DNA of 64,000 nucleotides from an uncultured candidate division Zixibacteria bacterium (GCA_963668625.2 CAXXKA010000006.1:32001-96000), one strand, 5' to 3'; positions 1 through 64,000 are shown, counted from the stretch's first letter. Made by a program: numbers and translations. Notes: a model not told the origin generated them from the letters alone.

Positions 1-453
1 CTCGCCTGCATGAGCGGCTATTATGTGAAGTACTTTATCGGGCACGCCGCACTCCATCGCCAGGCCGACCCCGGAGAACGGATGACGTACGAATTTTCCA
101 TATGTGCTAACCACGGCTTTGCCATCCTGCTTGTCGTATTCCAGAAGTTTGCCGACATCAGCCAAGATAGCGCCGGAGATAACTACATCCATATCGATCG
201 GCAGATTATCGCCGAAAAAACCGGCCATATCTTCAGCGGAATGACGGGAGATATGGACGACAGCGCGTTTATGCTCCATGAACGTAACCGGGCAGTCTTT
301 CACCAGAAGCGTAAACGGTATTTCATTGAGATCGGCGGCGTTGAGTTTGGATCGTTCCAGGGCGATCTCCCAGGTCTTGGCGGTTTGTTCACGAAGAATT
401 TTATCTGATATCCATTCCAGTTCGGGCCAGAGTTTATAAACATCATCTGCCAT
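1..453 (-). CDS. HD-domain (HDIG-like) phosphohydrolase family protein, 3' end outside window
   Basis: Not in the ORF track. Hand translation gives MADDVYKLWPELEWISDKILREQTAKTW...FMEHKRAV...AILADVGKLLEY...VRHPFSGVGLA...HIIAAHAGE. RBS AAAGGAG lies upstream of the ATG at 453. Confidence 0.8.
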   Translation of the reverse strand, partial: MADDVYKLWPELEWISDKILREQTAKTWEIALERSKLNAADLNEIPFTLLVKDCPVTFMEHKRAVVHISRHSAEDMAGFFGDNLPIDMDVVISGAILADVGKLLEYDKQDGKAVVSTYGKFVRHPFSGVGLAMECGVPDKVLHIIAAHAGE

Positions 454-634
454 TAATGTCGCTCCTTTATCAGGTTGCCGGGGGATGATTGCGCTAAAGA
501 GGTACGGCATGCCGAGCCCCTGCGGCTATATCCAAACGGCATTAAATTAAAATCTACACTTATGGATGGTAAGGTAATGATTTTGTGATTTGGTGTCAAT
601 GTGAAAGGGCAGGGGGATGGCTACCCCACCAGTA

Positions 635-910
635 GGGCTTGTTGAAAAAGTCTTTTTTGGATGACGGTGGTGTCAGGAATCCATTCCTGACACCTGATTT
701 CATGCGGCATGTCGCCGGTCTATTCTGTTACCTATGTGACAGTACATTCACTCATGGCTGATGGCATCTAATGGAAAGGCACTGAGACTATATTTGGATG
801 AGCATTCTTATAGGATAATTTTATTGACACCTGATTTCATGCGGCATATCGCAGGGAAAGGATGAACAAAGGACTTCGTCCGCCCAGCGACTCACGGACC
901 TGGCTTCTTC
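635..910 (+). mobile_element. Disrupted copy of the 148-bp MITE family (two overlapping fragments, 635-718 and 825-910, around a ~106-bp unrelated segment)
   Basis: Starts with TIR GGGCTTGTTGAAAAAG and is near-identical to 17664-17811. TGACACCTGATTTCATGCGGCA occurs twice. The right TIR is truncated by the REPIN-like repeat. Confidence 0.8.
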
Positions 911-1049
911 TCTGGTTTTAAAACTCAGATTTTGAAATCCACTGTATTCAAAAAACTTCGTTTTGATTTTTTGTAGCCTGCAAAGCAAAATCGAAACAGA
1001 GTTTCTCAAACACGATCATTCCCAAATCGGAGTTTGGCAACGAGCTGAA
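908..1049. repeat. 142-bp REP/REPIN-like palindromic repeat, copy 1
   Basis: Direct repeat of 2467-2608 (about 9 mismatches by eye). Internal hairpins such as TTCCCAAATCGGAGTTTGGCAA; the two ends are approximate inverted repeats. Confidence 0.85.
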
Positions 1050-1147
1050 AAAACATTTATACTATAATGCAAAACTTTTTTCACTTCATATTACTAGAGG
1101 TCCATATTGCAAAAGCATTCAAGAACTGCTAAACCTAGTATTGTAAC

Positions 1148-1663
1148 TTAAAACTCCTTATAGTCCATTACTTTACCGTGATGAAGTAAACTGCATATTT
1201 TAAAATAGTCATCATTAGTAAGCGGTTTTCCATAAATATAGAATATTTTATTAGTTTGAGGATGAATAATATATGCTTTTTCAAAATCATTATCTGCCTG
1301 TATATGGTTCACAATAACCAAAGAATCTTGATCACTCCTCCATCTAGAAATATGCTTTTCGAAACCTTCCTCATCTTCCATTAATTTGTATAGATACTCT
1401 TTAATATTAGCGAATGGAATTCTAAGTTCACCCGTTAAAATATAATTATCATTTGCATAATACTCATTTAGAGTATCGCCACTAATAACGATTGATTTCA
1501 ATAAATATATATCCCCGACACTAGTATTACTGGCGACCACTGAGTATTTATTTCCTATTTTTGTAGCAACTAATAAGCGCAAATTTTTTGATGTTGAAGG
1601 AATAACATGCAAAATAAAAAGTGTTACCGATAAAATAATCAGGGAATAAATGAGCTTTTTCAT
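1148..1663 (-). CDS. Hypothetical membrane-anchored/exported protein (AT-rich)
   Basis: 171-aa ORF with an N-terminal hydrophobic helix; ATGA overlap with the upstream ORF. Confidence 0.65.
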   Translation of the reverse strand: MKKLIYSLIILSVTLFILHVIPSTSKNLRLLVATKIGNKYSVVASNTSVGDIYLLKSIVISGDTLNEYYANDNYILTGELRIPFANIKEYLYKLMEDEEGFEKHISRWRSDQDSLVIVNHIQADNDFEKAYIIHPQTNKIFYIYGKPLTNDDYFKICSLLHHGKVMDYKEF

Positions 1664-2328
1664 TTAGAATCCGCTCCCCATTGTACTTTTTTTATTGAAT
1701 AGGATAGATCCTGATTGTTTCCAAGCAAATCGTTAACCAAGTATAATATATCTTTTAAATCAGCATTATTACTTAGTATAAGTACTTCTATATTTCGTTT
1801 TGGCAATGAAACATTCCATATTAAGGTAAATCCATCGTCAATATCAAATTCACAGATGTTACTATAAATAATTATTTCTTCATCAAACATATCAATTGTT
1901 ATTAATACATTGTAAATATCATCATGTGTACCACCTTCAAACTGAGCATTAAATAATTTAGTATTATCAATCGATAATGTATCTGAAAAATAATGTGCTA
2001 TTGATAAATGCATACTTCCTTTCCGCATATCGTAGTTTTCAGACTCACTATTAATATCATATTTCAATATTTGAACCGGTTGTTTTAGAAATATTTTTTC
2101 AGTTCCGAGAGCAATTGTTTTATCCGGCATAAAATACGAAATAACTTTTAAATAATTATAATAAATATTATCTGTAGAAATATCTATATAAACTAATACA
2201 AATAAACTCAAAGAAATAACAAATGTGAGAAACGCTATGAAAACTAGTAACCATTTTTTTAACATCCCCCTGTTTGTTTGAATAGTTTTCATAGAACCTA
2301 TATTAAACTCAATATCATTATTATTCAA
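1660..2328 (-). CDS. Hypothetical single-pass membrane protein (AT-rich)
   Basis: 222-aa ORF with one TM segment (WLLVFIAFLTFVISLSLFVLVYI). Start uncertain, possibly an internal Met. Confidence 0.6.
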   Translation of the reverse strand: MNNNDIEFNIGSMKTIQTNRGMLKKWLLVFIAFLTFVISLSLFVLVYIDISTDNIYYNYLKVISYFMPDKTIALGTEKIFLKQPVQILKYDINSESENYDMRKGSMHLSIAHYFSDTLSIDNTKLFNAQFEGGTHDDIYNVLITIDMFDEEIIIYSNICEFDIDDGFTLIWNVSLPKRNIEVLILSNNADLKDILYLVNDLLGNNQDLSYSIKKVQWGADSK

Positions 2329-2466
2329 GTTTTAAAACGAAATATTCCTAATTCATTCTTATTTTCTTGGTATCAGTTTAAATCCAGGAACCACCTTTTA
2401 AGTGCCAAAAGGGATTAACTTGAATTAAATATATCCATAGTAGATCTTTTAATTCCAACTACTTGT

Positions 2467-2608
2467 TTCTCTGGTTTTAAAACTCAGATTTTGAAACCCA
2501 CTGTATTCAAAAAACTTTGTTTTGATTTTTTATAGCCTGCAAAGTAAAATCGAAATAGAGTTTCTCAAACACGATCATTTTCAAATCGGAGTTTGGGAAC
2601 GAGTTGAA
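2467..2608. repeat. 142-bp REP/REPIN-like palindromic repeat, copy 2
   Basis: Direct repeat of 908-1049. Confidence 0.85.
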
Positions 2609-2698
2609 TAATGAGATGTTTAGTCAATTTTAATTTACACTAATTAATGTTGTATTATTGAGTAGACTTATATGGTTGTAATTTTCTTGATCTGTATA

Positions 2699-3334
2699 TC
2701 ACCTGTTAAACATAACCTCGGTTAAGCCGGTCGAGGCCCAGAAATCCAGCTCTATTGCCTGTTTCTCATCCAGCTTGAGTACGAGAAATTTTGGCCGTTT
2801 GATCTCGTGATCCGCCAGGTAAACATCGAAGAAAGCATGAACGTGAATGCTCTGGCCGGGAAGTTTCTCCGGGCAGGCGCTTTGCTCGGCGAAATATTGT
2901 ACCGTGGTTTTGATCTCGGTTGGTTTGGTGACTCCGTGGCAGGTAAAATCGCCTTTGAGTGTAATCTCATGGGGTTGGCCGTCACTGATATCCGGAGTAT
3001 CGCTTACTACCTCGTTTAGAACGAACTCGGCCTCGGGATAGGTGTCGGTTTCCAGGTGGTTATCACGCATGTGGTTATCGCGAAGATCGATGCCGGTCTT
3101 GAGGCCGGCTAAATCTACAACGAACCTGGCCTCGGCGGAGATTATGTTATCGGGGGAGACATTAAGATAGCCTTTGATCATAGAGGTTGTTCCCTCGACG
3201 GTTTCCATCGGGGCTTTCGAGGTGAATTTCACCATATCCCGGCCATCCTTGCCATTGACGAAAAATGAATTCGTTTGAGCAAAAAGGAGCAGCGGTGATA
3301 TTAAAACCATAATCAAGGTCAGCGATTTTCTCAT
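2699..3334 (-). CDS. YceI-like (polyisoprenoid-binding) periplasmic protein
   Basis: Signal peptide; motifs TGIDLRDNHMR, LETDTYPEAEF and GDFTCHGVTKP are typical of the YceI family. Confidence 0.85.
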   Translation of the reverse strand: MRKSLTLIMVLISPLLLFAQTNSFFVNGKDGRDMVKFTSKAPMETVEGTTSMIKGYLNVSPDNIISAEARFVVDLAGLKTGIDLRDNHMRDNHLETDTYPEAEFVLNEVVSDTPDISDGQPHEITLKGDFTCHGVTKPTEIKTTVQYFAEQSACPEKLPGQSIHVHAFFDVYLADHEIKRPKFLVLKLDEKQAIELDFWASTGLTEVMFNR

Positions 3335-3478
3335 GATACACTCCGGATTTAATGCGGTTTGGTACTTTTATTTACATTGAAAAACTTTTCTTAGTAAGAT
3401 GTAGTTCCTTTAGTTACGAGCAAAATGCTATATACGGATAAGAAAGTAGTATTTAATTTTGATAAGGAAAAATATGGT

Positions 3479-4561
3479 ATGAAATCCAATCATGTCCTGG
3501 CAATCGGGGTTGCCATTGCCCTGACAGTCTCATCGCTTTCTTTCAGCTTACCGAAATTCACCGCCTCCTCGGAGCAGAAATGTAACCTTTGCCATGTAAG
3601 CCCCTCGGGCGGCGGTATGAGAAACGATTTCGGGGCGCAGTTTTTCGCTATGACAGAGCTGCCGGTTCATAAAACCGAGTTCGAGCAGATCGAGAAGTTC
3701 CAAACCCGAATATCCGATATTATCTCACTTGGCGCGGATATGCGCACATTATTCAACTATGATGAGGCAACCGATCAAGCCTCGTTCTTTCAGATGGAAG
3801 GGAACCTTCATGTATCGGCTCAACTTGATGACAAGTTCTCGCTGACAATGAGCAAAGGTATCTATGATGGTTTCGAGATTTACGGCATGGGGTACGTTTT
3901 ACCGATGCAGGGTAATTTCCGGGTAGGCAAGTTTCAACCATCCTATGGCTGGCGTTTTGCCGATCATACCTCATTCGTACGGGAGAAAATGCTGTGGTCG
4001 CCCGGCGCTACCGATACCGGTTTCGAACTGGGATTATTCCCGCACAAATTTTCGATTAACGTAGGTTTGTATAACGGAACCAGTGGTACTTTCGATAACG
4101 AGAACAGCAAAGCGCTGTCATCACGAGTTTCATTCCGTCATAAGATAGCCGGTATCGGTTTCGGAATCGGTGGATCTTATTGGATAAATAATCATGATAG
4201 CGGCGATGTTACGATGTTCGGTCCTTTCGGGTATATCAATCTGCTTCAAGGCAAGCTTATCTACATGGGAGAAATCGATTGGTTGAAGGATGAGAACGTT
4301 ATCGGCAAGCCTACCCGGGAGGCTACCACCAACAAATTAAGTTTCAAACTCAGGCAGGGGATATGGTTGAATGCCGGTTACGATTTTTACGATCCGGATA
4401 TTGACCTGGTTACCGGGCGAGTTAATCGTTATGGTATCGGAATCGAGTATTTCCCCTATGGTTTCTTGGAAATACAGCCGAATCTCTGGTATTATGAGGA
4501 TGATTTCGCCAGTGATGATAAATATATATTATTCAACACGCAGATGCATTTCTTCTTTTAA
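3479..4561 (+). CDS. Outer-membrane beta-barrel (porin-like) protein with N-terminal c-type heme motif
   Basis: Signal peptide, CNLCH (CxxCH), porin-like RVGKF motif, alternating beta strands and C-terminal Phe (QMHFFF). Confidence 0.75.
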   Translation: MKSNHVLAIGVAIALTVSSLSFSLPKFTASSEQKCNLCHVSPSGGGMRNDFGAQFFAMTELPVHKTEFEQIEKFQTRISDIISLGADMRTLFNYDEATDQASFFQMEGNLHVSAQLDDKFSLTMSKGIYDGFEIYGMGYVLPMQGNFRVGKFQPSYGWRFADHTSFVREKMLWSPGATDTGFELGLFPHKFSINVGLYNGTSGTFDNENSKALSSRVSFRHKIAGIGFGIGGSYWINNHDSGDVTMFGPFGYINLLQGKLIYMGEIDWLKDENVIGKPTREATTNKLSFKLRQGIWLNAGYDFYDPDIDLVTGRVNRYGIGIEYFPYGFLEIQPNLWYYEDDFASDDKYILFNTQMHFFF

Positions 4562-4584
4562 AGGAGATGGTACGATAAAAGCAT

Positions 4585-4800
4585 CTTGCTAATCTATTCT
4601 GTTGGTGTTAGAGCTTCGGTAATGAATTTCTAACTGGAGCGGATAGGTTATAGGCTGAACTGAATGCTTGAGGCCAGACCTCGTAAAGGAGATTAATCAG
4701 ACCTGTAACCGAATTGCCACCATAAGGCAAAGACCTTGAATAGGAGTTTGGTAGGCGCCGACAGAGAGTCTGCTCCAGTGATAACCATAGAATGGAGCAA
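4585..4800 (+). ncRNA. Putative IS110 bridge RNA (boundaries approximate)
   Basis: Non-coding left end downstream of a -10 box TACGAT (4571-4576). Contains TAAAGGAG (4684-4691, equal to target left flank plus core) and ATAGGAG (4740-4746, equal to donor right end plus core). Confidence 0.6.
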
Positions 4801-4804
4801 GAAG

Positions 4805-5818
4805 ATGAGGTACTTAGGAGTAGACCTTCACACAAACAGTTTGACCGTGTGTTGCCTGACAGCCGGTGGTCGGGAGAGGATCAAGGAGTATCGGCTAAAG
4901 GATCTAAAGGAATTTAAACGAGGATTAAAAAAGACGGATTGTGTAGCGGTTGAGGCCACTGGCAACACTCGTTATTTCGTTGATGAGATATCGCATTTGG
5001 TCAAGCGAGTTGTTGTCGTCGATCCGAACAAATTTGAGATAATCAAATCATCAGTCAGTAAGACGGATGAAAACGATGCCAGGAACTTAGCCTATTTTAT
5101 GAGCAAAGACATGTTGCCGAAAGCCCGATTAAAGACGAAAGATAAAGCGCAGATCAGTTCACTTGTTGGGACACGGGACAAGCTGGTCAAGTTACGTACA
5201 GCTTTGAAGAATAAAATACACAACATACTCAATCATCATGGTATCAAGAGTAAAAAGGAGGCCTACTCCAGCAACAAGAGTTTGGAGCGGGTTCTAAAGA
5301 TGAATTTTGATGAGGTTGTTTCTGTTGAGCTTGAGGTATTGGTTGATCAGATTCGCAGTTTGAATGAGGGGATAAAAAAGCTGGACAAACAGATAGAGGA
5401 TCAGGGTCGCAAGTTGAACGGGCATAAGAACCTGACCAGCATCAAAGGAATCGGCAGCAAATCAGCTACAGTGTTGCTTTCGGTAATTGGTGATGTTGCT
5501 GATTTTTCGGACAAAGATAAATTGGCCTCATATTTTGGCGTAGTGCCGCGAGTTTCCAATTCAAACGAGATTCAGCATCATGGTCGGATTACCAAGCGTG
5601 GTTCTAAGATTGGTCGGACTACACTGGTGCAGTGTACGCTTGTTGCCATACGATATAACCATTACTTGAGTAAATATTACAATCGTATAAAAAACCGTCG
5701 TGGCAGCGGTAAGGCTATCATTGCCACAGCCAGAAAATTACTGGGAATAATCTATGACACCTTGAAAAATAATTGGGTGTTTGAAGATTTCCCTAACTTT
5801 GTGTTAGCAAACAGATAA
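4805..5818 (+). CDS. IS110-family transposase/recombinase
   Basis: YLGVDLH, VAVEATG, KTDENDA (DEDD RuvC-like), SIKGIG, LASYFGVVPRVSNS, GRITKRG, KAIIATARKLL. Confidence 0.95.
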   Translation: MRYLGVDLHTNSLTVCCLTAGGRERIKEYRLKDLKEFKRGLKKTDCVAVEATGNTRYFVDEISHLVKRVVVVDPNKFEIIKSSVSKTDENDARNLAYFMSKDMLPKARLKTKDKAQISSLVGTRDKLVKLRTALKNKIHNILNHHGIKSKKEAYSSNKSLERVLKMNFDEVVSVELEVLVDQIRSLNEGIKKLDKQIEDQGRKLNGHKNLTSIKGIGSKSATVLLSVIGDVADFSDKDKLASYFGVVPRVSNSNEIQHHGRITKRGSKIGRTTLVQCTLVAIRYNHYLSKYYNRIKNRRGSGKAIIATARKLLGIIYDTLKNNWVFEDFPNFVLANR

Positions 5819-5856
5819 CTGAAATTTGGAGTAGACTTTTATCATAGGAGTAAATA

Positions 5857-6510
5857 ATGAATACGAAATATCATTTCAATATCGGTGTAGTCGCGCTAGG
5901 CGCAATCATACTTATGATGGCCTGCTCCGATAAAGGCAGCGACCCGGAGAACAGGGCGCCCGAAATCACCTCGGCTTCATTAGTGGAAGCTTATATCGAC
6001 TCATCATTTTCGTATACCGCTACTGCCGGCGACCCGGACGGCACCACGCCAGTATTGCATTTCGAGAATATTCCGAGTTGGCTCGATACCTCCGCTAACG
6101 TGATCTCCGGGACAGTCGCCGGTAACGCTTCCGATACCTCGTTCACGGTGATAGCCTCGGATGACTTTCTGGCGGATACGCTGGGAGTCATAGTCGATAT
6201 CACCACACCGGCGGTGGTTATTTCCTATACCTCATCAGTGCAGCCGATATTTAATGCTCGTTGTGCTAACTCTGGTTGCCACTTGAATGGAGATAACAGC
6301 GGAGGACTGAGGCTGGACAGCTATACGCTTCTGATGCAGGGTGGTGGTTCCGGCAGCGTAATCACACCGGGAAATTCCAATAACAGTTTACTTGTCAGCC
6401 GTATCGAGGGGACGGTCGGCCAGAGAATGCCGCTCGGCCAGTCGGCGCTGTCTTCTCAGCAGATCGAAACTATTCGCACCTGGATAGAGCAGGGCGCTGA
6501 AAATAATTAG
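5857..6510 (+). CDS. Lipoprotein with Ig-like domain and planctomycete-type cytochrome c domain
   Basis: Lipobox MMAC; Ig/cadherin-like NRAPEITS...DPDG; VQPIFNARCANSGCH, GGLRLDSY, PGNSNNSLL, RMP, IRTWIEQGA (PSCyt1-like). Confidence 0.8.
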   Translation: MNTKYHFNIGVVALGAIILMMACSDKGSDPENRAPEITSASLVEAYIDSSFSYTATAGDPDGTTPVLHFENIPSWLDTSANVISGTVAGNASDTSFTVIASDDFLADTLGVIVDITTPAVVISYTSSVQPIFNARCANSGCHLNGDNSGGLRLDSYTLLMQGGGSGSVITPGNSNNSLLVSRIEGTVGQRMPLGQSALSSQQIETIRTWIEQGAENN

Positions 6511-6537
6511 ATAGCGATTCATATTATTGATTTGTAT

Positions 6538-6563
6538 GCCATCCCGAGCACGGGATGGCTTTT
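6538..6563 (+). terminator. Rho-independent terminator
   Basis: GCCATCCCG-agca-CGGGATGGC followed by TTTT. Confidence 0.7.
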
Positions 6564-6631
6564 GTGTTGATATCGTATGGGTTTTCTTATTATCATATGT
6601 GAAACATGAATCGATCTGATCCGGAGGAAAA

Positions 6632-8323
6632 ATGCGAAAAATAGCCAGTATTATTTTAATAGCGATTTTTATGATTACCGTTGCGGTGTATTCGGCCTCT
6701 CCCAGACCGCAGGTTAGCGAAAACGGTATGGTGGTAGCGGCAGAAAAAAACGCCGCTGAAGTTGGCGCGGGTATTCTCAGTGATGGCGGTAATGCCATCG
6801 ATGCCGCAATAGCAGTCGCAGCCGCCTTGAATGTAACTGAGGGCTACAGCTCGGGGATGGGTGGTGGATGTTTCATACTGGTGTACCGGGCGGAAGATGA
6901 AAAAGTGTATGTCATAGACGGTCGCGAGGAGGCCCCCGCGAAAGCACATCGCGATATGTATGTCAATAAAGACGGTACGATTAAAGAGGGGCAGTCGACT
7001 ACGGGAGTCACGGCCTCGGGCGTACCGGGCGAACCGGCGGCTCTTCGGATGATATACGAACGCTGGGGAAGTAAACCCTGGCGGGAGTTGTTCGAGCCCG
7101 CAATAGCGTTAGCCGATACCGGTTTTCCTCTGACTTTAACTTATGCCGAACGTTTAATGTATTTGAAAGACAAACTGGCGCTATTCGAGTCGACCCGAAA
7201 GGTGTTCTTCCCGGAAAACGATAGCTTACCCTTTGGCCTAAACGATAGATTGGTGCAGAAAGACCTGGCCAATTTTCTGACAATTCTGGCCGATAGCGGC
7301 GCGGGCTGGTTTTACGACAGCAAATTCACCGAGGATTTCGCGAATTTCGTTAAGCGCAATGATGGTTACATTCGCGAGGATGATTTCGCCAGGTATCAAC
7401 CCGTGATGCGTGAGCCCGTTCACGGAGAGTTCCGGGGATACGATATCTACTCGATGCCGCCGCCATCCTCCGGAGGCGTGCATGTTATCCAGATGCTCGA
7501 GATGCTGGAGCCTTTCAATCTCAGCTACTGGGGAGCCGGTTCCTCGGAGACCGTGCATATTTTAGCCGAGACGATGAAACGCGCTTTTGCCGACAGAGCC
7601 TATTACCTGGGAGATCCGGATTTCGTGGATGTACCGGTTGAGGGATTGCTCGATTCCGTTTATCTCGAAAACCATCGAAACACGATGACTCCTTATATGG
7701 CCTCGAATATATCCGGGCCGGGAACGGTACCGGGTTACGAAAGCGATCAGACAACGCATTTCTCCATTATCGATTCCGACGGCAATATGGTGGCGATGAC
7801 CGCTACGATAAACACCAGTTTCGGCTCGGGAGTCGTGCTTCCGGGTTGGGGGCTGCTATTAAACAACCAGATGGATGATTTCTCCTCCCAGCCGGGCGTG
7901 CCTAATTTCTACGGGCTGGTAGGTTCCGAGGCTAACTCGATTCAACCGGGCAAGCGGCCGTTGTCCTCCATGACTCCTACTATCGTATTGAAAGATGGTA
8001 AACCAGCAGGCGTATTCGGCTCGCCGGGCGGACCGCGAATCATCACAACCGTGCTGCAGGCGTTTCTCAACGTTGTCGAGTTCGATATGGATATACAACA
8101 GGCCGTGGATGCTCCCAGGGTGCATCATCAGTGGAAACCGGACGTCGTTTTCGTCGAGCCGGAGCTTGCCTCGGATGTGATAACCAACCTGATAGCTAAA
8201 GGTCATCAGGTATATCAATCGGGGCATTGGTCCTCGGCGCAATGTATCTGGGTGGATCAGGAAAGCGGCTTGATATTCGGCGGTACCGATAGTAGATCAC
8301 AGGGTGCGGCTGCTGGTTATTGA
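6632..8323 (+). CDS. ggt: Gamma-glutamyltransferase
   Basis: GGNAIDAA, SGMGGG, IDGREEAP, PPPSSGG, QTTHFS (Thr nucleophile), LNNQMDDF, PGKRPLSSMTP, GSPGG. Confidence 0.95.
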   Translation: MRKIASIILIAIFMITVAVYSASPRPQVSENGMVVAAEKNAAEVGAGILSDGGNAIDAAIAVAAALNVTEGYSSGMGGGCFILVYRAEDEKVYVIDGREEAPAKAHRDMYVNKDGTIKEGQSTTGVTASGVPGEPAALRMIYERWGSKPWRELFEPAIALADTGFPLTLTYAERLMYLKDKLALFESTRKVFFPENDSLPFGLNDRLVQKDLANFLTILADSGAGWFYDSKFTEDFANFVKRNDGYIREDDFARYQPVMREPVHGEFRGYDIYSMPPPSSGGVHVIQMLEMLEPFNLSYWGAGSSETVHILAETMKRAFADRAYYLGDPDFVDVPVEGLLDSVYLENHRNTMTPYMASNISGPGTVPGYESDQTTHFSIIDSDGNMVAMTATINTSFGSGVVLPGWGLLLNNQMDDFSSQPGVPNFYGLVGSEANSIQPGKRPLSSMTPTIVLKDGKPAGVFGSPGGPRIITTVLQAFLNVVEFDMDIQQAVDAPRVHHQWKPDVVFVEPELASDVITNLIAKGHQVYQSGHWSSAQCIWVDQESGLIFGGTDSRSQGAAAGY

Positions 8324-8359
8324 TATATGGAGTTGTAAGAAAATCGAAAATACTTTTAT

Positions 8360-8725
8360 CTAATTAACTAGCTGTTCGAATTTCTCTCTGAGCGGATTTA
8401 ATGCAACCAAACCGACTTGTATATCTCGCGGGCGATGGTTCTTGAAAAACACGCTAGCAGGTACGCTTCTGATTTGATACATACGAGCCGTTTCGGGGTT
8501 GTTGTTGGCGTTTAGTCTGAACACGTTCACTTTCCCGGCGTATTCCGGCCCCAACTCGTTCAGAAGTCCGGTCATTACCTGGCAATGCGGGCATGATGAG
8601 TTGAAGAAGCTGACTACCGCCGGGGTATCGGAGGCAAGTACCAATTGCTCGAAATCCTCATCCCCTATCTCGATCGGTTTGCCGGGTTTGGGCTCACGGC
8701 TGAAAAGGTTCGATAAAAATCCCAT
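8360..8725 (-). CDS. Thioredoxin-family protein
   Basis: CPHC active site, cis-Pro loop IRSVP, thioredoxin-sized. Confidence 0.85.
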   Translation of the reverse strand: MGFLSNLFSREPKPGKPIEIGDEDFEQLVLASDTPAVVSFFNSSCPHCQVMTGLLNELGPEYAGKVNVFRLNANNNPETARMYQIRSVPASVFFKNHRPRDIQVGLVALNPLREKFEQLVN

Positions 8726-8767
8726 ATAGATAATATACCAATGCCGGAGGATAATACAAGTTAGAAC

Positions 8768-9643
8768 TTATTGCGGCTTACGATAAACCTTCCATTGCGC
8801 AATCCACACGCCTGAAAGCACCATCGCCCCACCTGTTGCTGAATATATTCCGAACGATTCATTGAGGTATGGCACAGCTAGCATGGTTGTTGCTATTGGC
8901 TCGAGATACAGGAATATCCCCGCGCGGGCCGCTCCCAGACGAGCGACACCCTCCTGCCAGAACCAGTGAGCTAAAGCCGTGCCGAATATCCCCAGGTATA
9001 AAAACGCTATCACAACCTCGATAGTGAATTGTTTGATTACCGAGGTATCAAATGTAAATATGATAAAGGCCGTACCGATTATCGTTGGCGTGATTAAAAC
9101 CGTGAATGTCGTGATGAGCGGATCGCAGTCGCGTGAGAGATCACGGGTGAATACCGTGTAGAATCCCCAGGTGAAACACGAGCCGAGCACCAGCCAGTCG
9201 CCGACCGAGGACAGCCAGTTGAGATCGGTGATATCGCCTTTAGATATGAGCAATACTATACCGGCCGTAGCGATTATAATACCGATAGCTGCATACCGGG
9301 TGATACGCTCTTTCAATATGAAATAAGCCAGCACAGCTGTTACCAGTGGCACCGCACCGATAAGCCAGCCCGTGTTTGTGGCCGAGGTGTATTTTATGCC
9401 GGTAAACTGTATAGCAAAATGAGCGGTGATAAATATCGAGCCTAAAATTAATCCGCGTCGATGTCCCTTGAAATCGAATTTCTTTCCTCGCCATCTTATC
9501 AGGGTGTACATCAGGGGAAGACCGATTAGCAGCCGGAAACCCATCAGGTTTATAGGCGAGACATGCTCTAATACGATTTTCGAGGCGACGAAGTTCCAGC
9601 CCCAGATTATCACCGCTAACAGTAAAAATATTGATGCTGCCAT
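8768..9643 (-). CDS. DMT/EamA family transporter
   Basis: IWGWNF, about 10 TM helices, duplicated EamA pattern (LKERI, YLEP). Confidence 0.9.
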   Translation of the reverse strand: MAASIFLLLAVIIWGWNFVASKIVLEHVSPINLMGFRLLIGLPLMYTLIRWRGKKFDFKGHRRGLILGSIFITAHFAIQFTGIKYTSATNTGWLIGAVPLVTAVLAYFILKERITRYAAIGIIIATAGIVLLISKGDITDLNWLSSVGDWLVLGSCFTWGFYTVFTRDLSRDCDPLITTFTVLITPTIIGTAFIIFTFDTSVIKQFTIEVVIAFLYLGIFGTALAHWFWQEGVARLGAARAGIFLYLEPIATTMLAVPYLNESFGIYSATGGAMVLSGVWIAQWKVYRKPQ

Positions 9644-9680
9644 GGCGGGATGATATGATTTTTTCGATACTTATGCAATG

Positions 9681-10343
9681 CTAAAGATCGGATGATATCT
9701 TAGGCGGGATTTTCTCTATCACCACTCCTATACTTAATGCGAAAACAGTCGGTTCATCGCTAAATGATGCTCCGAAACCGATAACTAACGCAAAAGCCGA
9801 TGCTTCTCTTATCCTGAAGTCAATTCCAGTAAGGAAACAGCTATCATCATACTTTTTAGTTCGGTTATCGGATATATCTTTCGTAATATTCGCTAAAGAA
9901 TAACCTATAGATGGATAGCAGGAGATTCTATTGTTTATATCTATTTTTCTGTGAGCGAAACAACTATAAGTGATAATAGTATATCGGTGTGAATTCGTTT
10001 CACTAAGGAGATTAATATTAAAAGAAGCACCCAGTGAAATACCTATAGGAATAGATCCTTTCTGCTTGAGTGGATGCAGCATAGCTGACGGGCCGAAAAA
10101 GGTGGTATATTTCCTTGAGGCAGTGGATTTGTTTCTACTGGCTCCTAACCCGAAATCGAAATACGATTGAAGCGATGCGCTGAAATCAAACGCGAATGAT
10201 TCGGCGCCCTCCTGCTTGCCAATACCTCCTGAAAAGCCATAGCCCGCTTTACCGGTATCTAAAAACTGCCCCTGGGCAAAACATGCGGCAGAAATAGCTA
10301 AAATAAAAATGATTGATTTCGATAGTGTTTTAATAGTGTTCAT
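9681..10343 (-). CDS. Hypothetical exported protein, probable small outer-membrane beta-barrel
   Basis: Signal peptide (ACFA-Q) and alternating hydrophobic beta-strand pattern. Confidence 0.55.
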   Translation of the reverse strand: MNTIKTLSKSIIFILAISAACFAQGQFLDTGKAGYGFSGGIGKQEGAESFAFDFSASLQSYFDFGLGASRNKSTASRKYTTFFGPSAMLHPLKQKGSIPIGISLGASFNINLLSETNSHRYTIITYSCFAHRKIDINNRISCYPSIGYSLANITKDISDNRTKKYDDSCFLTGIDFRIREASAFALVIGFGASFSDEPTVFALSIGVVIEKIPPKISSDL

Positions 10344-10483
10344 AAAATATCCCTTCTTATATTATCCCTTTAGCTCAATATAATGATCCTGAGTATTTTA
10401 ATGCAATTAAATCTTGAGCTTTCGAGTAATATTTTGTATTGTTCGTATGAGTTTGGGTATTAAAATTCAATAGGGAGAACAAT

Positions 10484-11014
10484 ATGAAAACGAAAGCAGC
10501 TATCCTGGTAGTAGTGGTGCTGGTAATTTCAACTGCCGTTATTTTCGCGGCTGGCAAATCCTGGTTCGATAGAGCTAATTGCGACTATTGCAAAAACTTT
10601 CTCGATGAGAAAGGATTGATGGAGCATATATCGAAATGGGAGCATCACAATGTGAAAAACGGCGCGGTTACGATAACGGTTATCGATCCTGAATACATTC
10701 CAGCTTTCAAGCGCGCCATGGGTAAAATGCAGGATGTTGCCAGTAAAGAGATGGCCGGAGAGGAAGTAAAAACCTGCGGTATGTGCGATGCCTACAGCTC
10801 GATATATGCTCATGGCGCCGAGTGGGATGTGGTAGAGTCAGGTGACATGATAATCTCGCTTTTGTGGTCAAGCAATCCCGAGGTGGTCGCCGAGATTCAT
10901 GCCGCTGTTGACCGCACCAACAAAGAGCTGGCTTTGATATCAAAGATGAACGAGACCGGTGAGATGAATAAAGCGAAGATGCAGGAACATCATAAGGAGA
11001 AGGATCATAAATAA
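10484..11014 (+). CDS. Exported hypothetical protein with two CxxC motifs
   Basis: RBS GGGAG, signal peptide, CDYC and CGMC motifs, His-rich tail. Confidence 0.75.
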   Translation: MKTKAAILVVVVLVISTAVIFAAGKSWFDRANCDYCKNFLDEKGLMEHISKWEHHNVKNGAVTITVIDPEYIPAFKRAMGKMQDVASKEMAGEEVKTCGMCDAYSSIYAHGAEWDVVESGDMIISLLWSSNPEVVAEIHAAVDRTNKELALISKMNETGEMNKAKMQEHHKEKDHK

Positions 11015-11034
11015 ACTTTGTGTTTGATCTCACC

Positions 11035-11079
11035 TGTCATCGCGAGGAAGTTCGCCGCAGCGGACGGACGAGGCAATCC
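11035..11079. repeat. Short REP-like palindromic element (TGTCATCGCGAGG...CGAGGCAATCC type)
   Basis: Resembles the widespread GTCATTGCGAG...GCAATC intergenic palindrome class; single copy in this window. Confidence 0.4.
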
Positions 11080-11118
11080 GTTGAATTTTAGTAGAGCATT
11101 CTGCAACAGCAATAAAAT

Positions 11119-11152
11119 GACAAAGGGCGTATCAAACGATACGCCCTTTGTC
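11119..11152. terminator. Probable bidirectional terminator hairpin between convergent genes
   Basis: Perfect 15-bp stem GACAAAGGGCGTATC-aaac-GATACGCCCTTTGTC. Confidence 0.7.
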
Positions 11153-12165
11153 TATTTCCCTAATCTCTCTTTCAACCACTCGACCTGTTTCTCAGGCCCC
11201 TTTATTTTCTTGTCCCACTCGGGATCGGGATCGCGGAAGTAGATATCGTAGCGAAGAGTCTTGATACCCTCGATAGAACCGAACTCGCGATTTGCACCGA
11301 ACATCTGCTCGAAAAACAACGGGTAGTTGTATTCCTCATCCAACTCGATCATCTCAGAGCGCGAGAGAGTATTAAGCGCCGCGCCAACTAAAGCTGTCTG
11401 ATGAATGAATATCTTGTTGGTGATATCCTCCTGGCACATCCTGACCAGAGTTGAATCTGTATAGAGCTTTTCGAAATCCTCGCTCCATTTTTGAAGAATG
11501 CCCTTTTGCGGTCGAACTACGAGTAAACCGGCGTTGAAATAAGCGTTGACCTTCTGCTGGTCGGCGGGCGTAGTCATCTCGAAAAGCGACTCGGATTTGA
11601 TATCGAGCACCTCGTAAATCCTGGCCCAGAACGGATTGGGCGGCTTGCCGTAAAGCGTACCGGAGCGGTTATGCATGACAGGTCGATAAGCGAAACTGAT
11701 ATTCGGATCGAGTAAAAACTCTGTCGGTTCCTGCAGCACGATGGTATCATCATCCATCCACACCAGGTAGTCGTACTCATTCTCGGCTCGCTTCTCGCAT
11801 AAACCGGAGGCGAACACCTTACCGGCGAAATAGAATTTCAGCGCCTCATCAGGAGCGGAGCTCGAGAACACTTCAACATTCAGCGATTTGAAACGCTCCC
11901 GGGTTTGCTCCAGATCGAGATTGTTATAGTCGGCTAAGTACAGCCATATCGGCGCGTTTTTAGCTTTACCGCCAAACTCACGGATGCTTTCGGCGAGATA
12001 GTATATGTGATCGAGTTGTTCTTCATCCTCGGCAAACGAGGCGAACACCAGCGGTTTTTTCTGCGGAGCTTGCGGCATCTCATTCTCCTCCGTTAACTGG
12101 CAATAGCCGATTGAAAAGATTAAGGGTATAAGTAAGAGGTATATAATCGTGATTTTGTTAATCAT
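11152..12165 (-). CDS. Exported GT-A / glycosyltransferase family 8-like protein
   Basis: Signal peptide; YDYLVWMDDDTIV (DxD), YFNAGLLV, HQTAL and YNYP motifs. Confidence 0.65.
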   Translation of the reverse strand: MINKITIIYLLLIPLIFSIGYCQLTEENEMPQAPQKKPLVFASFAEDEEQLDHIYYLAESIREFGGKAKNAPIWLYLADYNNLDLEQTRERFKSLNVEVFSSSAPDEALKFYFAGKVFASGLCEKRAENEYDYLVWMDDDTIVLQEPTEFLLDPNISFAYRPVMHNRSGTLYGKPPNPFWARIYEVLDIKSESLFEMTTPADQQKVNAYFNAGLLVVRPQKGILQKWSEDFEKLYTDSTLVRMCQEDITNKIFIHQTALVGAALNTLSRSEMIELDEEYNYPLFFEQMFGANREFGSIEGIKTLRYDIYFRDPDPEWDKKIKGPEKQVEWLKERLGK

Positions 12166-12274
12166 CTTTACACCTTCGTACTCAGGTTACGGTAGATGGC
12201 GGTTGGTTGTTGCGTTTTGGTGTTCTCAATCTAATAAATGATTGAAATATTGTTTGTCGGATATAGAAGGCCAT

Positions 12275-12721
12275 TCAAGTAAGCATAGAATTATCAATAT
12301 TATTTGAAGGATCAGAAATGATATTGATTGTATTTAATAGATCATTAGCTATAATAAATGCCGAATCTGCAGCTGTTTTAAAACCATTATCAATTTTCTC
12401 AAAATTAGACATTCTATAATCAGAATCTTCTCTCATTTCTTTCAATTCTTCCAAACCTGCGCCAATATACCTTACATTCTTGCTATTAGATGAATAGAGT
12501 AAATCAATAATCAACCTATGACTGCCTTTTAATGCTCTACTATAAATCGATAAGTCTTTTTGGAGTTTCTTATCTAATTCAATTTTAATAAGATTATGTA
12601 ATGAATAATAAAACCGGCTAATAGCACATCTATACCTCGTTTCCTCTAAAGAAATATCAATTGCGCTATTATTCTTTAAGCAGGTAGCGATTCTGAAATA
12701 ATTATTCCAATCATAACTCAT
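12275..12721 (-). CDS. HEPN-domain protein (UPF0332-like), putative RNase toxin
   Basis: YDWNNY...YRCAISRFYYS...GSH...LKEMREDSDY matches the R-S/C-AISRAYY...H...R-x-x-A/S-DY HEPN pattern. Confidence 0.8.
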   Translation of the reverse strand: MSYDWNNYFRIATCLKNNSAIDISLEETRYRCAISRFYYSLHNLIKIELDKKLQKDLSIYSRALKGSHRLIIDLLYSSNSKNVRYIGAGLEELKEMREDSDYRMSNFEKIDNGFKTAADSAFIIANDLLNTINIISDPSNNIDNSMLT

Positions 12722-13440
12722 TGAATAGCCACACTAAAAACGATTCTTACATCCAAAGGATCGTAATACTCCAAAAACCAATCCAGTTTAAACTTCTTTA
12801 ATCTTTTATGAGATTCCAATAAATCAAAATTAGTTGAAATTACAATTCTTAACTTGGGTGGTTCAGGCTCTTCGAAATCTTCGAGTAATTCTATAGTTAA
12901 ACTAATTTCATTGTTAAAATAATATGAAGCGTTTGTATGTATATCATTAAGTATCTCTAGGTAATGTGAATTTTCTTTTAAAAACTTCAACAAAGATTTG
13001 TTATTTGTGAAATTGTATTTAAGATAAATATCAGCAATAGAATATTGTTCATGTGCCTTTTTAAGAACACAGTACCAATTTAAGTCTAAGTTAGTAGAAA
13101 ATGAAATCCCCATATTATCAAAAAGATGTTTCCCGAAATTATAAGCCCAACTAAAATTCCTTACATTTACTGTACTTCTATTTTCAACAATGTCATCAAT
13201 GCTAAAAGGATTAATAACTTGTACGTTTCCATTAATACGAGGTAGTATTTCTTGATTAGAATTAATATGAGAATTCCTGAGAAGGAAAACAGAATTTGCT
13301 ATAGCTTCGCATGACGATGGAGTAATAGAAATTCTTGGAGAACGCTTAACTTGAACGTCTTTGCTTAGCTTGGTAAAAGTTAGCAAATCCTCGTTATATG
13401 GAGGATTGGTAAAATCACCTACGGTTAAGTGTGTTCCCAT
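12718..13440 (-). CDS. Hypothetical protein with C-terminal HEPN-partner (antitoxin/MNT-like) domain
   Basis: C-terminal ~95 aa (FLKENSHYLEIL...YF...LELLEDFEE...LKKFKLDWFL...IVFSV) resemble small proteins found upstream of this HEPN type (from recall). ATGA overlap with HEPN. Confidence 0.55.
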   Translation of the reverse strand: MGTHLTVGDFTNPPYNEDLLTFTKLSKDVQVKRSPRISITPSSCEAIANSVFLLRNSHINSNQEILPRINGNVQVINPFSIDDIVENRSTVNVRNFSWAYNFGKHLFDNMGISFSTNLDLNWYCVLKKAHEQYSIADIYLKYNFTNNKSLLKFLKENSHYLEILNDIHTNASYYFNNEISLTIELLEDFEEPEPPKLRIVISTNFDLLESHKRLKKFKLDWFLEYYDPLDVRIVFSVAIQ

Positions 13441-13442
13441 TA

Positions 13443-14171
13443 TTAGTTAAACTCCTGAAGTAATTTTTCTGCTATACATAATCCAAATGCTTTGTTTAAA
13501 TGGTCATGAGCTATATCTAGCCATTTCGTCGTAGAATCGATGGAAATAGATTCAGGATTTACCGAAAAGTATTCAAGATGAAGGGATATAAAATGCTTTT
13601 TATCCCTAGGTGGCTCTTTTGAAAATAAGGTTATTCTTAAAAAATCATTATCGCTGTTTTTGGGAAATGATGCACCTGCTATCATTGGCCCAGCTGCTGA
13701 TCCAAGTTCAGATGTAAATTCCGGCCTAAAATGAAAGTAGTCTTCCATGTCTAAAACATCTTGTTCAAAATAAATATGATTCTTGTATTCTAATTTAATA
13801 CGGCTTAATTCTTTTAACTCAGTAATTTCAATATAATGCTTAAAAGCAGTATTAATGATTGGTGAGAAATCATTCCAATTGCTATATGGTTTTTTTTGGT
13901 GAATTGAAATCTGATTACTGCCAACATCTAAATAAGTATTGTTTGTATTATTTAGAAATTGTTGGATGTTAATTTCAATAGGTTTAGGGATAACTTTGCT
14001 ATCAATTTCTTCATATATAAAATCATTGAAAACGGTTTTAGTTTTTTGCGGGAATAGCTTTTTAATTTTTTCGTGCAGTAATCCGTAAAATGTTAAATCC
14101 TCACAAGAATCATTAAAAACAAAACTACATACAACTTCTTCTAACGGAGGATTCTTTAATTTTTCTACCAT
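13443..14171 (-). CDS. TIGR04255 family protein
   Basis: LKNPPLEEVVCSF, PYSNWNDF, SRIKLEYKNHI (variant of RxGLRYINxI), WLDIAHDHLNKAF. Confidence 0.8.
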   Translation of the reverse strand: MVEKLKNPPLEEVVCSFVFNDSCEDLTFYGLLHEKIKKLFPQKTKTVFNDFIYEEIDSKVIPKPIEINIQQFLNNTNNTYLDVGSNQISIHQKKPYSNWNDFSPIINTAFKHYIEITELKELSRIKLEYKNHIYFEQDVLDMEDYFHFRPEFTSELGSAAGPMIAGASFPKNSDNDFLRITLFSKEPPRDKKHFISLHLEYFSVNPESISIDSTTKWLDIAHDHLNKAFGLCIAEKLLQEFN

Positions 14172-14236
14172 ATTTCAACCTTTGAAAATCTACAATTACA
14201 TAATACAGTTTTCGGCCTAAATTGGCAAGTATTTAA

Positions 14237-15238
14237 TCATTCCTTCACATCCGCCAGCAGCTTATCCACGATATCCAGCGAGGTTACGCTTTCGGCCTCG
14301 GCGGCGAATGAGGTCACTATGCGATGACGAAGCACCGGGCGGGCGACCGCCTGCACATCCTCTATCGAGGGGGTAGTACGGCCCTGGAGAATGGCTCGGG
14401 TCTTGGCGCCTAATATCAGGTACTGCGAGGCACGCGGGCCTGCTCCCCAGCTTACCCATTTCTGCACGTAATCGGGAGCTTCGGAGCCCTCGCCGATACG
14501 GGTGGCACGAGCCAGTTTTACCGCATAAGCTATTACATGATCGGATACCGGCACGCGGCGTACCAGGTCCTGCAATGTTACGATCTCCTCGGCTTTCATG
14601 ATCACATCGACCTCGGAGGTGTAGGCCGAGGTGGTAGTACGCACGATCTCGTTTTCCTCCTCCTGCGAGGGGTAGTCGACATAAATATTGAACATGAAAC
14701 GGTCAAGCTGCGCCTCGGGCAGGGGATAGGTACCCTCCAGCTCGATCGGATTCTGGGTTGCCAGTACGAAAAACGGCTCCTCCAGCTTGAACGTGTTCGA
14801 TCCGGCTGTCACCTCGTGCTCCTGCATAGCCTGAAGAAGCGCTGCCTGGGTTTTAGGCGGGGTACGGTTTATCTCATCAGCTAACACGATATTGGCGAAC
14901 ACGGGGCCGCGCACGAATTTAAACTCGCGTGAACCGGTGGTTTTGTTCTCCTCAATTATCTCGGTGCCGGTGATATCGGAGGGCATGAGATCGGGGGTGA
15001 ACTGTATGCGGGAGAAATCCAGGTCGAGCGTTTTTGAAAGCGAGGATATCATCAGGGTTTTAGCCAGGCCGGGTACGCCTACCAGAAGGCAGTGACCGCG
15101 AGCGAGTATCGCTATCAGAAGTTCCTCTATTACTCTATCCTGCCCGACAATTACTTTGCCCAGTTCTTTTTTTATGCGACTGAAACCATCATTTAACCGT
15201 TCAACTGCTGCCAGATCGCCTTTTTCTGATGCCATCAT
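14237..15238 (-). CDS. MoxR-family AAA+ ATPase
   Basis: GVPGLAKT, RIQFTPDLMPSDITG, LADEINR, ATQNPIE, LPEAQLDRF. Confidence 0.95.
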   Translation of the reverse strand: MMASEKGDLAAVERLNDGFSRIKKELGKVIVGQDRVIEELLIAILARGHCLLVGVPGLAKTLMISSLSKTLDLDFSRIQFTPDLMPSDITGTEIIEENKTTGSREFKFVRGPVFANIVLADEINRTPPKTQAALLQAMQEHEVTAGSNTFKLEEPFFVLATQNPIELEGTYPLPEAQLDRFMFNIYVDYPSQEEENEIVRTTTSAYTSEVDVIMKAEEIVTLQDLVRRVPVSDHVIAYAVKLARATRIGEGSEAPDYVQKWVSWGAGPRASQYLILGAKTRAILQGRTTPSIEDVQAVARPVLRHRIVTSFAAEAESVTSLDIVDKLLADVKE

Positions 15239-15509
15239 TCCTCCAGAGTTTATTCGAGATTAGGAGATTAGTCGATTTATTTGGGCTTAACTTCCGTTGA
15301 TTGCGAGGTTCCCGTACGGTAAAGCATCCCTTTCGGGACTTTTACGGGAATAATACGCGCTTTTAGGATAAAATGAATAAATCCCAATGTATTCTCTCCG
15401 TTTTGCCCATATTTTATATCATCTATATTATACGCATTTGAAACTCGATATGGTATTTTTTTGTTGATTTTTATGGCAGTTGAGAATAAAACCACAATCC
15501 GGTGAATAT

Positions 15510-16079
15510 ATGGATATTCTTGATTTTATTAAATCCCGACGGTCTATACGAAAATTCCTCGATAAACCTGTCGACAAAGAACATCTCGATAAAATACTCG
15601 AGGCGGCCAGGTGGGCGCCCTCGGCTGGTAATTGCCAACCCTGGCGGTTTATCGTGGTAACCAACCGCAAGAAGATAAAGAAATTCGACCCGTTCTTTCA
15701 TCAACCGTGGGTGATGAATGCTCCTACGATCATCGTGGTTCTTTCGGCGCCGGAGGATAGCCGTAAGCGCTACGGCCCGACCAGCGAGTGGTACATCCAG
15801 GATTGCGCCGCGGCTACCCAGAACATCTTGCTTATGTCTCACGGGCTTGGCCTGGGGGCTGTCTGGATAGGCGCTTTCAGCAAAGAGGATGTCAGGAAGG
15901 AACTCGGGATACCGTCTCAATACGAGGTTTTCGGCCTGGTTTGTCTGGGACATTATAAGCATGAGGCAGAAATTTCCCTGGATGGATACGTGTTCTCGAA
16001 CAATGAACGTCGCCGACGTAAAAGCCTGGAAATGATAGCATTTCGGGAAAACCTGGATCGATCCTGGAACAGCGAATAA
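15510..16079 (+). CDS. Nitroreductase family protein
   Basis: RRSIRKF, APSAGNCQPWRF, QNILL, GLGAVWIG. Confidence 0.92.
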   Translation: MDILDFIKSRRSIRKFLDKPVDKEHLDKILEAARWAPSAGNCQPWRFIVVTNRKKIKKFDPFFHQPWVMNAPTIIVVLSAPEDSRKRYGPTSEWYIQDCAAATQNILLMSHGLGLGAVWIGAFSKEDVRKELGIPSQYEVFGLVCLGHYKHEAEISLDGYVFSNNERRRRKSLEMIAFRENLDRSWNSE

Positions 16080-16178
16080 AGCTCTTTGATTAAAAGCGAA
16101 TTCTTGTTATATTATAGCCGGAGTAATTGAGGATTGAGAAACATATAGTCTGGCTTTCTTGATCGGAGGTATAATAGT

Positions 16179-17459
16179 ATGAATTCTTTGAAATTTATCC
16201 TGATTGCCATTGTTATCTTTATTGCGAGCCAATACGTGATGGCATTCGAGTGGGAACATATCGGTTTGGGTGGCAGCACGGTTATCTCATTAGCAGTCGA
16301 TCCTGATGATAGTGAGCGCATATTGGCCGGCACAGAGACCGGTCTATATTTAACCTCCAATAGCGGAAGTCTCTGGTCGATGAAAATAGCAGCGAACCTG
16401 TTGTTCCCCGATGTCGCCTGGGCGCCTCTGGCAACCGATTCGATATTATGTCTGGCCGGCGGCGGTTCTTACAGTGATGGTATCTATATCTCGGAGAATG
16501 GCGGTATAGGCTGGTCGGTAATCGGTTACTATGTTGACCCCCGTCAATTCGGTTTCGATATGGCAAATCCCGGTTTGATGTATTTTTGTTTCGATAACGG
16601 CATTTTGAAATCCGAGAATTACGGCTCGACTTTCGCTACGGCTAATAATGGTTTACCGGCCACTGATATCAGCGATGTTATGGGGGATGGCAGGAACGGT
16701 CTGGAGGCTTACGCCGCGGGCACTAATTTCCTGGTTCACACCGATAATTTCGCCAATACCTGGAGCGTAATGACAGGCGCGTTTAACGAACAAGGTCATT
16801 TTCCTAATCGCATCGCTTATGAGCCCAGCGCTTCAGAAACGTTGTATGTTAGCTGTAGCCAATCCGTAGCTGTTTCCTATAACGGCGGAGTAAGTTGGTC
16901 ATTTACGGAATTATCGGAATCCGATATCACTCCTATAGCCTGCAACTCGTCGATTCCCGGAGAGCTTTATATCGGCTCCGCTGCCGGTGGCGGTGTATTA
17001 AAATCAGAGGATTATGCGGTATCGTTTTATCCGATTAACTCCGATTTAGCTAACCTGAATGTTCACAGCCTGGCGATCACCCCTGATAATTACCTTCTGG
17101 CGGGTACCGCAAATGGCGTTTATAAAGTCAACCTGGCAACTGTAGGCGCCGGGGGAGATCATGCGATTCTGCCTCCGAGAACATATAAAATTAGCCAGAA
17201 TTATCCAAATCCGTTTAACGCTTCGACCACTTTCAATTTGAACCTCGATCCAGCCGAACACGTTAGGCTTGAGGTGTTCGATATCACCGGCAGGCTGGTT
17301 AAAACCCTGTATGATCACTATAGTGAGGACTATGGCTCGGTTAGTATAGTTTGGGATGGCACGGATAATAGCGGGGCTAATGTAGCCACCGGCGTATATT
17401 TCTACCGTCTGATAACCGATGATGAGAAAATTTGCAAACGGATGACGTTTATAAAATAG
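16179..17459 (+). CDS. Secreted BNR/sialidase-like beta-propeller protein with FlgD/T9SS-type C-terminal domain
   Basis: Signal peptide; repeated S-x-[ND]-x-G-x-x-W (Asp-box); QNYPNPFN...WDGTD...GVYFY. Confidence 0.8.
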   Translation: MNSLKFILIAIVIFIASQYVMAFEWEHIGLGGSTVISLAVDPDDSERILAGTETGLYLTSNSGSLWSMKIAANLLFPDVAWAPLATDSILCLAGGGSYSDGIYISENGGIGWSVIGYYVDPRQFGFDMANPGLMYFCFDNGILKSENYGSTFATANNGLPATDISDVMGDGRNGLEAYAAGTNFLVHTDNFANTWSVMTGAFNEQGHFPNRIAYEPSASETLYVSCSQSVAVSYNGGVSWSFTELSESDITPIACNSSIPGELYIGSAAGGGVLKSEDYAVSFYPINSDLANLNVHSLAITPDNYLLAGTANGVYKVNLATVGAGGDHAILPPRTYKISQNYPNPFNASTTFNLNLDPAEHVRLEVFDITGRLVKTLYDHYSEDYGSVSIVWDGTDNSGANVATGVYFYRLITDDEKICKRMTFIK

Positions 17460-17500
17460 TGCCTGCGGATTAATCTAGAAAAACTAATAAGTTATTGTTA

Positions 17501-17533
17501 GCAGGGTCGTTCAACCGAACGTCCCTGTTTTTT
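17501..17533 (+). terminator. Rho-independent terminator
   Basis: CAGGG.CGTTC-aacc-GAACG.CCCTG followed by a T-run. Confidence 0.6.
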
Positions 17534-17536
17534 GAT

Positions 17537-18051
17537 CCTAAAAACCACCGGTTTATCCAGTGTGTTAGTTTGAGGCGAAGCATTTGCAGAAAATTGTATT
17601 ATCAACAGCTACGACTGATTCTCTCAATATTGTCACTATCCTATATCTGTCCTTACCTCGGAGGAGCTTGTTGAAAAAGTACTTGTTGGATGACGGTGGT
17701 GTCAGGAATCCATTCCTGACACCTGATTTCATGCGGCATGTCGCCGGGAAAGGATGAACAAAGGACTTCGTCCACCCAGCGACTCATGCAAATGGCTTTT
17801 TCAACAACCCCGGAGTATGTAATCCAGTATGGCCTTTTCTTTTTATAACACTAGACTCTATTTCTCTTTAGTTAGCTTATATATAGGGGAGACAGAACGA
17901 AGTTTTTAGAATACGGCGGGTTACAAAATCGGAGTTTTGTAACCAGTACAGCCCTTCCCCACCCCTGGATCCTGAATCAAGTTCAGGATGACACAGCCGG
18001 CTTAAGCCGGCAGGATAAAAGCCACCAACCCTGCGGCCGGCGGTAGTTTAC
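17537..18051 (+). mobile_element. Non-autonomous IS200/IS605-like palindromic element (copy A) carrying nested MITE and REP-like inserts
   Basis: Follows TTGAT, starts CCTAAAAACCACCGG and ends GGTAGTTTAC. Collinear with 22287-22529 apart from the inserts. Confidence 0.7.
17664..17811 (+). mobile_element. 148-bp MITE
   Basis: TIRs GAGCTTGTTGAAAAAG / CTTTTTCAACAACCCC; 4-bp target duplication GGAG; absent at the equivalent position of copy B. Confidence 0.9.
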
Positions 18052-18138
18052 TTCGAGCAGTTTAGAGTTGATTTTATTTAGTGATTAAAATATTTGCTAA
18101 CTTGACTTTTAAGCTAAATAGTCATTATCTTGAACCTC

Positions 18139-19416
18139 ATGGAAAAAAGACGAAATAATCACAGGGGTAAGCGAAAGCTGTACTGGGCTAATCTGCTTCA
18201 TTTTTACCAGCCGCCCGATCAGGACAGGGCCATTCTCGAGCGAGTGGTAAACGAATCTTATCATCCCGTGCTAAGGATATTCGAACAATTGCCCTCGGCC
18301 AAGGCCACTATCAATATTCAGGCATGCCTTATAGAGTTGTTGATTAAGACGGGATTCGGCAAAATAGTCAGTCGCATGAAAGACCTGGCCGATAAGGGAC
18401 AGATTGAGTTCATGATTACGCCCCGGTTTCATCCGTTTTTGCCGTATATACACGAGGAGGAGGCTGACCGGCAGATATTGCAACATATTAAAATCTGCAA
18501 AAAATACTTCGGCCTCAATTTCAATCCTAAAGGCCTGTATTCGCCGGAGATGGCGTATACCACTAATATAGGCAAATATGCCGCGCGTTATGGATGTCGT
18601 TGGATGCCGGTGGATGAAATTACTATCGATGGTAGTTTAAATAAAATCCAGTACGATCGCTTGTATATGGACAAAGGCGCCGGCGGCTTGGTGCTGGTTC
18701 CTCGTCACCGGGCGTTATCGGAGGCGATTGCCGGTAGTATTTTTGCCCGTGAACAGGTAAAAAACACCAATGACTTTATCGGCAAAATATCCGGAGGACA
18801 TCGCAAGTACGTGTTTACTGCCAATGATGTCGAGCATTTCGGGCATCACCATAAAGGCGGGCAAACGTTACTTCGCCTGCTATACCGCGATACCCGCTTG
18901 ACATCGGTTACGGTCTCGAAACTCCTCAATCATGTTCGCAAGAAAGAATATTGTAAAGCGCTACAATCGGATTGGACGAGCATGCCTGATGAGGTTCGCA
19001 AGCGCAATGTCCATTATACCTGGAAAGACCCGAACAATAAAATACACAAAGCCCTGTGGGAGCTGTATAAGCTGGCATTCACCGAGATAAAGAACGCCGG
19101 TCAATCCGGAGATATCCTGCATAACCGGGCTCGCGATATGCTGGGGGCCGCTGCACCGTCATGCAGTTTCTTCTGGTCATCATGCAAACCCTGGTGGTAT
19201 GGCGTATATCCGGAGGAAGCCGCGACAGGTATCTGCCTGGCTCTTTACTCTCTTCTGGCGCCGCCGCCGAAAATCAAGGATAGGGCTTTCAAACTCAGGC
19301 AGCAGATATTCGACCAGGTCAAGCAGATGAATAATTCGGGTGAGGCAAAAAAACTCCAACTGAAATATTTAAAATCGCGCAATATCGATCAGAAAAAGTT
19401 TTATAAGAAAAGTTAA
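18139..19416 (+). CDS. Glycoside hydrolase family 57 protein
   Basis: HFYQP, ESY, HPFLP, SPEM (nucleophile Glu), NDVEHFGHH (acid/base Asp), SCSFFW. Confidence 0.85.
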   Translation: MEKRRNNHRGKRKLYWANLLHFYQPPDQDRAILERVVNESYHPVLRIFEQLPSAKATINIQACLIELLIKTGFGKIVSRMKDLADKGQIEFMITPRFHPFLPYIHEEEADRQILQHIKICKKYFGLNFNPKGLYSPEMAYTTNIGKYAARYGCRWMPVDEITIDGSLNKIQYDRLYMDKGAGGLVLVPRHRALSEAIAGSIFAREQVKNTNDFIGKISGGHRKYVFTANDVEHFGHHHKGGQTLLRLLYRDTRLTSVTVSKLLNHVRKKEYCKALQSDWTSMPDEVRKRNVHYTWKDPNNKIHKALWELYKLAFTEIKNAGQSGDILHNRARDMLGAAAPSCSFFWSSCKPWWYGVYPEEAATGICLALYSLLAPPPKIKDRAFKLRQQIFDQVKQMNNSGEAKKLQLKYLKSRNIDQKKFYKKS

Positions 19417-19821
19417 TAGTTATTCGATTCGATTGCTGATCTCGGTCGAAGGGAAATCCGTCATCACTATTCGTGTTTGGTAATACCGACACTCGTTCAT
19501 ATACGACCGCTTTATTCGCTTTAACTTAATGGACCGCTGGTTTCCGGCATTTGGTTAAGGTACGCCTCAGGATATCGTACCTTCCATCCCGACACGCTGA
19601 CTATATGATTTTATCGAAGAATAATTTTTATCAAAACGATTCCCGGAGGAGTTAAACGATTCCCGGAGAAATATGGGACACTAGTGTTAATGAGCTTTTG
19701 TTATTTTTCATACTGAGGATTAAAAACATGGCGTAATTCAAAAAGGGCTCCGTCTCCGAAACCCTTTTTTTCTCACCCCTGATCTATTAAAGAAACCGCG
19801 ATGGTTCCTCGTATGCGATAG

Positions 19822-21681
19822 TTATTTCAGAAGGGTCATATTGCCTTTTAAAATCTCATCCTCGAAACGAATGACATAATAATATACTCCTGAGGCTTTA
19901 TCGCTGCCATTCCATTGTATGCTGTGATTACCGGCATCGAGGTAAGCTTGCTTCTCGGTCACCGCCCTGCCTAAAACATCGTATACGGTAAGGTTGACAT
20001 TCGCAGGCCTGTCTATACCGAACGATATCGTCGTGTACGGGTTAAACGGATTAGGATAATTCACCGGCAGACTAATCATGGAAGGAGTCTCCGGATTGTC
20101 ATCGACATCCACGCTAAACGGGTAATAGTCCGAGGATAGAAGCACATCCTCAGGATCGTAATCGAGCGAGTCGGCATCCGGGTCCTGAGACGGATCGGCT
20201 TGTCCCATATATATATCGCTGTAACCGACATAATCGCCGAGTTGTACGCGTAATTCGAGGATGTTGGTAATGTTGTCCTCGGCCACTGATGGCTGCCAGT
20301 CGAGCAGGTAGAGTTTGATTCTATCCCGGTTATGTTGATAAGTTAGCACCATCGTCGAGCCATCCACATAAGTTGCGTAGATAGATCTGTTACCCCAATC
20401 CCAAATACAAATGAAATCCTCGAAATGAGTCATCCAGGAGTAAACCTCGCCGTTATCCGAGGTTAATATGGCCGACACGGTATCAGAATTAACCAGGTCA
20501 ACCTCCGGTTCCAGATTGCTTCTTAGCCAAACAACGTTATTCCGACGGGGTTCGCGCAAGAATATTTTCAGTTTTTGAACATCCACGAAAAGTGAATCAT
20601 ACTCCGGCTCGGGTTCTTGTTCGATCGCTACCTGACGGGAGGCTATGCCGCCTCCGAAAGTGGAAACCCAGACATTGCCGGAGGAATCGAATGCAATATC
20701 GGAATAATAGTCGCCCCAGACTAATCCCGAATCAGGAGGTAAGTAGGCCTGCCAATTGCTGTCAGCCTGAAGAACATTAATCGCATAGTTGGTGCCTATC
20801 CAGAGATGGTTTGAGTCCGGGCGGGTGGCCAACGAATAAATATAGTCGGAAAGCAATGATGAGTTCGAGGTATTGTAGACATGCCATTTATCATCTGACT
20901 TAGCCGCCAGACCGAATCCGAACGTGCCAAAATATACGGTGCCGGAAACAGGATCGGTTTCGATTGTCTGTATTCTATTGGATGGCAGCCCGCTATTTTC
21001 GATATTAAACGTAACCCAATCGTTACCGTCGTAAGAAACCGCGCCACCGTTTAGCGTTCCTATCCAGAGTATGTTGTAGTTAGCGTCATAATCGATACTC
21101 TTTATATAGTCGGAGGGAATATAAGTACCTGGGTCGACCTTGAATACCTGTTGCTGTGAATCGGCATATGTAAATTCGGTCCGGAAATCTTTCTGGTATC
21201 GTATCCAGCCATCATCGGTAAAAAGAGATATACCCCCGCCATAAGTCGATACTATTCGACCCTCCGGGGTACCGGCTATTCCGGTGATAATCTGGTTAAT
21301 TTGAAGACCATCATTAGCCTCCGCCCAGAGCGAGTCGCTTAAAGTCATGTACGATAAACCCTCGCCTATAGGCTGTGTATCGAGGTTGCCCGAGGCGGAA
21401 CCTATAAATAGCGAATCTCCGCAAAATTCTGCAGAGTTTGCGTAATTTATGTATACGCTGGTTGAGTCCTCATTGAACGCATCCCAGCCGGTACTATCGA
21501 TCGTATATAATCCTCGACCGTTACTACCAATTAGTACTCTGCCATCAGGACTGACATTTATACTTGATATGTAATTCGTTTCGAGGGGGCTATTTAACTG
21601 TGTATATGGCGTCCACTCGGCGAAAATTATGGGGGCCGCCAATATCACAATTAGCCCAATTAATAAAGTTTTTTCTCTCAT
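19822..21681 (-). CDS. Secreted beta-propeller (Reg_prop-like repeats) protein with T9SS-type C-terminal domain
   Basis: Signal peptide from Met at 21681; NSGLPSNRI and LWIGT repeats; NYPNPFN...ASGVYYY tail. Confidence 0.8.
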   Translation of the reverse strand: MREKTLLIGLIVILAAPIIFAEWTPYTQLNSPLETNYISSINVSPDGRVLIGSNGRGLYTIDSTGWDAFNEDSTSVYINYANSAEFCGDSLFIGSASGNLDTQPIGEGLSYMTLSDSLWAEANDGLQINQIITGIAGTPEGRIVSTYGGGISLFTDDGWIRYQKDFRTEFTYADSQQQVFKVDPGTYIPSDYIKSIDYDANYNILWIGTLNGGAVSYDGNDWVTFNIENSGLPSNRIQTIETDPVSGTVYFGTFGFGLAAKSDDKWHVYNTSNSSLLSDYIYSLATRPDSNHLWIGTNYAINVLQADSNWQAYLPPDSGLVWGDYYSDIAFDSSGNVWVSTFGGGIASRQVAIEQEPEPEYDSLFVDVQKLKIFLREPRRNNVVWLRSNLEPEVDLVNSDTVSAILTSDNGEVYSWMTHFEDFICIWDWGNRSIYATYVDGSTMVLTYQHNRDRIKLYLLDWQPSVAEDNITNILELRVQLGDYVGYSDIYMGQADPSQDPDADSLDYDPEDVLLSSDYYPFSVDVDDNPETPSMISLPVNYPNPFNPYTTISFGIDRPANVNLTVYDVLGRAVTEKQAYLDAGNHSIQWNGSDKASGVYYYVIRFEDEILKGNMTLLK

Positions 21682-21730
21682 TGCATCCCTCTTTTTTAAG
21701 TAATCATCCCATCTCAACCCCTATTATACT

Positions 21731-21746
21731 GGCAAAATACGGGCCT
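21731..21746 (-). promoter_or_regulatory. Putative sigma-54 promoter
   Basis: Minus strand reads AGGCCCGTATTTTGCC (GG-N10-GC), about 50 nt upstream of the start codon. Confidence 0.4.
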
Positions 21747-21882
21747 TCTCAATATTTAACTGCAACGCCCTGACATATGTTTCTAATGTATTATGCAATA
21801 AGGCCTTAATGATAGAGCCGCAAATGCTATTTTATTGAGACTAATCTCATTGTTTGGATAGTATTCATTTCATTGCACAGTC

Positions 21883-21923
21883 TGTTCAATAATTAAACAG
21901 CTCAACTATTCAATTTTTGAACA
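21883..21923. promoter_or_regulatory. Tandem palindromic operator/enhancer sites TGTTCA-N5-TGAACA
   Basis: TGTTCA-ATAAT-TAAACA (21883-21899) and TATTCA-ATTTT-TGAACA (21907-21923); a perfect version is at 42835-42851. Confidence 0.45.
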
Positions 21924-22199
21924 GCTCGTTGGATTTGCTGTTGTTATCATGAAATTAAACTGATTATACATTTTTTAATATTCATTAGTTGGATACGCCG
22001 AGCTGAAATATTAACCGAATTTTTTAAAATTACTTTTAGAAGTATATCGAGTATTGATTTTCAGAGTATCTTGTATATTTATAATAATTATATCAGTATC
22101 ATTCAAAATATTAAAAAATGATTAGTTTAGGCTTGATTTCCGGATAATAACCGTATATTATTGATTTCTGCTGTTATTGAAAAATACAGTGGTTTTTAT

Positions 22200-22273
<74 letters not shown>

Positions 22274-22286
22274 TTTTTTTATTGAT

Positions 22287-22529
22287 CCTGAAAACCACCG
22301 GTTTACCCGGTGCGTACGTTTAAAGCGAAGCATTTGTAGAAAAGTATAGTTATCCACCGCGAGGACTGATTCTCTCAATAGCGTCACTATCCTATATCTT
22401 TCCTTACCTCGGAGGGGGTAAACCAGTACCGCCCTTTCCTAATCCCTGGATCCTGAATTAAGTTCAGGATGATATCAACGGCTTAAGCCTTCAGGATAAA
22501 AGCCACAGCTGTGGTCTGTAGTAGTTTAC
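22287..22529 (+). mobile_element. Non-autonomous IS200/IS605-like palindromic element (copy B, 243 bp)
   Basis: TTGAT|CCTGAAAACCACCGG ... GTAGTTTAC; homologous to 17537-18051. Confidence 0.7.
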
Positions 22530-22683
22530 TTTAATAGCTTAATCAGCTTTCTATCTTTCACTCTAAATCGTTTCTTATTACGGAGTATATTATTGTTAAT
22601 TTTTCTGCTATAATAGAATGTGTGGTGTATTAAGATAGTATTTCAGAATTGTATAAAAATGTTGTATATGGAGAAAGATTATT

Positions 22684-23334
22684 ATGATTATTAGTAGATT
22701 TAACCGCTTTAATGATAATATTTATTATAATCAAAAGTGCAAAAGAGTAATTAAATACTTTTCAAGCAGCTACCCCAATAGATCAAGATTTATAAGCAGT
22801 TTTTTCAGATCAGGAGAACGCGAAAGAATATCCTTTGTAAAAAAAATGATTATGCAAAACTCATATTCGAGAGTTTTGGATATTGGCTGTGGAGATGGAT
22901 ATTTTCTTTCTCAAGTCTTAGAAACTGGTATTGAGTTACTTAGAATAGAGGATATTAATCCTAAAAATATTGAATCGGCTGAAAACCGATTACATTCTTA
23001 TGCAGTCAATCTTGATTCCCAAACTATTGACTCTCTTAAAAACTGCGAACAAACAAAATATGATCTAGTTATGGCAATCGGATTATTAGACTATTACCCG
23101 AATTGGGAGATGTTATTAACTTTCTTATTACAAAAAACCGAGAAAACTTTGATTCTTGATTTCCCTAGAGCATATACTTTCCAATGGTTCTTGAGGTGTA
23201 TTTGGCTTATGCTTCATCGAATCGAGCTGAATTTCGCAGTTAAAAAGACAATAATAAAATTATTGGATTCAATAAATTATAATTTTGAGATAGAAAAATT
23301 ATCTTATAGTTGGCTGGTTAAAATCGATAAATAA
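22684..23334 (+). CDS. Class I SAM-dependent methyltransferase (AT-rich)
   Basis: VLDIGCGDG motif I; YDLVMAIGLLDY. Confidence 0.85.
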   Translation: MIISRFNRFNDNIYYNQKCKRVIKYFSSSYPNRSRFISSFFRSGERERISFVKKMIMQNSYSRVLDIGCGDGYFLSQVLETGIELLRIEDINPKNIESAENRLHSYAVNLDSQTIDSLKNCEQTKYDLVMAIGLLDYYPNWEMLLTFLLQKTEKTLILDFPRAYTFQWFLRCIWLMLHRIELNFAVKKTIIKLLDSINYNFEIEKLSYSWLVKIDK

Positions 23335-23601
23335 CTTGATGTGGAAAATGATATTTTCAAAAACATATAGAAAGGATTCGGATAAGCAATTTCGGAGGAT
23401 CAGGCAAAAAGTATTACTAAGTGTAGACTGGAAATAAGTATTTTTTGTAATAATTGTTACTCGATTATTGGATTAATCTATGTTAGTGGGATTGCCTGAT
23501 AATAGTTGCAGACCGGGCAGCTCGTAGTTTTCGGCTATATGGATGCGCCCTGGTTGAACGAGATTTTAATAATACGGAATTAGTAAGATAAACGAGGCAT
23601 A

Positions 23602-24969
23602 ATGACAGAGTTATTACTTATAAGGCCAGGTATAGCAAAAAAAACAGATAAGCGCTGGAGTGTTGTGCCCCCTCTGGGGATAGGTTACCTGGCAGCCGTT
23701 GCCAGGAAAAACGGTATTGGAGTACAAGTAATCGATAGTAAACAAATGGGGCATACCTCCATTGATATGACAATAGATGAAATAATAAAAATCAAGCCGA
23801 AATTCATAGGTATCTCTGCCTTGACCGAGGAATATCCTCAAGCTAAATCAATTGCATGCAAAGCAAAAGAGTTCGTGGATAAGCCAATAACTATTCTGGG
23901 AGGCGCTCATGCTAATGCTCTTCCCATCGAGACTATAAAAGAGTCGCCGGAGTTCGATTATGTATTTGCCGGTGATGGCGAATTGTTATTCAACAGGGAA
24001 AATCTCGCTTGTCTCGAGGAGCAAAGAGAGATAAATGATATACCCGGATTATTTGGAAGAACCGGCGACTTCAGCCCGAATCGGAATCAGACGCCGGTTT
24101 ATAAAAGTGAATTAGCCGATGGCATTTTCCCGGCTTGGGACCTTTTCCCCAAAGCTAAAATTTACCCTATCTTGACCGAACGGGGTTGTCCATTTAAGTG
24201 CGTTTTTTGCAGCAGGAACTCCTCTTTCAAAATAAGGAAAAGGCCTATCAAGAGCGTCATAGAAGAAATCGAATGGCTGGATCATGAGTTTCAACCCGAG
24301 CAAATACACTTCGAGGATGAAACTTTCGGATTGAATAAACAAAGAATCATCAGCTTATTAGAATGGCTTATCGAATACAACAGGAAATCAAGAATCACTT
24401 TTAAAGCTCAAACACGCGTTGATAAAATATCGTATGATATGTTGATACTGATGAAAAGGGCGGGATTCGAATTCGTCGAATACGGTGTAGAATCGGGCGA
24501 TCCCGAAGTTTTACGGCAATCCGGAAAAATGATTTGCCGGGAACAGGTTTCAAATGCCGTTGAGCTGGCTAAGAAGGCCGGTATAAAAGTATGGCTTAAA
24601 TTCATAATCGGATTGCCGGGAGAGTCAAGGAACTCCATACGAAATACTATAGATTTTGCGGTTAAACTAAATCCACATCGGTTGTCGGTAGCCGTTATCG
24701 TAGCTTATCCCGGATGCGATATATACAGATGGGCTTTAGCCGGTAAAAAGGGGTACAGGTTTACCTCCAGGGAGTGGAATAAATTCGACAAGTATTTTTC
24801 TAATTCGATCGAATTGGACGGATTACCGGCAAAGCTTATGCGACGATATCAGATACAAATGTATCTGGAGACTTATATGAGGAATTACAGGTTTTTAGAT
24901 TTAATAAAGATGGTTAAAAACAATTCGTATATTATCAAACCTGTTTTATTAAATTTACTCAAAAGATAA
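23602..24969 (+). CDS. B12-binding radical SAM protein
   Basis: PPLGIGYLAA and LGGAHA cobalamin domain; RGCPFKCVFC (CX3CX2C); DETF, GVESG, IGLPGE. Confidence 0.92.
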   Translation: MTELLLIRPGIAKKTDKRWSVVPPLGIGYLAAVARKNGIGVQVIDSKQMGHTSIDMTIDEIIKIKPKFIGISALTEEYPQAKSIACKAKEFVDKPITILGGAHANALPIETIKESPEFDYVFAGDGELLFNRENLACLEEQREINDIPGLFGRTGDFSPNRNQTPVYKSELADGIFPAWDLFPKAKIYPILTERGCPFKCVFCSRNSSFKIRKRPIKSVIEEIEWLDHEFQPEQIHFEDETFGLNKQRIISLLEWLIEYNRKSRITFKAQTRVDKISYDMLILMKRAGFEFVEYGVESGDPEVLRQSGKMICREQVSNAVELAKKAGIKVWLKFIIGLPGESRNSIRNTIDFAVKLNPHRLSVAVIVAYPGCDIYRWALAGKKGYRFTSREWNKFDKYFSNSIELDGLPAKLMRRYQIQMYLETYMRNYRFLDLIKMVKNNSYIIKPVLLNLLKR

Positions 24970-24989
24970 TAATATAACGAGGTTTTTCA

Positions 24990-26222
24990 TTGAGATTACT
25001 TTTCATCAGGCAAAATTATCCACCCGAACGCGGTCCATTCAGATATATTTATAATCTCGCCGGCGATTTGGCGTTGAGGGGGCATGAGGTCACTGTCGTA
25101 ACCGGCATACCTCATTACCCTTATGGAGTTCCTTATGATGGCTATAAGAGATATAATTATAAAATCCAGTATGAAAATGGGGTAAAAGTAATCAGGTTGC
25201 CCTTACTAATGGCATCCAACACCCAACCTCTCAAGCGTATAGCGGGTTTTTTTTCATTCGCCATCTCATCTCTCTGCGCTTTAATGTTGGTAGAGAAGCC
25301 ACAAATAATCATATGCTCTGTTCCTCCGCTAACCGTTTCTTTGACCGTTTCGATTATTTCTATAATGAGGAAGATTCCGCAGGTATTAATGCTGCATGAT
25401 TTTGAACCTTTGCGATCACTGGAGTTAAGAGGTAAAATCGATAATCCTTTCGCTCGCTGGATGGTAGCGAAATTCGCGAGCTTATACGGTAATGCCGATA
25501 AAATAATCGTGCCTATCTACGACGAATATCAAGCATTGATGGAATATGGTATTGATAAAAATAAGGTTGATATAATACCTCATGGCGTTGACCCGATTAA
25601 ATTCGATGAATTATCTAGATTTGATATTCCTTTCAAGCTGACCGGTAATCCAGGCAGGAGAAAAGCCTTATATTTAGGCACAATCGGTATGGCGCATGAT
25701 GTTGAGACAACAATAAAAGCATTTGCCGATAGCAGAATACGCGAAATGCCGATAGATCTATTCGTTGTCGGGGATGGCGAATGCTTGCCTGAATGCAGAG
25801 CGATCGTTAATGATTATAATCTGGATAATGTATTTTTGTTACCGCCGGTAGATTTTACATGGGTTCCTAATGTGCTGAGTCAGGCCGATATACTTATAAT
25901 GTCACAAAAACCGCAACCGTTCAGCCTGGGCTCGAAGTTTTGCGAATATCTGGCCGCCGGGATACCTCTTATGGTAAATAGCACCGGTATACTGGCAAGG
26001 ACTATAAAAAAAATCGGTAATGGTTGGATATTCGATGCTTATAAACCTGACAGCTTGGTTAAAGCTCTGGATGAGTACCTGAGTTTATCTCAGTGTTCTC
26101 TCGATATGCTGAAATTCAATAGCCGCCATGCCGCTGAAGAAATTTACAACTCCAGAGCTTACCATGATAAATGGGAAAAAATATTACAGTTATTATCGGA
26201 TAAGCATAGTCAAATTGCTTAG
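24990..26222 (+). CDS. Glycosyltransferase family 4 (WbuB-like)
   Basis: NYPPE, GHEVTVVTG.PHYP, YLGTIGMAH, VGDG, SKFCEYLAAGIP; TTG start with RBS GAGG. Confidence 0.88.
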   Translation: MRLLFIRQNYPPERGPFRYIYNLAGDLALRGHEVTVVTGIPHYPYGVPYDGYKRYNYKIQYENGVKVIRLPLLMASNTQPLKRIAGFFSFAISSLCALMLVEKPQIIICSVPPLTVSLTVSIISIMRKIPQVLMLHDFEPLRSLELRGKIDNPFARWMVAKFASLYGNADKIIVPIYDEYQALMEYGIDKNKVDIIPHGVDPIKFDELSRFDIPFKLTGNPGRRKALYLGTIGMAHDVETTIKAFADSRIREMPIDLFVVGDGECLPECRAIVNDYNLDNVFLLPPVDFTWVPNVLSQADILIMSQKPQPFSLGSKFCEYLAAGIPLMVNSTGILARTIKKIGNGWIFDAYKPDSLVKALDEYLSLSQCSLDMLKFNSRHAAEEIYNSRAYHDKWEKILQLLSDKHSQIA

Positions 26223-26234
26223 TCGATGGCCTGT

Positions 26235-29200
26235 TTATTTGGCTTCTAGTCCTATTTTGCCGATAATCATCCCGCCTTCACAATCGCCCCTAAACGGCGG
26301 CTGACCCACACCCCGGAAATATTGCACCAGGTAGGTGACATCCGAGCCGATAACCGCACAATCGCCGTTGGAGTCTCCGGCTAAAAGAGGATTCGAGGGG
26401 GGCGTGATTCCCCGGAAATAACTGACCAGGTAACTGACATCCGCGCCTACCACTAAACCATCACAGTTGGCATCCCCGGGAGGCAGAATGGTTAACTTGC
26501 GCACCTGGGGTTCGGGCATGCCGCCCTGCCTGACCAGCGAAAAATCATCGATTGCTTCGACACGCCAATATATGACACCGCCGCCTATAGCCAGGAGATC
26601 GGTGGTTAAAACCAGGCTGGTATCAATCAGTTCAGGATATGAGATCACATAATCGTTAAACAGGCTGTCAGGGGAGAGGTAAAGCGTATAGTCGAAACGG
26701 GACATAGGATCGATATCGTAGGATTGCCCCCAGATGAAATAGGTGTAGTAATCCACCCGGTTGATATCGTTTTCGGGATTGTACAAAGCGAACGGTTCCG
26801 GCGGATTGCTTTCCGGGTTGTAATAAAATTCTCTGCTTTGAGTATGACCCGATTGATCGCCGAACCTGTTTAAGGCGTTTACTCTCCAGAAATAACGGGT
26901 GTTATCCTCGAGTAAGCCTAACGTATCGATTAGGTTAATAGCCACCTGAACGGTATCTGACAATCCCGAGGCCAAGCTGTCGGCATCTATCTCTGCAGAT
27001 AAAAACAACGAGTCATCATCAATTTGGATAGCGTAGAAAACGGTGTCGAGTTGATACGGATTCGGTACTTTCAGCCAACTCAAGAACCCCAGAGAATCAA
27101 TCATTTCCTCACTACCCGGTAATACAAGCTCAGTCATAAGTGGAGTGCCATGGAGAAACGGGTAGATACCCATATCAGCTCTGGAGTTGTCAGCATCCAG
27201 AACCGAAAGCGGATCGCCGGTATCGATACAGGGTGAGCCAAGCTGGAAATGGTAGTCGTAAGGCTCACCGCCGATAAACAGCGGATCGGTAGAGATATTG
27301 CCGTTTATACCGGTTTGATCGGGTATGCCGACATAGTTGCCGCCGCTATTATTGCTAAGATTGGAATATTGAATCTGGTATTCAAACAATGATGAGTCGC
27401 CATTGAGAGTCAAGCATTCGCCATCATTATCACTGAGTACGGAGTTGTTCATGAACAAATAACAGGAAAGCGTATCTTGAGGGTAAATCAACACGGTTGT
27501 TCCAACGTTGTTCGCTATTATGCATTTATTCAGATTGATATCCGAACGATCATTACAAATCGCGCTTCCCCCGATTCCGAAAGTGGTATTGCCATAAAAC
27601 ATACTCTTCTCAATCGATACATCACTCATCGAGGCATACAGGCCACCGCCAACCCCGGCATTCTTTTCGAAAATACAATCCTCGATCGTGATATCAGCCA
27701 GGCCACTCATTATTGCGCCTCCGGCGGCGGAATAGTTGGACAGGAAAAACGAATGTTTTATCGTCACGTCAGCGTTCAGGCAGAAAACCGCGCCGCCATC
27801 GTTGAAAGCGTTGTTGTTCACGAAAACGCAATTGTCAATGCTCAAATCAACCGAGTTGGTTTGAATCGCGCCGCCATTGCCGCCGATGATTTCGTTATAG
27901 CTATTAACTATGGATAAACCCGTAATCGAATTCGATGAATTTTCCGAACCGATGAATTTAAAACCGAAATGTTCCTCTGTATGCTCTGAGGCTTCGCAGT
28001 CGATAATAGTTCCCGAGGCTCCGGATATGGAATTAATAACCAGGTTTCTATCATTAACGATTATATCTCGGTTTCCGTCCCCCGTATATGTCCCCGGCAT
28101 CAACATCACCGTATCACTATCAACAGCTCGGGTTATGCCTTTTCGTATGGTAGCGTAGGGTAAATCATACGAGCCATCCCCGGTGATATCATTCCCGGTT
28201 GTCGAGACATATATGATCCTGTTTTCATATATACAGTCGGTTCCATACCTTCCGATTAACTTGTTACAATCGTTATTGGATGGCGAGCAGGGGGAGATAT
28301 CATGAAGATAATAATTGCCGGTATCGGGGAAACAGAACCTAGGATCGATGGAGATATTGCCATTCGTTCCTACTTGATCTGCGATACCGATGAAATTGCC
28401 CGCCTGGTTATCATAAAAATCATTACAGGTGATAGTGTAGTTGATCATAGTCGTATCACTCAAGCATATATAACCCGCGCCGGCGTTGTTGGCGATTATA
28501 CAATTTCCTATGAATGGCGATATAGCAAAACCGCTTACGATTGGCGTCGTATAATTTTCTACCAGAGTCGAATGATTTATCGAAAAGCTTCCCCAGGCTA
28601 CCTCTATATAAATAGAGCCGGTGTTGCGAGCATACAGGCAACTATCCAGGCGAATGGAGGCCTCCGTGCCGGCGCCCTCGATGCCACCGACATTATCGAA
28701 AATCAGGCAGTTTTCGAAATTGAGCATCGCCTCGGATTCGCTGGATCCGCCCACGTGACCGATCTGATAAGTGCAGCCCTCGATAGTGGAATTGCTGATC
28801 ACGACATGATCCAATGATCTCAGGTAAAAAACCGTACCGTTATTTTCCAACATGCAGTTATCGACCATGCAACCGGCATCGAATACCAGGTAATTACCTT
28901 CGATCCGGCAATTTTCGAAAAATCTTTCGTAGTGTGGGAAATACCCCTCATCGGTATATACCAGGGAGTTATTCAAAATCTGGCTGTTGCTTACCGAGAA
29001 CGATACATCCCTGTCCAGCCGGATATCCTCATCGGTTAACCTGCTATCGTACTCATTGAGCATCGCGCCGTTGCCTGATATCATGCACGAGTCGACCAGC
29101 AGAATGGGGCTGCCTTTGGGCCAGTCGAACACGGTGGAATTGCCGCTGAACCGACAATTGTTACAGCTTATAGTTCTATACGGGGCTAGATAAGGAATCG

Positions 29201-30290
29201 CGGATATAGCCCTGGTACAATTTATCATGATGATATTCTCGATAGTCAGGAAACCAACGGAGTAATTATGATAATTGAGATTTATACCGTTGTAAGCGCC
29301 AGTTCCATCGATTATCGTACTATCCGTATCGAACGTACCTATTATAGTCAGGCCTTTACCGAACGTGGCGATATCACGGTTGCCCTCTCCGGTATATAGC
29401 CCGGTCGCGATCATTATCGAATCATAATCAACCGCCAGATCGATGCCTTTTTGGATAGTTGCCAGCGGATTAAGCTCCGAACCATCACCCGTCTGATCAT
29501 TACCTGTTGTCGATATATACCATCTCTGCGCCTTAACGGGAGCGGCCGAGCTTGTCCAGCCCGGATCGGCAATGTCGGGACCGACTATGGAACCGAGGTT
29601 TGCCATATGCCCATAAGGTGAAAGATCGTATGCAGTGTCGCCCGTGCCCTCATCCAAACGCCAGTAACCTATAAGTCCGGTTTCGTTACCGCTTAACTTA
29701 TAGTTCATTGACTGCTCTATATCATCATTCGATCTGGATGTTTCCCACAGTCTGATCTCATCGATTCGGTTATTCCAGATATGATCCTGAACCGTATCCT
29801 CGTCATCATCATCCGCCCCGATATACAGATTTCCACCCGAGAAATACTCTATTTCGCCTGAAACCGGCAGCGAATCGACCAGAACTCCGTTAACATATAA
29901 TTTCATATTTTCGTCATCGTAAGTTCCGGCTATATGATTCCATTGGTCGAGGTAGGGGGTGATATCAACGCTCAAATCGTATCTCGTGTGAATCGAGTCA
30001 CCGGATATTGAGATTGAGAAAACTATGGCGTTTTGGGTCGAACTGGCATAAAGGCTATAGGGATTATCGGTATTACCGAGTTTGCTGATTACCGAATGCT
30101 CGGCGTATAAGGTATCGAGAAAAACCCAGGCCTCGAGCGTGAGGGCGTCGATTGGCTCGTAAATCGAATCCGAGTCGCAATCCAGAAAATCATCAAGGCC
30201 GTCGAAATTGAGCGAGTAGTTAATATCAGCGATGCATACGAGCGGCAGCCATAAAATGATTATCGAAATTATTACGATTAAGTTTCTCAT
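26235..30290 (-). CDS. Large secreted multidomain protein: LamG-like, two beta-helix (pectin-lyase-like) modules, C-terminal dockerin-like domain
   Basis: WNHIAGTYD and IDEIRLW (LamG); duplicated Y[IV]STTGND.TGDGS...P.ATI.KGI; GNISxDPxF; GDANCDG..VGADVSYLVSYF / GDSNGDC..IGSDVTYLVQYF. Confidence 0.85.
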   Translation of the reverse strand: MRNLIVIISIIILWLPLVCIADINYSLNFDGLDDFLDCDSDSIYEPIDALTLEAWVFLDTLYAEHSVISKLGNTDNPYSLYASSTQNAIVFSISISGDSIHTRYDLSVDITPYLDQWNHIAGTYDDENMKLYVNGVLVDSLPVSGEIEYFSGGNLYIGADDDDEDTVQDHIWNNRIDEIRLWETSRSNDDIEQSMNYKLSGNETGLIGYWRLDEGTGDTAYDLSPYGHMANLGSIVGPDIADPGWTSSAAPVKAQRWYISTTGNDQTGDGSELNPLATIQKGIDLAVDYDSIMIATGLYTGEGNRDIATFGKGLTIIGTFDTDSTIIDGTGAYNGINLNYHNYSVGFLTIENIIMINCTRAISAIPYLAPYRTISCNNCRFSGNSTVFDWPKGSPILLVDSCMISGNGAMLNEYDSRLTDEDIRLDRDVSFSVSNSQILNNSLVYTDEGYFPHYERFFENCRIEGNYLVFDAGCMVDNCMLENNGTVFYLRSLDHVVISNSTIEGCTYQIGHVGGSSESEAMLNFENCLIFDNVGGIEGAGTEASIRLDSCLYARNTGSIYIEVAWGSFSINHSTLVENYTTPIVSGFAISPFIGNCIIANNAGAGYICLSDTTMINYTITCNDFYDNQAGNFIGIADQVGTNGNISIDPRFCFPDTGNYYLHDISPCSPSNNDCNKLIGRYGTDCIYENRIIYVSTTGNDITGDGSYDLPYATIRKGITRAVDSDTVMLMPGTYTGDGNRDIIVNDRNLVINSISGASGTIIDCEASEHTEEHFGFKFIGSENSSNSITGLSIVNSYNEIIGGNGGAIQTNSVDLSIDNCVFVNNNAFNDGGAVFCLNADVTIKHSFFLSNYSAAGGAIMSGLADITIEDCIFEKNAGVGGGLYASMSDVSIEKSMFYGNTTFGIGGSAICNDRSDINLNKCIIANNVGTTVLIYPQDTLSCYLFMNNSVLSDNDGECLTLNGDSSLFEYQIQYSNLSNNSGGNYVGIPDQTGINGNISTDPLFIGGEPYDYHFQLGSPCIDTGDPLSVLDADNSRADMGIYPFLHGTPLMTELVLPGSEEMIDSLGFLSWLKVPNPYQLDTVFYAIQIDDDSLFLSAEIDADSLASGLSDTVQVAINLIDTLGLLEDNTRYFWRVNALNRFGDQSGHTQSREFYYNPESNPPEPFALYNPENDINRVDYYTYFIWGQSYDIDPMSRFDYTLYLSPDSLFNDYVISYPELIDTSLVLTTDLLAIGGGVIYWRVEAIDDFSLVRQGGMPEPQVRKLTILPPGDANCDGLVVGADVSYLVSYFRGITPPSNPLLAGDSNGDCAVIGSDVTYLVQYFRGVGQPPFRGDCEGGMIIGKIGLEAK

Positions 30291-30539
30291 TCTAATTCCA
30301 CGCCTGTTGCTAATGACTTCATTTTATAAATAAAAAAAACGAAGCTTCGCTTCCGGGACATCCACCCATCCTAATGATACTTAGAATTATTAATTTGTCA
30401 AGAAAAATGTAGATACGGTACAACCTGTTTAAGGCCGGGTGTATGAAAACATCCCAATGCGTTTTTTATTGACGATTGCCGGTCTATGATGTTAATTATA
30501 TATAACAGCTTATCAAAATTCTATCAATGGGGGTGCTAT

Positions 30540-31238
30540 ATGAAAGCTATTGAATCGCTGGTCGATCAGCAGATCAAGCGTTGGGAATTGGAGCGCAGGC
30601 GAATACCGGCATCCGAAAAAAGGTCAACAGTTTCGGTCGAGCCAGGCCCGGTAATAACCATTTCCCGACAACGAGGCTCGGGCGGAAGCCTGGTAGCTTT
30701 ACGGATGGCGGAGTTAACGGGATTCGATCATTTCAACCGGGAGATAATCGATGATATCTCGCATGAGATAGGAATCCAGAAACGCCTGGTCGAGTCTTTG
30801 GATGAGTCGGTTCGTTCGGGATTTCAGTTATGGGTGGATGGTATAATACGAGGGCGAATCATCGATTCCTCGGATTATATGCAAAGCCTGGTAAAAATAA
30901 CCGGAGCTATCATGAAACATGGTAAGGCGATTATTGTCGGTCGTGGCGCGAATTTTATTGCCGAGCCGAAGCTGGCGTTTAATGTCAGAATAGTGGCCAA
31001 TCCTGATTTCAGGGTCGAATCGCTGGTTGCCCGGCGTAAAATGACCCATGAGGAGGCAAAGCAAGAAGTAAAAAGTAATGATGAACTGCGTCAGAAATTC
31101 ATCAAAAACAATTTTGGCAAGGATATAAATGATCCCCTGGTTTACGATATGCTGATAAACAGTACTTATTTTACCGTGGACCAGATAGCAGGTATCATAC
31201 TGGCGAATTACCCGGTGAAATTATCGAATATGAGGTAA
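30540..31238 (+). CDS. Cytidylate kinase-like family protein (Cytidylate_kin2 type)
   Basis: VITISRQRGSGG, IIVGRGANFI, DPLVYDMLINS. Confidence 0.85.
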   Translation: MKAIESLVDQQIKRWELERRRIPASEKRSTVSVEPGPVITISRQRGSGGSLVALRMAELTGFDHFNREIIDDISHEIGIQKRLVESLDESVRSGFQLWVDGIIRGRIIDSSDYMQSLVKITGAIMKHGKAIIVGRGANFIAEPKLAFNVRIVANPDFRVESLVARRKMTHEEAKQEVKSNDELRQKFIKNNFGKDINDPLVYDMLINSTYFTVDQIAGIILANYPVKLSNMR

Positions 31239-31239
31239 T

Positions 31240-31270
31240 AAAAAAAGGGTTTAGTAAATTACTAAACCCT
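31240..31270 (-). terminator. Rho-independent terminator for the minus-strand small ORF
   Basis: Minus strand AGGGTTTAGTAA-t-TTACTAAACCCT followed by a T-run. Confidence 0.75.
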
Positions 31271-31322
31271 GATCGTGCTGCAGCTAAGAATCGCGCTGAA
31301 TTCAGCGATATATCGTTGATCC

Positions 31323-31433
31323 TTAACGAGCGACTTTTCTGGTGTAACCTTTCACTCTGATTCTCTTGCCATTGGGAAGAGTACGAGTGTAGCCTTTTAC
31401 ACGCTGTCTTTTGGCGGCTTTTCTGCGAGGCAT
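31323..31433 (-). CDS. Small very basic protein (36 aa), below the ORF track cutoff
   Basis: MPRRKAAKRQRVKGYTRTLPNGKRIRVKGYTRKVAR; RBS AGGAGG 6 nt upstream; RVKGYTR repeated with synonymous codon differences; own terminator. Confidence 0.8.
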   Translation of the reverse strand: MPRRKAAKRQRVKGYTRTLPNGKRIRVKGYTRKVAR

Positions 31434-31640
31434 TTAGACCTCCTGATTTAGATTAAGTGTTAGGTTTAGTAATTCACATTAATCTTATCGGACGGATTAG
31501 TATCAATATTAGTTTACATTAGCAATTTATTTAATATTTGTTACGCCTGATATTTAGCGAAATCAGAAACGAAAACATGCTGAATTTAGTTTACTAGGGA
31601 AAGATATTTAACACCGGTATCAGTAATAGAGGAGAGAATA

Positions 31641-32084
31641 ATGAAAGTATCAGACCTGTTGAAAAAGAAAGGCTCCGGAGTTTATACGATCGAAAGCCAC
31701 AGCACCATGAATGAAACACTGAAATACATGCTCGATAATAAGGTCGGTTCACTGGTTGTCATAGATTCCGTCCACAGCCCGATTGGGATTATCACAGAAC
31801 GTGATATCCTGAGAATCGTGCAGACCCGGGCGGGAGAGGAGTGGCGTAAGATGGCTGTCAGTGAATTTATGACCAAAGATATCCTAATCGGCGTGCCCTC
31901 GGATGATATCGATTATATCATGGCTATGATGACAGAAAACCGATTCCGTCACGTACCGATAATGTCGGAGGCCAAGCTGGTCGGTTTAATCTCGATCGGT
32001 GATATCGTTAAATCCATGCTGAAAGATATCAAGATGGAGAACCGCCATCTGGAGGATTATATTGCCGGAAAATACCCAGCCTGA
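31641..32084 (+). CDS. CBS-domain pair protein
   Basis: VGSLVV, GIITERD, FRHVP, VGLISIGD; RBS AGGAG. Confidence 0.9.
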   Translation: MKVSDLLKKKGSGVYTIESHSTMNETLKYMLDNKVGSLVVIDSVHSPIGIITERDILRIVQTRAGEEWRKMAVSEFMTKDILIGVPSDDIDYIMAMMTENRFRHVPIMSEAKLVGLISIGDIVKSMLKDIKMENRHLEDYIAGKYPA

Positions 32085-32244
32085 ACAGCACGATGATGCT
32101 CCAGCTACAGATTGATAATAACATTTAAGTAAATTTCGACTTCGATTCCATGGGATGCCTCAGTGCATCCCATGGCTATTTTATGGAAAGTCATTGAATA
32201 TCCCTCGGACGAGAAGTATATTATTCACATACCAAGGAGGAATA

Positions 32245-33438
32245 ATGCTCAATTTTAAATTCGTGCTTCCCACGAAAATCATATTCGGCGCCGGTGAAAT
32301 AAGCAAACTCGGCAAAGAGGCAAAATCTATCGGCAGTAAGCCGCTAATCGTGACCGGCAAAAGCTCTATGCGTAAAACCGGTATATTGGACAGGGTGTTG
32401 AATTACCTGGGGGATGAGGGTATTACGGCCGTGTTGTTCGAGAAAATAGAACCTAATCCTCGGGCCGCAACAGTCGATATGGCCGGAGCTATCGCCCGGG
32501 ATAAAGGCTGTGATATGATAATCGGCCTTGGCGGTGGCTCTCCCATGGATGCCGCTAAAGCTATCGCGGTAGTGGCCAAATCGAAAAGGCCGGTATGGGA
32601 TCATATTTACTCCGGCGAGGGCGAGACATTCATCCCGGTTACCGAGGCGTTGCCCATTGTATGCATTCCGACGATCGCGGCTACCGGCAGCGAGGCAGAC
32701 TCCGGCGGCGTGATATCCAACGAGGCGACCAACGAAAAAGCCGGCATATTCGGGCCGTCGCTTTTCCCGAAATTCTCGATTGTCGATCCCGAATTGACCG
32801 TGACCTGCCCGGCGGATTACACCATCGACGGCGGTATCGATATCATGTCGCATGTGCTCGAAACGTATTTTACCAGTACCTCCAACGCTTATCTTCAGGA
32901 TAGATTCGCCGAATCGATCTGCCGTACGGTAATGGCATACCTGCCGACAGCGGCGAAACATCCTGATAATATCGAGGCTCGTTCGCATCTCTCCTGGTGT
33001 TCCACGATGGCGCTTTCAGGGATCGTTAACCTCGGTCGTGGCGGCAATTTCCCGCTTCATGCGCTGGAACACGCGGTATCGGGGTATTACGATATCTCGC
33101 ACGGCCGCGGCCTGGCTTTACTGCTGCCGGCACTGATGGATTACACCGCGCCGGCTCGACCCGAAAAGTATGTCGAGATGGGAATTAACATACTCGGTAT
33201 GAGTTTCGCGACCGAGTCGACAGAGGATGCAGCCGCGCTAAGTATCGATGCCATGAAAGGCTTTTTAGCCTCGGTGGGCCGTCATCTACGGTTCTCCGAC
33301 CTGGGCATCGGCGATGAGAAATTCGAGGCTATGGCGGATGATACGATCAGGATATACGGTCGGGGCAAGCAATTTCTGGATAATCCCCGCCCCATTGACA
33401 GAGCCGGGATACTGGAGATATTCGGTAATTCGCTGTAG
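32245..33438 (+). CDS. Iron-containing alcohol dehydrogenase (butanol dehydrogenase-like)
   Basis: PTKIIFG, EPNP, GGGSPMDAAK, PTIAATGSE, HALEH, HGRGLA; RBS AAGGAGG. Confidence 0.92.
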   Translation: MLNFKFVLPTKIIFGAGEISKLGKEAKSIGSKPLIVTGKSSMRKTGILDRVLNYLGDEGITAVLFEKIEPNPRAATVDMAGAIARDKGCDMIIGLGGGSPMDAAKAIAVVAKSKRPVWDHIYSGEGETFIPVTEALPIVCIPTIAATGSEADSGGVISNEATNEKAGIFGPSLFPKFSIVDPELTVTCPADYTIDGGIDIMSHVLETYFTSTSNAYLQDRFAESICRTVMAYLPTAAKHPDNIEARSHLSWCSTMALSGIVNLGRGGNFPLHALEHAVSGYYDISHGRGLALLLPALMDYTAPARPEKYVEMGINILGMSFATESTEDAAALSIDAMKGFLASVGRHLRFSDLGIGDEKFEAMADDTIRIYGRGKQFLDNPRPIDRAGILEIFGNSL

Positions 33439-33566
33439 GAAATCAGTTTAATAATATCCCAGGCCGTGAATATGAAAGTGATTTGTAGAAAATAATACCA
33501 CTATAGCGAAGCTAATAATACTTTATTAGACAGAATCGAATAATCGAAACGGTTAGCCCAGCATCT

Positions 33567-33950
33567 TTACGAAACCGTTTCGGTTACCGAATCGTTATCG
33601 ACTTTGGCGTACTTCTGGATCGTGTGTTTCAGCTCCGATAAGTCCGGCGATTTGATTACGTAATCATCAGCTATCCAGCTCGAGAAATTGGCTTTGTAAG
33701 TAGAATAGGCCGAATTGAGAATTACCGGCAGATCGACGCGATGGTTTTTGATCTGCTCCAGCACCTCGAGTCCTTCAATCCCCTCCAGACGAATATCGAG
33801 TACCACCACATCCGGATTAGTAGCTTTGATCTGATCGAGCACCAGACGGCCATCGGCTATGCCGATTACATCATGACCGTCCTCCTCCAACTCGTTTTTG
33901 TATAGCTCCAGAAGATATTTTTCATCCTCCACAACTAAAACTTTGCACAT
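33567..33950 (-). CDS. Single-domain response regulator
   Basis: VVEDE, VVLDI (phospho-Asp), LNSAY, YVIK. Confidence 0.92.
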   Translation of the reverse strand: MCKVLVVEDEKYLLELYKNELEEDGHDVIGIADGRLVLDQIKATNPDVVVLDIRLEGIEGLEVLEQIKNHRVDLPVILNSAYSTYKANFSSWIADDYVIKSPDLSELKHTIQKYAKVDNDSVTETVS

Positions 33951-33998
33951 AAACTACCTCCTTCATGTTTTATGCCGCCCTTTTAATTTATCCCCTCA

Positions 33999-35669
33999 CT
34001 AATCGTCAAGCGAAGTCTGCTCCGCGGGGAGCTTTATCGAAAAAACCGAGCCTTTGCCCCGGCTGGAAGCCACATTAATGTATCCGCCATGGTCATCGAT
34101 AATTTTCTTTGAAACCGGTAAACCAAGGCCTGTTCCTCGATTTTTAGTAGTATAGAACAGATTGAACAAATTTGCAAGTCCTGAATTGTCGATTCCGTGA
34201 CCCGTGTCACTTATTTCCAGCACTACGTACTCTTTCTGCTGTATTGTTTTCACGGTCAGCTTGCCGCCGTTTCCCATGGCATCCACGGCGTTGTCAACGA
34301 TATTCAAGACTACCTGCTTCAATCTCTCCGGATCGGCTTTTATTTTCAATGACTTCTTACTTAACTTCCTATCTGTTTCAACTCCAAATGAGCTCAATTT
34401 GTTCTTCAATTGCTCCAATGAATCGTTAACGACATTATTTATATTACAACTCTTGATATTAAGTTTCGAGCTTCTCGAATATTCCAGAATTTCCGAGGTG
34501 ATATTGGAAAGTCTGTCGACCTCCTCGATAATCACTTTCACCATTTTCATATCGAATTTGTCAGTGCCGAACGTTTTAAATAACCGCCTGGCATAGCCAC
34601 CGATAGTGACCAATGGTATCCTGAATTCGTGAGCGATTTTAGTTGCCAACGTGCCGATGTCGGCCAGTCTCTCGTGACGGACGAGATATGCCTCGTTCTC
34701 CTTGATCAACTCGTTCATGTGTTCGAGTTGCTTGATCTTGATATATAGCTGATTGTGCAAAATAGCGTTTTGCAGTCCCGGCGCGCAGGCGTTGGCCAGC
34801 GATTTTAACGCCTCCAGCATCTCCGGAGTAACATCAAGGTTGGTGATGGCGTTATCGGCAATTACGATACCGAGAGGCTTACCCTCGGAGATAAGTGGTA
34901 CGATGGCGATGCGATTAGCGCTGGGCCACCATGAGAAGTCGATATCGGTGAATTGACCGACAGAGATATCGATTAGCTTTTCTTTCAGATCGTGTATGGT
35001 CTGAAGAAAGGGGTGCTCGGTTTCGGACGCCGTGATAATCACCTTATTGACCAATGTCTCGACAGCGCAGGGGATGAACTCATCCTCGATAAGAATCTCC
35101 TCCAGCAGGCGGTCAATCGGGATACGGGATATCTCCTCCCAAATCCTGCCTGCCTCCTCGAAATTCTCCGGGCCTATGGCACATTTGCCCTCGAGACTAC
35201 CTGTTTTGCCGTTATAGAGGAACACCGCCGCCCGATTGAATTTGAAAGCATCACCGGAGGTTGCGCCGGTTAAGATAATCCGCAGGCTCTTTTCGAGGCT
35301 GTCGCTTCTGGCTAATGTATCCGTGATATACTTTAACAAACTTAACTGATTTAAGCTCTGCTTGAGTTGATCGGCGGTTTCCTGAAGCCTTTGTTTTTTC
35401 AGGGATAGCTGCTCGAGTAGCTTAATCACAGTAGCCATAATGGCCTGATCGGCGGCTCGCCTACCGAAACCCCTCTCGGCTATTTTAGAGAATATCTCAC
35501 ACTGGTCGCATATCGCTATATCATCCTGGATGTTATCGCTGCCATCAATTATAGCCTGACTATTTTCGGGGTGTATAAGGGCCGATATCCAGCAAAGCTT
35601 ACCCATATATTTGGGGTGCCTGCATATAGCGTTATTATCCATTAGATCCTCTGTGTTTTGCTGATTCAT
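33999..35669 (-). CDS. Cytoplasmic GAF sensor histidine kinase
   Basis: GAF region (FNRAAVFL, IVPLIS, ADN); AHEFRIP H-box; NAVDA, DTGHG, FYTTK, GTGLGL. Confidence 0.92.
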   Translation of the reverse strand: MNQQNTEDLMDNNAICRHPKYMGKLCWISALIHPENSQAIIDGSDNIQDDIAICDQCEIFSKIAERGFGRRAADQAIMATVIKLLEQLSLKKQRLQETADQLKQSLNQLSLLKYITDTLARSDSLEKSLRIILTGATSGDAFKFNRAAVFLYNGKTGSLEGKCAIGPENFEEAGRIWEEISRIPIDRLLEEILIEDEFIPCAVETLVNKVIITASETEHPFLQTIHDLKEKLIDISVGQFTDIDFSWWPSANRIAIVPLISEGKPLGIVIADNAITNLDVTPEMLEALKSLANACAPGLQNAILHNQLYIKIKQLEHMNELIKENEAYLVRHERLADIGTLATKIAHEFRIPLVTIGGYARRLFKTFGTDKFDMKMVKVIIEEVDRLSNITSEILEYSRSSKLNIKSCNINNVVNDSLEQLKNKLSSFGVETDRKLSKKSLKIKADPERLKQVVLNIVDNAVDAMGNGGKLTVKTIQQKEYVVLEISDTGHGIDNSGLANLFNLFYTTKNRGTGLGLPVSKKIIDDHGGYINVASSRGKGSVFSIKLPAEQTSLDD

Positions 35670-35751
35670 ATGTATGATAATAGGTAGATATATGAGATGT
35701 CAACTATTTTCATATTGACAACGACAATTGAGGAATCTAAAATAATGAACT

Positions 35752-36582
35752 ATGGATAAAATTAACAAACATGTTATCAGATTGGCCTATGAGGAGGATG
35801 TTAGAAACGGCGATATCACCTCGCTGGCGACCATAAAACGAACCGAAAGCGGTAAAGCCTACATCGTGGCGAAATCGGAGGGTGTACTTTCCGGCGTTGA
35901 GCCGTTTACCTATGCCATGGGATTATCCTCGAAAAAAATCAAGATCGATTTCAAAGTAATGGACGGCGGAAAATACAAACCCGGCAAGAAACTGGTTACG
36001 ATAGAAGGGCCGTCCCAGGCGATGCTGCGTGGTGAACGCCTGGCGCTGAACTTGATTTCTCATCTTTCGGGTGTAGCTACGCTGACCGCACGATTCGTGG
36101 CAAAAGTAAAAGGCACTAAAACAAAAGTACTCGATACCAGGAAGACCACTCCCGGCCTTCGCGTGATGGAGAAGGCGGCCGTACTGCACGGCGGTGGAGC
36201 AAACCATCGCATGGGGCTTTATGATATGGTGCTAATCAAGGATAATCATATCGCGGCGGTCGGAGGTGTCGATAAGGCGCTCGAGCGTGTGGCCGGCTTG
36301 AAATGTAAGATCGAGATAGAGGTTTCCGATTTGGCTGAATTGGAGATAGCGGCGCATTACTCACCTGATATTATCATGCTGGATAATTTCACCACAGCCA
36401 ACATGAAAAAAGCGGTGAGCTATATCAGGTCGCTTCGTAAAGGTATAAAGCTCGAGGTGTCCGGTGGTGTGAATCTCAGTAATATAAGCAGCTACGCGAA
36501 AACAGGCGTCGATTTCATCTCTATCGGAGCCCTGACCCATTCTGCACCGGCGGCTGATTTTTCGATGAAGTATATTCAATGA
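35752..36582 (+). CDS. nadC: Nicotinate-nucleotide diphosphorylase (carboxylating)
   Basis: ED...GDITS, ERLALN, DTRKTTPG, NHRMGL, IKDNH, MLDN, SGGV, GALTHSA. Confidence 0.96.
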   Translation: MDKINKHVIRLAYEEDVRNGDITSLATIKRTESGKAYIVAKSEGVLSGVEPFTYAMGLSSKKIKIDFKVMDGGKYKPGKKLVTIEGPSQAMLRGERLALNLISHLSGVATLTARFVAKVKGTKTKVLDTRKTTPGLRVMEKAAVLHGGGANHRMGLYDMVLIKDNHIAAVGGVDKALERVAGLKCKIEIEVSDLAELEIAAHYSPDIIMLDNFTTANMKKAVSYIRSLRKGIKLEVSGGVNLSNISSYAKTGVDFISIGALTHSAPAADFSMKYIQ

Positions 36583-37577
36583 ACCAGCAGGTATACGAGG
36601 GCAAACCGGGACGAGCCGTAGATATCCTGGTACTGCTCAAGCGACACACCGATGAGTTTTTATCCTCGCGGGATATTGCCGAGGCTTTGAGTATCACTCG
36701 TAATAATGTCTATGATGCTATCGCTTACCTGCGGGAAAGCGGTTACGATATCGAAGCCAATCGTCGCGAGGGCTACAAGTTAATAAATATTCCCGATCTG
36801 CTTTCACCCGTGGAAATCGTCTCCGGTCTTCATACCCGTGAATTGGGCTACCGAGTTTATTCGTACAACACAGTTGGTTCAACCAATGATCTGGCGCACG
36901 ATCTCGCGAAATCTGGCTTTCCCCAGGGTACCCTGGTAGTCGCCGATTCGCAAACCCGAGGAAAGGGGCGTCTTGGCCGTCAATGGCATTCGCCAAGCGG
37001 CAAAGGATTGTATTTCAGCTTGATCGTCAGGCCGGAAATTCCACCGGATAGAATCGCGGGACTATCATTGGTAACTGGACTGGCGGTTATTCGAGCTATC
37101 AAAAAACTTTCAGGTATCGAAACCCAGGCCAAGTGGCCTAATGATGTACTGTATAAATCGAGGAAACTGGCCGGCGTGCTGGTTGAGATGGCCGCCGAAC
37201 TTGATCGGATCGACTATCTGATTATCGGCTGCGGCGTAAACGTGAAACATTTAAGGAAGGATTTCCCGTTTGGCCTTCAGATGAAAGCTACCTCTTTAAA
37301 AATGATTACGAAAAAGGATATATCCCGCGTTAACCTTCTGCAGGTTATATTAAAAGAGTTCGAAAGTCTGTATGATAATTTCATAGCGCATGGCTTTAAT
37401 TATGTGCGTGAGGAATTGGTCAACTGCTCGGCTATTATCGGCAAGCGTATTACACTACGTGTTGGCAAAACGAAAATCATAGGTAAAGTAACGGGTTTTG
37501 ATGATCTGGGGCAATTAGTAGTAAAAAGCAAAAAAGGTTTGATGTCGTATCCCGGCGGCGAGGTTATTCTTCATTAA
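36579..37577 (+). CDS. birA: Bifunctional biotin ligase/repressor
   Basis: N-terminal HTH; STND, QTRGKGRLGRQW, KWPND, KLAGVL. Confidence 0.95.
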   Translation: MNQQVYEGKPGRAVDILVLLKRHTDEFLSSRDIAEALSITRNNVYDAIAYLRESGYDIEANRREGYKLINIPDLLSPVEIVSGLHTRELGYRVYSYNTVGSTNDLAHDLAKSGFPQGTLVVADSQTRGKGRLGRQWHSPSGKGLYFSLIVRPEIPPDRIAGLSLVTGLAVIRAIKKLSGIETQAKWPNDVLYKSRKLAGVLVEMAAELDRIDYLIIGCGVNVKHLRKDFPFGLQMKATSLKMITKKDISRVNLLQVILKEFESLYDNFIAHGFNYVREELVNCSAIIGKRITLRVGKTKIIGKVTGFDDLGQLVVKSKKGLMSYPGGEVILH

Positions 37578-38139
37578 TATCGTTATGGAAAATATTAGGT
37601 CTTTTTCTTTTTACGAATCCCCTGAATAAAATCACTGCTCCAATGATTATCAGTACTATCGGCCATACTTTCAAGCCGCCAATCGCTATCAAGTACAGCA
37701 CGAAAGATATGATAGAAAGCACCTTGATTGCCGAAAGCAGGTCTTTTTTCTGTTGAGGATTTTCTTTCGAGCCGAATTTATACATCGAGGCGAGTGATAT
37801 TACTATCGCGAATAAGAATGTCGGCCACAGATAGCGCATTGCCCGCCAACCGATAAAATTATTTATAGTGAACAGCAGGCCGAGGATGATCAGGTAAGTG
37901 CCGGGGAAAAGCATGCCCTCGTAACCGGGAGGTTTTTGCGAGCGAAGGAAATAAGCGGCATAGAATATCAGCCCGCCGGCTACCAGAAACAGCGGCCAAA
38001 AATCCGATATAAACCATTCGCCCATCAATTGGGCCATCAGCCAGATAGCGCCTAAGGTGATAAATAGTATGCCGATTACCAGTTGGCCCGGTTTAGGCCA
38101 TCTGTTCTTTATAATTTCCGGAGTATTGGGGTCATTCAT
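37564..38139 (-). CDS. Membrane protein (LiaF/DUF5668-like TM repeats)
   Basis: Repeated WPxxLxxxG helices (FWPLFL, LWPTFL, VWPIVL). Confidence 0.7.
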   Translation of the reverse strand: MNDPNTPEIIKNRWPKPGQLVIGILFITLGAIWLMAQLMGEWFISDFWPLFLVAGGLIFYAAYFLRSQKPPGYEGMLFPGTYLIILGLLFTINNFIGWRAMRYLWPTFLFAIVISLASMYKFGSKENPQQKKDLLSAIKVLSIISFVLYLIAIGGLKVWPIVLIIIGAVILFRGFVKRKRPNIFHNDINEE

Positions 38140-38274
38140 ATTTATATTATCGAATCTATCGGGTAAACATTCAAGCCTTTTTTATAGAATGGCTGTTTTA
38201 TTGACAAAGATCAATCAATGAACTAAAATATTGACCGAAATGTACAACAAAGTTCAACCGGGAAGGATAACAAG

Positions 38275-39204
38275 ATGGAATTACCGCCGCTTGAGGGCAA
38301 AGAGTTGTTCGATTACCTTCAAAAGCTGATTACGGAGAAATCCAATCCCAAAAGCGAAGTCCTCGATAGATTGCAAACCTCGGAGATACTCGAGTTAATA
38401 AACGCCGAGGATGCAACTGTGGCTATTGCGGTTAATAAAGAGATTCGCAATATCGAAAGGGCGGTTGAGTTAATTTATGAGGCCATAAATAAAGGCGGTC
38501 GACTGATCTATATAGGCGCGGGTACATCCGGCCGGTTGGGAGTTCTCGATGCCGCCGAGTGTCCGCCGACATTCGGTACCGATCCCGGTCAGATAGTGGG
38601 CTTGATAGCCGGTGGCGCGCCTACGTTGATACGCTCAAAAGAGGGGATCGAAGATGATATCAATGCCGCCGAAAAAGATATCGCAGGATTGGATATCGGC
38701 TCTGGTGATATCGTAATGGGACTGACCTCCTCGAACAGAACACCTTATGTGTTAGCCGGGCTTAATAAAGCTAAGTCTCTGAGAGCGAGGACCATCCTTT
38801 TAAGCTGTAATCCTCGTAATGATGTTGATACAAATGACTATGATATTTACATTACACCTGTAGTTGGCCCGGAGGTACTGGCCGGTTCCACCCGGATGAA
38901 ATCGGCATTGGCCGAAAAAATGATACTAACCATGCTTACCACTACAGTTATGATCAAACTGGGTAAAGTGTATAAAAACATGATGGTTGACCTTCAGGCA
39001 ACCTCACAGAAATTGGTCGAGCGGTCGAAAAAAACAATCATGATGGCCATTGATTGCGATTACGATGCTGCCGGCCAATATCTCGAAAAGGCAGAGGGAC
39101 ATGTCAAATGCGCGATAGTTATGGCGAAAAAAGGCTGTAGTTTACCCGATGCCCGTAAATTACTCTTGTCTAGCGATGGCCATGTTCATAAAGCGATTGA
39201 ATGA
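38275..39204 (+). CDS. murQ: N-acetylmuramic acid 6-phosphate etherase
   Basis: TEKSNP, GAGTSGRLGVLDAAECPPTFG, GPEVLAGSTRMK, GKVYKNMMVD. Confidence 0.96.
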   Translation: MELPPLEGKELFDYLQKLITEKSNPKSEVLDRLQTSEILELINAEDATVAIAVNKEIRNIERAVELIYEAINKGGRLIYIGAGTSGRLGVLDAAECPPTFGTDPGQIVGLIAGGAPTLIRSKEGIEDDINAAEKDIAGLDIGSGDIVMGLTSSNRTPYVLAGLNKAKSLRARTILLSCNPRNDVDTNDYDIYITPVVGPEVLAGSTRMKSALAEKMILTMLTTTVMIKLGKVYKNMMVDLQATSQKLVERSKKTIMMAIDCDYDAAGQYLEKAEGHVKCAIVMAKKGCSLPDARKLLLSSDGHVHKAIE

Positions 39205-39440
39205 TATTTCATCTTGTAACGTTTGTATGGATAACTAACTATTTATGTGCCAACCAATTAATATCATTTGTTGAGTAATTAATCGCATTTATCATTACCC
39301 TCACTTTTAGTTTTATGACAAATTTATTGTCGGTTCATCCTGATACGGTTTTAGTTTGAAGTGTTAATCAGCAATGCCGATAAAATATATGTATTGAATT
39401 ACTAGAAATATTATTGTTCATGGGGTAAATAGTAGGATTT

Positions 39441-41201
39441 ATGGAAACACAACTTGATTATCTGGGGCACGAGGTGGAGTCTTTCAAATCTCCTCACGCC
39501 AAGCAGGCTGTTACTTTTTTTAATCATCTGACAAAAGCCGTAAAAGCGAAACTCGTTTATCCGTCCAGCTCCAAACTTCCCGAACAATTCAAAAACGAGT
39601 TATTGGAGAAATTGCCTGAGATATTTACGGATATAGCTTCTCTCGATTATAAAATCAGTTCCAACTCTATCGAGTACGGTGATCAGGTCGTATATGAATC
39701 GAGCAGTCGGGCTGAGAATTTCGCTTATCTGTTTTTCCGGGATGGCCTGACCAACCTCAGATTTTCCGCCGATATCGATAACTGCGAACTGGTGCGATTC
39801 ATCGAACTACTGGCCCGGATACTTCGTACGGTATACATCGATGACGACCTGGCTACCCTTCTCTGGGAGGAGAATTTTCAATACATCACGTACGATTTAA
39901 TCGATGACGGATTGGATATCGATACGATCGAGTATTCCCCTGATGATTACAGATCGGGGAATGAGCTATCGAAGACCGATATAGAATCCGTGTATGTCGA
40001 GGAAGGCGAGATAGTTTTCAGCGAGGATGATTTCGTTCAGGCCGAACACGAGATTGGCCTTCGCCAAAAAGGTCAGGCGTACCGCCAGATGTCGCCGGAG
40101 TCGCATGATTTCCTGAACAGGATTTCCGAGATAACCGATGAGGAGAAAGCCGAGATAGCGGTACTGGTTGCCGAGGACGGCGAAATAAACAACACCGAAT
40201 ACCTGCTTACGATCATTTTTGAAATTCTTGGCGCCGAGGTCGAATTACCCGGTTACACCGAAACGCTTAATTTCATAGGTAAAGTATTGGATAACTTCAT
40301 AGACCAGGCGAATTTTGCGGGCGCCACCAAGCTGATGGCCAGACTGGAGGAGATGCAGGAAGGATTGGCGAAACTCAATAATCCGAGGGCGGAGAAGATA
40401 GCTAATTTCTTTCTAGAATGCGCCGCGGGCGATAAAATCAACAGGTTGACCGAGGCCGTGAACAAACATATTGACATAGATGCCGATGGACTGGTCGAAT
40501 ACTTGAAATTCCTACCCTGGGCGGTTATTGATCCGTTGGTTTCCTCGTTGGGAGAGTTGAAACATTTCAAGGGACGAAAAGCGTTTTGCGATGCTTTAAC
40601 CGAATTGGGACAGGGGCATGTCGATCTGGTTGCCCGCGGACTCGATGATGAGAGATGGTTCGTCGTTCGTAATGTCGTTATGATACTCGGTCAGATAGGC
40701 GCCTATAAAATACTGGGCCATCTGAAAAAGACGATTCGTCACCCGGACTATCGTGTGCGCAAAGAAACCCTTAAAGCGGCGGGATTAGTGAGATCGGATG
40801 AGAATGTTGATTTCATGATTTTGGCATTATCCGATGCCGACCATAAAATACAAATGAGCAGTTTGAATTATCTTATCGAACACAAGGTGACCAGGGCATT
40901 CAAAGCTGTTGAACATATAGTGAAAGACAAGAAATTCAAGGATAGACCGTCTGAGCAGGTTAAGCGATTCCTGGAGGCTTATGCAGCTCTGGGGCAGGAT
41001 CATGCGCTGCCTTTTTTAAAGCCATTGGCGGGAAAGAGCCTGTTTTTAGCCTCATCTAAAGATGAAAGGATGAAGTTTTTAGCTATCAGCGCGCTTGGTT
41101 ACGTTAAAACCAACGAAGGTAGAAAATTTTTAAACAGACTGGGCAAAACCAAGAAAAACAAAGTATCAGCCGCTGTTATGAGAGCGCTTCATTCCTCGTA
41201 A
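39441..41201 (+). CDS. HEAT-repeat protein (partner of the downstream HD-GYP protein)
   Basis: YPSS...LFFRDG...DDLATLLWE N-terminal domain; acidic linker; DERWFVVRNVVMILGQIG and HPDYRVRKE HEAT repeats. Confidence 0.75.
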   Translation: METQLDYLGHEVESFKSPHAKQAVTFFNHLTKAVKAKLVYPSSSKLPEQFKNELLEKLPEIFTDIASLDYKISSNSIEYGDQVVYESSSRAENFAYLFFRDGLTNLRFSADIDNCELVRFIELLARILRTVYIDDDLATLLWEENFQYITYDLIDDGLDIDTIEYSPDDYRSGNELSKTDIESVYVEEGEIVFSEDDFVQAEHEIGLRQKGQAYRQMSPESHDFLNRISEITDEEKAEIAVLVAEDGEINNTEYLLTIIFEILGAEVELPGYTETLNFIGKVLDNFIDQANFAGATKLMARLEEMQEGLAKLNNPRAEKIANFFLECAAGDKINRLTEAVNKHIDIDADGLVEYLKFLPWAVIDPLVSSLGELKHFKGRKAFCDALTELGQGHVDLVARGLDDERWFVVRNVVMILGQIGAYKILGHLKKTIRHPDYRVRKETLKAAGLVRSDENVDFMILALSDADHKIQMSSLNYLIEHKVTRAFKAVEHIVKDKKFKDRPSEQVKRFLEAYAALGQDHALPFLKPLAGKSLFLASSKDERMKFLAISALGYVKTNEGRKFLNRLGKTKKNKVSAAVMRALHSS

Positions 41202-41218
41202 TATTAAGGAGCTATCGT

Positions 41219-42679
41219 ATGCCGGATATCGATGTTCAAAGCAGTATCGATTCGCAAAAAATTCTGGAAGACAAATACTCCAAACTGGGGCAGGAATTTT
41301 ACCGTTCGTTCTATGCCACGCTCAAAATCGCATCTTTGTATGAGGCAAATAATACGCGCTATATAAAGCAGGTCCAGGCGTTCCGGGAGATCGTGGCGGA
41401 GATATTCACCGAGGACAGTAAGCTTCTGTTCACTTTCAAGTCAGGTTATTTCTTTTTGAATAACTTTCGTATCAATTCCTCCAATTCGGACAAAGAGGCG
41501 GCTGATTATTTCGCCGAGAAATTCCAGTCTTTGAATATAGATGGTTTCGAGATTTATTCGCAAGCTGATTCGCGTGAACTCGATAAATTCATATTCAGCT
41601 TTTCCCATCTGAAAGGCGGAGATGATCCCGATGAGACATTTTATGGTTTCAAAGACCGCCTGGATAAACTTCAGATCGAAAGCATATTCCTGATCAAACT
41701 CGCCGAGAAAGATAAAATCATTAAAGCGGAAAAAGAGCAGACCTCGAAAGTTAAAGCTCGAAAAGTGTTTTTCGAGGCTATCGGCATGGTTCAGGATATT
41801 GTCAGCCAGGCGAAAACCGGTTCTAAAATAAATCTGACGAAAACCAAGCGGGTGGTACAGACCATGGTTGATACGATAATAGAAGATGAGCCGGTGATGA
41901 TGGAGATGACCGTGCTACGGGATTTCGACCAGTATACCTATGTGCATTCGGTCAATGTCTGCGTGTTGTCGTTGATACTGGGGTATCATCTGAACCTGGA
42001 TAAAAAACGTCTCTCCGAACTCGGTGTAGGGGCGCTACTTCATGATATAGGCAAAATCGATTTGCCTGCCAGTCTCGTTAACAAGGCCGAGCAATATGAT
42101 GAAATGGATTGGCAACAGATGAGAATGCATCCGGTGTACGGCGTAAAATCGATCATCCGCACCCGGGGAACTGATCGATCGTCGATCAGAGCGATTGCCA
42201 CGGCTTATGAACATCACATTACATATCAGGGCGGCGGATACCCGCAGCTTCTGCAGAAACGTACACCGTGCCTGTTTGCCCAGATCGTATCGATATGCGA
42301 TACTTTCAACGCCATGACCTCCGGACGTATTTATCATAAACGCCGTATGTCTGGTGATGAGGTTATCACGAATATGGTTAACAGGGCCGGAACGGATTTC
42401 AATCCGCTGATCCTTAAGGTTTTCATTAACGTAACCGGAGTATTTCCGGTGGGCAGCGTAGTCAGGTTAAGCAATGATGATCTGGCTATAGTTACGCGCA
42501 CTAATCCCGATGATCTTGAAAACCCGGAGGTTAAAATAATCGCCGACAAATCCGGCATGAAAGAGAAAGTCGAAGTGATTGATTTATCCAAAGAGGCCAC
42601 TTCCGGGATTAAAATCCATAGTATCATTGATGGGGACAAGTACAATATAGACCCCGCCGATTTTATTGACCTGGGCTGA
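41219..42679 (+). CDS. HD-GYP domain cyclic dinucleotide phosphodiesterase
   Basis: YTYVHSVNV, LHDIGK, MHPVYG, EHH, GGGYP, ICDTFNAMTS, FPVGS. Confidence 0.9.
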   Translation: MPDIDVQSSIDSQKILEDKYSKLGQEFYRSFYATLKIASLYEANNTRYIKQVQAFREIVAEIFTEDSKLLFTFKSGYFFLNNFRINSSNSDKEAADYFAEKFQSLNIDGFEIYSQADSRELDKFIFSFSHLKGGDDPDETFYGFKDRLDKLQIESIFLIKLAEKDKIIKAEKEQTSKVKARKVFFEAIGMVQDIVSQAKTGSKINLTKTKRVVQTMVDTIIEDEPVMMEMTVLRDFDQYTYVHSVNVCVLSLILGYHLNLDKKRLSELGVGALLHDIGKIDLPASLVNKAEQYDEMDWQQMRMHPVYGVKSIIRTRGTDRSSIRAIATAYEHHITYQGGGYPQLLQKRTPCLFAQIVSICDTFNAMTSGRIYHKRRMSGDEVITNMVNRAGTDFNPLILKVFINVTGVFPVGSVVRLSNDDLAIVTRTNPDDLENPEVKIIADKSGMKEKVEVIDLSKEATSGIKIHSIIDGDKYNIDPADFIDLG

Positions 42680-42834
42680 TTTACATCCAACTGTATATTT
42701 ATCGGTCAACTGAAATATTCCAATTATATAGTGTTTTTATCCCATACTTTTTACTGAGCTTCATGAGTCAAGTGTAATCCATACACGACATTGATGCTAT
42801 TAACTCGTTTATTGATATGATCATCGTTTTGCGT

Positions 42835-42878
42835 TGTTCATATTTTGAACATTATGTCAGAGTGGCATTCCATTTGCT
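42835..42878 (+). promoter_or_regulatory. Sigma-54 promoter with adjacent palindromic operator
   Basis: TGGCATTCCATTTGCT (42863-42878, GG-N10-GC) preceded by perfect TGTTCA-TATTT-TGAACA (42835-42851). Confidence 0.65.
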
Positions 42879-42903
42879 GATAGAAAGGCAGGAGGGCATA
42901 CGA

Positions 42904-43257
42904 ATGAAAAAGATAGCGAAAGATAAAGGCTTTACTTTAATAGAAGTAATGACCGCAATTACGATCCTGGCTGTGGGGTTACTACTGCTTTTACCCATGA
43001 TGGTCGTATCGATTCAGGCAAATGATTTAGCCCAAAATTTCACGAATTCCTCGATGCTTATAAAGCAAAAAATGGAGGAATTAAAAGGCTTGTCAAATCC
43101 TGCTTCTGGTACTGATTCTGTTGGTGTTGCTCAACGAGTGTGGACCGTAACGGATGCGGAGAATGATTTGAAGAAACTCATTATAGATATCACCTGGATC
43201 GATAAAGACGGCAAAATCAGGTCGAACAGTATGATGTCTTATATGATGCCGAATTAG
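42904..43257 (+). CDS. Type IV minor pilin, PilV-like
   Basis: Prepilin cleavage site KG|FTLIEV; RBS GGAGG. Confidence 0.85.
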   Translation: MKKIAKDKGFTLIEVMTAITILAVGLLLLLPMMVVSIQANDLAQNFTNSSMLIKQKMEELKGLSNPASGTDSVGVAQRVWTVTDAENDLKKLIIDITWIDKDGKIRSNSMMSYMMPN

Positions 43258-43265
43258 GGGGAAGA

Positions 43266-44075
43266 GTGAAATTCATTCAAAATAAAGGTATGACAGTTGT
43301 CGAGTTGCTTATCAGCTCATTCATCTCGGTTATAGTGATTAGCGCCTCCCTTGGGGTGTATATCGCTCAACACAAGCACATGATAGTACAGGAGCAAGTC
43401 TCCGATATGCAAAACAGTATCAGGGCAAGCATGGAGGAATTATCCACCAAGATAAAGATGGCTGGTTATAATGTGCCGGAGGGCCTGGTGGCACTGACTG
43501 CTTACAATACAAATCCAGATACTATCCAATTGACTTTTGATTCCTCGGTTCTGGAAGGGGTCGAGATAGACCATGCTATGCCTCAGCCATCCGCGGAGCT
43601 TCGCTGCTCGGGTGATATTTCCGGTCTGAATGATGATGACTGGGCGTATATTTACGACCCGACTACTCAAACCGGCGAATTTTTCCTGATTAGTCACGTT
43701 CAATATGCGGCAGGACATATTCAGCATAACACTATGCCGTTATCGCATACCTATCCTATTGGCAGTCAGATATGGAAGATTAACCAGTATAAATACTTCA
43801 TCGATAAAACAACTGATCCAGACCATCCCAAATTGATGGTGCAGTATTTCGGTGATACGCCTCAAATCTACGCTGATAATATCACTAATCTTCAATTCAA
43901 ATATAAATTGACGAGCGGTGTCACAGTGGATGTACCGCCTATGCCGGAGATGGTCAAAGAGGTTAATATAAAGCTTACCGCGAGAACCGAACGCGAGGAT
44001 GAGGTTCAATCGTTCGGTTATCGTACTCGTAATTTGGAAACGACAGTTAAAGTCAGAAACCTGGCAATAAACTAA
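43266..44075 (+). CDS. Type IV minor pilin, PilW-like
   Basis: KG|MTVVELL, IKMAGY, ADNITNLQFKY, VKVRNL C-terminus. Confidence 0.85.
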   Translation: MKFIQNKGMTVVELLISSFISVIVISASLGVYIAQHKHMIVQEQVSDMQNSIRASMEELSTKIKMAGYNVPEGLVALTAYNTNPDTIQLTFDSSVLEGVEIDHAMPQPSAELRCSGDISGLNDDDWAYIYDPTTQTGEFFLISHVQYAAGHIQHNTMPLSHTYPIGSQIWKINQYKYFIDKTTDPDHPKLMVQYFGDTPQIYADNITNLQFKYKLTSGVTVDVPPMPEMVKEVNIKLTARTEREDEVQSFGYRTRNLETTVKVRNLAIN

Positions 44076-44310
44076 TTATCGGAGGATGAATGCTGTCATC
44101 GGATAGACATAATAAAACATCAAAAAGCAACGTGGCGTTAACTAAAATCGCCGGTATGTGTTCCGGGGCGCTTTCGGGTGCGGCCGGTGATGTAAGTGGA
44201 AAACACTGTATGGAAAACGACCGGGGAACCAGTCATATAAATGTAAAAAAACAAACGAACTTAACAAGCTTTTTACGTCTTTAGTGATAGGCATTAAGTG
44301 GGGCATAACA

Positions 44311-45978
44311 ATGTTAAAAAGATTAAATAACGAATCCGGGATGGTGCTGATAGTCAGCTTGATATTACTTCTTATGCTGGCAATTATCGGTATCTCCTCT
44401 ATTTCCACCTCTAATACGGATATGACTTTGGCGGAGAACGAATATCGATCGACAGGCGCTTTCTACGCCGCCGAATCCGGTTTGGAGAAGGCTGCTGCGA
44501 ATATCAAACATAGTTTCGAAACAACTGGCGAGGCGCCGGATCCGCTGCCGAGGGATACGGTTACCGAGAATAATTACACCTACGCTTTCGAGGTCGAGGA
44601 TAAGGGCCCGGCCGTTAACGCCCAGTTGAATGCGGGTGCTTATAAAGGCCTGTATGGATCGGTTAAGATCTATTCGATAAGTTCTGTCGGCAAGGATAAC
44701 GCCAATAATGCCGGTGTTGAACTGAATATGCAAATGAGCGATGCGCTCATACCGATTTTCCAGTTTGCCGTGTTTTATGAATACGATCTGGAAATCGCTC
44801 CCGGGCCGGACATGACCCTGGGAGGCAGGGTTCATACCAACAAAGATATGTACCTTCAGGCCGGTAACGATCTTTATATAGACTCGTACCTGACTGCAGC
44901 CGGTTATATAAACCATGGCCGTAAGGCGGGTTCGGGTCAGGGTACGACCAGCAATGATGTCTGGATTAAAGATGATAACGGCAACTACCAGAATATGAAA
45001 AACTCCGATTGGTCATTCCTCGATTCTGATGATACCGATTGGGTGAATGAGTCGATAAATCGCTGGGGTGGTGCGGTTGAGGATGCCTCGCATGGTATTA
45101 CCGAATTGTATATGCCCGTAGTCGCCGATGGTCCGGCGACTGACTTGATCGACCGCTCGGCCGGTAATTCCGATAGCTATGAAAATCTGGCCGATTTGAA
45201 GATTATCGATGGTGTGGCGTATTACAATAGCGGCGGTACGTGGTTGGATGTTACCGCCGATTTGACCTCAAGCGGTGTTTTGAGTACCGATACTTTCTAC
45301 GACGCTCGTGAGGGTCAGGATGTCAATTCGATCGATATCGATATCGATAAACTGAACAGTTCGCCGTATTTTCCTGCCGGTGGCGTTATATACTCCTCGT
45401 CCTCAGATACTTACAGCAATGTCGAGGCTGTAAGGCTGGTTAACGGTTCCGAAATCGCAAGAGCTCTTACCGTGGCGACGGATAATCCGCTTTATACGGT
45501 TGGAGATTATAATACGGTGAACAAGAAACCGGCCTCGCTTATAACCGATGCTTTGACCATTCTTTCCAATAACTGGGATGATGGCAATAGTTGGAGCGGC
45601 GTCAGTAGCCGACCTGCTACCCAAACCCAGGTTAATGCAAGTTACATGACCGGTAACACCGAAACCGGTTCCTCGGGACATGGTTATAGCGGCGGTTTCG
45701 AGAACTTACCCAGATTTTTGGAAAACTGGAGTGGCGTTACATTCACCTGGCGAGGTTCAGCCGTCGATCTCTGGTACTCCCGTCAAAGCGACGGGGCCTG
45801 GAGCGGAAATTATTACAGGGCTCCCAATCGTGATTGGGCATACGATCCTGATCTGCTCGATCCGAACAATCTGCCGCCCGGCACTCCGATGGTGAATGTG
45901 GTGCAGAGAATGAATTGGAAACAGCGTTTTTTAAGCAGCGCTAATCTGGAGATATCAGGCGAAACCGATGTGCAGTAA
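44311..45978 (+). CDS. PilX-like minor pilin with large C-terminal domain
   Basis: ESG|MVLIVSL (no Glu5), AFYAAESG, GRVHTN, GGFENLPRFLENW, PPGTP. Confidence 0.85.
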   Translation: MLKRLNNESGMVLIVSLILLLMLAIIGISSISTSNTDMTLAENEYRSTGAFYAAESGLEKAAANIKHSFETTGEAPDPLPRDTVTENNYTYAFEVEDKGPAVNAQLNAGAYKGLYGSVKIYSISSVGKDNANNAGVELNMQMSDALIPIFQFAVFYEYDLEIAPGPDMTLGGRVHTNKDMYLQAGNDLYIDSYLTAAGYINHGRKAGSGQGTTSNDVWIKDDNGNYQNMKNSDWSFLDSDDTDWVNESINRWGGAVEDASHGITELYMPVVADGPATDLIDRSAGNSDSYENLADLKIIDGVAYYNSGGTWLDVTADLTSSGVLSTDTFYDAREGQDVNSIDIDIDKLNSSPYFPAGGVIYSSSSDTYSNVEAVRLVNGSEIARALTVATDNPLYTVGDYNTVNKKPASLITDALTILSNNWDDGNSWSGVSSRPATQTQVNASYMTGNTETGSSGHGYSGGFENLPRFLENWSGVTFTWRGSAVDLWYSRQSDGAWSGNYYRAPNRDWAYDPDLLDPNNLPPGTPMVNVVQRMNWKQRFLSSANLEISGETDVQ

Positions 45979-46007
45979 ATATAAATTTAATAACACGCCC
46001 CTTATAC

Positions 46008-46031
46008 GCCCGGCAAATGCCGGGTTTTTTT
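46008..46031 (+). terminator. Rho-independent terminator
   Basis: GCCCGGCA-aa-TGCCGGG followed by a T-run. Confidence 0.75.
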
Positions 46032-46037
46032 GTTGAT

Positions 46038-46075
46038 CCTAACAACCGCCGGCCCTGTGACCGGTGGTAGTTTAC
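46038..46075 (+). mobile_element. Minimal (38-bp) copy C of the IS200/IS605-like element
   Basis: TTGAT|CCTAACAACCGCCGG-ccctgtga-CCGGTGGTAGTTTAC: left and right ends joined around one hairpin. Confidence 0.6.
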
Positions 46076-46989
46076 CCGAGATATGGCTGGATGAAACCGT
46101 TTGATAAACCCGCTTCCTCGAACCAATCCTGAGCCAATTCGTACTCGTGGCGTGACAGTCTACCGGAAATAGCCGGATAATTGCAGGCATTGTAGGCGGG
46201 AAAATATTGGCTCATTACGGCTACATAAGTTTCCTGTGAAATCTCATTGGCGATGAACTCGAATATTTCTTTCGAGCCGGATATCATCCCGGGTAATACC
46301 AGATGTCTTATGAGTAATCCCTTAATGGCTATGCCGCGTTTCATTGTTAAAACTCCAACCTGCCTATACATCTCTTTAATAGCCCTGCGGTTAATTTCAG
46401 GGTAGTTCGGAACATCCGAGTATTTTTGGGAATGTCTGTTATCGGTATAGCGCATATCCGGCATATAAATATCGATCACGCCCTCTAATAGTTTTAACAT
46501 CTCCACCGAATCATAACCGGATGAATTATATACAATGGGGATTGTCAAACCCTGCTCGTAAGCGGCAAGTAACGCCTCCATGAGTTGAGGAACGTAATGG
46601 GATGGGGTCACGAAATTGATATTGTGAGCGCCACGCTGTTCCAGCTTTATCATCATCTTTGCTACCTCGGAGGGTGTGCAAAGCTTACCGTTACGATACT
46701 GGCTGATAGGGTAATTCTGGCAGTAAACGCAGTGAAGGTTACAGCCGCTCAGGAAAATCGTGCCCGAGCCATTGCTGCCGGAGATCGGCGGCTCCTCGCC
46801 ATAATGCAAATTGGCCGAGGCGATACCTATCTTTGTGGGCATACCGCATTCGCCGGTCTCGCCTTTTACGCGGTTGACCAGGCACTGACGGGGACAGATG
46901 GTGCAGGGGGAGAGCATCTCGTGTGCAGTAGGAAGGTTTTTTTCGAGTATGGAGATTTTTGAATCGATGCAGAATGTGGCTTTTGTCAT
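46072..46989 (-). CDS. PflX-like radical SAM protein
   Basis: CTICPRQC, HYGEEPPISG, CNLHCVYCQN, AHNINFVTP, RHLVLP, MSQYFP. Confidence 0.9.
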   Translation of the reverse strand: MTKATFCIDSKISILEKNLPTAHEMLSPCTICPRQCLVNRVKGETGECGMPTKIGIASANLHYGEEPPISGSNGSGTIFLSGCNLHCVYCQNYPISQYRNGKLCTPSEVAKMMIKLEQRGAHNINFVTPSHYVPQLMEALLAAYEQGLTIPIVYNSSGYDSVEMLKLLEGVIDIYMPDMRYTDNRHSQKYSDVPNYPEINRRAIKEMYRQVGVLTMKRGIAIKGLLIRHLVLPGMISGSKEIFEFIANEISQETYVAVMSQYFPAYNACNYPAISGRLSRHEYELAQDWFEEAGLSNGFIQPYLG

Positions 46990-47879
46990 TATCGTCGCCT
47001 GTTCATATTCTGTTCGATGCTTTTACACCAGTCCTCCAGGGAAATCTGCGGCGTGCCTAACATCTCATCGGTCTCAGTGGGATCTCCAAGTTCGCCGGTA
47101 TTATTGAAATAATCCATAAACGGTAGGATATCCTTAAGCTGTTTGGAGAACGTTATAGCGGCGAAGAATTTCAGTATACGCAGAGGAACCTGTTTGATTT
47201 TTATTTTCGGATTAACGTTTTTGATATATATTCCGAGTGCCTCTCTGAACGTGTAAGCCTCCGGTCCGAAAACCGTGAATATATGATTCAGTTTATCCTC
47301 CATCATAAAAGCCCGGGTCACTATCCTGGCATAATCCTCGGCGGCCAGCCAGTGTATCTTCCGGTTATCGCTACCCATCACGGTTGCCTGGTTGTCGCGG
47401 ATGAAAAGCGGCAGTGATTCCATGAACCAGGTCGCACGGAATATAGCGTATTCCAATCCACTGCCAATGATCTCCTGTTCGGCTTTATACTTGGCCGAGA
47501 CCCCCGGGTAGCGCTGACGGTCACCGGCTACCGAGGCGCCCGATATGTAACTAATGCGTTTAATATCGCTTTTTAAAGCAGCCTCGACTATTTTTCTCGT
47601 ACCCTGATATTCGATTTTATCGAAGCTTTTATCTAAGTAACTTCCCTTCAGATTGATATGAACTCCATAACATCCACGCAAAGCCCGCAAAAGCGAATCC
47701 TCGTTTTCGATATCACCTGTGGCAATATCAGATTGATTTCCGAATAGTTCTCGTGCCCTGTCAGCCTGGCGGCTAAAAATCCTGACCGGGAACCCGAAAT
47801 GATCTAGCGTATGAACCACCGGTTGGCCGAGAACTCCCGTGCCGCCCACTACCAGTATCTGTTTATCTTCGAATGGCAT
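46989..47879 (-). CDS. NAD(P)-binding atypical SDR (NmrA-like) oxidoreductase
   Basis: ILVVGGTGVLG, AKYKAE, RATWFME, GPEAYT. Confidence 0.85.
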   Translation of the reverse strand: MPFEDKQILVVGGTGVLGQPVVHTLDHFGFPVRIFSRQADRARELFGNQSDIATGDIENEDSLLRALRGCYGVHINLKGSYLDKSFDKIEYQGTRKIVEAALKSDIKRISYISGASVAGDRQRYPGVSAKYKAEQEIIGSGLEYAIFRATWFMESLPLFIRDNQATVMGSDNRKIHWLAAEDYARIVTRAFMMEDKLNHIFTVFGPEAYTFREALGIYIKNVNPKIKIKQVPLRILKFFAAITFSKQLKDILPFMDYFNNTGELGDPTETDEMLGTPQISLEDWCKSIEQNMNRRR

Positions 47880-47897
47880 TGATAATCATTCCGTAAT

Positions 47898-48776
47898 TTA
47901 CGCGCCAGCGCTTTCATTCAATTTCGCTAATATTCTATCCAGCCGGATCGGGCAGTTGTAAGCTTGCTCAACTCCCCTGAGACAGTAGAAACGACGGTAC
48001 CGGTTTTCTTTGGGCGATATCTCCTCGATATCCAGAAGGGAGCCGTAGGGACAATCACGGCAGAGTCTGATATCATCCTTAACGATTGCTCCGGTAGATT
48101 TCGCCACCAAAGCTTTGGAGTAGTCAAACATCGGCATATTGCCATTTTGGGTGATCTCCACGGCGGAGGGTTTTAAAAATATTAAACGTCCCCTGTCGTT
48201 GATCAGTTTTGCCTCGAATTCTATATCATCCCCGGCTGCGGGGCTATGCCTTTCCAAAAAGATGTTTCCCACCCTGAGATAGATCGCATCATCGAAAAGA
48301 TCATAGCCGATATAGCCGCGATCGAATCGAATCAGAAATCCGTTCAGGCGGGTGGAGATATAACCGTTATCCAGCGTTCTGTACAGTGACGGCAATACCG
48401 AAGATATTTTACCCGAGAAATGGTTTCGTTTGTTTTCGACTGTAGAAAGCCAGTATTCGAATTCCTCAAGGTCTTTTTTAAACCGTTCTAATTCTTCGCG
48501 GGGTATTGTCGCGCTCGGCATACGGCAGATTTTCTCCTCGTAATAGAACTTGCACGAGAAGCAATTGCGACCGACATGCTTGTATCCTCGAGGGCATTTT
48601 TTGCCTTTGCTGCTGATACTACATCGCCAGAGAAATTCTATACATCCCTGATTAAGACATTTTTTATGTTTGAGAACGTGGAAAGGGGATACCTTGAAAT
48701 CGAATTTTTCATGTACGGGGTGCTTGCATATGAACAGGTTATTGACCTTATAAAGGTTTTTTATTACCGTTCTCAT
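47898..48776 (-). CDS. Cys/His-rich hypothetical protein
   Basis: 292-aa ORF in an apparent operon; CKHPVH, CPRG, CFSC, CRDCP, YC...NCP clusters. Confidence 0.75.
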   Translation of the reverse strand: MRTVIKNLYKVNNLFICKHPVHEKFDFKVSPFHVLKHKKCLNQGCIEFLWRCSISSKGKKCPRGYKHVGRNCFSCKFYYEEKICRMPSATIPREELERFKKDLEEFEYWLSTVENKRNHFSGKISSVLPSLYRTLDNGYISTRLNGFLIRFDRGYIGYDLFDDAIYLRVGNIFLERHSPAAGDDIEFEAKLINDRGRLIFLKPSAVEITQNGNMPMFDYSKALVAKSTGAIVKDDIRLCRDCPYGSLLDIEEISPKENRYRRFYCLRGVEQAYNCPIRLDRILAKLNESAGA

Positions 48777-48992
48777 GATTCATTATACGTTCAAAGTAAT
48801 CTAATACAACTGAAAATTTAAGACTTTAATATCCTGTATATTGGAATAATCGATCTTGTATGTTCGTAGAAATTATTCCTCATTAATATTGAACCCCGGA
48901 TTATATCAAGCGTATTAAACCTCATGTAAAATTGCTTGTATTATAGATTAATTAACGGTATATTATTTGCACTTCTTAAGCGAGGTATGAAT

Positions 48993-50237
48993 ATGGGAAG
49001 ATTAGTGAAATTAGTCGTGATCGCCGTATTGTTTTGTTTCTCAGGCGCTTACGCACAGGGTGACTGGCAACTGCAAATTGTGGGCGCCTCGATAACCCCG
49101 GGACAAGCGCAAGCGGTTGCAAATTCAGGTATGTATGCTTACATAGCTGATGCCGATCATGGTGTATCGGTGTTTGATTTGTCAAATCCGGCGCTGCCAT
49201 TATCATCGGGTAGTTATAGTAACGGCGGAATTATAAGTGATTTGCTTATCGATGGCGATAATGCTTATCTGGCGCACTGGGGACGCGGTTTGGTAGTTCT
49301 CGATATTTCCAATCCGGCGATGCCCGAGTCGATTGCCGCATATAATACGCCGGGGTCGGTTATCGATATCGACAAACAGGATAGCTACATCTATGCCGCC
49401 GACTTTTTCAATGGGCTTCTAATATTGGATATTACCGATTTCAACGACATCAGTCAAGCGGGCTATACCTCGCAGATGGGAATCATATCCGTTGCGGCGA
49501 TGGATTCGACAGTGTATACCGGCATTCAGAGTATGGGATTGATGACCTATTCGTTCGCCGGCGCGACCGATCCCGTATCCAGAGATCTCGATGCTATTTC
49601 CACCGATTGTAATGATATCGTTATATACGAGAATTTTCTTCTCCTGGCCTGCGGACAAGTCGGAATGCTGGTGTATGATATAACCGATCCGTTTGATCCC
49701 GATAGCGTGACCGCCATAAACACTTCTGGCTCATTAAACCGGATTGCAGTAAAAGATACCATAGCATATCTAGCGGATAGCGAGAATGGCCTGGTTGCGG
49801 TCAGTGTCAACGATCCCCGATCTCCTTATATCATTCAGACACTGGATACGCCGGGTATAGCCAGCGGTGTCGGGTTCTATGATGATTTCGTGCTGGTTGC
49901 CGACAGAGGAATGCTTCTCGTAGTTTACCATGACGAGTATTCTGATATCGATGATGATTACGTTAAATTACCTTCAAGCTTGAGTCTTAACGATTGCTAT
50001 CCGAATCCCTTTAATCCCTCAACTAATATCAGTTTTGATTTGAACGCGCCGGCCTCGATTACACTCGATATCTATGATATCCAGGGGCGAATGGTGGAAC
50101 GGTTGCTTGAGGGGTATTATGGCGCGGGAACTTACTCGATAGAATGGAACGCCGGCGAGAAGCCTACGGGGATGTATTTCATAAGGCTTTCGGGGGGAGG
50201 ATACACTTCCTCTATGAAGGCGCTTTATCTCAAGTAA
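48993..50237 (+). CDS. Secreted LVIVD-repeat protein with T9SS-type C-terminal domain
   Basis: Signal peptide; repeats AYxA..GLxVxDISNP; CYPNPFNP...TGMYF tail. Confidence 0.88.
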   Translation: MGRLVKLVVIAVLFCFSGAYAQGDWQLQIVGASITPGQAQAVANSGMYAYIADADHGVSVFDLSNPALPLSSGSYSNGGIISDLLIDGDNAYLAHWGRGLVVLDISNPAMPESIAAYNTPGSVIDIDKQDSYIYAADFFNGLLILDITDFNDISQAGYTSQMGIISVAAMDSTVYTGIQSMGLMTYSFAGATDPVSRDLDAISTDCNDIVIYENFLLLACGQVGMLVYDITDPFDPDSVTAINTSGSLNRIAVKDTIAYLADSENGLVAVSVNDPRSPYIIQTLDTPGIASGVGFYDDFVLVADRGMLLVVYHDEYSDIDDDYVKLPSSLSLNDCYPNPFNPSTNISFDLNAPASITLDIYDIQGRMVERLLEGYYGAGTYSIEWNAGEKPTGMYFIRLSGGGYTSSMKALYLK

Positions 50238-50238
50238 A

Positions 50239-50577
50239 TCAATCTTTTTTCGAGCGGAAAAACAACATGACTACCAGCGAGGCTAAGCCGAGTACCAGTC
50301 CGAATACGTTTTTATCTATATCGCGCGTTACCATGAAATAGATCGCCGATGCCGCCAGCGCCAGGGATTCAATAATCAAGACGGCGATTATTTTCTTTTT
50401 AAGATTGGCCTCGACTGTGGCATAACCGAAACTTACCGCCCAGATAATGAACATAATCACGAATAACGGTGAATAAATCAAACTTACCAGATTATAACCG
50501 GGTGTATAGATATCGATTATCACCAGCAGCAATGCGGAGGCTAAAAACGCGCCGGCTAATGAGGCAATAATTCTCAT
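50239..50577 (-). CDS. Small membrane protein (4 TM)
   Basis: Hydrophobic ORF; ATGA overlap with the upstream lipoprotein gene. Confidence 0.6.
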   Translation of the reverse strand: MRIIASLAGAFLASALLLVIIDIYTPGYNLVSLIYSPLFVIMFIIWAVSFGYATVEANLKKKIIAVLIIESLALAASAIYFMVTRDIDKNVFGLVLGLASLVVMLFFRSKKD

Positions 50578-51002
50578 AGATACTTGAATACCCGCCAATT
50601 GCCCTGCGGCGACCGGTAGAGATAGATAGTCAGGTACTGAATTCCGCCGTATTCCTGATCCATCAGGGTGAACTCGACATAAGCGGTATCGCCATTGACA
50701 ACCTCATCATTGACAACAAGCCGATGTTCGCTCCAGTAGGCACGAGTGCCGCCCTCGCCGGTAAGGTTTTTCATGATTCTGTCGCGATAGTCCTTGGGAG
50801 TCAGGGTGCTGTCCATTACGGGCAATTCTTTGAGACGCTTTTCGATCATCAGATCGACATCGAGAAGCTCCTCTATCGCAAGCGAATCATCATCGATAAC
50901 CGATCCCACGAATTCTATGGTCACCTCTCGGGGGGAGGGATGACTGTTGCATCCGATTATCAGAGCCGCGAGTAACATACTCATTGTAATATTTTTTATC
51001 AT
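50574..51002 (-). CDS. Lipoprotein, possibly NTF2-like
   Basis: Lipobox IIGC; SPREV..EF, GDTAYV, L...GNWRV pattern. Confidence 0.7.
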   Translation of the reverse strand: MIKNITMSMLLAALIIGCNSHPSPREVTIEFVGSVIDDDSLAIEELLDVDLMIEKRLKELPVMDSTLTPKDYRDRIMKNLTGEGGTRAYWSEHRLVVNDEVVNGDTAYVEFTLMDQEYGGIQYLTIYLYRSPQGNWRVFKYL

Positions 51003-51039
51003 AGGGGGATGTTATCACGAAAGATAAGTGATGTCAATT

Positions 51040-51783
51040 CTAATTTAGCGGCATTTTTAAAAGCGAGTAATGGATTTTATTCAGAGGGTCGTAAATGCGG
51101 GCAACCACCCGCCAGTTACGCAGGATTACATCAACCTCAACCAGCGTACCTCCGCTGACTATACCTCCGCTCTGAACCTGCGCCGATTTCAAATTGATAT
51201 CCATCTGGCAACTGAGCTCAATCAGCGCCTCCGAGACGGTCGTTTCCCAACTACTGCTTTCGTAAATGTAATGCGGTGAGTAGCCGACCGCGAACAGGTT
51301 ATTGTCATCCCTGGGGATAGTATGAATCCAATCGTTGTATTCGATATACTGGTACTGGTTGCTATATTTCCCCGAATCGGCTTTCGGACCGACCAGTACC
51401 ACCATCAAGTAATTTTCGTAGTCGTAGAATTTTTCCATGATGGTATAATCCTCGGAGATTCCATCATAGCCCAGCGAATCAAAACTGAACGTGGGCATCT
51501 CGCCGACCACGTACCTGCCCTCCGGGGTAATGAAATAACCGGACTGGAATGTTACCTGATTGTAATCTTGCTTTAAAATATTGATAATAGCCTTATTCTT
51601 GGCCATCTCCACAGATAGTTCGTTATCGAGGCATGGTTGGAGGATGCCTATGGCATAATTGGCGTAATCAGGGGGATGCCAAAACCAGGTCGGATAATCG
51701 ACCTGGTCTTGACTTGCCATTGCAAACTGATTTGCGGTAATAACAGAAAGCAGAATGATTAAAGTAATTCCAAGACTTCTAAT
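51040..51783 (-). CDS. Exported LPP20-like domain protein (start uncertain: ATT at 51783 or ATG at 51720)
   Basis: PTWFWHPP and WIHTIP...AVG LPP20-like modules; an in-frame signal-peptide-like stretch lies upstream of the first ATG. Confidence 0.6.
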   Translation of the reverse strand: MRSLGITLIILLSVITANQFAMASQDQVDYPTWFWHPPDYANYAIGILQPCLDNELSVEMAKNKAIINILKQDYNQVTFQSGYFITPEGRYVVGEMPTFSFDSLGYDGISEDYTIMEKFYDYENYLMVVLVGPKADSGKYSNQYQYIEYNDWIHTIPRDDNNLFAVGYSPHYIYESSSWETTVSEALIELSCQMDINLKSAQVQSGGIVSGGTLVEVDVILRNWRVVARIYDPLNKIHYSLLKMPLN

Positions 51784-51792
51784 TACTCGGCC

Positions 51793-52374
51793 CTACCTTA
51801 TCATTCCCTGGTCTTTCTGGAATTCCTCGTAATCCTTCATCTCTTTATCCAGATCCTCGAAAGCCTGAGAGGCGCGGAAACGGGTGTAGAGATTCTGATT
51901 ACTTTTCATTTTTTCCATTAACAGGGCGTTGGCTTTACCGATGGGGTATTCCATCAGAATATAAGCGCGGAACAGACCGTTCTCAACCGAGATTTTCTGT
52001 TCTTTGACCCGGGTACCGTTCATAACCTCGGAAACTACCGATTTCTCGACAGCGGTGAAAGATTCCAGAAGCTCCGAATCCTCGTTAAGGCCGACTTCTT
52101 CTCTGAATCTCTTTTTCAAGCCCTGAACTTTAACCTGGTATTGCTCGGCCAAACCGGTTCTAGCTGAGGTTTTGCATTTGTCGACGGCCAACTGCATGTC
52201 TCTTGAGGTGGCTGTAGACGGCTCGAACAGGTAGTTAGGATCGGTAGGCGGCGAGGTGAACCAAACCGGAATATCCAAAGCCTCGAGCTCCGGATCTACT
52301 TCCGGGGGAGTTGAACCACAAGCCATAATACTGACTACAAATAGAACTAACGCGAATAATGAGAGTATTCTCAT
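51793..52374 (-). CDS. LPP20-family lipoprotein
   Basis: Lipobox IMAC, IPVWF, SRDMQLA, ARTGLA; RBS GGAGG. Confidence 0.8.
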   Translation of the reverse strand: MRILSLFALVLFVVSIMACGSTPPEVDPELEALDIPVWFTSPPTDPNYLFEPSTATSRDMQLAVDKCKTSARTGLAEQYQVKVQGLKKRFREEVGLNEDSELLESFTAVEKSVVSEVMNGTRVKEQKISVENGLFRAYILMEYPIGKANALLMEKMKSNQNLYTRFRASQAFEDLDKEMKDYEEFQKDQGMIR

Positions 52375-52638
52375 ATCATCCCTCCGTTTATTAGTTTAAA
52401 CATTTTCTATCTAATGGAAGCTTTATTGCTTTACGTATCCTCCTTTCAATACCTTAATATTATCGTCAATTGAGTATTTATTATCATCTATGAACTAAAT
52501 ATTTTTTCTTATTCTTACCCGCTTACTTTAAATGCAAACAGCTCATTGATTAATGATTCTCGCGCAATATATTATATCGGGCTTGCCCAAGACAATAGTT
52601 TTTACAAAATTATTACGTTGTCGCCCGATACTTGCCGG

Positions 52639-53769
52639 TTATTTCCATTCCTGATAATAATTCCGTCTGGTTTCCACTTTGGCTAAATATTCCCTGGTTT
52701 CGGCGTAAGGAAGATCCTCCACCAGGAGTTTATACAAAGTTTCCTTATCCATAAAATTAATTTCCTCGATAGCGGGTCTTAATGTCGATTCTCCGACAAT
52801 CGCTTTGCAAAGATTGCCCGGACCCGTATTGTAGGCGGCGATCAGGCAGTAACGGAGCTTATCGGGATCGTTGATTTTCTTGAACTCGTAATCCCGCATC
52901 TTTTTGATATACGCACAACCGAGATGGATATTGTTTTCCGGCGTGTAGAGATAATCGGGTTTGACTATTTTATCCTCTTTGTGAACGTAGCGGTAAGCCT
53001 CTCTCGCACCCGAACGAGGTACCAGTTGCATCAAGCCATAAGCTGGTATGGGAGATTTGGCGCGGGGATTGAAAAACGATTCGGTTTGCATGATAGCTAA
53101 AATCAACGGTACACTAACTTTATATTTAGCGGCATATCTTTTAACCACCGGTAGATACTTCTCCGCCCGTCTCTTGATATGATCGGGAACCATCTCGAAT
53201 GTGGCCGTAACTTTTACCCGCTCTATACCATCCTGAGACATGATAGTTTCCTGATCCAGACTTGCGTTCGGCAAAACTCTCTCATTGGCGAATAGCCTCG
53301 CGTTGGTACTGTCGATAATCGGCGGTGAATGGAATTCGACTAAATCCGCTAAAATGACATCCCCGACCAGGGAGTCCGGCTGAAACAGGTTTTCGATTCG
53401 TGCGGCGATGTTTTCATTGGCCTGTCCCAGGATATCCTCGGAATCTTTTTCCACTATCGTTTCGATGACTATTTTGCCTTCCTCGAAATCAACCTTACTT
53501 AAGGTGTTCAAATCACTGCTATATTCAACCCAATCTCGACGGGTGGTGTTGACGAACTCGTTCCATTTCTTCTCCACCTCCTCGACATATTTCCTGTATG
53601 CTTCTTGTTCCTGTTCGACATATTTACTGTATTCCTGATCCTGCTGGTTTCTATACTCCTCGAACGTTTGCTGGGCCAGGGTGGTGATATAAGCGAATAA
53701 AACTACCGCGACCAGGGTGGTGAAACTTAATATTATTTTGCTTTTACCTTTTCTGATAATCTCTGACAT
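52639..53769 (-). CDS. MltC-like lytic murein transglycosylase (DUF3393 + SLT)
   Basis: VDFEEG, IMQTESFFNPRAKS, AYGLMQLVP..GA, AAYNTGPG, ETREY. Confidence 0.88.
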   Translation of the reverse strand: MSEIIRKGKSKIILSFTTLVAVVLFAYITTLAQQTFEEYRNQQDQEYSKYVEQEQEAYRKYVEEVEKKWNEFVNTTRRDWVEYSSDLNTLSKVDFEEGKIVIETIVEKDSEDILGQANENIAARIENLFQPDSLVGDVILADLVEFHSPPIIDSTNARLFANERVLPNASLDQETIMSQDGIERVKVTATFEMVPDHIKRRAEKYLPVVKRYAAKYKVSVPLILAIMQTESFFNPRAKSPIPAYGLMQLVPRSGAREAYRYVHKEDKIVKPDYLYTPENNIHLGCAYIKKMRDYEFKKINDPDKLRYCLIAAYNTGPGNLCKAIVGESTLRPAIEEINFMDKETLYKLLVEDLPYAETREYLAKVETRRNYYQEWK

Positions 53770-53871
53770 TGGTTCTCCTTGTTAGCTCACCTTACTTATG
53801 ACGCGTGTATTAAATGATAGGGATGCGGGTATAATATCGCATGGCATTATTGGTAAGTGCACCCCTCGTTA

Positions 53872-54019
53872 GGGGTTGTTGAAAAAGCCATTTGCATGAG
53901 TCGCTGGGCGGACGAAATTCTTTGCTCATCCTTTCCCGGCGACATGCCGCATGAAATCAGGTGTCAGGATAGGACTCCTGACATCACCGTCATCCAACAA
54001 GGACTTTTTCAACAACCCC
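53872..54019 (-). mobile_element. 148-bp MITE, inverted relative to the other copies
   Basis: Perfect TIR GGGGTTGTTGAAAAAG / CTTTTTCAACAACCCC; 4-bp target duplication GTTA. Confidence 0.9.
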
Positions 54020-54274
54020 GTTATAGTAGGTAAATAATAAATAATACGATCATTGCCTGTCAATGAAATTTTAGAATGAAGTTAACATTACATGGTGGAT
54101 ATTAGAGGCTGTCTCATAAGCATGCCTATCGCAGCAGGCGTATGTCTGCCGACTACTTAGCTGGATTTATACCGGGCAAAGGCGGGGAAAATAAAAAAGG
54201 GCGAAGTAGCGCCTCATCACTCCGCCCTGGTTAGGGATCGTATATAGTTTGGCTCTTGGAAGGTATACGATGCC

Positions 54275-56044
54275 CTATTTAATCAATATCGCTCGTTTCG
54301 TTTCCGAAAAGTCCTCCGTGTTAATTTTGTAAAAATATACGCCCGAGGCAAATCCCGTGGCATCCCAGGTAGCGTTATGTGTTCCCGATTGGAGATCATC
54401 ATCCAACAGGCTGCAAACCCGGGTGCCGGTTATATCGTAGATATCTATGGTTGTCCTCGATGGTTTCTCCAGATTGAATGATATTTGCGTTTTAGCGTTG
54501 AATGGATTAGGGTAGTTTTGTGCCAGATGATAATTCTCAGGAAGGTTTACCGGATCATCGATACCTGAAACGATATCCCAATCATACACAACGAAGTTTT
54601 CCGTAGGCGAGCCTTCGGGTTCGATTGCTGATCCGGCATCTTTATCCAGGATATACGTCATCTGATACTCGAAGTAAGGAAAGCTATCGAATTCATCAGC
54701 GAGCGTGCCCCAATTTTCGCTCATACATTCACCGGGATAACAATCCGGGCTGCTCGTGCTAGTGATATTTCGTATAATTGGCCATGATAGACCGCCATCA
54801 TGACTACATGCCATCCAGATATCACCGTTACCGAATCCTCCCATGGAGACGTCGGCGGTATCAAACTGCGTCCAACTCACCTCGATGGCATCGGTGAAAT
54901 AGGAATTACAGCTCAAGCTCATCTTGCAGATAGGCCTGTTCCAGGTACCGCAGATATCGGCAAATAGCGAGTCGGGATGATGAGTTATCTGGGTTATCTC
55001 GCCAGTGTCCTCAGCATAATGGAATAAAAACGTTTTCCACTCGATATAACCGTCCGAATCGATACGAGAGGCGTTCCAGACCAGATGGATGTCATCGTTA
55101 TAGTCTATGATGACATCACAATCGGTATAGGCCCATAGTGAATCATCATCCGTAGCGTAGTTCGTGACATTTTGTTTGCCGTAGCGCCAGTTCCAGGAAT
55201 AGCCATCCTCGGAGACAAAATAGACTATGTCGTTATTCCACTGGGTGGTCGTATCATTTGGATCGCAATAAGCTAAAACGACCCTGTCAGAAACGGGAGA
55301 GGCATCCATTACGCTGCCGATAACCATTACCGTGTCGACAAGACGCAGCGCTGACCAGGTCGCGCCACTATCCGAGGAAAAGGTATAAGCCATTCGCTGA
55401 AGGCGCCTGTCGGTATTTTCCGAGGCTACTACGTGAATGTTATTGTTTCTGTCCACTGTCACGTATGGCCAGTATAATTGACCGGGGCTTTCAGGAGTTT
55501 GCGGATAGAGCTGATCAGGAGTATCAAAGTAGTTGAAAAATCCAAACCCTATGGGATCATGTTCGCTAGCCAGGGTTACATAGGTAGGATTGCTGTCATA
55601 AGTTTCATGATATGCGATAGAGGCATGGGTCTCGAATATTCCCGACATCTGGCAAAAACCGGCCGGATTATTCTGGCTTACCTGCATCGGCTCGCTCCAT
55701 GTACCCTGAACGTCTTTATAGGCATAGTAAACATGCCTCGGAGATGGCGGATAAGGCCAATCTAAAAGGTTGGTCCAGCATATATGTACCGAACCATCAG
55801 TATGGGCAATAATTCTATCACCGGGTGAGCCGTTAGTTTGAAATTCATAATAAGTGGTTCCAACGGTGTCAATTACCAGAGCGGCTCCCGGTTGAGCGGG
55901 GTAAACCCGCGTATCGGGCAATTTTTCCAGCCCGGTTCGCTGCCTGTTATTTTTAATAGGCAGCGACTTCGATGTCTCAAGCGCGTTTGTTAGTATTCCC
56001 GTTGTCAAAATCATAATGGTTGCTACAATAAATATCTTTTTCAT
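54275..56044 (-). CDS. Secreted BNR/sialidase-like protein with T9SS-type C-terminal domain
   Basis: Signal peptide; SSDSGATW, SEDGYSW and SHDGGLSW Asp-boxes; QNYPNPFN...ASGVYFY. Confidence 0.8.
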   Translation of the reverse strand: MKKIFIVATIMILTTGILTNALETSKSLPIKNNRQRTGLEKLPDTRVYPAQPGAALVIDTVGTTYYEFQTNGSPGDRIIAHTDGSVHICWTNLLDWPYPPSPRHVYYAYKDVQGTWSEPMQVSQNNPAGFCQMSGIFETHASIAYHETYDSNPTYVTLASEHDPIGFGFFNYFDTPDQLYPQTPESPGQLYWPYVTVDRNNNIHVVASENTDRRLQRMAYTFSSDSGATWSALRLVDTVMVIGSVMDASPVSDRVVLAYCDPNDTTTQWNNDIVYFVSEDGYSWNWRYGKQNVTNYATDDDSLWAYTDCDVIIDYNDDIHLVWNASRIDSDGYIEWKTFLFHYAEDTGEITQITHHPDSLFADICGTWNRPICKMSLSCNSYFTDAIEVSWTQFDTADVSMGGFGNGDIWMACSHDGGLSWPIIRNITSTSSPDCYPGECMSENWGTLADEFDSFPYFEYQMTYILDKDAGSAIEPEGSPTENFVVYDWDIVSGIDDPVNLPENYHLAQNYPNPFNAKTQISFNLEKPSRTTIDIYDITGTRVCSLLDDDLQSGTHNATWDATGFASGVYFYKINTEDFSETKRAILIK

Positions 56045-56335
56045 ATTTTCCCCCAGTTCTGATTCATTCGTGATAAATTAGATAGTTTAGTACGACCTCC
56101 TTTCGCTTAAAATTAAAATTCGACCCCAATCTTAAGACATCTTTTAAGCGGTTATGTTTTGAATATATTTTGAGGCAGCTTAATATAGACGGCCCGAACA
56201 AGCGCCATCGCATACCTACAGTTTGATTAATCCATGAAATCTTACGGATTATATAAAAAAAGAATAATTTCTTTGAGCTTGACTTTAAAATGGCTGAAAG
56301 CGTACTTGTAAGTCAGGTTCGTAATAAAGTTGTAT

Positions 56336-56875
56336 ATGATAAAAGATTTGATAAATAAAGCGCTCGACGGAGATAAAAAAGCAGAAAGCGAGATTTTCGC
56401 CCGGCTCACAGTAAGATTCAAGTATTTCGCCAAACGATATATTGCAGAAGAGGATGCTGAGGATATCGCCCAGGAAGCTTGTGTCACGATCATCGAAAAG
56501 TACAAAACCGAAACTTTCGAACGCGGCTTCGAATCGTGGGCTTATGGTGTACTAAAAAAGAAACTGGGAAATCACTTTCAGCGCAAAGCAACGGAAAAAA
56601 AGAATATTGTGAAAGGCGATATAGATAATAGACCGGCAATATCGACCGAGGATTCTAATCCGGGATTGAAAGTACAATTGATAAAATGCTTGAAAAAAAT
56701 AAACAGTATAAATCCTCGATACGCCAGGGCTTTGAACCTGGTTCATCTGGGATACGATACCGATGAAATATGCCGGATGCTGGAGATTAAGCCGAATTAT
56801 TTATATGTGTTATTAAATAGGGGACGTAATATGTTGAGGAGCTGTTTAAATTCAAATGAGGTGCAGGATGAGTAA
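56336..56875 (+). CDS. ECF sigma-70 factor
   Basis: DAEDIAQE and FESWAYG (region 2); GYDTDEIC.MLEI..NYLYVLLNRGR (region 4). Confidence 0.9.
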   Translation: MIKDLINKALDGDKKAESEIFARLTVRFKYFAKRYIAEEDAEDIAQEACVTIIEKYKTETFERGFESWAYGVLKKKLGNHFQRKATEKKNIVKGDIDNRPAISTEDSNPGLKVQLIKCLKKINSINPRYARALNLVHLGYDTDEICRMLEIKPNYLYVLLNRGRNMLRSCLNSNEVQDE

Positions 56876-57551
56876 ATGTACTAATCCGAAAATCGGAACG
56901 ATGCTGCATGCTTATGAGCTTAAAGCGTTAAATAATGATGATCTGGAGAGATTCGAGTTACATATCCTGGAATGTGATTATTGTTTTAACGAGCTGACCA
57001 GTTTCAATGATGAGGCCGCGCTGCTTTTAAACGATATTCAGGTCAAACAAACCGTGAAATCCAACGTATTGGCGGGGGAATCCTCGGATAACGAAAGAAA
57101 ATCACTATGGGGCTATCTCTGGCCCTCCGAACCGCCTATATTGTTCAAACCGGCGATTTCATACGCGTTTACGATACTGGTAATCGTGCTTTTCCCGCTG
57201 CTTGTCGAAAACGGATTGAATAATGATATAGGGGAAATACAATCACTTGGTTTGATGAATACCCGATCTGCCGGTGAGCCGGTGCTATATAAAGGGCAGT
57301 CCAATAATGCGATTATAAATTTCTTCATAAGTGATTATATAGATAATTCCGGTATCACACTCAGGATATTAGATTCTTCAGGTAAACCGATTTATAATGA
57401 TGGAAATTTCACGGGTATCGATAAAACGGGTATCGGCCGGTTGTATTTGCCTCTTTCGAGGCTTAGCCCCGGCAGATATATTCTTGAAATTACTCTGGAA
57501 AATCCAAACCCGGAAAACGATATTATCAGCTACGATTTTACGATTGAGTGA
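56868..57551 (+). CDS. Zinc-binding (zf-HC2) transmembrane anti-sigma factor
   Basis: HILECDYC (HxxxCxxC), one TM helix, C-terminal Ig-like LSPGRYILEI; overlaps the sigma stop codon. Confidence 0.85.
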   Translation: MSKCTNPKIGTMLHAYELKALNNDDLERFELHILECDYCFNELTSFNDEAALLLNDIQVKQTVKSNVLAGESSDNERKSLWGYLWPSEPPILFKPAISYAFTILVIVLFPLLVENGLNNDIGEIQSLGLMNTRSAGEPVLYKGQSNNAIINFFISDYIDNSGITLRILDSSGKPIYNDGNFTGIDKTGIGRLYLPLSRLSPGRYILEITLENPNPENDIISYDFTIE

Positions 57552-57560
57552 TAAGTAACT

Positions 57561-60503
57561 ATGCGAAATTCGTTTTATAGCTATCTATTAAAACTGACAG
57601 TGTTATTGGCTGTCATGATGATGTTTCCAGATATACTATCCGGGGATATTTCCGATGACGACTCGAATTCATTTTCCTCGCCGATTCATCTCGCAATAGC
57701 AAGAGCAGATTCGCTTTTGAACGGTAGAAAACTGGAAGCGGGGACGATCCTTATCGATTCTATCATGGCAAACGCCCGGGAGGAACTGCCGCCTGATGAT
57801 ACCACGCTTGCCTACGCCCTCAATGTACTCGGTAAGGCCGCATATTTCGCCTCGGATTATAAGAAATGTCGGAATGCATGGATGGAATCTTACGATATTC
57901 GTAGAAAAAATCTGGGCCTCGATCACGCTTTGACCGCCGCCAGTTTGAACAACCTGGGAGCGCTGGTAAAAACGGTCGGGGAATTTCATCGAGCCGAAAG
58001 CCTGTATACCGAGGTGCTGGCTATCAGGAAAAGAATTCAACCCCCCGATCATCCTGATTTTGCCGGCCTGTACACCAACCTTGGCAGTCTCAAACGTATA
58101 ACCGGTCAATTCGCCGAGGCCGAATCGTTATACCATCTGGCGTATGATATCAACCTGAAAACCGTTGGCGAAAAACATCCCGTAACCGCTGGATGTATGA
58201 ACAATATCGGCGTCTTATACGAGGAACAAGGGCGCTATGAACAAGCAGGGGAGTTTTACCGTAAGGCTCTGGATTCTTATATGGAAACGCTTGGCGAGAA
58301 ACATCCGCAAACAGCATCCAGCCTGAATAACCTGGGCAATCTGTATTATAACATGCATAATTATAACGCTGCCGAATCGCTTTACACGCTGGCATTGAAT
58401 ATCAGGCGCGAGTTATACGGCGAGGATCATCTGGCGCTGGCGTCTTCGTATAATAATCTGGCTATTGTCAGCATGGAAACCGGCGATTTTGTCGGGGCGG
58501 AATCGTACTATAATAAGGCGCTGCTAATTAAAAGCAGCAAATTACCGGCCGGTCATCCGCTTTTGGCCTCGAGTTACGATAACCTTGGAATCGTATATTA
58601 CTATATGAGTGAATATAAAAAGTCCGAGGAGATGCTTTTGATATCCCAGGATATTTATAACAAAACATACGGTGACTTTCATCCTTATTCGACCTCCAAC
58701 CTGACTAATATCGCTAAACTGTATGCGGCGATGGGAAAGTACCCCGAGGCATTCGATACTTTCAGCCGGGTATTCGATTCGAGGCAGAAATTCATCCGTG
58801 AGGTATTCGCTTATGCCGGTGAGGCCAATAAGTTGAAATATCTTCATAAATATCCCTTGATCGATAACGCCCTGCTCTCGCTGGCGGTAAAATTAAATTC
58901 CGCCGATATGAATGAGCTCGCGTTCAGGATGATACTGGAAGGCAAAGCGGCCGTTATCGATGCTATCTGCGCGGAGAAACAGATAGTGTTCAGTCAACCT
59001 ACTCCCGAGGCGGAGAATCAATTCGAAATCTGGCGCGATGCCTGTACCCGACTTTCGACAGTGGCTCTTTCCGGAATCGATTATCTCAGAACCGATATCT
59101 ACAAACACAAAGTCGACTCGCTTTTCGCAGTAAAGGACTCGATGGAATTACTCCTGAGTAAGAATTACGCCGAATTCGGAGATAAAACGGCCGGCGATAA
59201 TGTCGATCTTGACGATCTTGCATCGGCGCTGCTCGAGAATGAGGCATTGTGGGAGTTCGTGAAATATGATTATTATGATTTCGATAAGCCGGGTTCCGAT
59301 ACCGATAGGACGGGAGAGCCGAAATATCTCGCTGTCGTATATGATAATCGCGAAAAACTGCGTGTAGTTGATCTGGGAAGTTCGGATATTATAGACGGCG
59401 CTGTCGAGAAGATCAGGCAAAACATCTATGACGCGGATCAGTACATTTTCTCGTTCGGGGAGCAAGCCGCCGAGAAAATGTTCTTGGAGGGTGCGAACGA
59501 GCTTTATGGCATTTTGATCAACCCTCTAATTAGTATTGCGCCCGAGTTCAGCACGATAATCATTTCGCCCGATGGCGAATTGAATCTTATACCTTTCGAA
59601 ATACTGGCCGCCGATGATGATCACTATCTTATCGAAAACTATGACCTTAAATATGTTTCCTCGGGACGGGATATTTTGACGTTCGGTGATTTCCAAAATA
59701 ATATTACGGATATCCTGATCCTGGCTGATCCAAAATACGATTGCCGAATATCAGGAATCGATAAAGAACGAAATAAGTTTACCGAAAACGCGAGCGCGAG
59801 TGATAGCCGTGGCAGCCGAACTAATAATGGCTGCAATCTTCGAAATTTTACTCCTTTGCCGTACACCGGGGTAGAGGCCCGTGAAATTGTCAATTTGCTG
59901 GAAAAGTTAAAAATCGAAAACGTACGATACTTCTCCGATGATGACGCCTCGGAGACGGTTTTAAAAGAATATGCATTATCCCCCCAGGTACTTCATTTGG
60001 CCACTCATGGTTTTTTCTGCGAGGCCCGGACCGATAATAATCAATCGCTGATTCAAAACCCGCTTTTGCGCTCGGGATTGGCTTTGGCGGATGCCAATTG
60101 CATTAACGAACTGAGTTACGACAGGCTACGGACTTTAGGCGAGGATGGCATATTAACGGCGTTCGAGGCCAGTGGCCTGGATTTGTCACAAACGAGGCTG
60201 GTGGTGCTTTCGGCTTGCGAAACCGGACTTGGCGAGGTACAGAGCGGCGAGGGTGTGTTCGGCTTGCGTCGAGCGTTTCAGTATGCCGGTTCCGGGGCTA
60301 TCCTGATGAGTTTATGGAAAGTCGATGAGGCAGAAACCTCCGATTTGATGAGCGGTTTTTATGAAAACTGGTTGAGCGGTAATTCCAAAAGTAAATCTTT
60401 CCGCAAAGCGGCGCTCGATATCATGAACAAACGAAGAGATAATAGCGGCTGTGCCCACCCCTATTACTGGGGCGGCTTCGTACTTTTGGGAAATCCGAAT
60501 TAA
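57561..60503 (+). CDS. Exported TPR-CHAT (caspase-like) protease
   Basis: Signal peptide; multiple HP..A.SLNNLG TPRs; SPDGELNLIPFE, HLATHG (His), VLSACETG (Cys), SLWKV, HPYYWGGF. Confidence 0.92.
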   Translation: MRNSFYSYLLKLTVLLAVMMMFPDILSGDISDDDSNSFSSPIHLAIARADSLLNGRKLEAGTILIDSIMANAREELPPDDTTLAYALNVLGKAAYFASDYKKCRNAWMESYDIRRKNLGLDHALTAASLNNLGALVKTVGEFHRAESLYTEVLAIRKRIQPPDHPDFAGLYTNLGSLKRITGQFAEAESLYHLAYDINLKTVGEKHPVTAGCMNNIGVLYEEQGRYEQAGEFYRKALDSYMETLGEKHPQTASSLNNLGNLYYNMHNYNAAESLYTLALNIRRELYGEDHLALASSYNNLAIVSMETGDFVGAESYYNKALLIKSSKLPAGHPLLASSYDNLGIVYYYMSEYKKSEEMLLISQDIYNKTYGDFHPYSTSNLTNIAKLYAAMGKYPEAFDTFSRVFDSRQKFIREVFAYAGEANKLKYLHKYPLIDNALLSLAVKLNSADMNELAFRMILEGKAAVIDAICAEKQIVFSQPTPEAENQFEIWRDACTRLSTVALSGIDYLRTDIYKHKVDSLFAVKDSMELLLSKNYAEFGDKTAGDNVDLDDLASALLENEALWEFVKYDYYDFDKPGSDTDRTGEPKYLAVVYDNREKLRVVDLGSSDIIDGAVEKIRQNIYDADQYIFSFGEQAAEKMFLEGANELYGILINPLISIAPEFSTIIISPDGELNLIPFEILAADDDHYLIENYDLKYVSSGRDILTFGDFQNNITDILILADPKYDCRISGIDKERNKFTENASASDSRGSRTNNGCNLRNFTPLPYTGVEAREIVNLLEKLKIENVRYFSDDDASETVLKEYALSPQVLHLATHGFFCEARTDNNQSLIQNPLLRSGLALADANCINELSYDRLRTLGEDGILTAFEASGLDLSQTRLVVLSACETGLGEVQSGEGVFGLRRAFQYAGSGAILMSLWKVDEAETSDLMSGFYENWLSGNSKSKSFRKAALDIMNKRRDNSGCAHPYYWGGFVLLGNPN

Positions 60504-60643
60504 CCTGAATAACAGGCAAGTTTAAACGGAATAAAACATATATTCGGACTTCTGTATATTTAGCTCCTTCATTATTTTGGGCTTGCATTAACGGTTTTTT
60601 TTTTCTATTATTTCGACCTGAATTTAAAATAAGGGTGAATGCT

Positions 60644-61195
60644 ATGGTAATAATTCCAAAGAAGCTTTTTTTGACAAAAGGTGTCGGTACTCATAAAGAA
60701 AAATTGGCCTCCTTCGAGCTTGCTTTACGTTCAGCCGGAATTGCCGGCGTGAACCTGGTGCATGTGTCATCCATTTTTCCGCCCAATTGCCAGTTAATCA
60801 GCAGGGACGCGGGTTTGAAAAAACTACACCCCGGACAAATTGTATTTTCCGTGATGAGCAGAAGCGAAACACATGAGCCCAATCGTCTGATGTCAGCCTC
60901 CGTTGGACTGGCTATTCCTAACGATCGTACACAATACGGCTATTTGTCGGAACACCAGTCGTTCGGCCAAACCGGAAGAATCTCCGGCGATTATGCCGAG
61001 GATTTGGCGGCAGGGATGTTAGCCTCCACGCTCGGTATAGAATTCGATGTCGATAAATCTTACGATGAGAAAAAAGAGATATACAAGATTTCCGGTAAAA
61101 TAGTCCGAACTACTAATATCACCCAATCGGCCAGGGGCAACAAGGATGGCCTGTGGACAACCGTGGTGGCAGCGGCGATATTCCTGTCGGAGTAA
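60644..61195 (+). CDS. pdaD: Pyruvoyl-dependent arginine decarboxylase
   Basis: [22 protein letters not shown] (Ser-Ser autocleavage), [15 protein letters not shown]. Confidence 0.92.
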
Positions 61196-61266
61196 CCGAT
61201 CGGATATTGTCTTTTAGTTGGAAATTATATCTTGATTAAACACACCTCTATCGCTAACTTGATCAC

Positions 61267-61992
61267 ATGAGACTACAGGTTTACGGTGATTTCGCGAACT
61301 ATTATGATTTCCTGGGCTGGAACAGGTTCGCCCGTATCTCAGCGGAGCGATTAAAGAATTTCGTCAAGTTCAGGGGAAATGGCGGCGAGACCGTTCTGGA
61401 TTTGGCCTGCGGAACCGGAGAACTGGAATATCTATTAGCCGATACGGAACTGAAATTTACCGGGGTGGATATATCACGCAAGATGCTTACCGAGGCGAGA
61501 CGCAAAACCAGCGGTGTAAAGTATATTTACGGTGATATCAGTGATGTCCGGCTGGGGAAGAAATTCGATCTGGCCGTTTGCTTTTTCGATAGTGTCAACC
61601 ACCTGAGCGGCATTACGGCAATCAAGAAAATGTTCAAGACCGTGAAAATGCATCTAAAACCGGGCGGCTATTTTCTTTTCGATATGCTGACGCCCGAGGG
61701 GTTGGAGCAGTGGGAGGCTATCGATATACGCCGGGATGATGATCACTACGTGATCGTTAACGGGCATTACGATCCCGATAAAATCACGGTCGATGTGATG
61801 ATCGAGGGATTCGTGGAAAAATCGAAAGATACGTATACCCGATTCTGCCAGCAGATCAGGGAATGCTCGTTGACACTGGATAAAGTTGCCGAATTGTTGA
61901 CTATCGCCGGTTTCGATGATATCTCGGTGACCTCGTTCGACCTGGAAGAACCGATCGAACATACCTCACGCTGGTATTTCGTGGTGGGTTGA
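61267..61992 (+). CDS. Class I SAM-dependent methyltransferase
   Basis: FANYYD, VLDLACGTG, GVDIS..ML, CFFDSVNH, LKPGGYFLFD. Confidence 0.9.
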   Translation: MRLQVYGDFANYYDFLGWNRFARISAERLKNFVKFRGNGGETVLDLACGTGELEYLLADTELKFTGVDISRKMLTEARRKTSGVKYIYGDISDVRLGKKFDLAVCFFDSVNHLSGITAIKKMFKTVKMHLKPGGYFLFDMLTPEGLEQWEAIDIRRDDDHYVIVNGHYDPDKITVDVMIEGFVEKSKDTYTRFCQQIRECSLTLDKVAELLTIAGFDDISVTSFDLEEPIEHTSRWYFVVG

Positions 61993-61993
61993 T

Positions 61994-62866
61994 ATGTATA
62001 GAAATATCCCTTACAATTTTTTGGCCTTGCCCGAGGAACTGTCATCCTACGACAGCGCCAGGGTTGCCGTGCTGCCGATACCTTACGATCTGACACTGTC
62101 GTACGGGGCGGGATCGCGCAACGGCCCGCAAGCGATCATAAATGCCAGCCGTCAGTTGGAAACCTACGATGATGATTCGGGCCGTGATGTAACCGAGATC
62201 GGCATTGCTACACTGCCTGAAATGGAGCAGGTGACGGCCTCGCCCGAGGCTATGAACGAAGTGATTCGCGTTGCCTGTGTCGAATTATGTCGAGCGGGTA
62301 AGTTCGTTTTAACCCTGGGGGGCGAACATTCGATAACCGCTGGCCTGGTAAAAGCACACGCCAAGATTCATGAAAATCTATCAGTAATTCAAATAGATGC
62401 TCACAGCGATTTGCGCGACAACTACCAGGGCAGTAAATATTCTCATGCCTGCGTTATGTCTCGCGTATCCGAACTGGCGCCTTTCATCGGGATTGGTGTC
62501 CGAAGTTTCAGCGGTTCCGAGAACGAGAAAAAACACGCTTCTAATTTTATTCGTCCCAAGGACTTGCGAAAAAATGCGAATATTTACGAAAAACAATTAG
62601 CTAACCTTTCGGAAAATGTTTATATCACGATTGACCTCGACGGACTGGATCCCTCGATTATGCCCTCGGTCGGCACCCCCGAACCCGGCGGCCTGACCTG
62701 GGATGAGGTGATGCGAATAGTCGAAATTACCGGCGAGAACAAGCGAATCGTAGGCGCTGATATAGTGGAGCTTTCGCCTCGGCCGGGACTTGAGTTCGCG
62801 GATTTTACCGCGGCCAAACTGGCGTATAAAGTGATAGCCGCAGCTTTCAAAAAGGAATTAGCATGA
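61994..62866 (+). CDS. speB: Agmatinase
   Basis: GGEHS, DAHSD, SHAC, DLDGLDPS, GTPEPGG, DIVE. Confidence 0.93.
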   Translation: MYRNIPYNFLALPEELSSYDSARVAVLPIPYDLTLSYGAGSRNGPQAIINASRQLETYDDDSGRDVTEIGIATLPEMEQVTASPEAMNEVIRVACVELCRAGKFVLTLGGEHSITAGLVKAHAKIHENLSVIQIDAHSDLRDNYQGSKYSHACVMSRVSELAPFIGIGVRSFSGSENEKKHASNFIRPKDLRKNANIYEKQLANLSENVYITIDLDGLDPSIMPSVGTPEPGGLTWDEVMRIVEITGENKRIVGADIVELSPRPGLEFADFTAAKLAYKVIAAAFKKELA

Positions 62867-63597
62867 ATTGGTGGAGCAGGTATTACGACGATAACTATTT
62901 GAATATATTTTCTTACACCGAGCAAAGCGCCGAGACCGAGGTCGAAGGCATTGTCAGGATGCTTAATCTCACTCCGCCCTCCCGGATTTTAGATCTCTGT
63001 TGCGGTTTCGGCCGTCATTCTCTAATACTTGCCGAACGCGGTTATGATGTAACCGGGCTGGATATATCGAAAGCTTTTCTGGATTACGCAAGCTCTAAAG
63101 CCGATCAACGGGGTATCAAATTAAAACTGGAACAGCGTGATATGCGCGATATCGAGCATGATAACGAATTCGACGCGGTTATCAACATATTCACCGCCTT
63201 CGGTTTTTTCGATAACGAACAGGAAGATCTGAAGGTTTTAGAAAGTGTCGTACAGGCGCTAAAACCCGAGGGCAAGTTCGTCATCGATACGTTAAACCGA
63301 GATTATGTCATTCATTCGGGTCAATACCAGACCTGGAAACAACGCAACGGCTCGACTGTATTAGAGGAGCGTTTTTTCGATTTCTTCAAATCTCGTCTCG
63401 AAATTTCGCATCACTTGATAGATATCGAAAAGGGTGATAGAAAACTCGAATCATCTTTCAGGCTTTATACGTTAACTGAGATGCTGGACATGTTCGATAA
63501 AGCCGGCTTGATGTTGACCGATGTATATGGTAACTTCGACGGCAGCCTGTATTCGGGACAATCGCCGCGAATGATACTCGTGGCTCGCCGCCGATAA
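62863..63597 (+). CDS. Class I SAM-dependent methyltransferase
   Basis: ILDLCCGFGRH, DMRD, FTAFGFF, LKPEGKF, RLYT; ATGA overlap with speB. Confidence 0.9.
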   Translation: MNWWSRYYDDNYLNIFSYTEQSAETEVEGIVRMLNLTPPSRILDLCCGFGRHSLILAERGYDVTGLDISKAFLDYASSKADQRGIKLKLEQRDMRDIEHDNEFDAVINIFTAFGFFDNEQEDLKVLESVVQALKPEGKFVIDTLNRDYVIHSGQYQTWKQRNGSTVLEERFFDFFKSRLEISHHLIDIEKGDRKLESSFRLYTLTEMLDMFDKAGLMLTDVYGNFDGSLYSGQSPRMILVARRR

Positions 63598-63661
63598 CTG
63601 GAAAACCAAATAACTTTTTACGATACCCGTACCAGGAATGGTTGCGGGGTTTTTGGCATTT

Positions 63662-64000
63662 ATGATATTACAGAATATTCTAAAAGATTTAGACGGCTTA
63701 AAACCATTCGAAAAGCTGATCGACAATATCGTATCGGGAAAGGTCGATTCGGGAGTAAGAGGGCTGGCCGGTTCCTCACAGGCAATGGCTATTGCCTATG
63801 CTGTTACCAGGCTTTCCCGACCCGTTCTGGTTATTGCTAATGATGTGGAGGAGGCCGAAAAGCTTTATGATGACCTTAAAGCTTTTCTCGGCGAGAGCAG
63901 GGTCTGGTATTTTCCCTCATGGGGTATTACTCCCTACGAGGTGAGAACTCCGCATACCGAGATCATCGGCAGGCGACTCATGACGTTATCCAATCTCCAT
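63662..64000 (+). CDS. mfd: Transcription-repair coupling factor, N-terminus (runs off the window)
   Basis: Hand translation: MILQNILK...GLAGSSQAM...RPVLVIANDVEEAEKLYDDLKAFL...FPSWGITPYE...EIIGRRL. Confidence 0.8.
   Translation, partial: MILQNILKDLDGLKPFEKLIDNIVSGKVDSGVRGLAGSSQAMAIAYAVTRLSRPVLVIANDVEEAEKLYDDLKAFLGESRVWYFPSWGITPYEVRTPHTEIIGRRLMTLSNLH

What the first reader, a model, noticed from the sequence alone, without database searches (positions are those of the whole stretch)
4559..5859. IS110 element apparently programmed to insert into Shine-Dalgarno sequences
Seen: the element is bounded by GGAG on both sides. Removing it restores ...TTT TAA A GGAG TAAATA ATG, which is the stop codon of the porin gene, an SD and the start of the cytochrome lipoprotein. 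Insertion therefore breaks no ORF and leaves an SD (ATAGGAG) for the downstream gene. The non-coding left end contains TAAAGGAG (4684-4691), identical to target flank plus core, then ATAGGAG (4740-4746), identical to donor end plus core. ACCAT (4719-4723 and 4784-4788) is complementary to the donor sequence ATGGT. Known: IS110 bridge RNAs carry target- and donor-binding loops in that order. Inference: the guide reads the consensus RBS, giving many intergenic safe sites. I found no clean match to the right target flank.
Basis: partly seen in the sequence, partly recalled or inferred. Interest (0 to 1): 0.82.

Follow-up and report, generated by a model that had tools for sequence, protein, structure and literature searches.

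The report
Jumping gene aimed at ribosome-binding sites
This is an active RNA-guided insertion sequence whose guide RNA spells the ribosome-binding (Shine-Dalgarno) sequence, so that it and its relatives in many bacterial phyla land just in front of gene start codons.

Summary
The element is 1284 bp (window 4567-5850). It has 11 near-identical copies in this genome. Every copy sits at wAAGGAG | element | N5-7 ATG, with the transposase reading the same way as the gene.

About 70 homologues (52-64% aa identity), from MAGs labelled with more than ten phyla, have the same ends and flanks.

The left end encodes a covariation-supported bridge RNA. AAAGGAG (4685-4691) lies unpaired in the first loop and covaries with the left flank. 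AUAGGAG (4740-4746) lies in the second loop and matches the right end.

- The second ACCAT is not conserved.
- AU (4692-4693) is a handshake guide.
- The guide order is the reverse of IS621. It is the order reported for IS1111-type seekRNAs, and the element has 11-bp subterminal inverted repeats.

Only 34% of free wAAGGAG sites in the genome precede genes. The 11/11 therefore also needs selection or extra determinants.

Precedent exists: IS900 and IS901 insert between the Shine-Dalgarno sequence and the start codon.

The parts
4560..4566 (+). Left target half plus core: AAAGGAG, the Shine-Dalgarno sequence of the downstream gene. It overlaps the stop codon TAA (4559-4561) of the upstream ORF. 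The crossover lies somewhere in AGGAG (4562-4566 / 5846-5850).
   Evidence: 11 of 11 copies have wAAGGAG here
4567..5850 (+). IS110-family element, 1284 bp. It can equally be written 4563-5846, because GGAG is shared with the target.
   Evidence: 11 copies; identical ends, different flanks; 0 or 1 difference between copies
4571..4581 (+). Left subterminal inverted repeat TACGATAAAAG. TACGAT (4571-4576) is also the -10-like hexamer of the inferred circle-junction promoter.
   Evidence: the inverted-repeat relation holds in the homologues' ends; the promoter is inferred only
4636..4776 (+). Conserved core of the bridge RNA, closed by helix H0 (4636-4643 with 4769-4776).
   Evidence: nhmmer hits in 75 of 80 loci; alignment A1; 92.5% of cells paired against 33-50% in slid controls; 23 of 36 pairs with compensatory change; z = -5.15
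4646..4710 (+). Target-binding module: helix H1 (4646-4657 with 4698-4710) and hairpin HP1 (4669-4683). The variable 5' loop strand is 4658-4668; the conserved 3' loop strand is 4684-4697.
   Evidence: helices 2-4
4661..4668 (+). Candidate weak guide for the right target flank. UGAAUGCU is complementary, with two G.T pairs, to AG|TATTTA.
   Evidence: searches (TATTTA is the best A/T consensus of the 11 right flanks; across homologues z = 2.8 only): suggestive, not shown
4685..4691 (+). Target guide AAAGGAG. It is identical to target positions -7..-1, so it would pair with the strand CTCCTTT.
   Evidence: 189 of 201 identities at -7..-5; 0 of 5000 shuffles reach this; natural variants ACACGGAG, TAGAGGAG, TTAAGGAG, TAATGGAG and ATTAGGAG each with matching flanks; unpaired
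4692..4693 (+). Handshake-like extension AU, identical to the first two bases of the element (right donor +1, +2).
   Evidence: 69 of 70; AU with AT in 60, AC with AC in 9; CU with CT in the Tardibacter plasmid copy
4716..4719 (+). Right-donor guide GCCA, pairing with TGGT (element positions +2..+5).
   Evidence: Over 32 distinct pairs: +2, 28 Watson-Crick; +3, 32; +4, 28 Watson-Crick plus 4 G.U over four base states; +5, 8 Watson-Crick plus 21 G.T
4723..4738 (+). Hairpin HP2 of the donor-binding module.
   Evidence: helix 6, 98% of cells paired, 3 of 5 pairs with compensatory change
4740..4746 (+). Left-donor guide AUAGGAG, identical to the last 7 bases of the element.
   Evidence: 68 of 69; AUAGGAG with ATAGGAG in 54, AUGGGAG with ATGGGAG in 14
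4805..5818 (+). Transposase/recombinase gene, 337 aa, stop included.
5832..5837 (+). TAGACT, the -35-like hexamer. It would lie 17 nt from TACGAT once the ends are joined in a circle.
   Evidence: the same geometry with TTGACA/TTGACT is seen in homologues' right ends. Inferred, not tested
5836..5846 (+). Right subterminal inverted repeat CTTTTATCATA (10 of 11 complementary to 4571-4581).
5844..5850 (+). Element end ATAGGAG. It leaves GGAG at the original spacing in front of the host gene.
5851..5859 (+). Right target half TAAATA and the ATG of the PSCyt1-domain lipoprotein gene (5857-6510).

Best explanation
This is an active 1284-bp IS110-family insertion sequence that recombines by an RNA-guided bridge (seek) RNA mechanism. 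Its RNA is transcribed from the left end, with its conserved core at 4636-4776.

The RNA has two internal-loop modules. In the first, the 3' loop strand AAAGGAG (4685-4691) pairs with the CTCCTTT strand of a Shine-Dalgarno (SD) sequence. The next two bases, AU, pre-match the element's own first two bases (a handshake). In the second module, GCCA (4716-4719) and AUAGGAG (4740-4746) hold the joined ends of the excised circle (...CATAGGAG|ATGGTA...).

Strand exchange happens in the shared AGGAG, most likely at AG, which is the family's usual CT core read on the other strand. The element therefore lands directly after the GGAG of an SD, always with its transposase co-directional with the host gene. 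Its own last bases (ATAGGAG) hand back a GGAG at the original distance from the start codon.

Read on the minus strand, the RNA is laid out exactly like IS621's: short left guide on the 5' side, long right guide plus a 2-nt handshake on the 3' side. So the RNA-transposase cassette is inverted relative to the polarity of the recombination site, as reported for IS1111-type elements.

Shown here: copies, flanks, RNA helices, and guide-DNA covariation. Inferred: the RNA's existence and ends, the circle and its junction promoter, the exact core, read-through expression of the host gene, and the adaptive value.
For: - Eleven copies differ by 0 or 1 base, all at wAAGGAG|...|N5-7 ATG.
- The homologues come from the search for related loci (160 relatives found, best 80 kept). 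Of the 80, 75 match the left end by nhmmer. Of those 75, 69 have a left boundary xxAAGGAG|A[TC]G and 72 a right boundary CAT[AG]GGAG|.
- Of 68 loci with enough flank, 54 have a start codon 3-12 nt downstream that opens an ORF.
- RNA structure: 92.5% of 2226 cells are paired against 33-50% when partners are slid, and 23 of 36 pairs carry compensatory changes.
- The target guide matches target positions -7..-5 in 189 of 201 cells, and 0 of 5000 shuffles reach this. The match includes five retargeted variants.
- The handshake matches in 69 of 70, and the left-donor guide in 68 of 69.
- At the right-donor guide, position +4 is pairable in 32 of 32 distinct pairs over four base states.
- The Tardibacter plasmid copy shows the same rules with new letters: CU handshake with a CT element start, and GAAGGAG guide with a GAAGGAG flank.
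- The host's 16S rRNA ends ...CACCUCCUUUCU, so AAAGGAG is its exact complement.
- The protein has PF01548 and PF02371 and matches NF033542.
- IS621 layout and handshake rules come from PMC11208160 and PMC11208158 (passages). The reversed guide order in IS1111-type seekRNAs comes from PMC11187229 (passages).
Against: - No RNA data exist: no listed sequencing run is on record as RNA.
- No circle junction or empty site was seen. The runs laid are contigs only, and relatives are too distant to supply an empty site.
- Rfam has no matching family.
- The boundary patterns used themselves required G[GA]AG, so the invariance of -4..-1 among homologues is partly built in. Positions -7..-5 and the downstream ATG were not imposed.
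- Homologues are related, so covariation counts overstate the number of independent events.
- A guide for the right target flank is weak at best.
- Helix H2 is only 80% paired. It overlaps the right-donor guide, so it must open or is partly an alignment effect.
- Only 34% of free wAAGGAG sites are SD-like, so the guide alone does not explain 11 of 11.
Confidence: 0.85

Rival explanations
1. The guide reads only a common 7-mer. The perfect association with gene starts is produced afterwards by selection: insertions into AAAGGAG inside genes are lost, and those behind SDs are tolerated. The element is then not specially adapted to translation signals.
For: - Of 851 free wAAGGAG sites, 286 (34%) are SD-like.
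- The fraction is still only 36-43% after also requiring T at +1 and/or an AT-rich right flank.
- No strong right-flank guide was found.
Against: - The same 7-mer guide is kept in homologues at 52-64% aa identity across more than ten phylum labels. That is expected if the SD itself is the address.
- The element's end restores GGAG at the same spacing in all copies.
- Right flanks of occupied sites differ from other SD-like sites: T at +1 in 9 of 11 against 21%, and 5.5 against 4.0 A/T in +1..+6, p = 1.6e-5.
- The two readings are not exclusive.
Confidence: 0.4
2. The transposase protein itself recognises GGAG and its surroundings. The matching strings in the left end are leftovers of earlier self-insertions or chance.
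For: - GGAG is invariant, so it gives no covariation information.
- The protein of IS621 is known to contact the core (PMC11208158, passage).
Against: - Left-flank positions -7..-5 change together with RNA positions 4685-4687 in several lineages: ACACGGAG, TAGAGGAG, TTAAGGAG, TAATGGAG, ATTAGGAG.
- Donor positions change together with RNA positions 4693, 4717-4719 and 4742.
- The strings sit in the loops of a helix-supported RNA.
Confidence: 0.03
3. The flanking GGAG is an ordinary target-site duplication made by staggered cleavage, and the element is a conventional cut-and-paste IS with a sequence preference.
For: Four identical bases stand on both sides.
Against: - The identity extends to AGGAG, and the next base differs in a fixed way: A on the left, T on the right, in all 11 copies. 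This fits recombination between two similar sites, not duplication.
- The protein is a DEDD/Tnp IS110-family enzyme. That family is described as making no target duplications (PMC8141618, passage).
Confidence: 0.02

Closest known systems
IS621 and the IS110-group bridge RNA system (Durrant et al. 2024, PMC11208160; Hiraizumi et al. 2024, PMC11208158; passages read)
   Same: - DEDD plus Tnp recombinase, with a non-coding RNA encoded upstream in a long left end.
- Two internal-loop modules, target first and donor second.
- One strand of each loop matches one DNA strand and the other strand matches the opposite DNA strand.
- A 2-nt handshake follows the long 3' guide.
- The likely core is CT when read on the minus strand.
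- The -35 and -10 hexamers are split between the two ends.
   Different: - On the transposase strand the guide order is reversed: the complement of the top strand comes first and the bottom-strand match second.
- The subterminal inverted repeats are 11 bp, against 2-3 bp.
- The target guide is 7 nt plus handshake, with little or no guide for the other flank. IS621 reads 9 + 4-7 nt.
- The protein matches IS621 only over residues 186-327 (50 bits).
- The target is an SD, not a REP-type repeat. The REP target is from the reference titles.
IS1111-type elements and their seekRNA, e.g. ISEc11 (Siddiquee et al. 2024, PMC11187229; passages read)
   Same: - The top-strand complement lies 5' of the bottom-strand match.
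- Subterminal inverted repeats are about 11-13 bp.
- The transposase aligns over its full length with the ISEc11 transposase (26% identity, 86 bits, E = 2e-23).
   Different: - The non-coding region is upstream of the transposase gene, not downstream. The paper mentions a few such exceptions, e.g. ISMtsp17.
- The extensions outside the repeats are 4 + 4 bp as drawn here, against 7 + 3.
- The target is different.
IS900 and IS901 of the Mycobacterium avium complex (IS110 family)
   Same: - They insert between the SD sequence and the start codon (PMC2942039, passage, citing Doran 1997 and Inglis 2003).
- The IS900 target motif CATGNNNNNNTCTCCTT (PMC8141618) is the reverse complement of AAGGAGA-N6-CATG. 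That is the same address and the same cut position relative to the SD.
   Different: - The IS900 motif is written on the transposase strand, so its transposase is antisense to the host gene and its 'hed' ORF is co-directional. Here the transposase is co-directional.
- IS900 is 1451 bp, against 1284 bp here.
- I could not fetch IS900 to compare its left end, so whether its RNA is homologous to this one is open.
   Same: A 1.28-kb IS110-family element whose leader RNA steers it into ribosome-binding sites, with GGAGTAGA as part of RNA helices.
   Different: It is on different DNA. I saw only the few lines shown.

Membership tests
IS110 family (RNA-guided DEDD transposases, ISfinder sense) | DEDD_Tnp_IS110 (PF01548) N-terminal domain plus Transposase_20 (PF02371) C-terminal domain | tested here: met
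   E = 1.4e-13 and 5.4e-22; NF033542, 243 bits, cut-off 140
IS110 family (RNA-guided DEDD transposases, ISfinder sense) | No true target duplication; a short core is shared by target and donor | tested here: met
   AGGAG is shared, and the base at -6 is A on the left and T on the right in 11 of 11 copies
IS110 family (RNA-guided DEDD transposases, ISfinder sense) | Non-coding end encoding a structured RNA whose loops covary with target and donor | tested here: met
IS110 family (RNA-guided DEDD transposases, ISfinder sense) | Circular intermediate with abutted ends that builds a promoter | not testable with these tools
   Only the hexamers TAGACT-17 nt-TACGAT across the joined ends are visible. 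The contigs laid show no junction.
IS110-type group (IS621-like) | Long non-coding region upstream of the transposase gene | tested here: met
   left end 238 nt, right end 32 nt
IS110-type group (IS621-like) | Subterminal inverted repeats absent or 2-3 bp | tested here: not met
   11-bp repeat, 10 of 11 complementary; conserved in homologues
IS110-type group (IS621-like) | [quoted passage not shown] | tested here: not met
   the order is reversed on the transposase strand
IS1111-type group | Subterminal inverted repeats of about 11-13 bp | tested here: met
IS1111-type group | Top-strand complement 5' of the bottom-strand match in the RNA | tested here: met
   Donor loop: 4716-4719 comes before 4740-4746. 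Target loop: the bottom-strand match lies on the 3' side.
IS1111-type group | Long non-coding region downstream of the transposase gene | tested here: not met
   only 32 nt lie downstream
IS1111-type group | Transposase related over its full length to IS1111-type transposases | tested here: inconclusive
   26% identity over 327 aa to the ISEc11 transposase, against a C-terminal-only match to IS621. No tree was built.
IS900/IS901-like SD-targeting elements | Insertion between the SD and the start codon | tested here: met
IS900/IS901-like SD-targeting elements | Transposase antisense to the target gene (motif CATG-N6-TCTCCTT on the transposase strand) | tested here: not met
   the transposase is co-directional with the gene in 11 of 11 copies. 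The motif is from PMC8141618.

The most novel reading that the evidence does not exclude
A whole subfamily of bridge-RNA elements uses the complement of the 16S rRNA tail, the Shine-Dalgarno sequence, as a universal address. One 7-nt guide then works unchanged in more than ten phyla. Every insertion lands in a transcribed leader, co-directional with the gene, so host transcription drives the guide RNA and the transposase. The element's last bases return a GGAG to the host gene at the original spacing.

Mechanistically it is an IS621-like machine with the RNA-transposase cassette turned round relative to the recombination site. It needs almost no pairing on the second target flank. That makes it the least specific natural bridge system described so far.
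Probability: 0.45. Interest if true: 0.7.

Novelty: new variant of a known kind. Interest (0 to 1): 0.58.

Why it matters
- It gives a base-pairing explanation for an old observation: some IS110-family elements insert between the Shine-Dalgarno sequence and the start codon.
- It shows that this habit is not a mycobacterial oddity. It is a property of a widespread subfamily.
- It documents a natural bridge RNA with an upstream gene position but IS1111-like guide order and long subterminal repeats. That helps to order the diversity of these RNAs.
- It shows a natural system that relies on about 7 + 2 paired bases on one flank. This is relevant to how much pairing bridge recombinases need.
- For annotation, such elements split operons exactly at gene starts without breaking any ORF, and their ends can be predicted.
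- As a tool, an enzyme that lands promoterless cargo directly behind native ribosome-binding sites in many bacteria could be useful. This is untested.

Tried and rejected
- Rfam scan of 4300-6100 at E up to 10: two chance hits far below the gathering scores and no bridge-RNA family.
- The single-sequence MFE fold is strongly structured (z = -5.15), but it pairs parts differently from the covariation-supported structure. I used the alignment instead.
- Empty site in relatives: the downstream gene's DNA gave only weak, partial matches in 4 of 30 relatives, so no empty site could be read.
- Public runs: no RNA holder is listed. Four runs were laid (contigs only) and gave no joint across the element and no circle junction. 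They did show the element at about 49 depth against 2.7-3.5 for the flanks in X1. Near-identical pieces with other flanks appear in two wetland metagenome runs.
The register adopted here gives 0.88/1.0/0.88.
- Right-flank guide across homologues: shuffling across loci gave z of about 3.5-4 at three neighbouring registers, which is partly composition. With a per-locus composition correction, the predicted register is the best of 16 but only z = 2.8.
- Second handshake, 4747-4748 against right flank +1, +2: my hand tally from the table gives about 40% agreement. It fits this genome (T at +1 in 9 of 11) and one other multi-copy family, but not two others. Inconclusive.
- blastn of the RNA core against plasmids: no match.
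- First IS900 search: PMC4607514 held the terms only in its reference list.
- Promoter and terminator scan of 4300-6100: counts are no higher than in shuffles, and no + strand terminator lies between the transposase stop and the host ATG.
- Searches for prior print of a bridge/seek RNA aimed at SD sequences: 'IS110' + 'Shine-Dalgarno' gave 12 papers. 'bridge RNA' + 'ribosome binding site' + 'IS110' gave 5. 'IS110 family' + 'RBS' + 'target site' gave 2. None makes the link.
- Supplements are closed. Supplementary Data 2 of PMC11208160 (target motifs per guide bin) and the supplementary figures of PMC11187229 and PMC8141618 may already list such targets.
Full report
**1. The observation**

The stop TAA of the upstream ORF is at 4559-4561 and GGAG at 4563-4566. 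The element starts ATGGTACG at 4567. TAAAGGAG is at 4684-4691, ACCAT at 4719-4723, ATAGGAG at 4740-4746 and ACCAT at 4784-4788. The element ends ...TCATAGGAG at 5850, followed by TAAATA and the ATG at 5857.

The ORF at 4805-5818 (337 aa) carries DEDD_Tnp_IS110 and Transposase_20. It matches NCBIfam NF033542, 'IS110 family RNA-guided transposase', at 243 bits. The upstream ORF has no Pfam hit, so 'porin' is unverified. The downstream ORF has a PSCyt1 cytochrome domain.

**2. Copies in the same genome**

The 1284-bp stretch 4567-5850 occurs 11 times in the 4.3-Mb assembly. Three copies are identical to the window copy. Eight carry one change, G4854A, which turns Cys17 into Tyr. That means two young sub-lineages.

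All 11 have wAAGGAG directly before the element and ATG 5-7 nt after its last GGAG. The transposase always reads the same way as that ATG. Nine of the ATGs open ORFs of 116-758 aa and two open ORFs of 34 and 39 aa.

The base at -6 is A on the left junction and T on the right junction in all copies. The crossover therefore lies in the shared AGGAG, and the GGAG is not a simple duplication.

In contigs of public runs the element has about 49 depth against 2.7-3.5 for its flanks. Near-identical pieces with other flanks occur in two wetland metagenome runs. No RNA run is listed.

**3. Relatives elsewhere**

A scan of one genome per species found 160 relatives, and the best 80 were kept (52-64% aa identity). 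The record titles name Acidobacteriota, Alpha- and Gammaproteobacteria, Planctomycetota, Omnitrophota, Spirochaetota, Nitrospira, Verrucomicrobia/Kiritimatiellaeota/Victivallales, Cyclobacteriaceae, Thermodesulfobacteriota/Geobacteraceae, Actinomycetes, KSB1, Ratteibacteria, Parcubacteria and one Bathyarchaeota MAG.

- The left end of the window element finds 75 of the 80 by nhmmer, mostly over its positions 50-215.
- With simple boundary patterns, 69 of the 75 show ...AAGGAG|A[TC]G... on the left and 72 show ...CAT[AG]GGAG| on the right. Four of the six without a left boundary are cut by a contig end.
- Of 68 loci with at least 80 nt of right flank, 54 have a start codon 3-12 nt downstream that opens an ORF.
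- Among the 14 without, three sit in CACGGAG repeats (see section 5). Most of the rest have an ATG followed by a short ORF.

One caveat applies. The patterns demanded G[GA]AG, so the invariance of -4..-1 is partly imposed. The A-rich -7..-5 and the ATG were not imposed.

A copy on a plasmid of a cultured Tardibacter strain (52.7% identity) has the same anatomy.

**4. The RNA**

The 63 distinct left ends align well (A1). A structure of five helices gives the following (numbering in window coordinates).

| Helix | Window coordinates |
|---|---|
| H0 | 4636-4643 with 4769-4776 |
| H1 | 4646-4657 with 4698-4710 |
| HP1 | 4669-4673 with 4679-4683 |
| H2 | 4716-4721 with 4750-4755 |
| HP2 | 4723-4727 with 4734-4738 |

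- 92.5% of 2226 cells are paired, against 33-50% when the partners are slid.
- 23 of 36 pairs have changes on both sides.
- 0 of 500 shuffles reach any of the five measures.
- H2 is the weak helix, at 80% paired.
- G.U pairs in H0 and HP1 show that the + strand is the RNA strand.
- The single-sequence fold is also far more stable than shuffles (z = -5.15).

So there are two hairpin modules, each with an internal loop, inside one closing helix. This is the general plan of bridge RNAs (PMC11208160, PMC11208158; passages).

**5. Which loop letters read which DNA**

A scan of every RNA column against every flank and end position, followed by targeted counts, gives the table below.

| RNA segment | DNA partner | Relation | Counts |
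|---|---|---|---|
| AAAGGAG, 4685-4691 | target -7..-1 | identical | 57/67, 67/69 and 69/69 at -7, -6, -5; 189 of 201 overall, 0 of 5000 shuffles as high |
| U at 4684 | target -8 | none | 17/65 |
| AU, 4692-4693 | element bases +1, +2 | identical | 69/70; AU with AT in 60, AC with AC in 9 |
| AUAGGAG, 4740-4746 | last 7 bases of element | identical | 68/69, including 14 with AUGGGAG/ATGGGAG |
| GCCA, 4716-4719 | element bases +2..+5 | complementary | see below |

The target guide has natural variants, each with a matching flank:
- ACACGGAG with four CCACGGAG flanks.
- TAGAGGAG with TAGAGGAG and GAGAGGAG.
- TTAAGGAG with six TAAGGAG flanks.
- TGAAGGAG with three of four GAAGGAG.
- TAATGGAG with AAATGGAG.
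- ATTAGGAG with CTTAGGAG.

The handshake also holds in the Tardibacter copy, where CU goes with an element start of CT.

For GCCA, over 32 distinct pairs: +2 has 28 Watson-Crick pairs; +3 has 32; +4 has 28 Watson-Crick plus 4 G.U across all four bases; +5 has 8 Watson-Crick plus 21 G.T. In the Robiginitomaculum copies this strand reads CCAUCU, the unbroken complement of AG|ATGG.

That register fits the window by accident of the repeated CCA but not the family. The second ACCAT lies beyond H0, where the alignment is not conserved.

**6. Layout compared with IS621**

[quoted passage not shown] The 3' side is the complement of core plus right half-site, followed by two handshake bases. Those bases pair with the two bases before the core of the other DNA.

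Here, on the transposase strand, it is the other way round. If the element is read on its minus strand, everything falls into the IS621 scheme:
- The 3' side AAAGGAG is the complement of CT+CCTTT.
- AU is the complement of the AT that precedes CT in the donor.
- The 5' side GCCA matches ACCA of the left donor.

The core would then be CT, that is AG at 4565-4566 and 5849-5850. This is an inference from the position of the handshake, not a measurement.

The RNA-transposase cassette is thus inverted relative to the polarity of the site. Siddiquee et al. report just this reversed order for IS1111-type seekRNAs, along with 11-13-bp subterminal inverted repeats. The element has such a repeat: TACGATAAAAG at 4571-4581 against CTTTTATCATA at 5836-5846.

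Its protein aligns over its full length with the ISEc11 transposase (26% identity, E = 2e-23). It aligns only in the C-terminal domain with IS621 and ISCro4. But its non-coding region is upstream, as in the IS110 type. It therefore fits neither group cleanly.

**7. The other target flank**

No conserved guide was found. The 5' strand of the first loop (4658-4668) is the most variable part of the RNA.

In the register given by analogy with the donor loop, UGAAUGCU (4661-4668) would pair with AG|TATTTA.

- TATTTA is the best A/T consensus of the 11 right flanks: 41 of 66 matches, and the true order ranks among the top 6 of 90 orderings.
- Occupied sites match this pattern better than the 286 other SD-like sites, 3.7 against 2.2 of 6 (p = 5e-4).
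- Plain A/T richness separates them even better, 5.5 against 4.0 (p = 1.6e-5).
- T at +1 is found in 9 of 11 against 21% of background sites.
- Across homologues the predicted register is the best of 16, but only at z = 2.8.

I take this as a weak, possibly real contribution.

**8. Is the address really the Shine-Dalgarno sequence?**

The host 16S rRNA ends ...GGAUCACCUCCUUUCU, so AAAGGAG is the exact complement of its tail.

In the genome, wAAGGAG occurs 862 times. Of the 851 free sites only 286 (34%) are followed by a start codon and an ORF. Adding T at +1 and/or A/T richness raises this to 36-43%.

Eleven of eleven is therefore unlikely from the motif alone (0.43^11 is about 1e-4). Loss of intragenic insertions by selection is the simplest addition. 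A preference for open or transcribed leaders cannot be excluded.

That the same guide is kept across phyla argues that the SD is the address the subfamily lives on.

**9. Consequences, inferred**

- No ORF is broken.
- The host gene keeps GGAG at the same spacing, as cATAGGAG in place of aAAAGGAG.
- No + strand terminator-like site lies between the transposase stop and the host ATG. Read-through from upstream or from the element is therefore plausible.
- Every insertion lies in a transcribed leader in the sense direction. That would supply transcripts of the RNA and the transposase from the integrated copy.
- Joined ends would place TAGACT (5832-5837) 17 nt from TACGAT (4571-4576). Homologues have TTGACA or TTGACT in the same place.

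None of this was tested.

**10. What is known**

[quoted passage not shown] The IS900 target motif CATGNNNNNNTCTCCTT (PMC8141618) is the reverse complement of AAGGAGA-N6-CATG. IS900 therefore has the same address but the opposite orientation of the transposase to the host gene. I could not fetch IS900 to compare its left end.

Three full-text searches found no paper that links a bridge or seek RNA guide to the SD sequence. Supplements that might list such targets are closed. A 2026 preprint notes many bridge RNA shapes that deviate from IS621, but in the passages I saw it says nothing on this target.

**11. Verdict**

This is a real, active element. The donor guide is corrected, the RNA layout clarified, and the 'safe site' claim tempered by the background count.

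It is a new variant of a known kind. It has an IS110-family bridge system with IS1111-like polarity and repeats and an upstream RNA gene. It uses a very short one-sided target guide. Its address was seen in mycobacterial IS900 and IS901 long ago but was not explained there.

Noticed in passing
L068, L070, L073, L080 (Acidobacteriaceae MAGs), left boundary near 1270 and right boundary near 2550: A sub-lineage whose target guide reads ACACGGAG sits in runs of CACGGAG-like 8-9-mers (for example ...CACCACGGAG|element|GCACGGAGGTCACGGAG...), not in front of genes. It looks like a natural retargeting to a short tandem repeat of unknown nature.
   Followed up: partly
window 4814-4825, 5826-5837 and 4636-4643: GGAGTAGAC-like strings recur: in codons 4-7 of the transposase (TTAGGAGTAGAC), in the right end (TTGGAGTAGACT) and, as GGAGCGGA, in the 5' strand of helix H0. 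The H0 3' strand could in principle pair with any of them. This may allow alternative pairing that couples RNA folding to transposase translation. Not examined.
   Followed up: no
window 4567-4578: After insertion the host's original SD is followed at once by ATG GTA CGA TAA from the element. This is a 3-codon ORF with zero spacing to GGAG. It is probably not translated, but it is present in all copies.
   Followed up: no
window 4684-4697 and 4740-4748 (as DNA): The DNA that encodes the target guide is itself a perfect 7-nt target (AAAGGAG followed by AT). None of the 11 copies carries a nested insertion there. What protects it, if anything does, is unknown.
   Followed up: no
window 4854: The window copy and two others have G (Cys17). 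Eight copies, and the collapsed contigs of runs X1, X3, X4 and X5, have A (Tyr17).
   Followed up: yes
L041 and L052 (Robiginitomaculum chromosome): Two copies about 0.8 Mb apart share the same left and right flanks for at least 14 and 12 nt. This suggests a larger duplicated segment rather than two independent insertions.
   Followed up: no
L026, right end near 2559: The right-end string ACAAACATCATAGGAG is present twice in tandem, before the host ATG.
   Followed up: no
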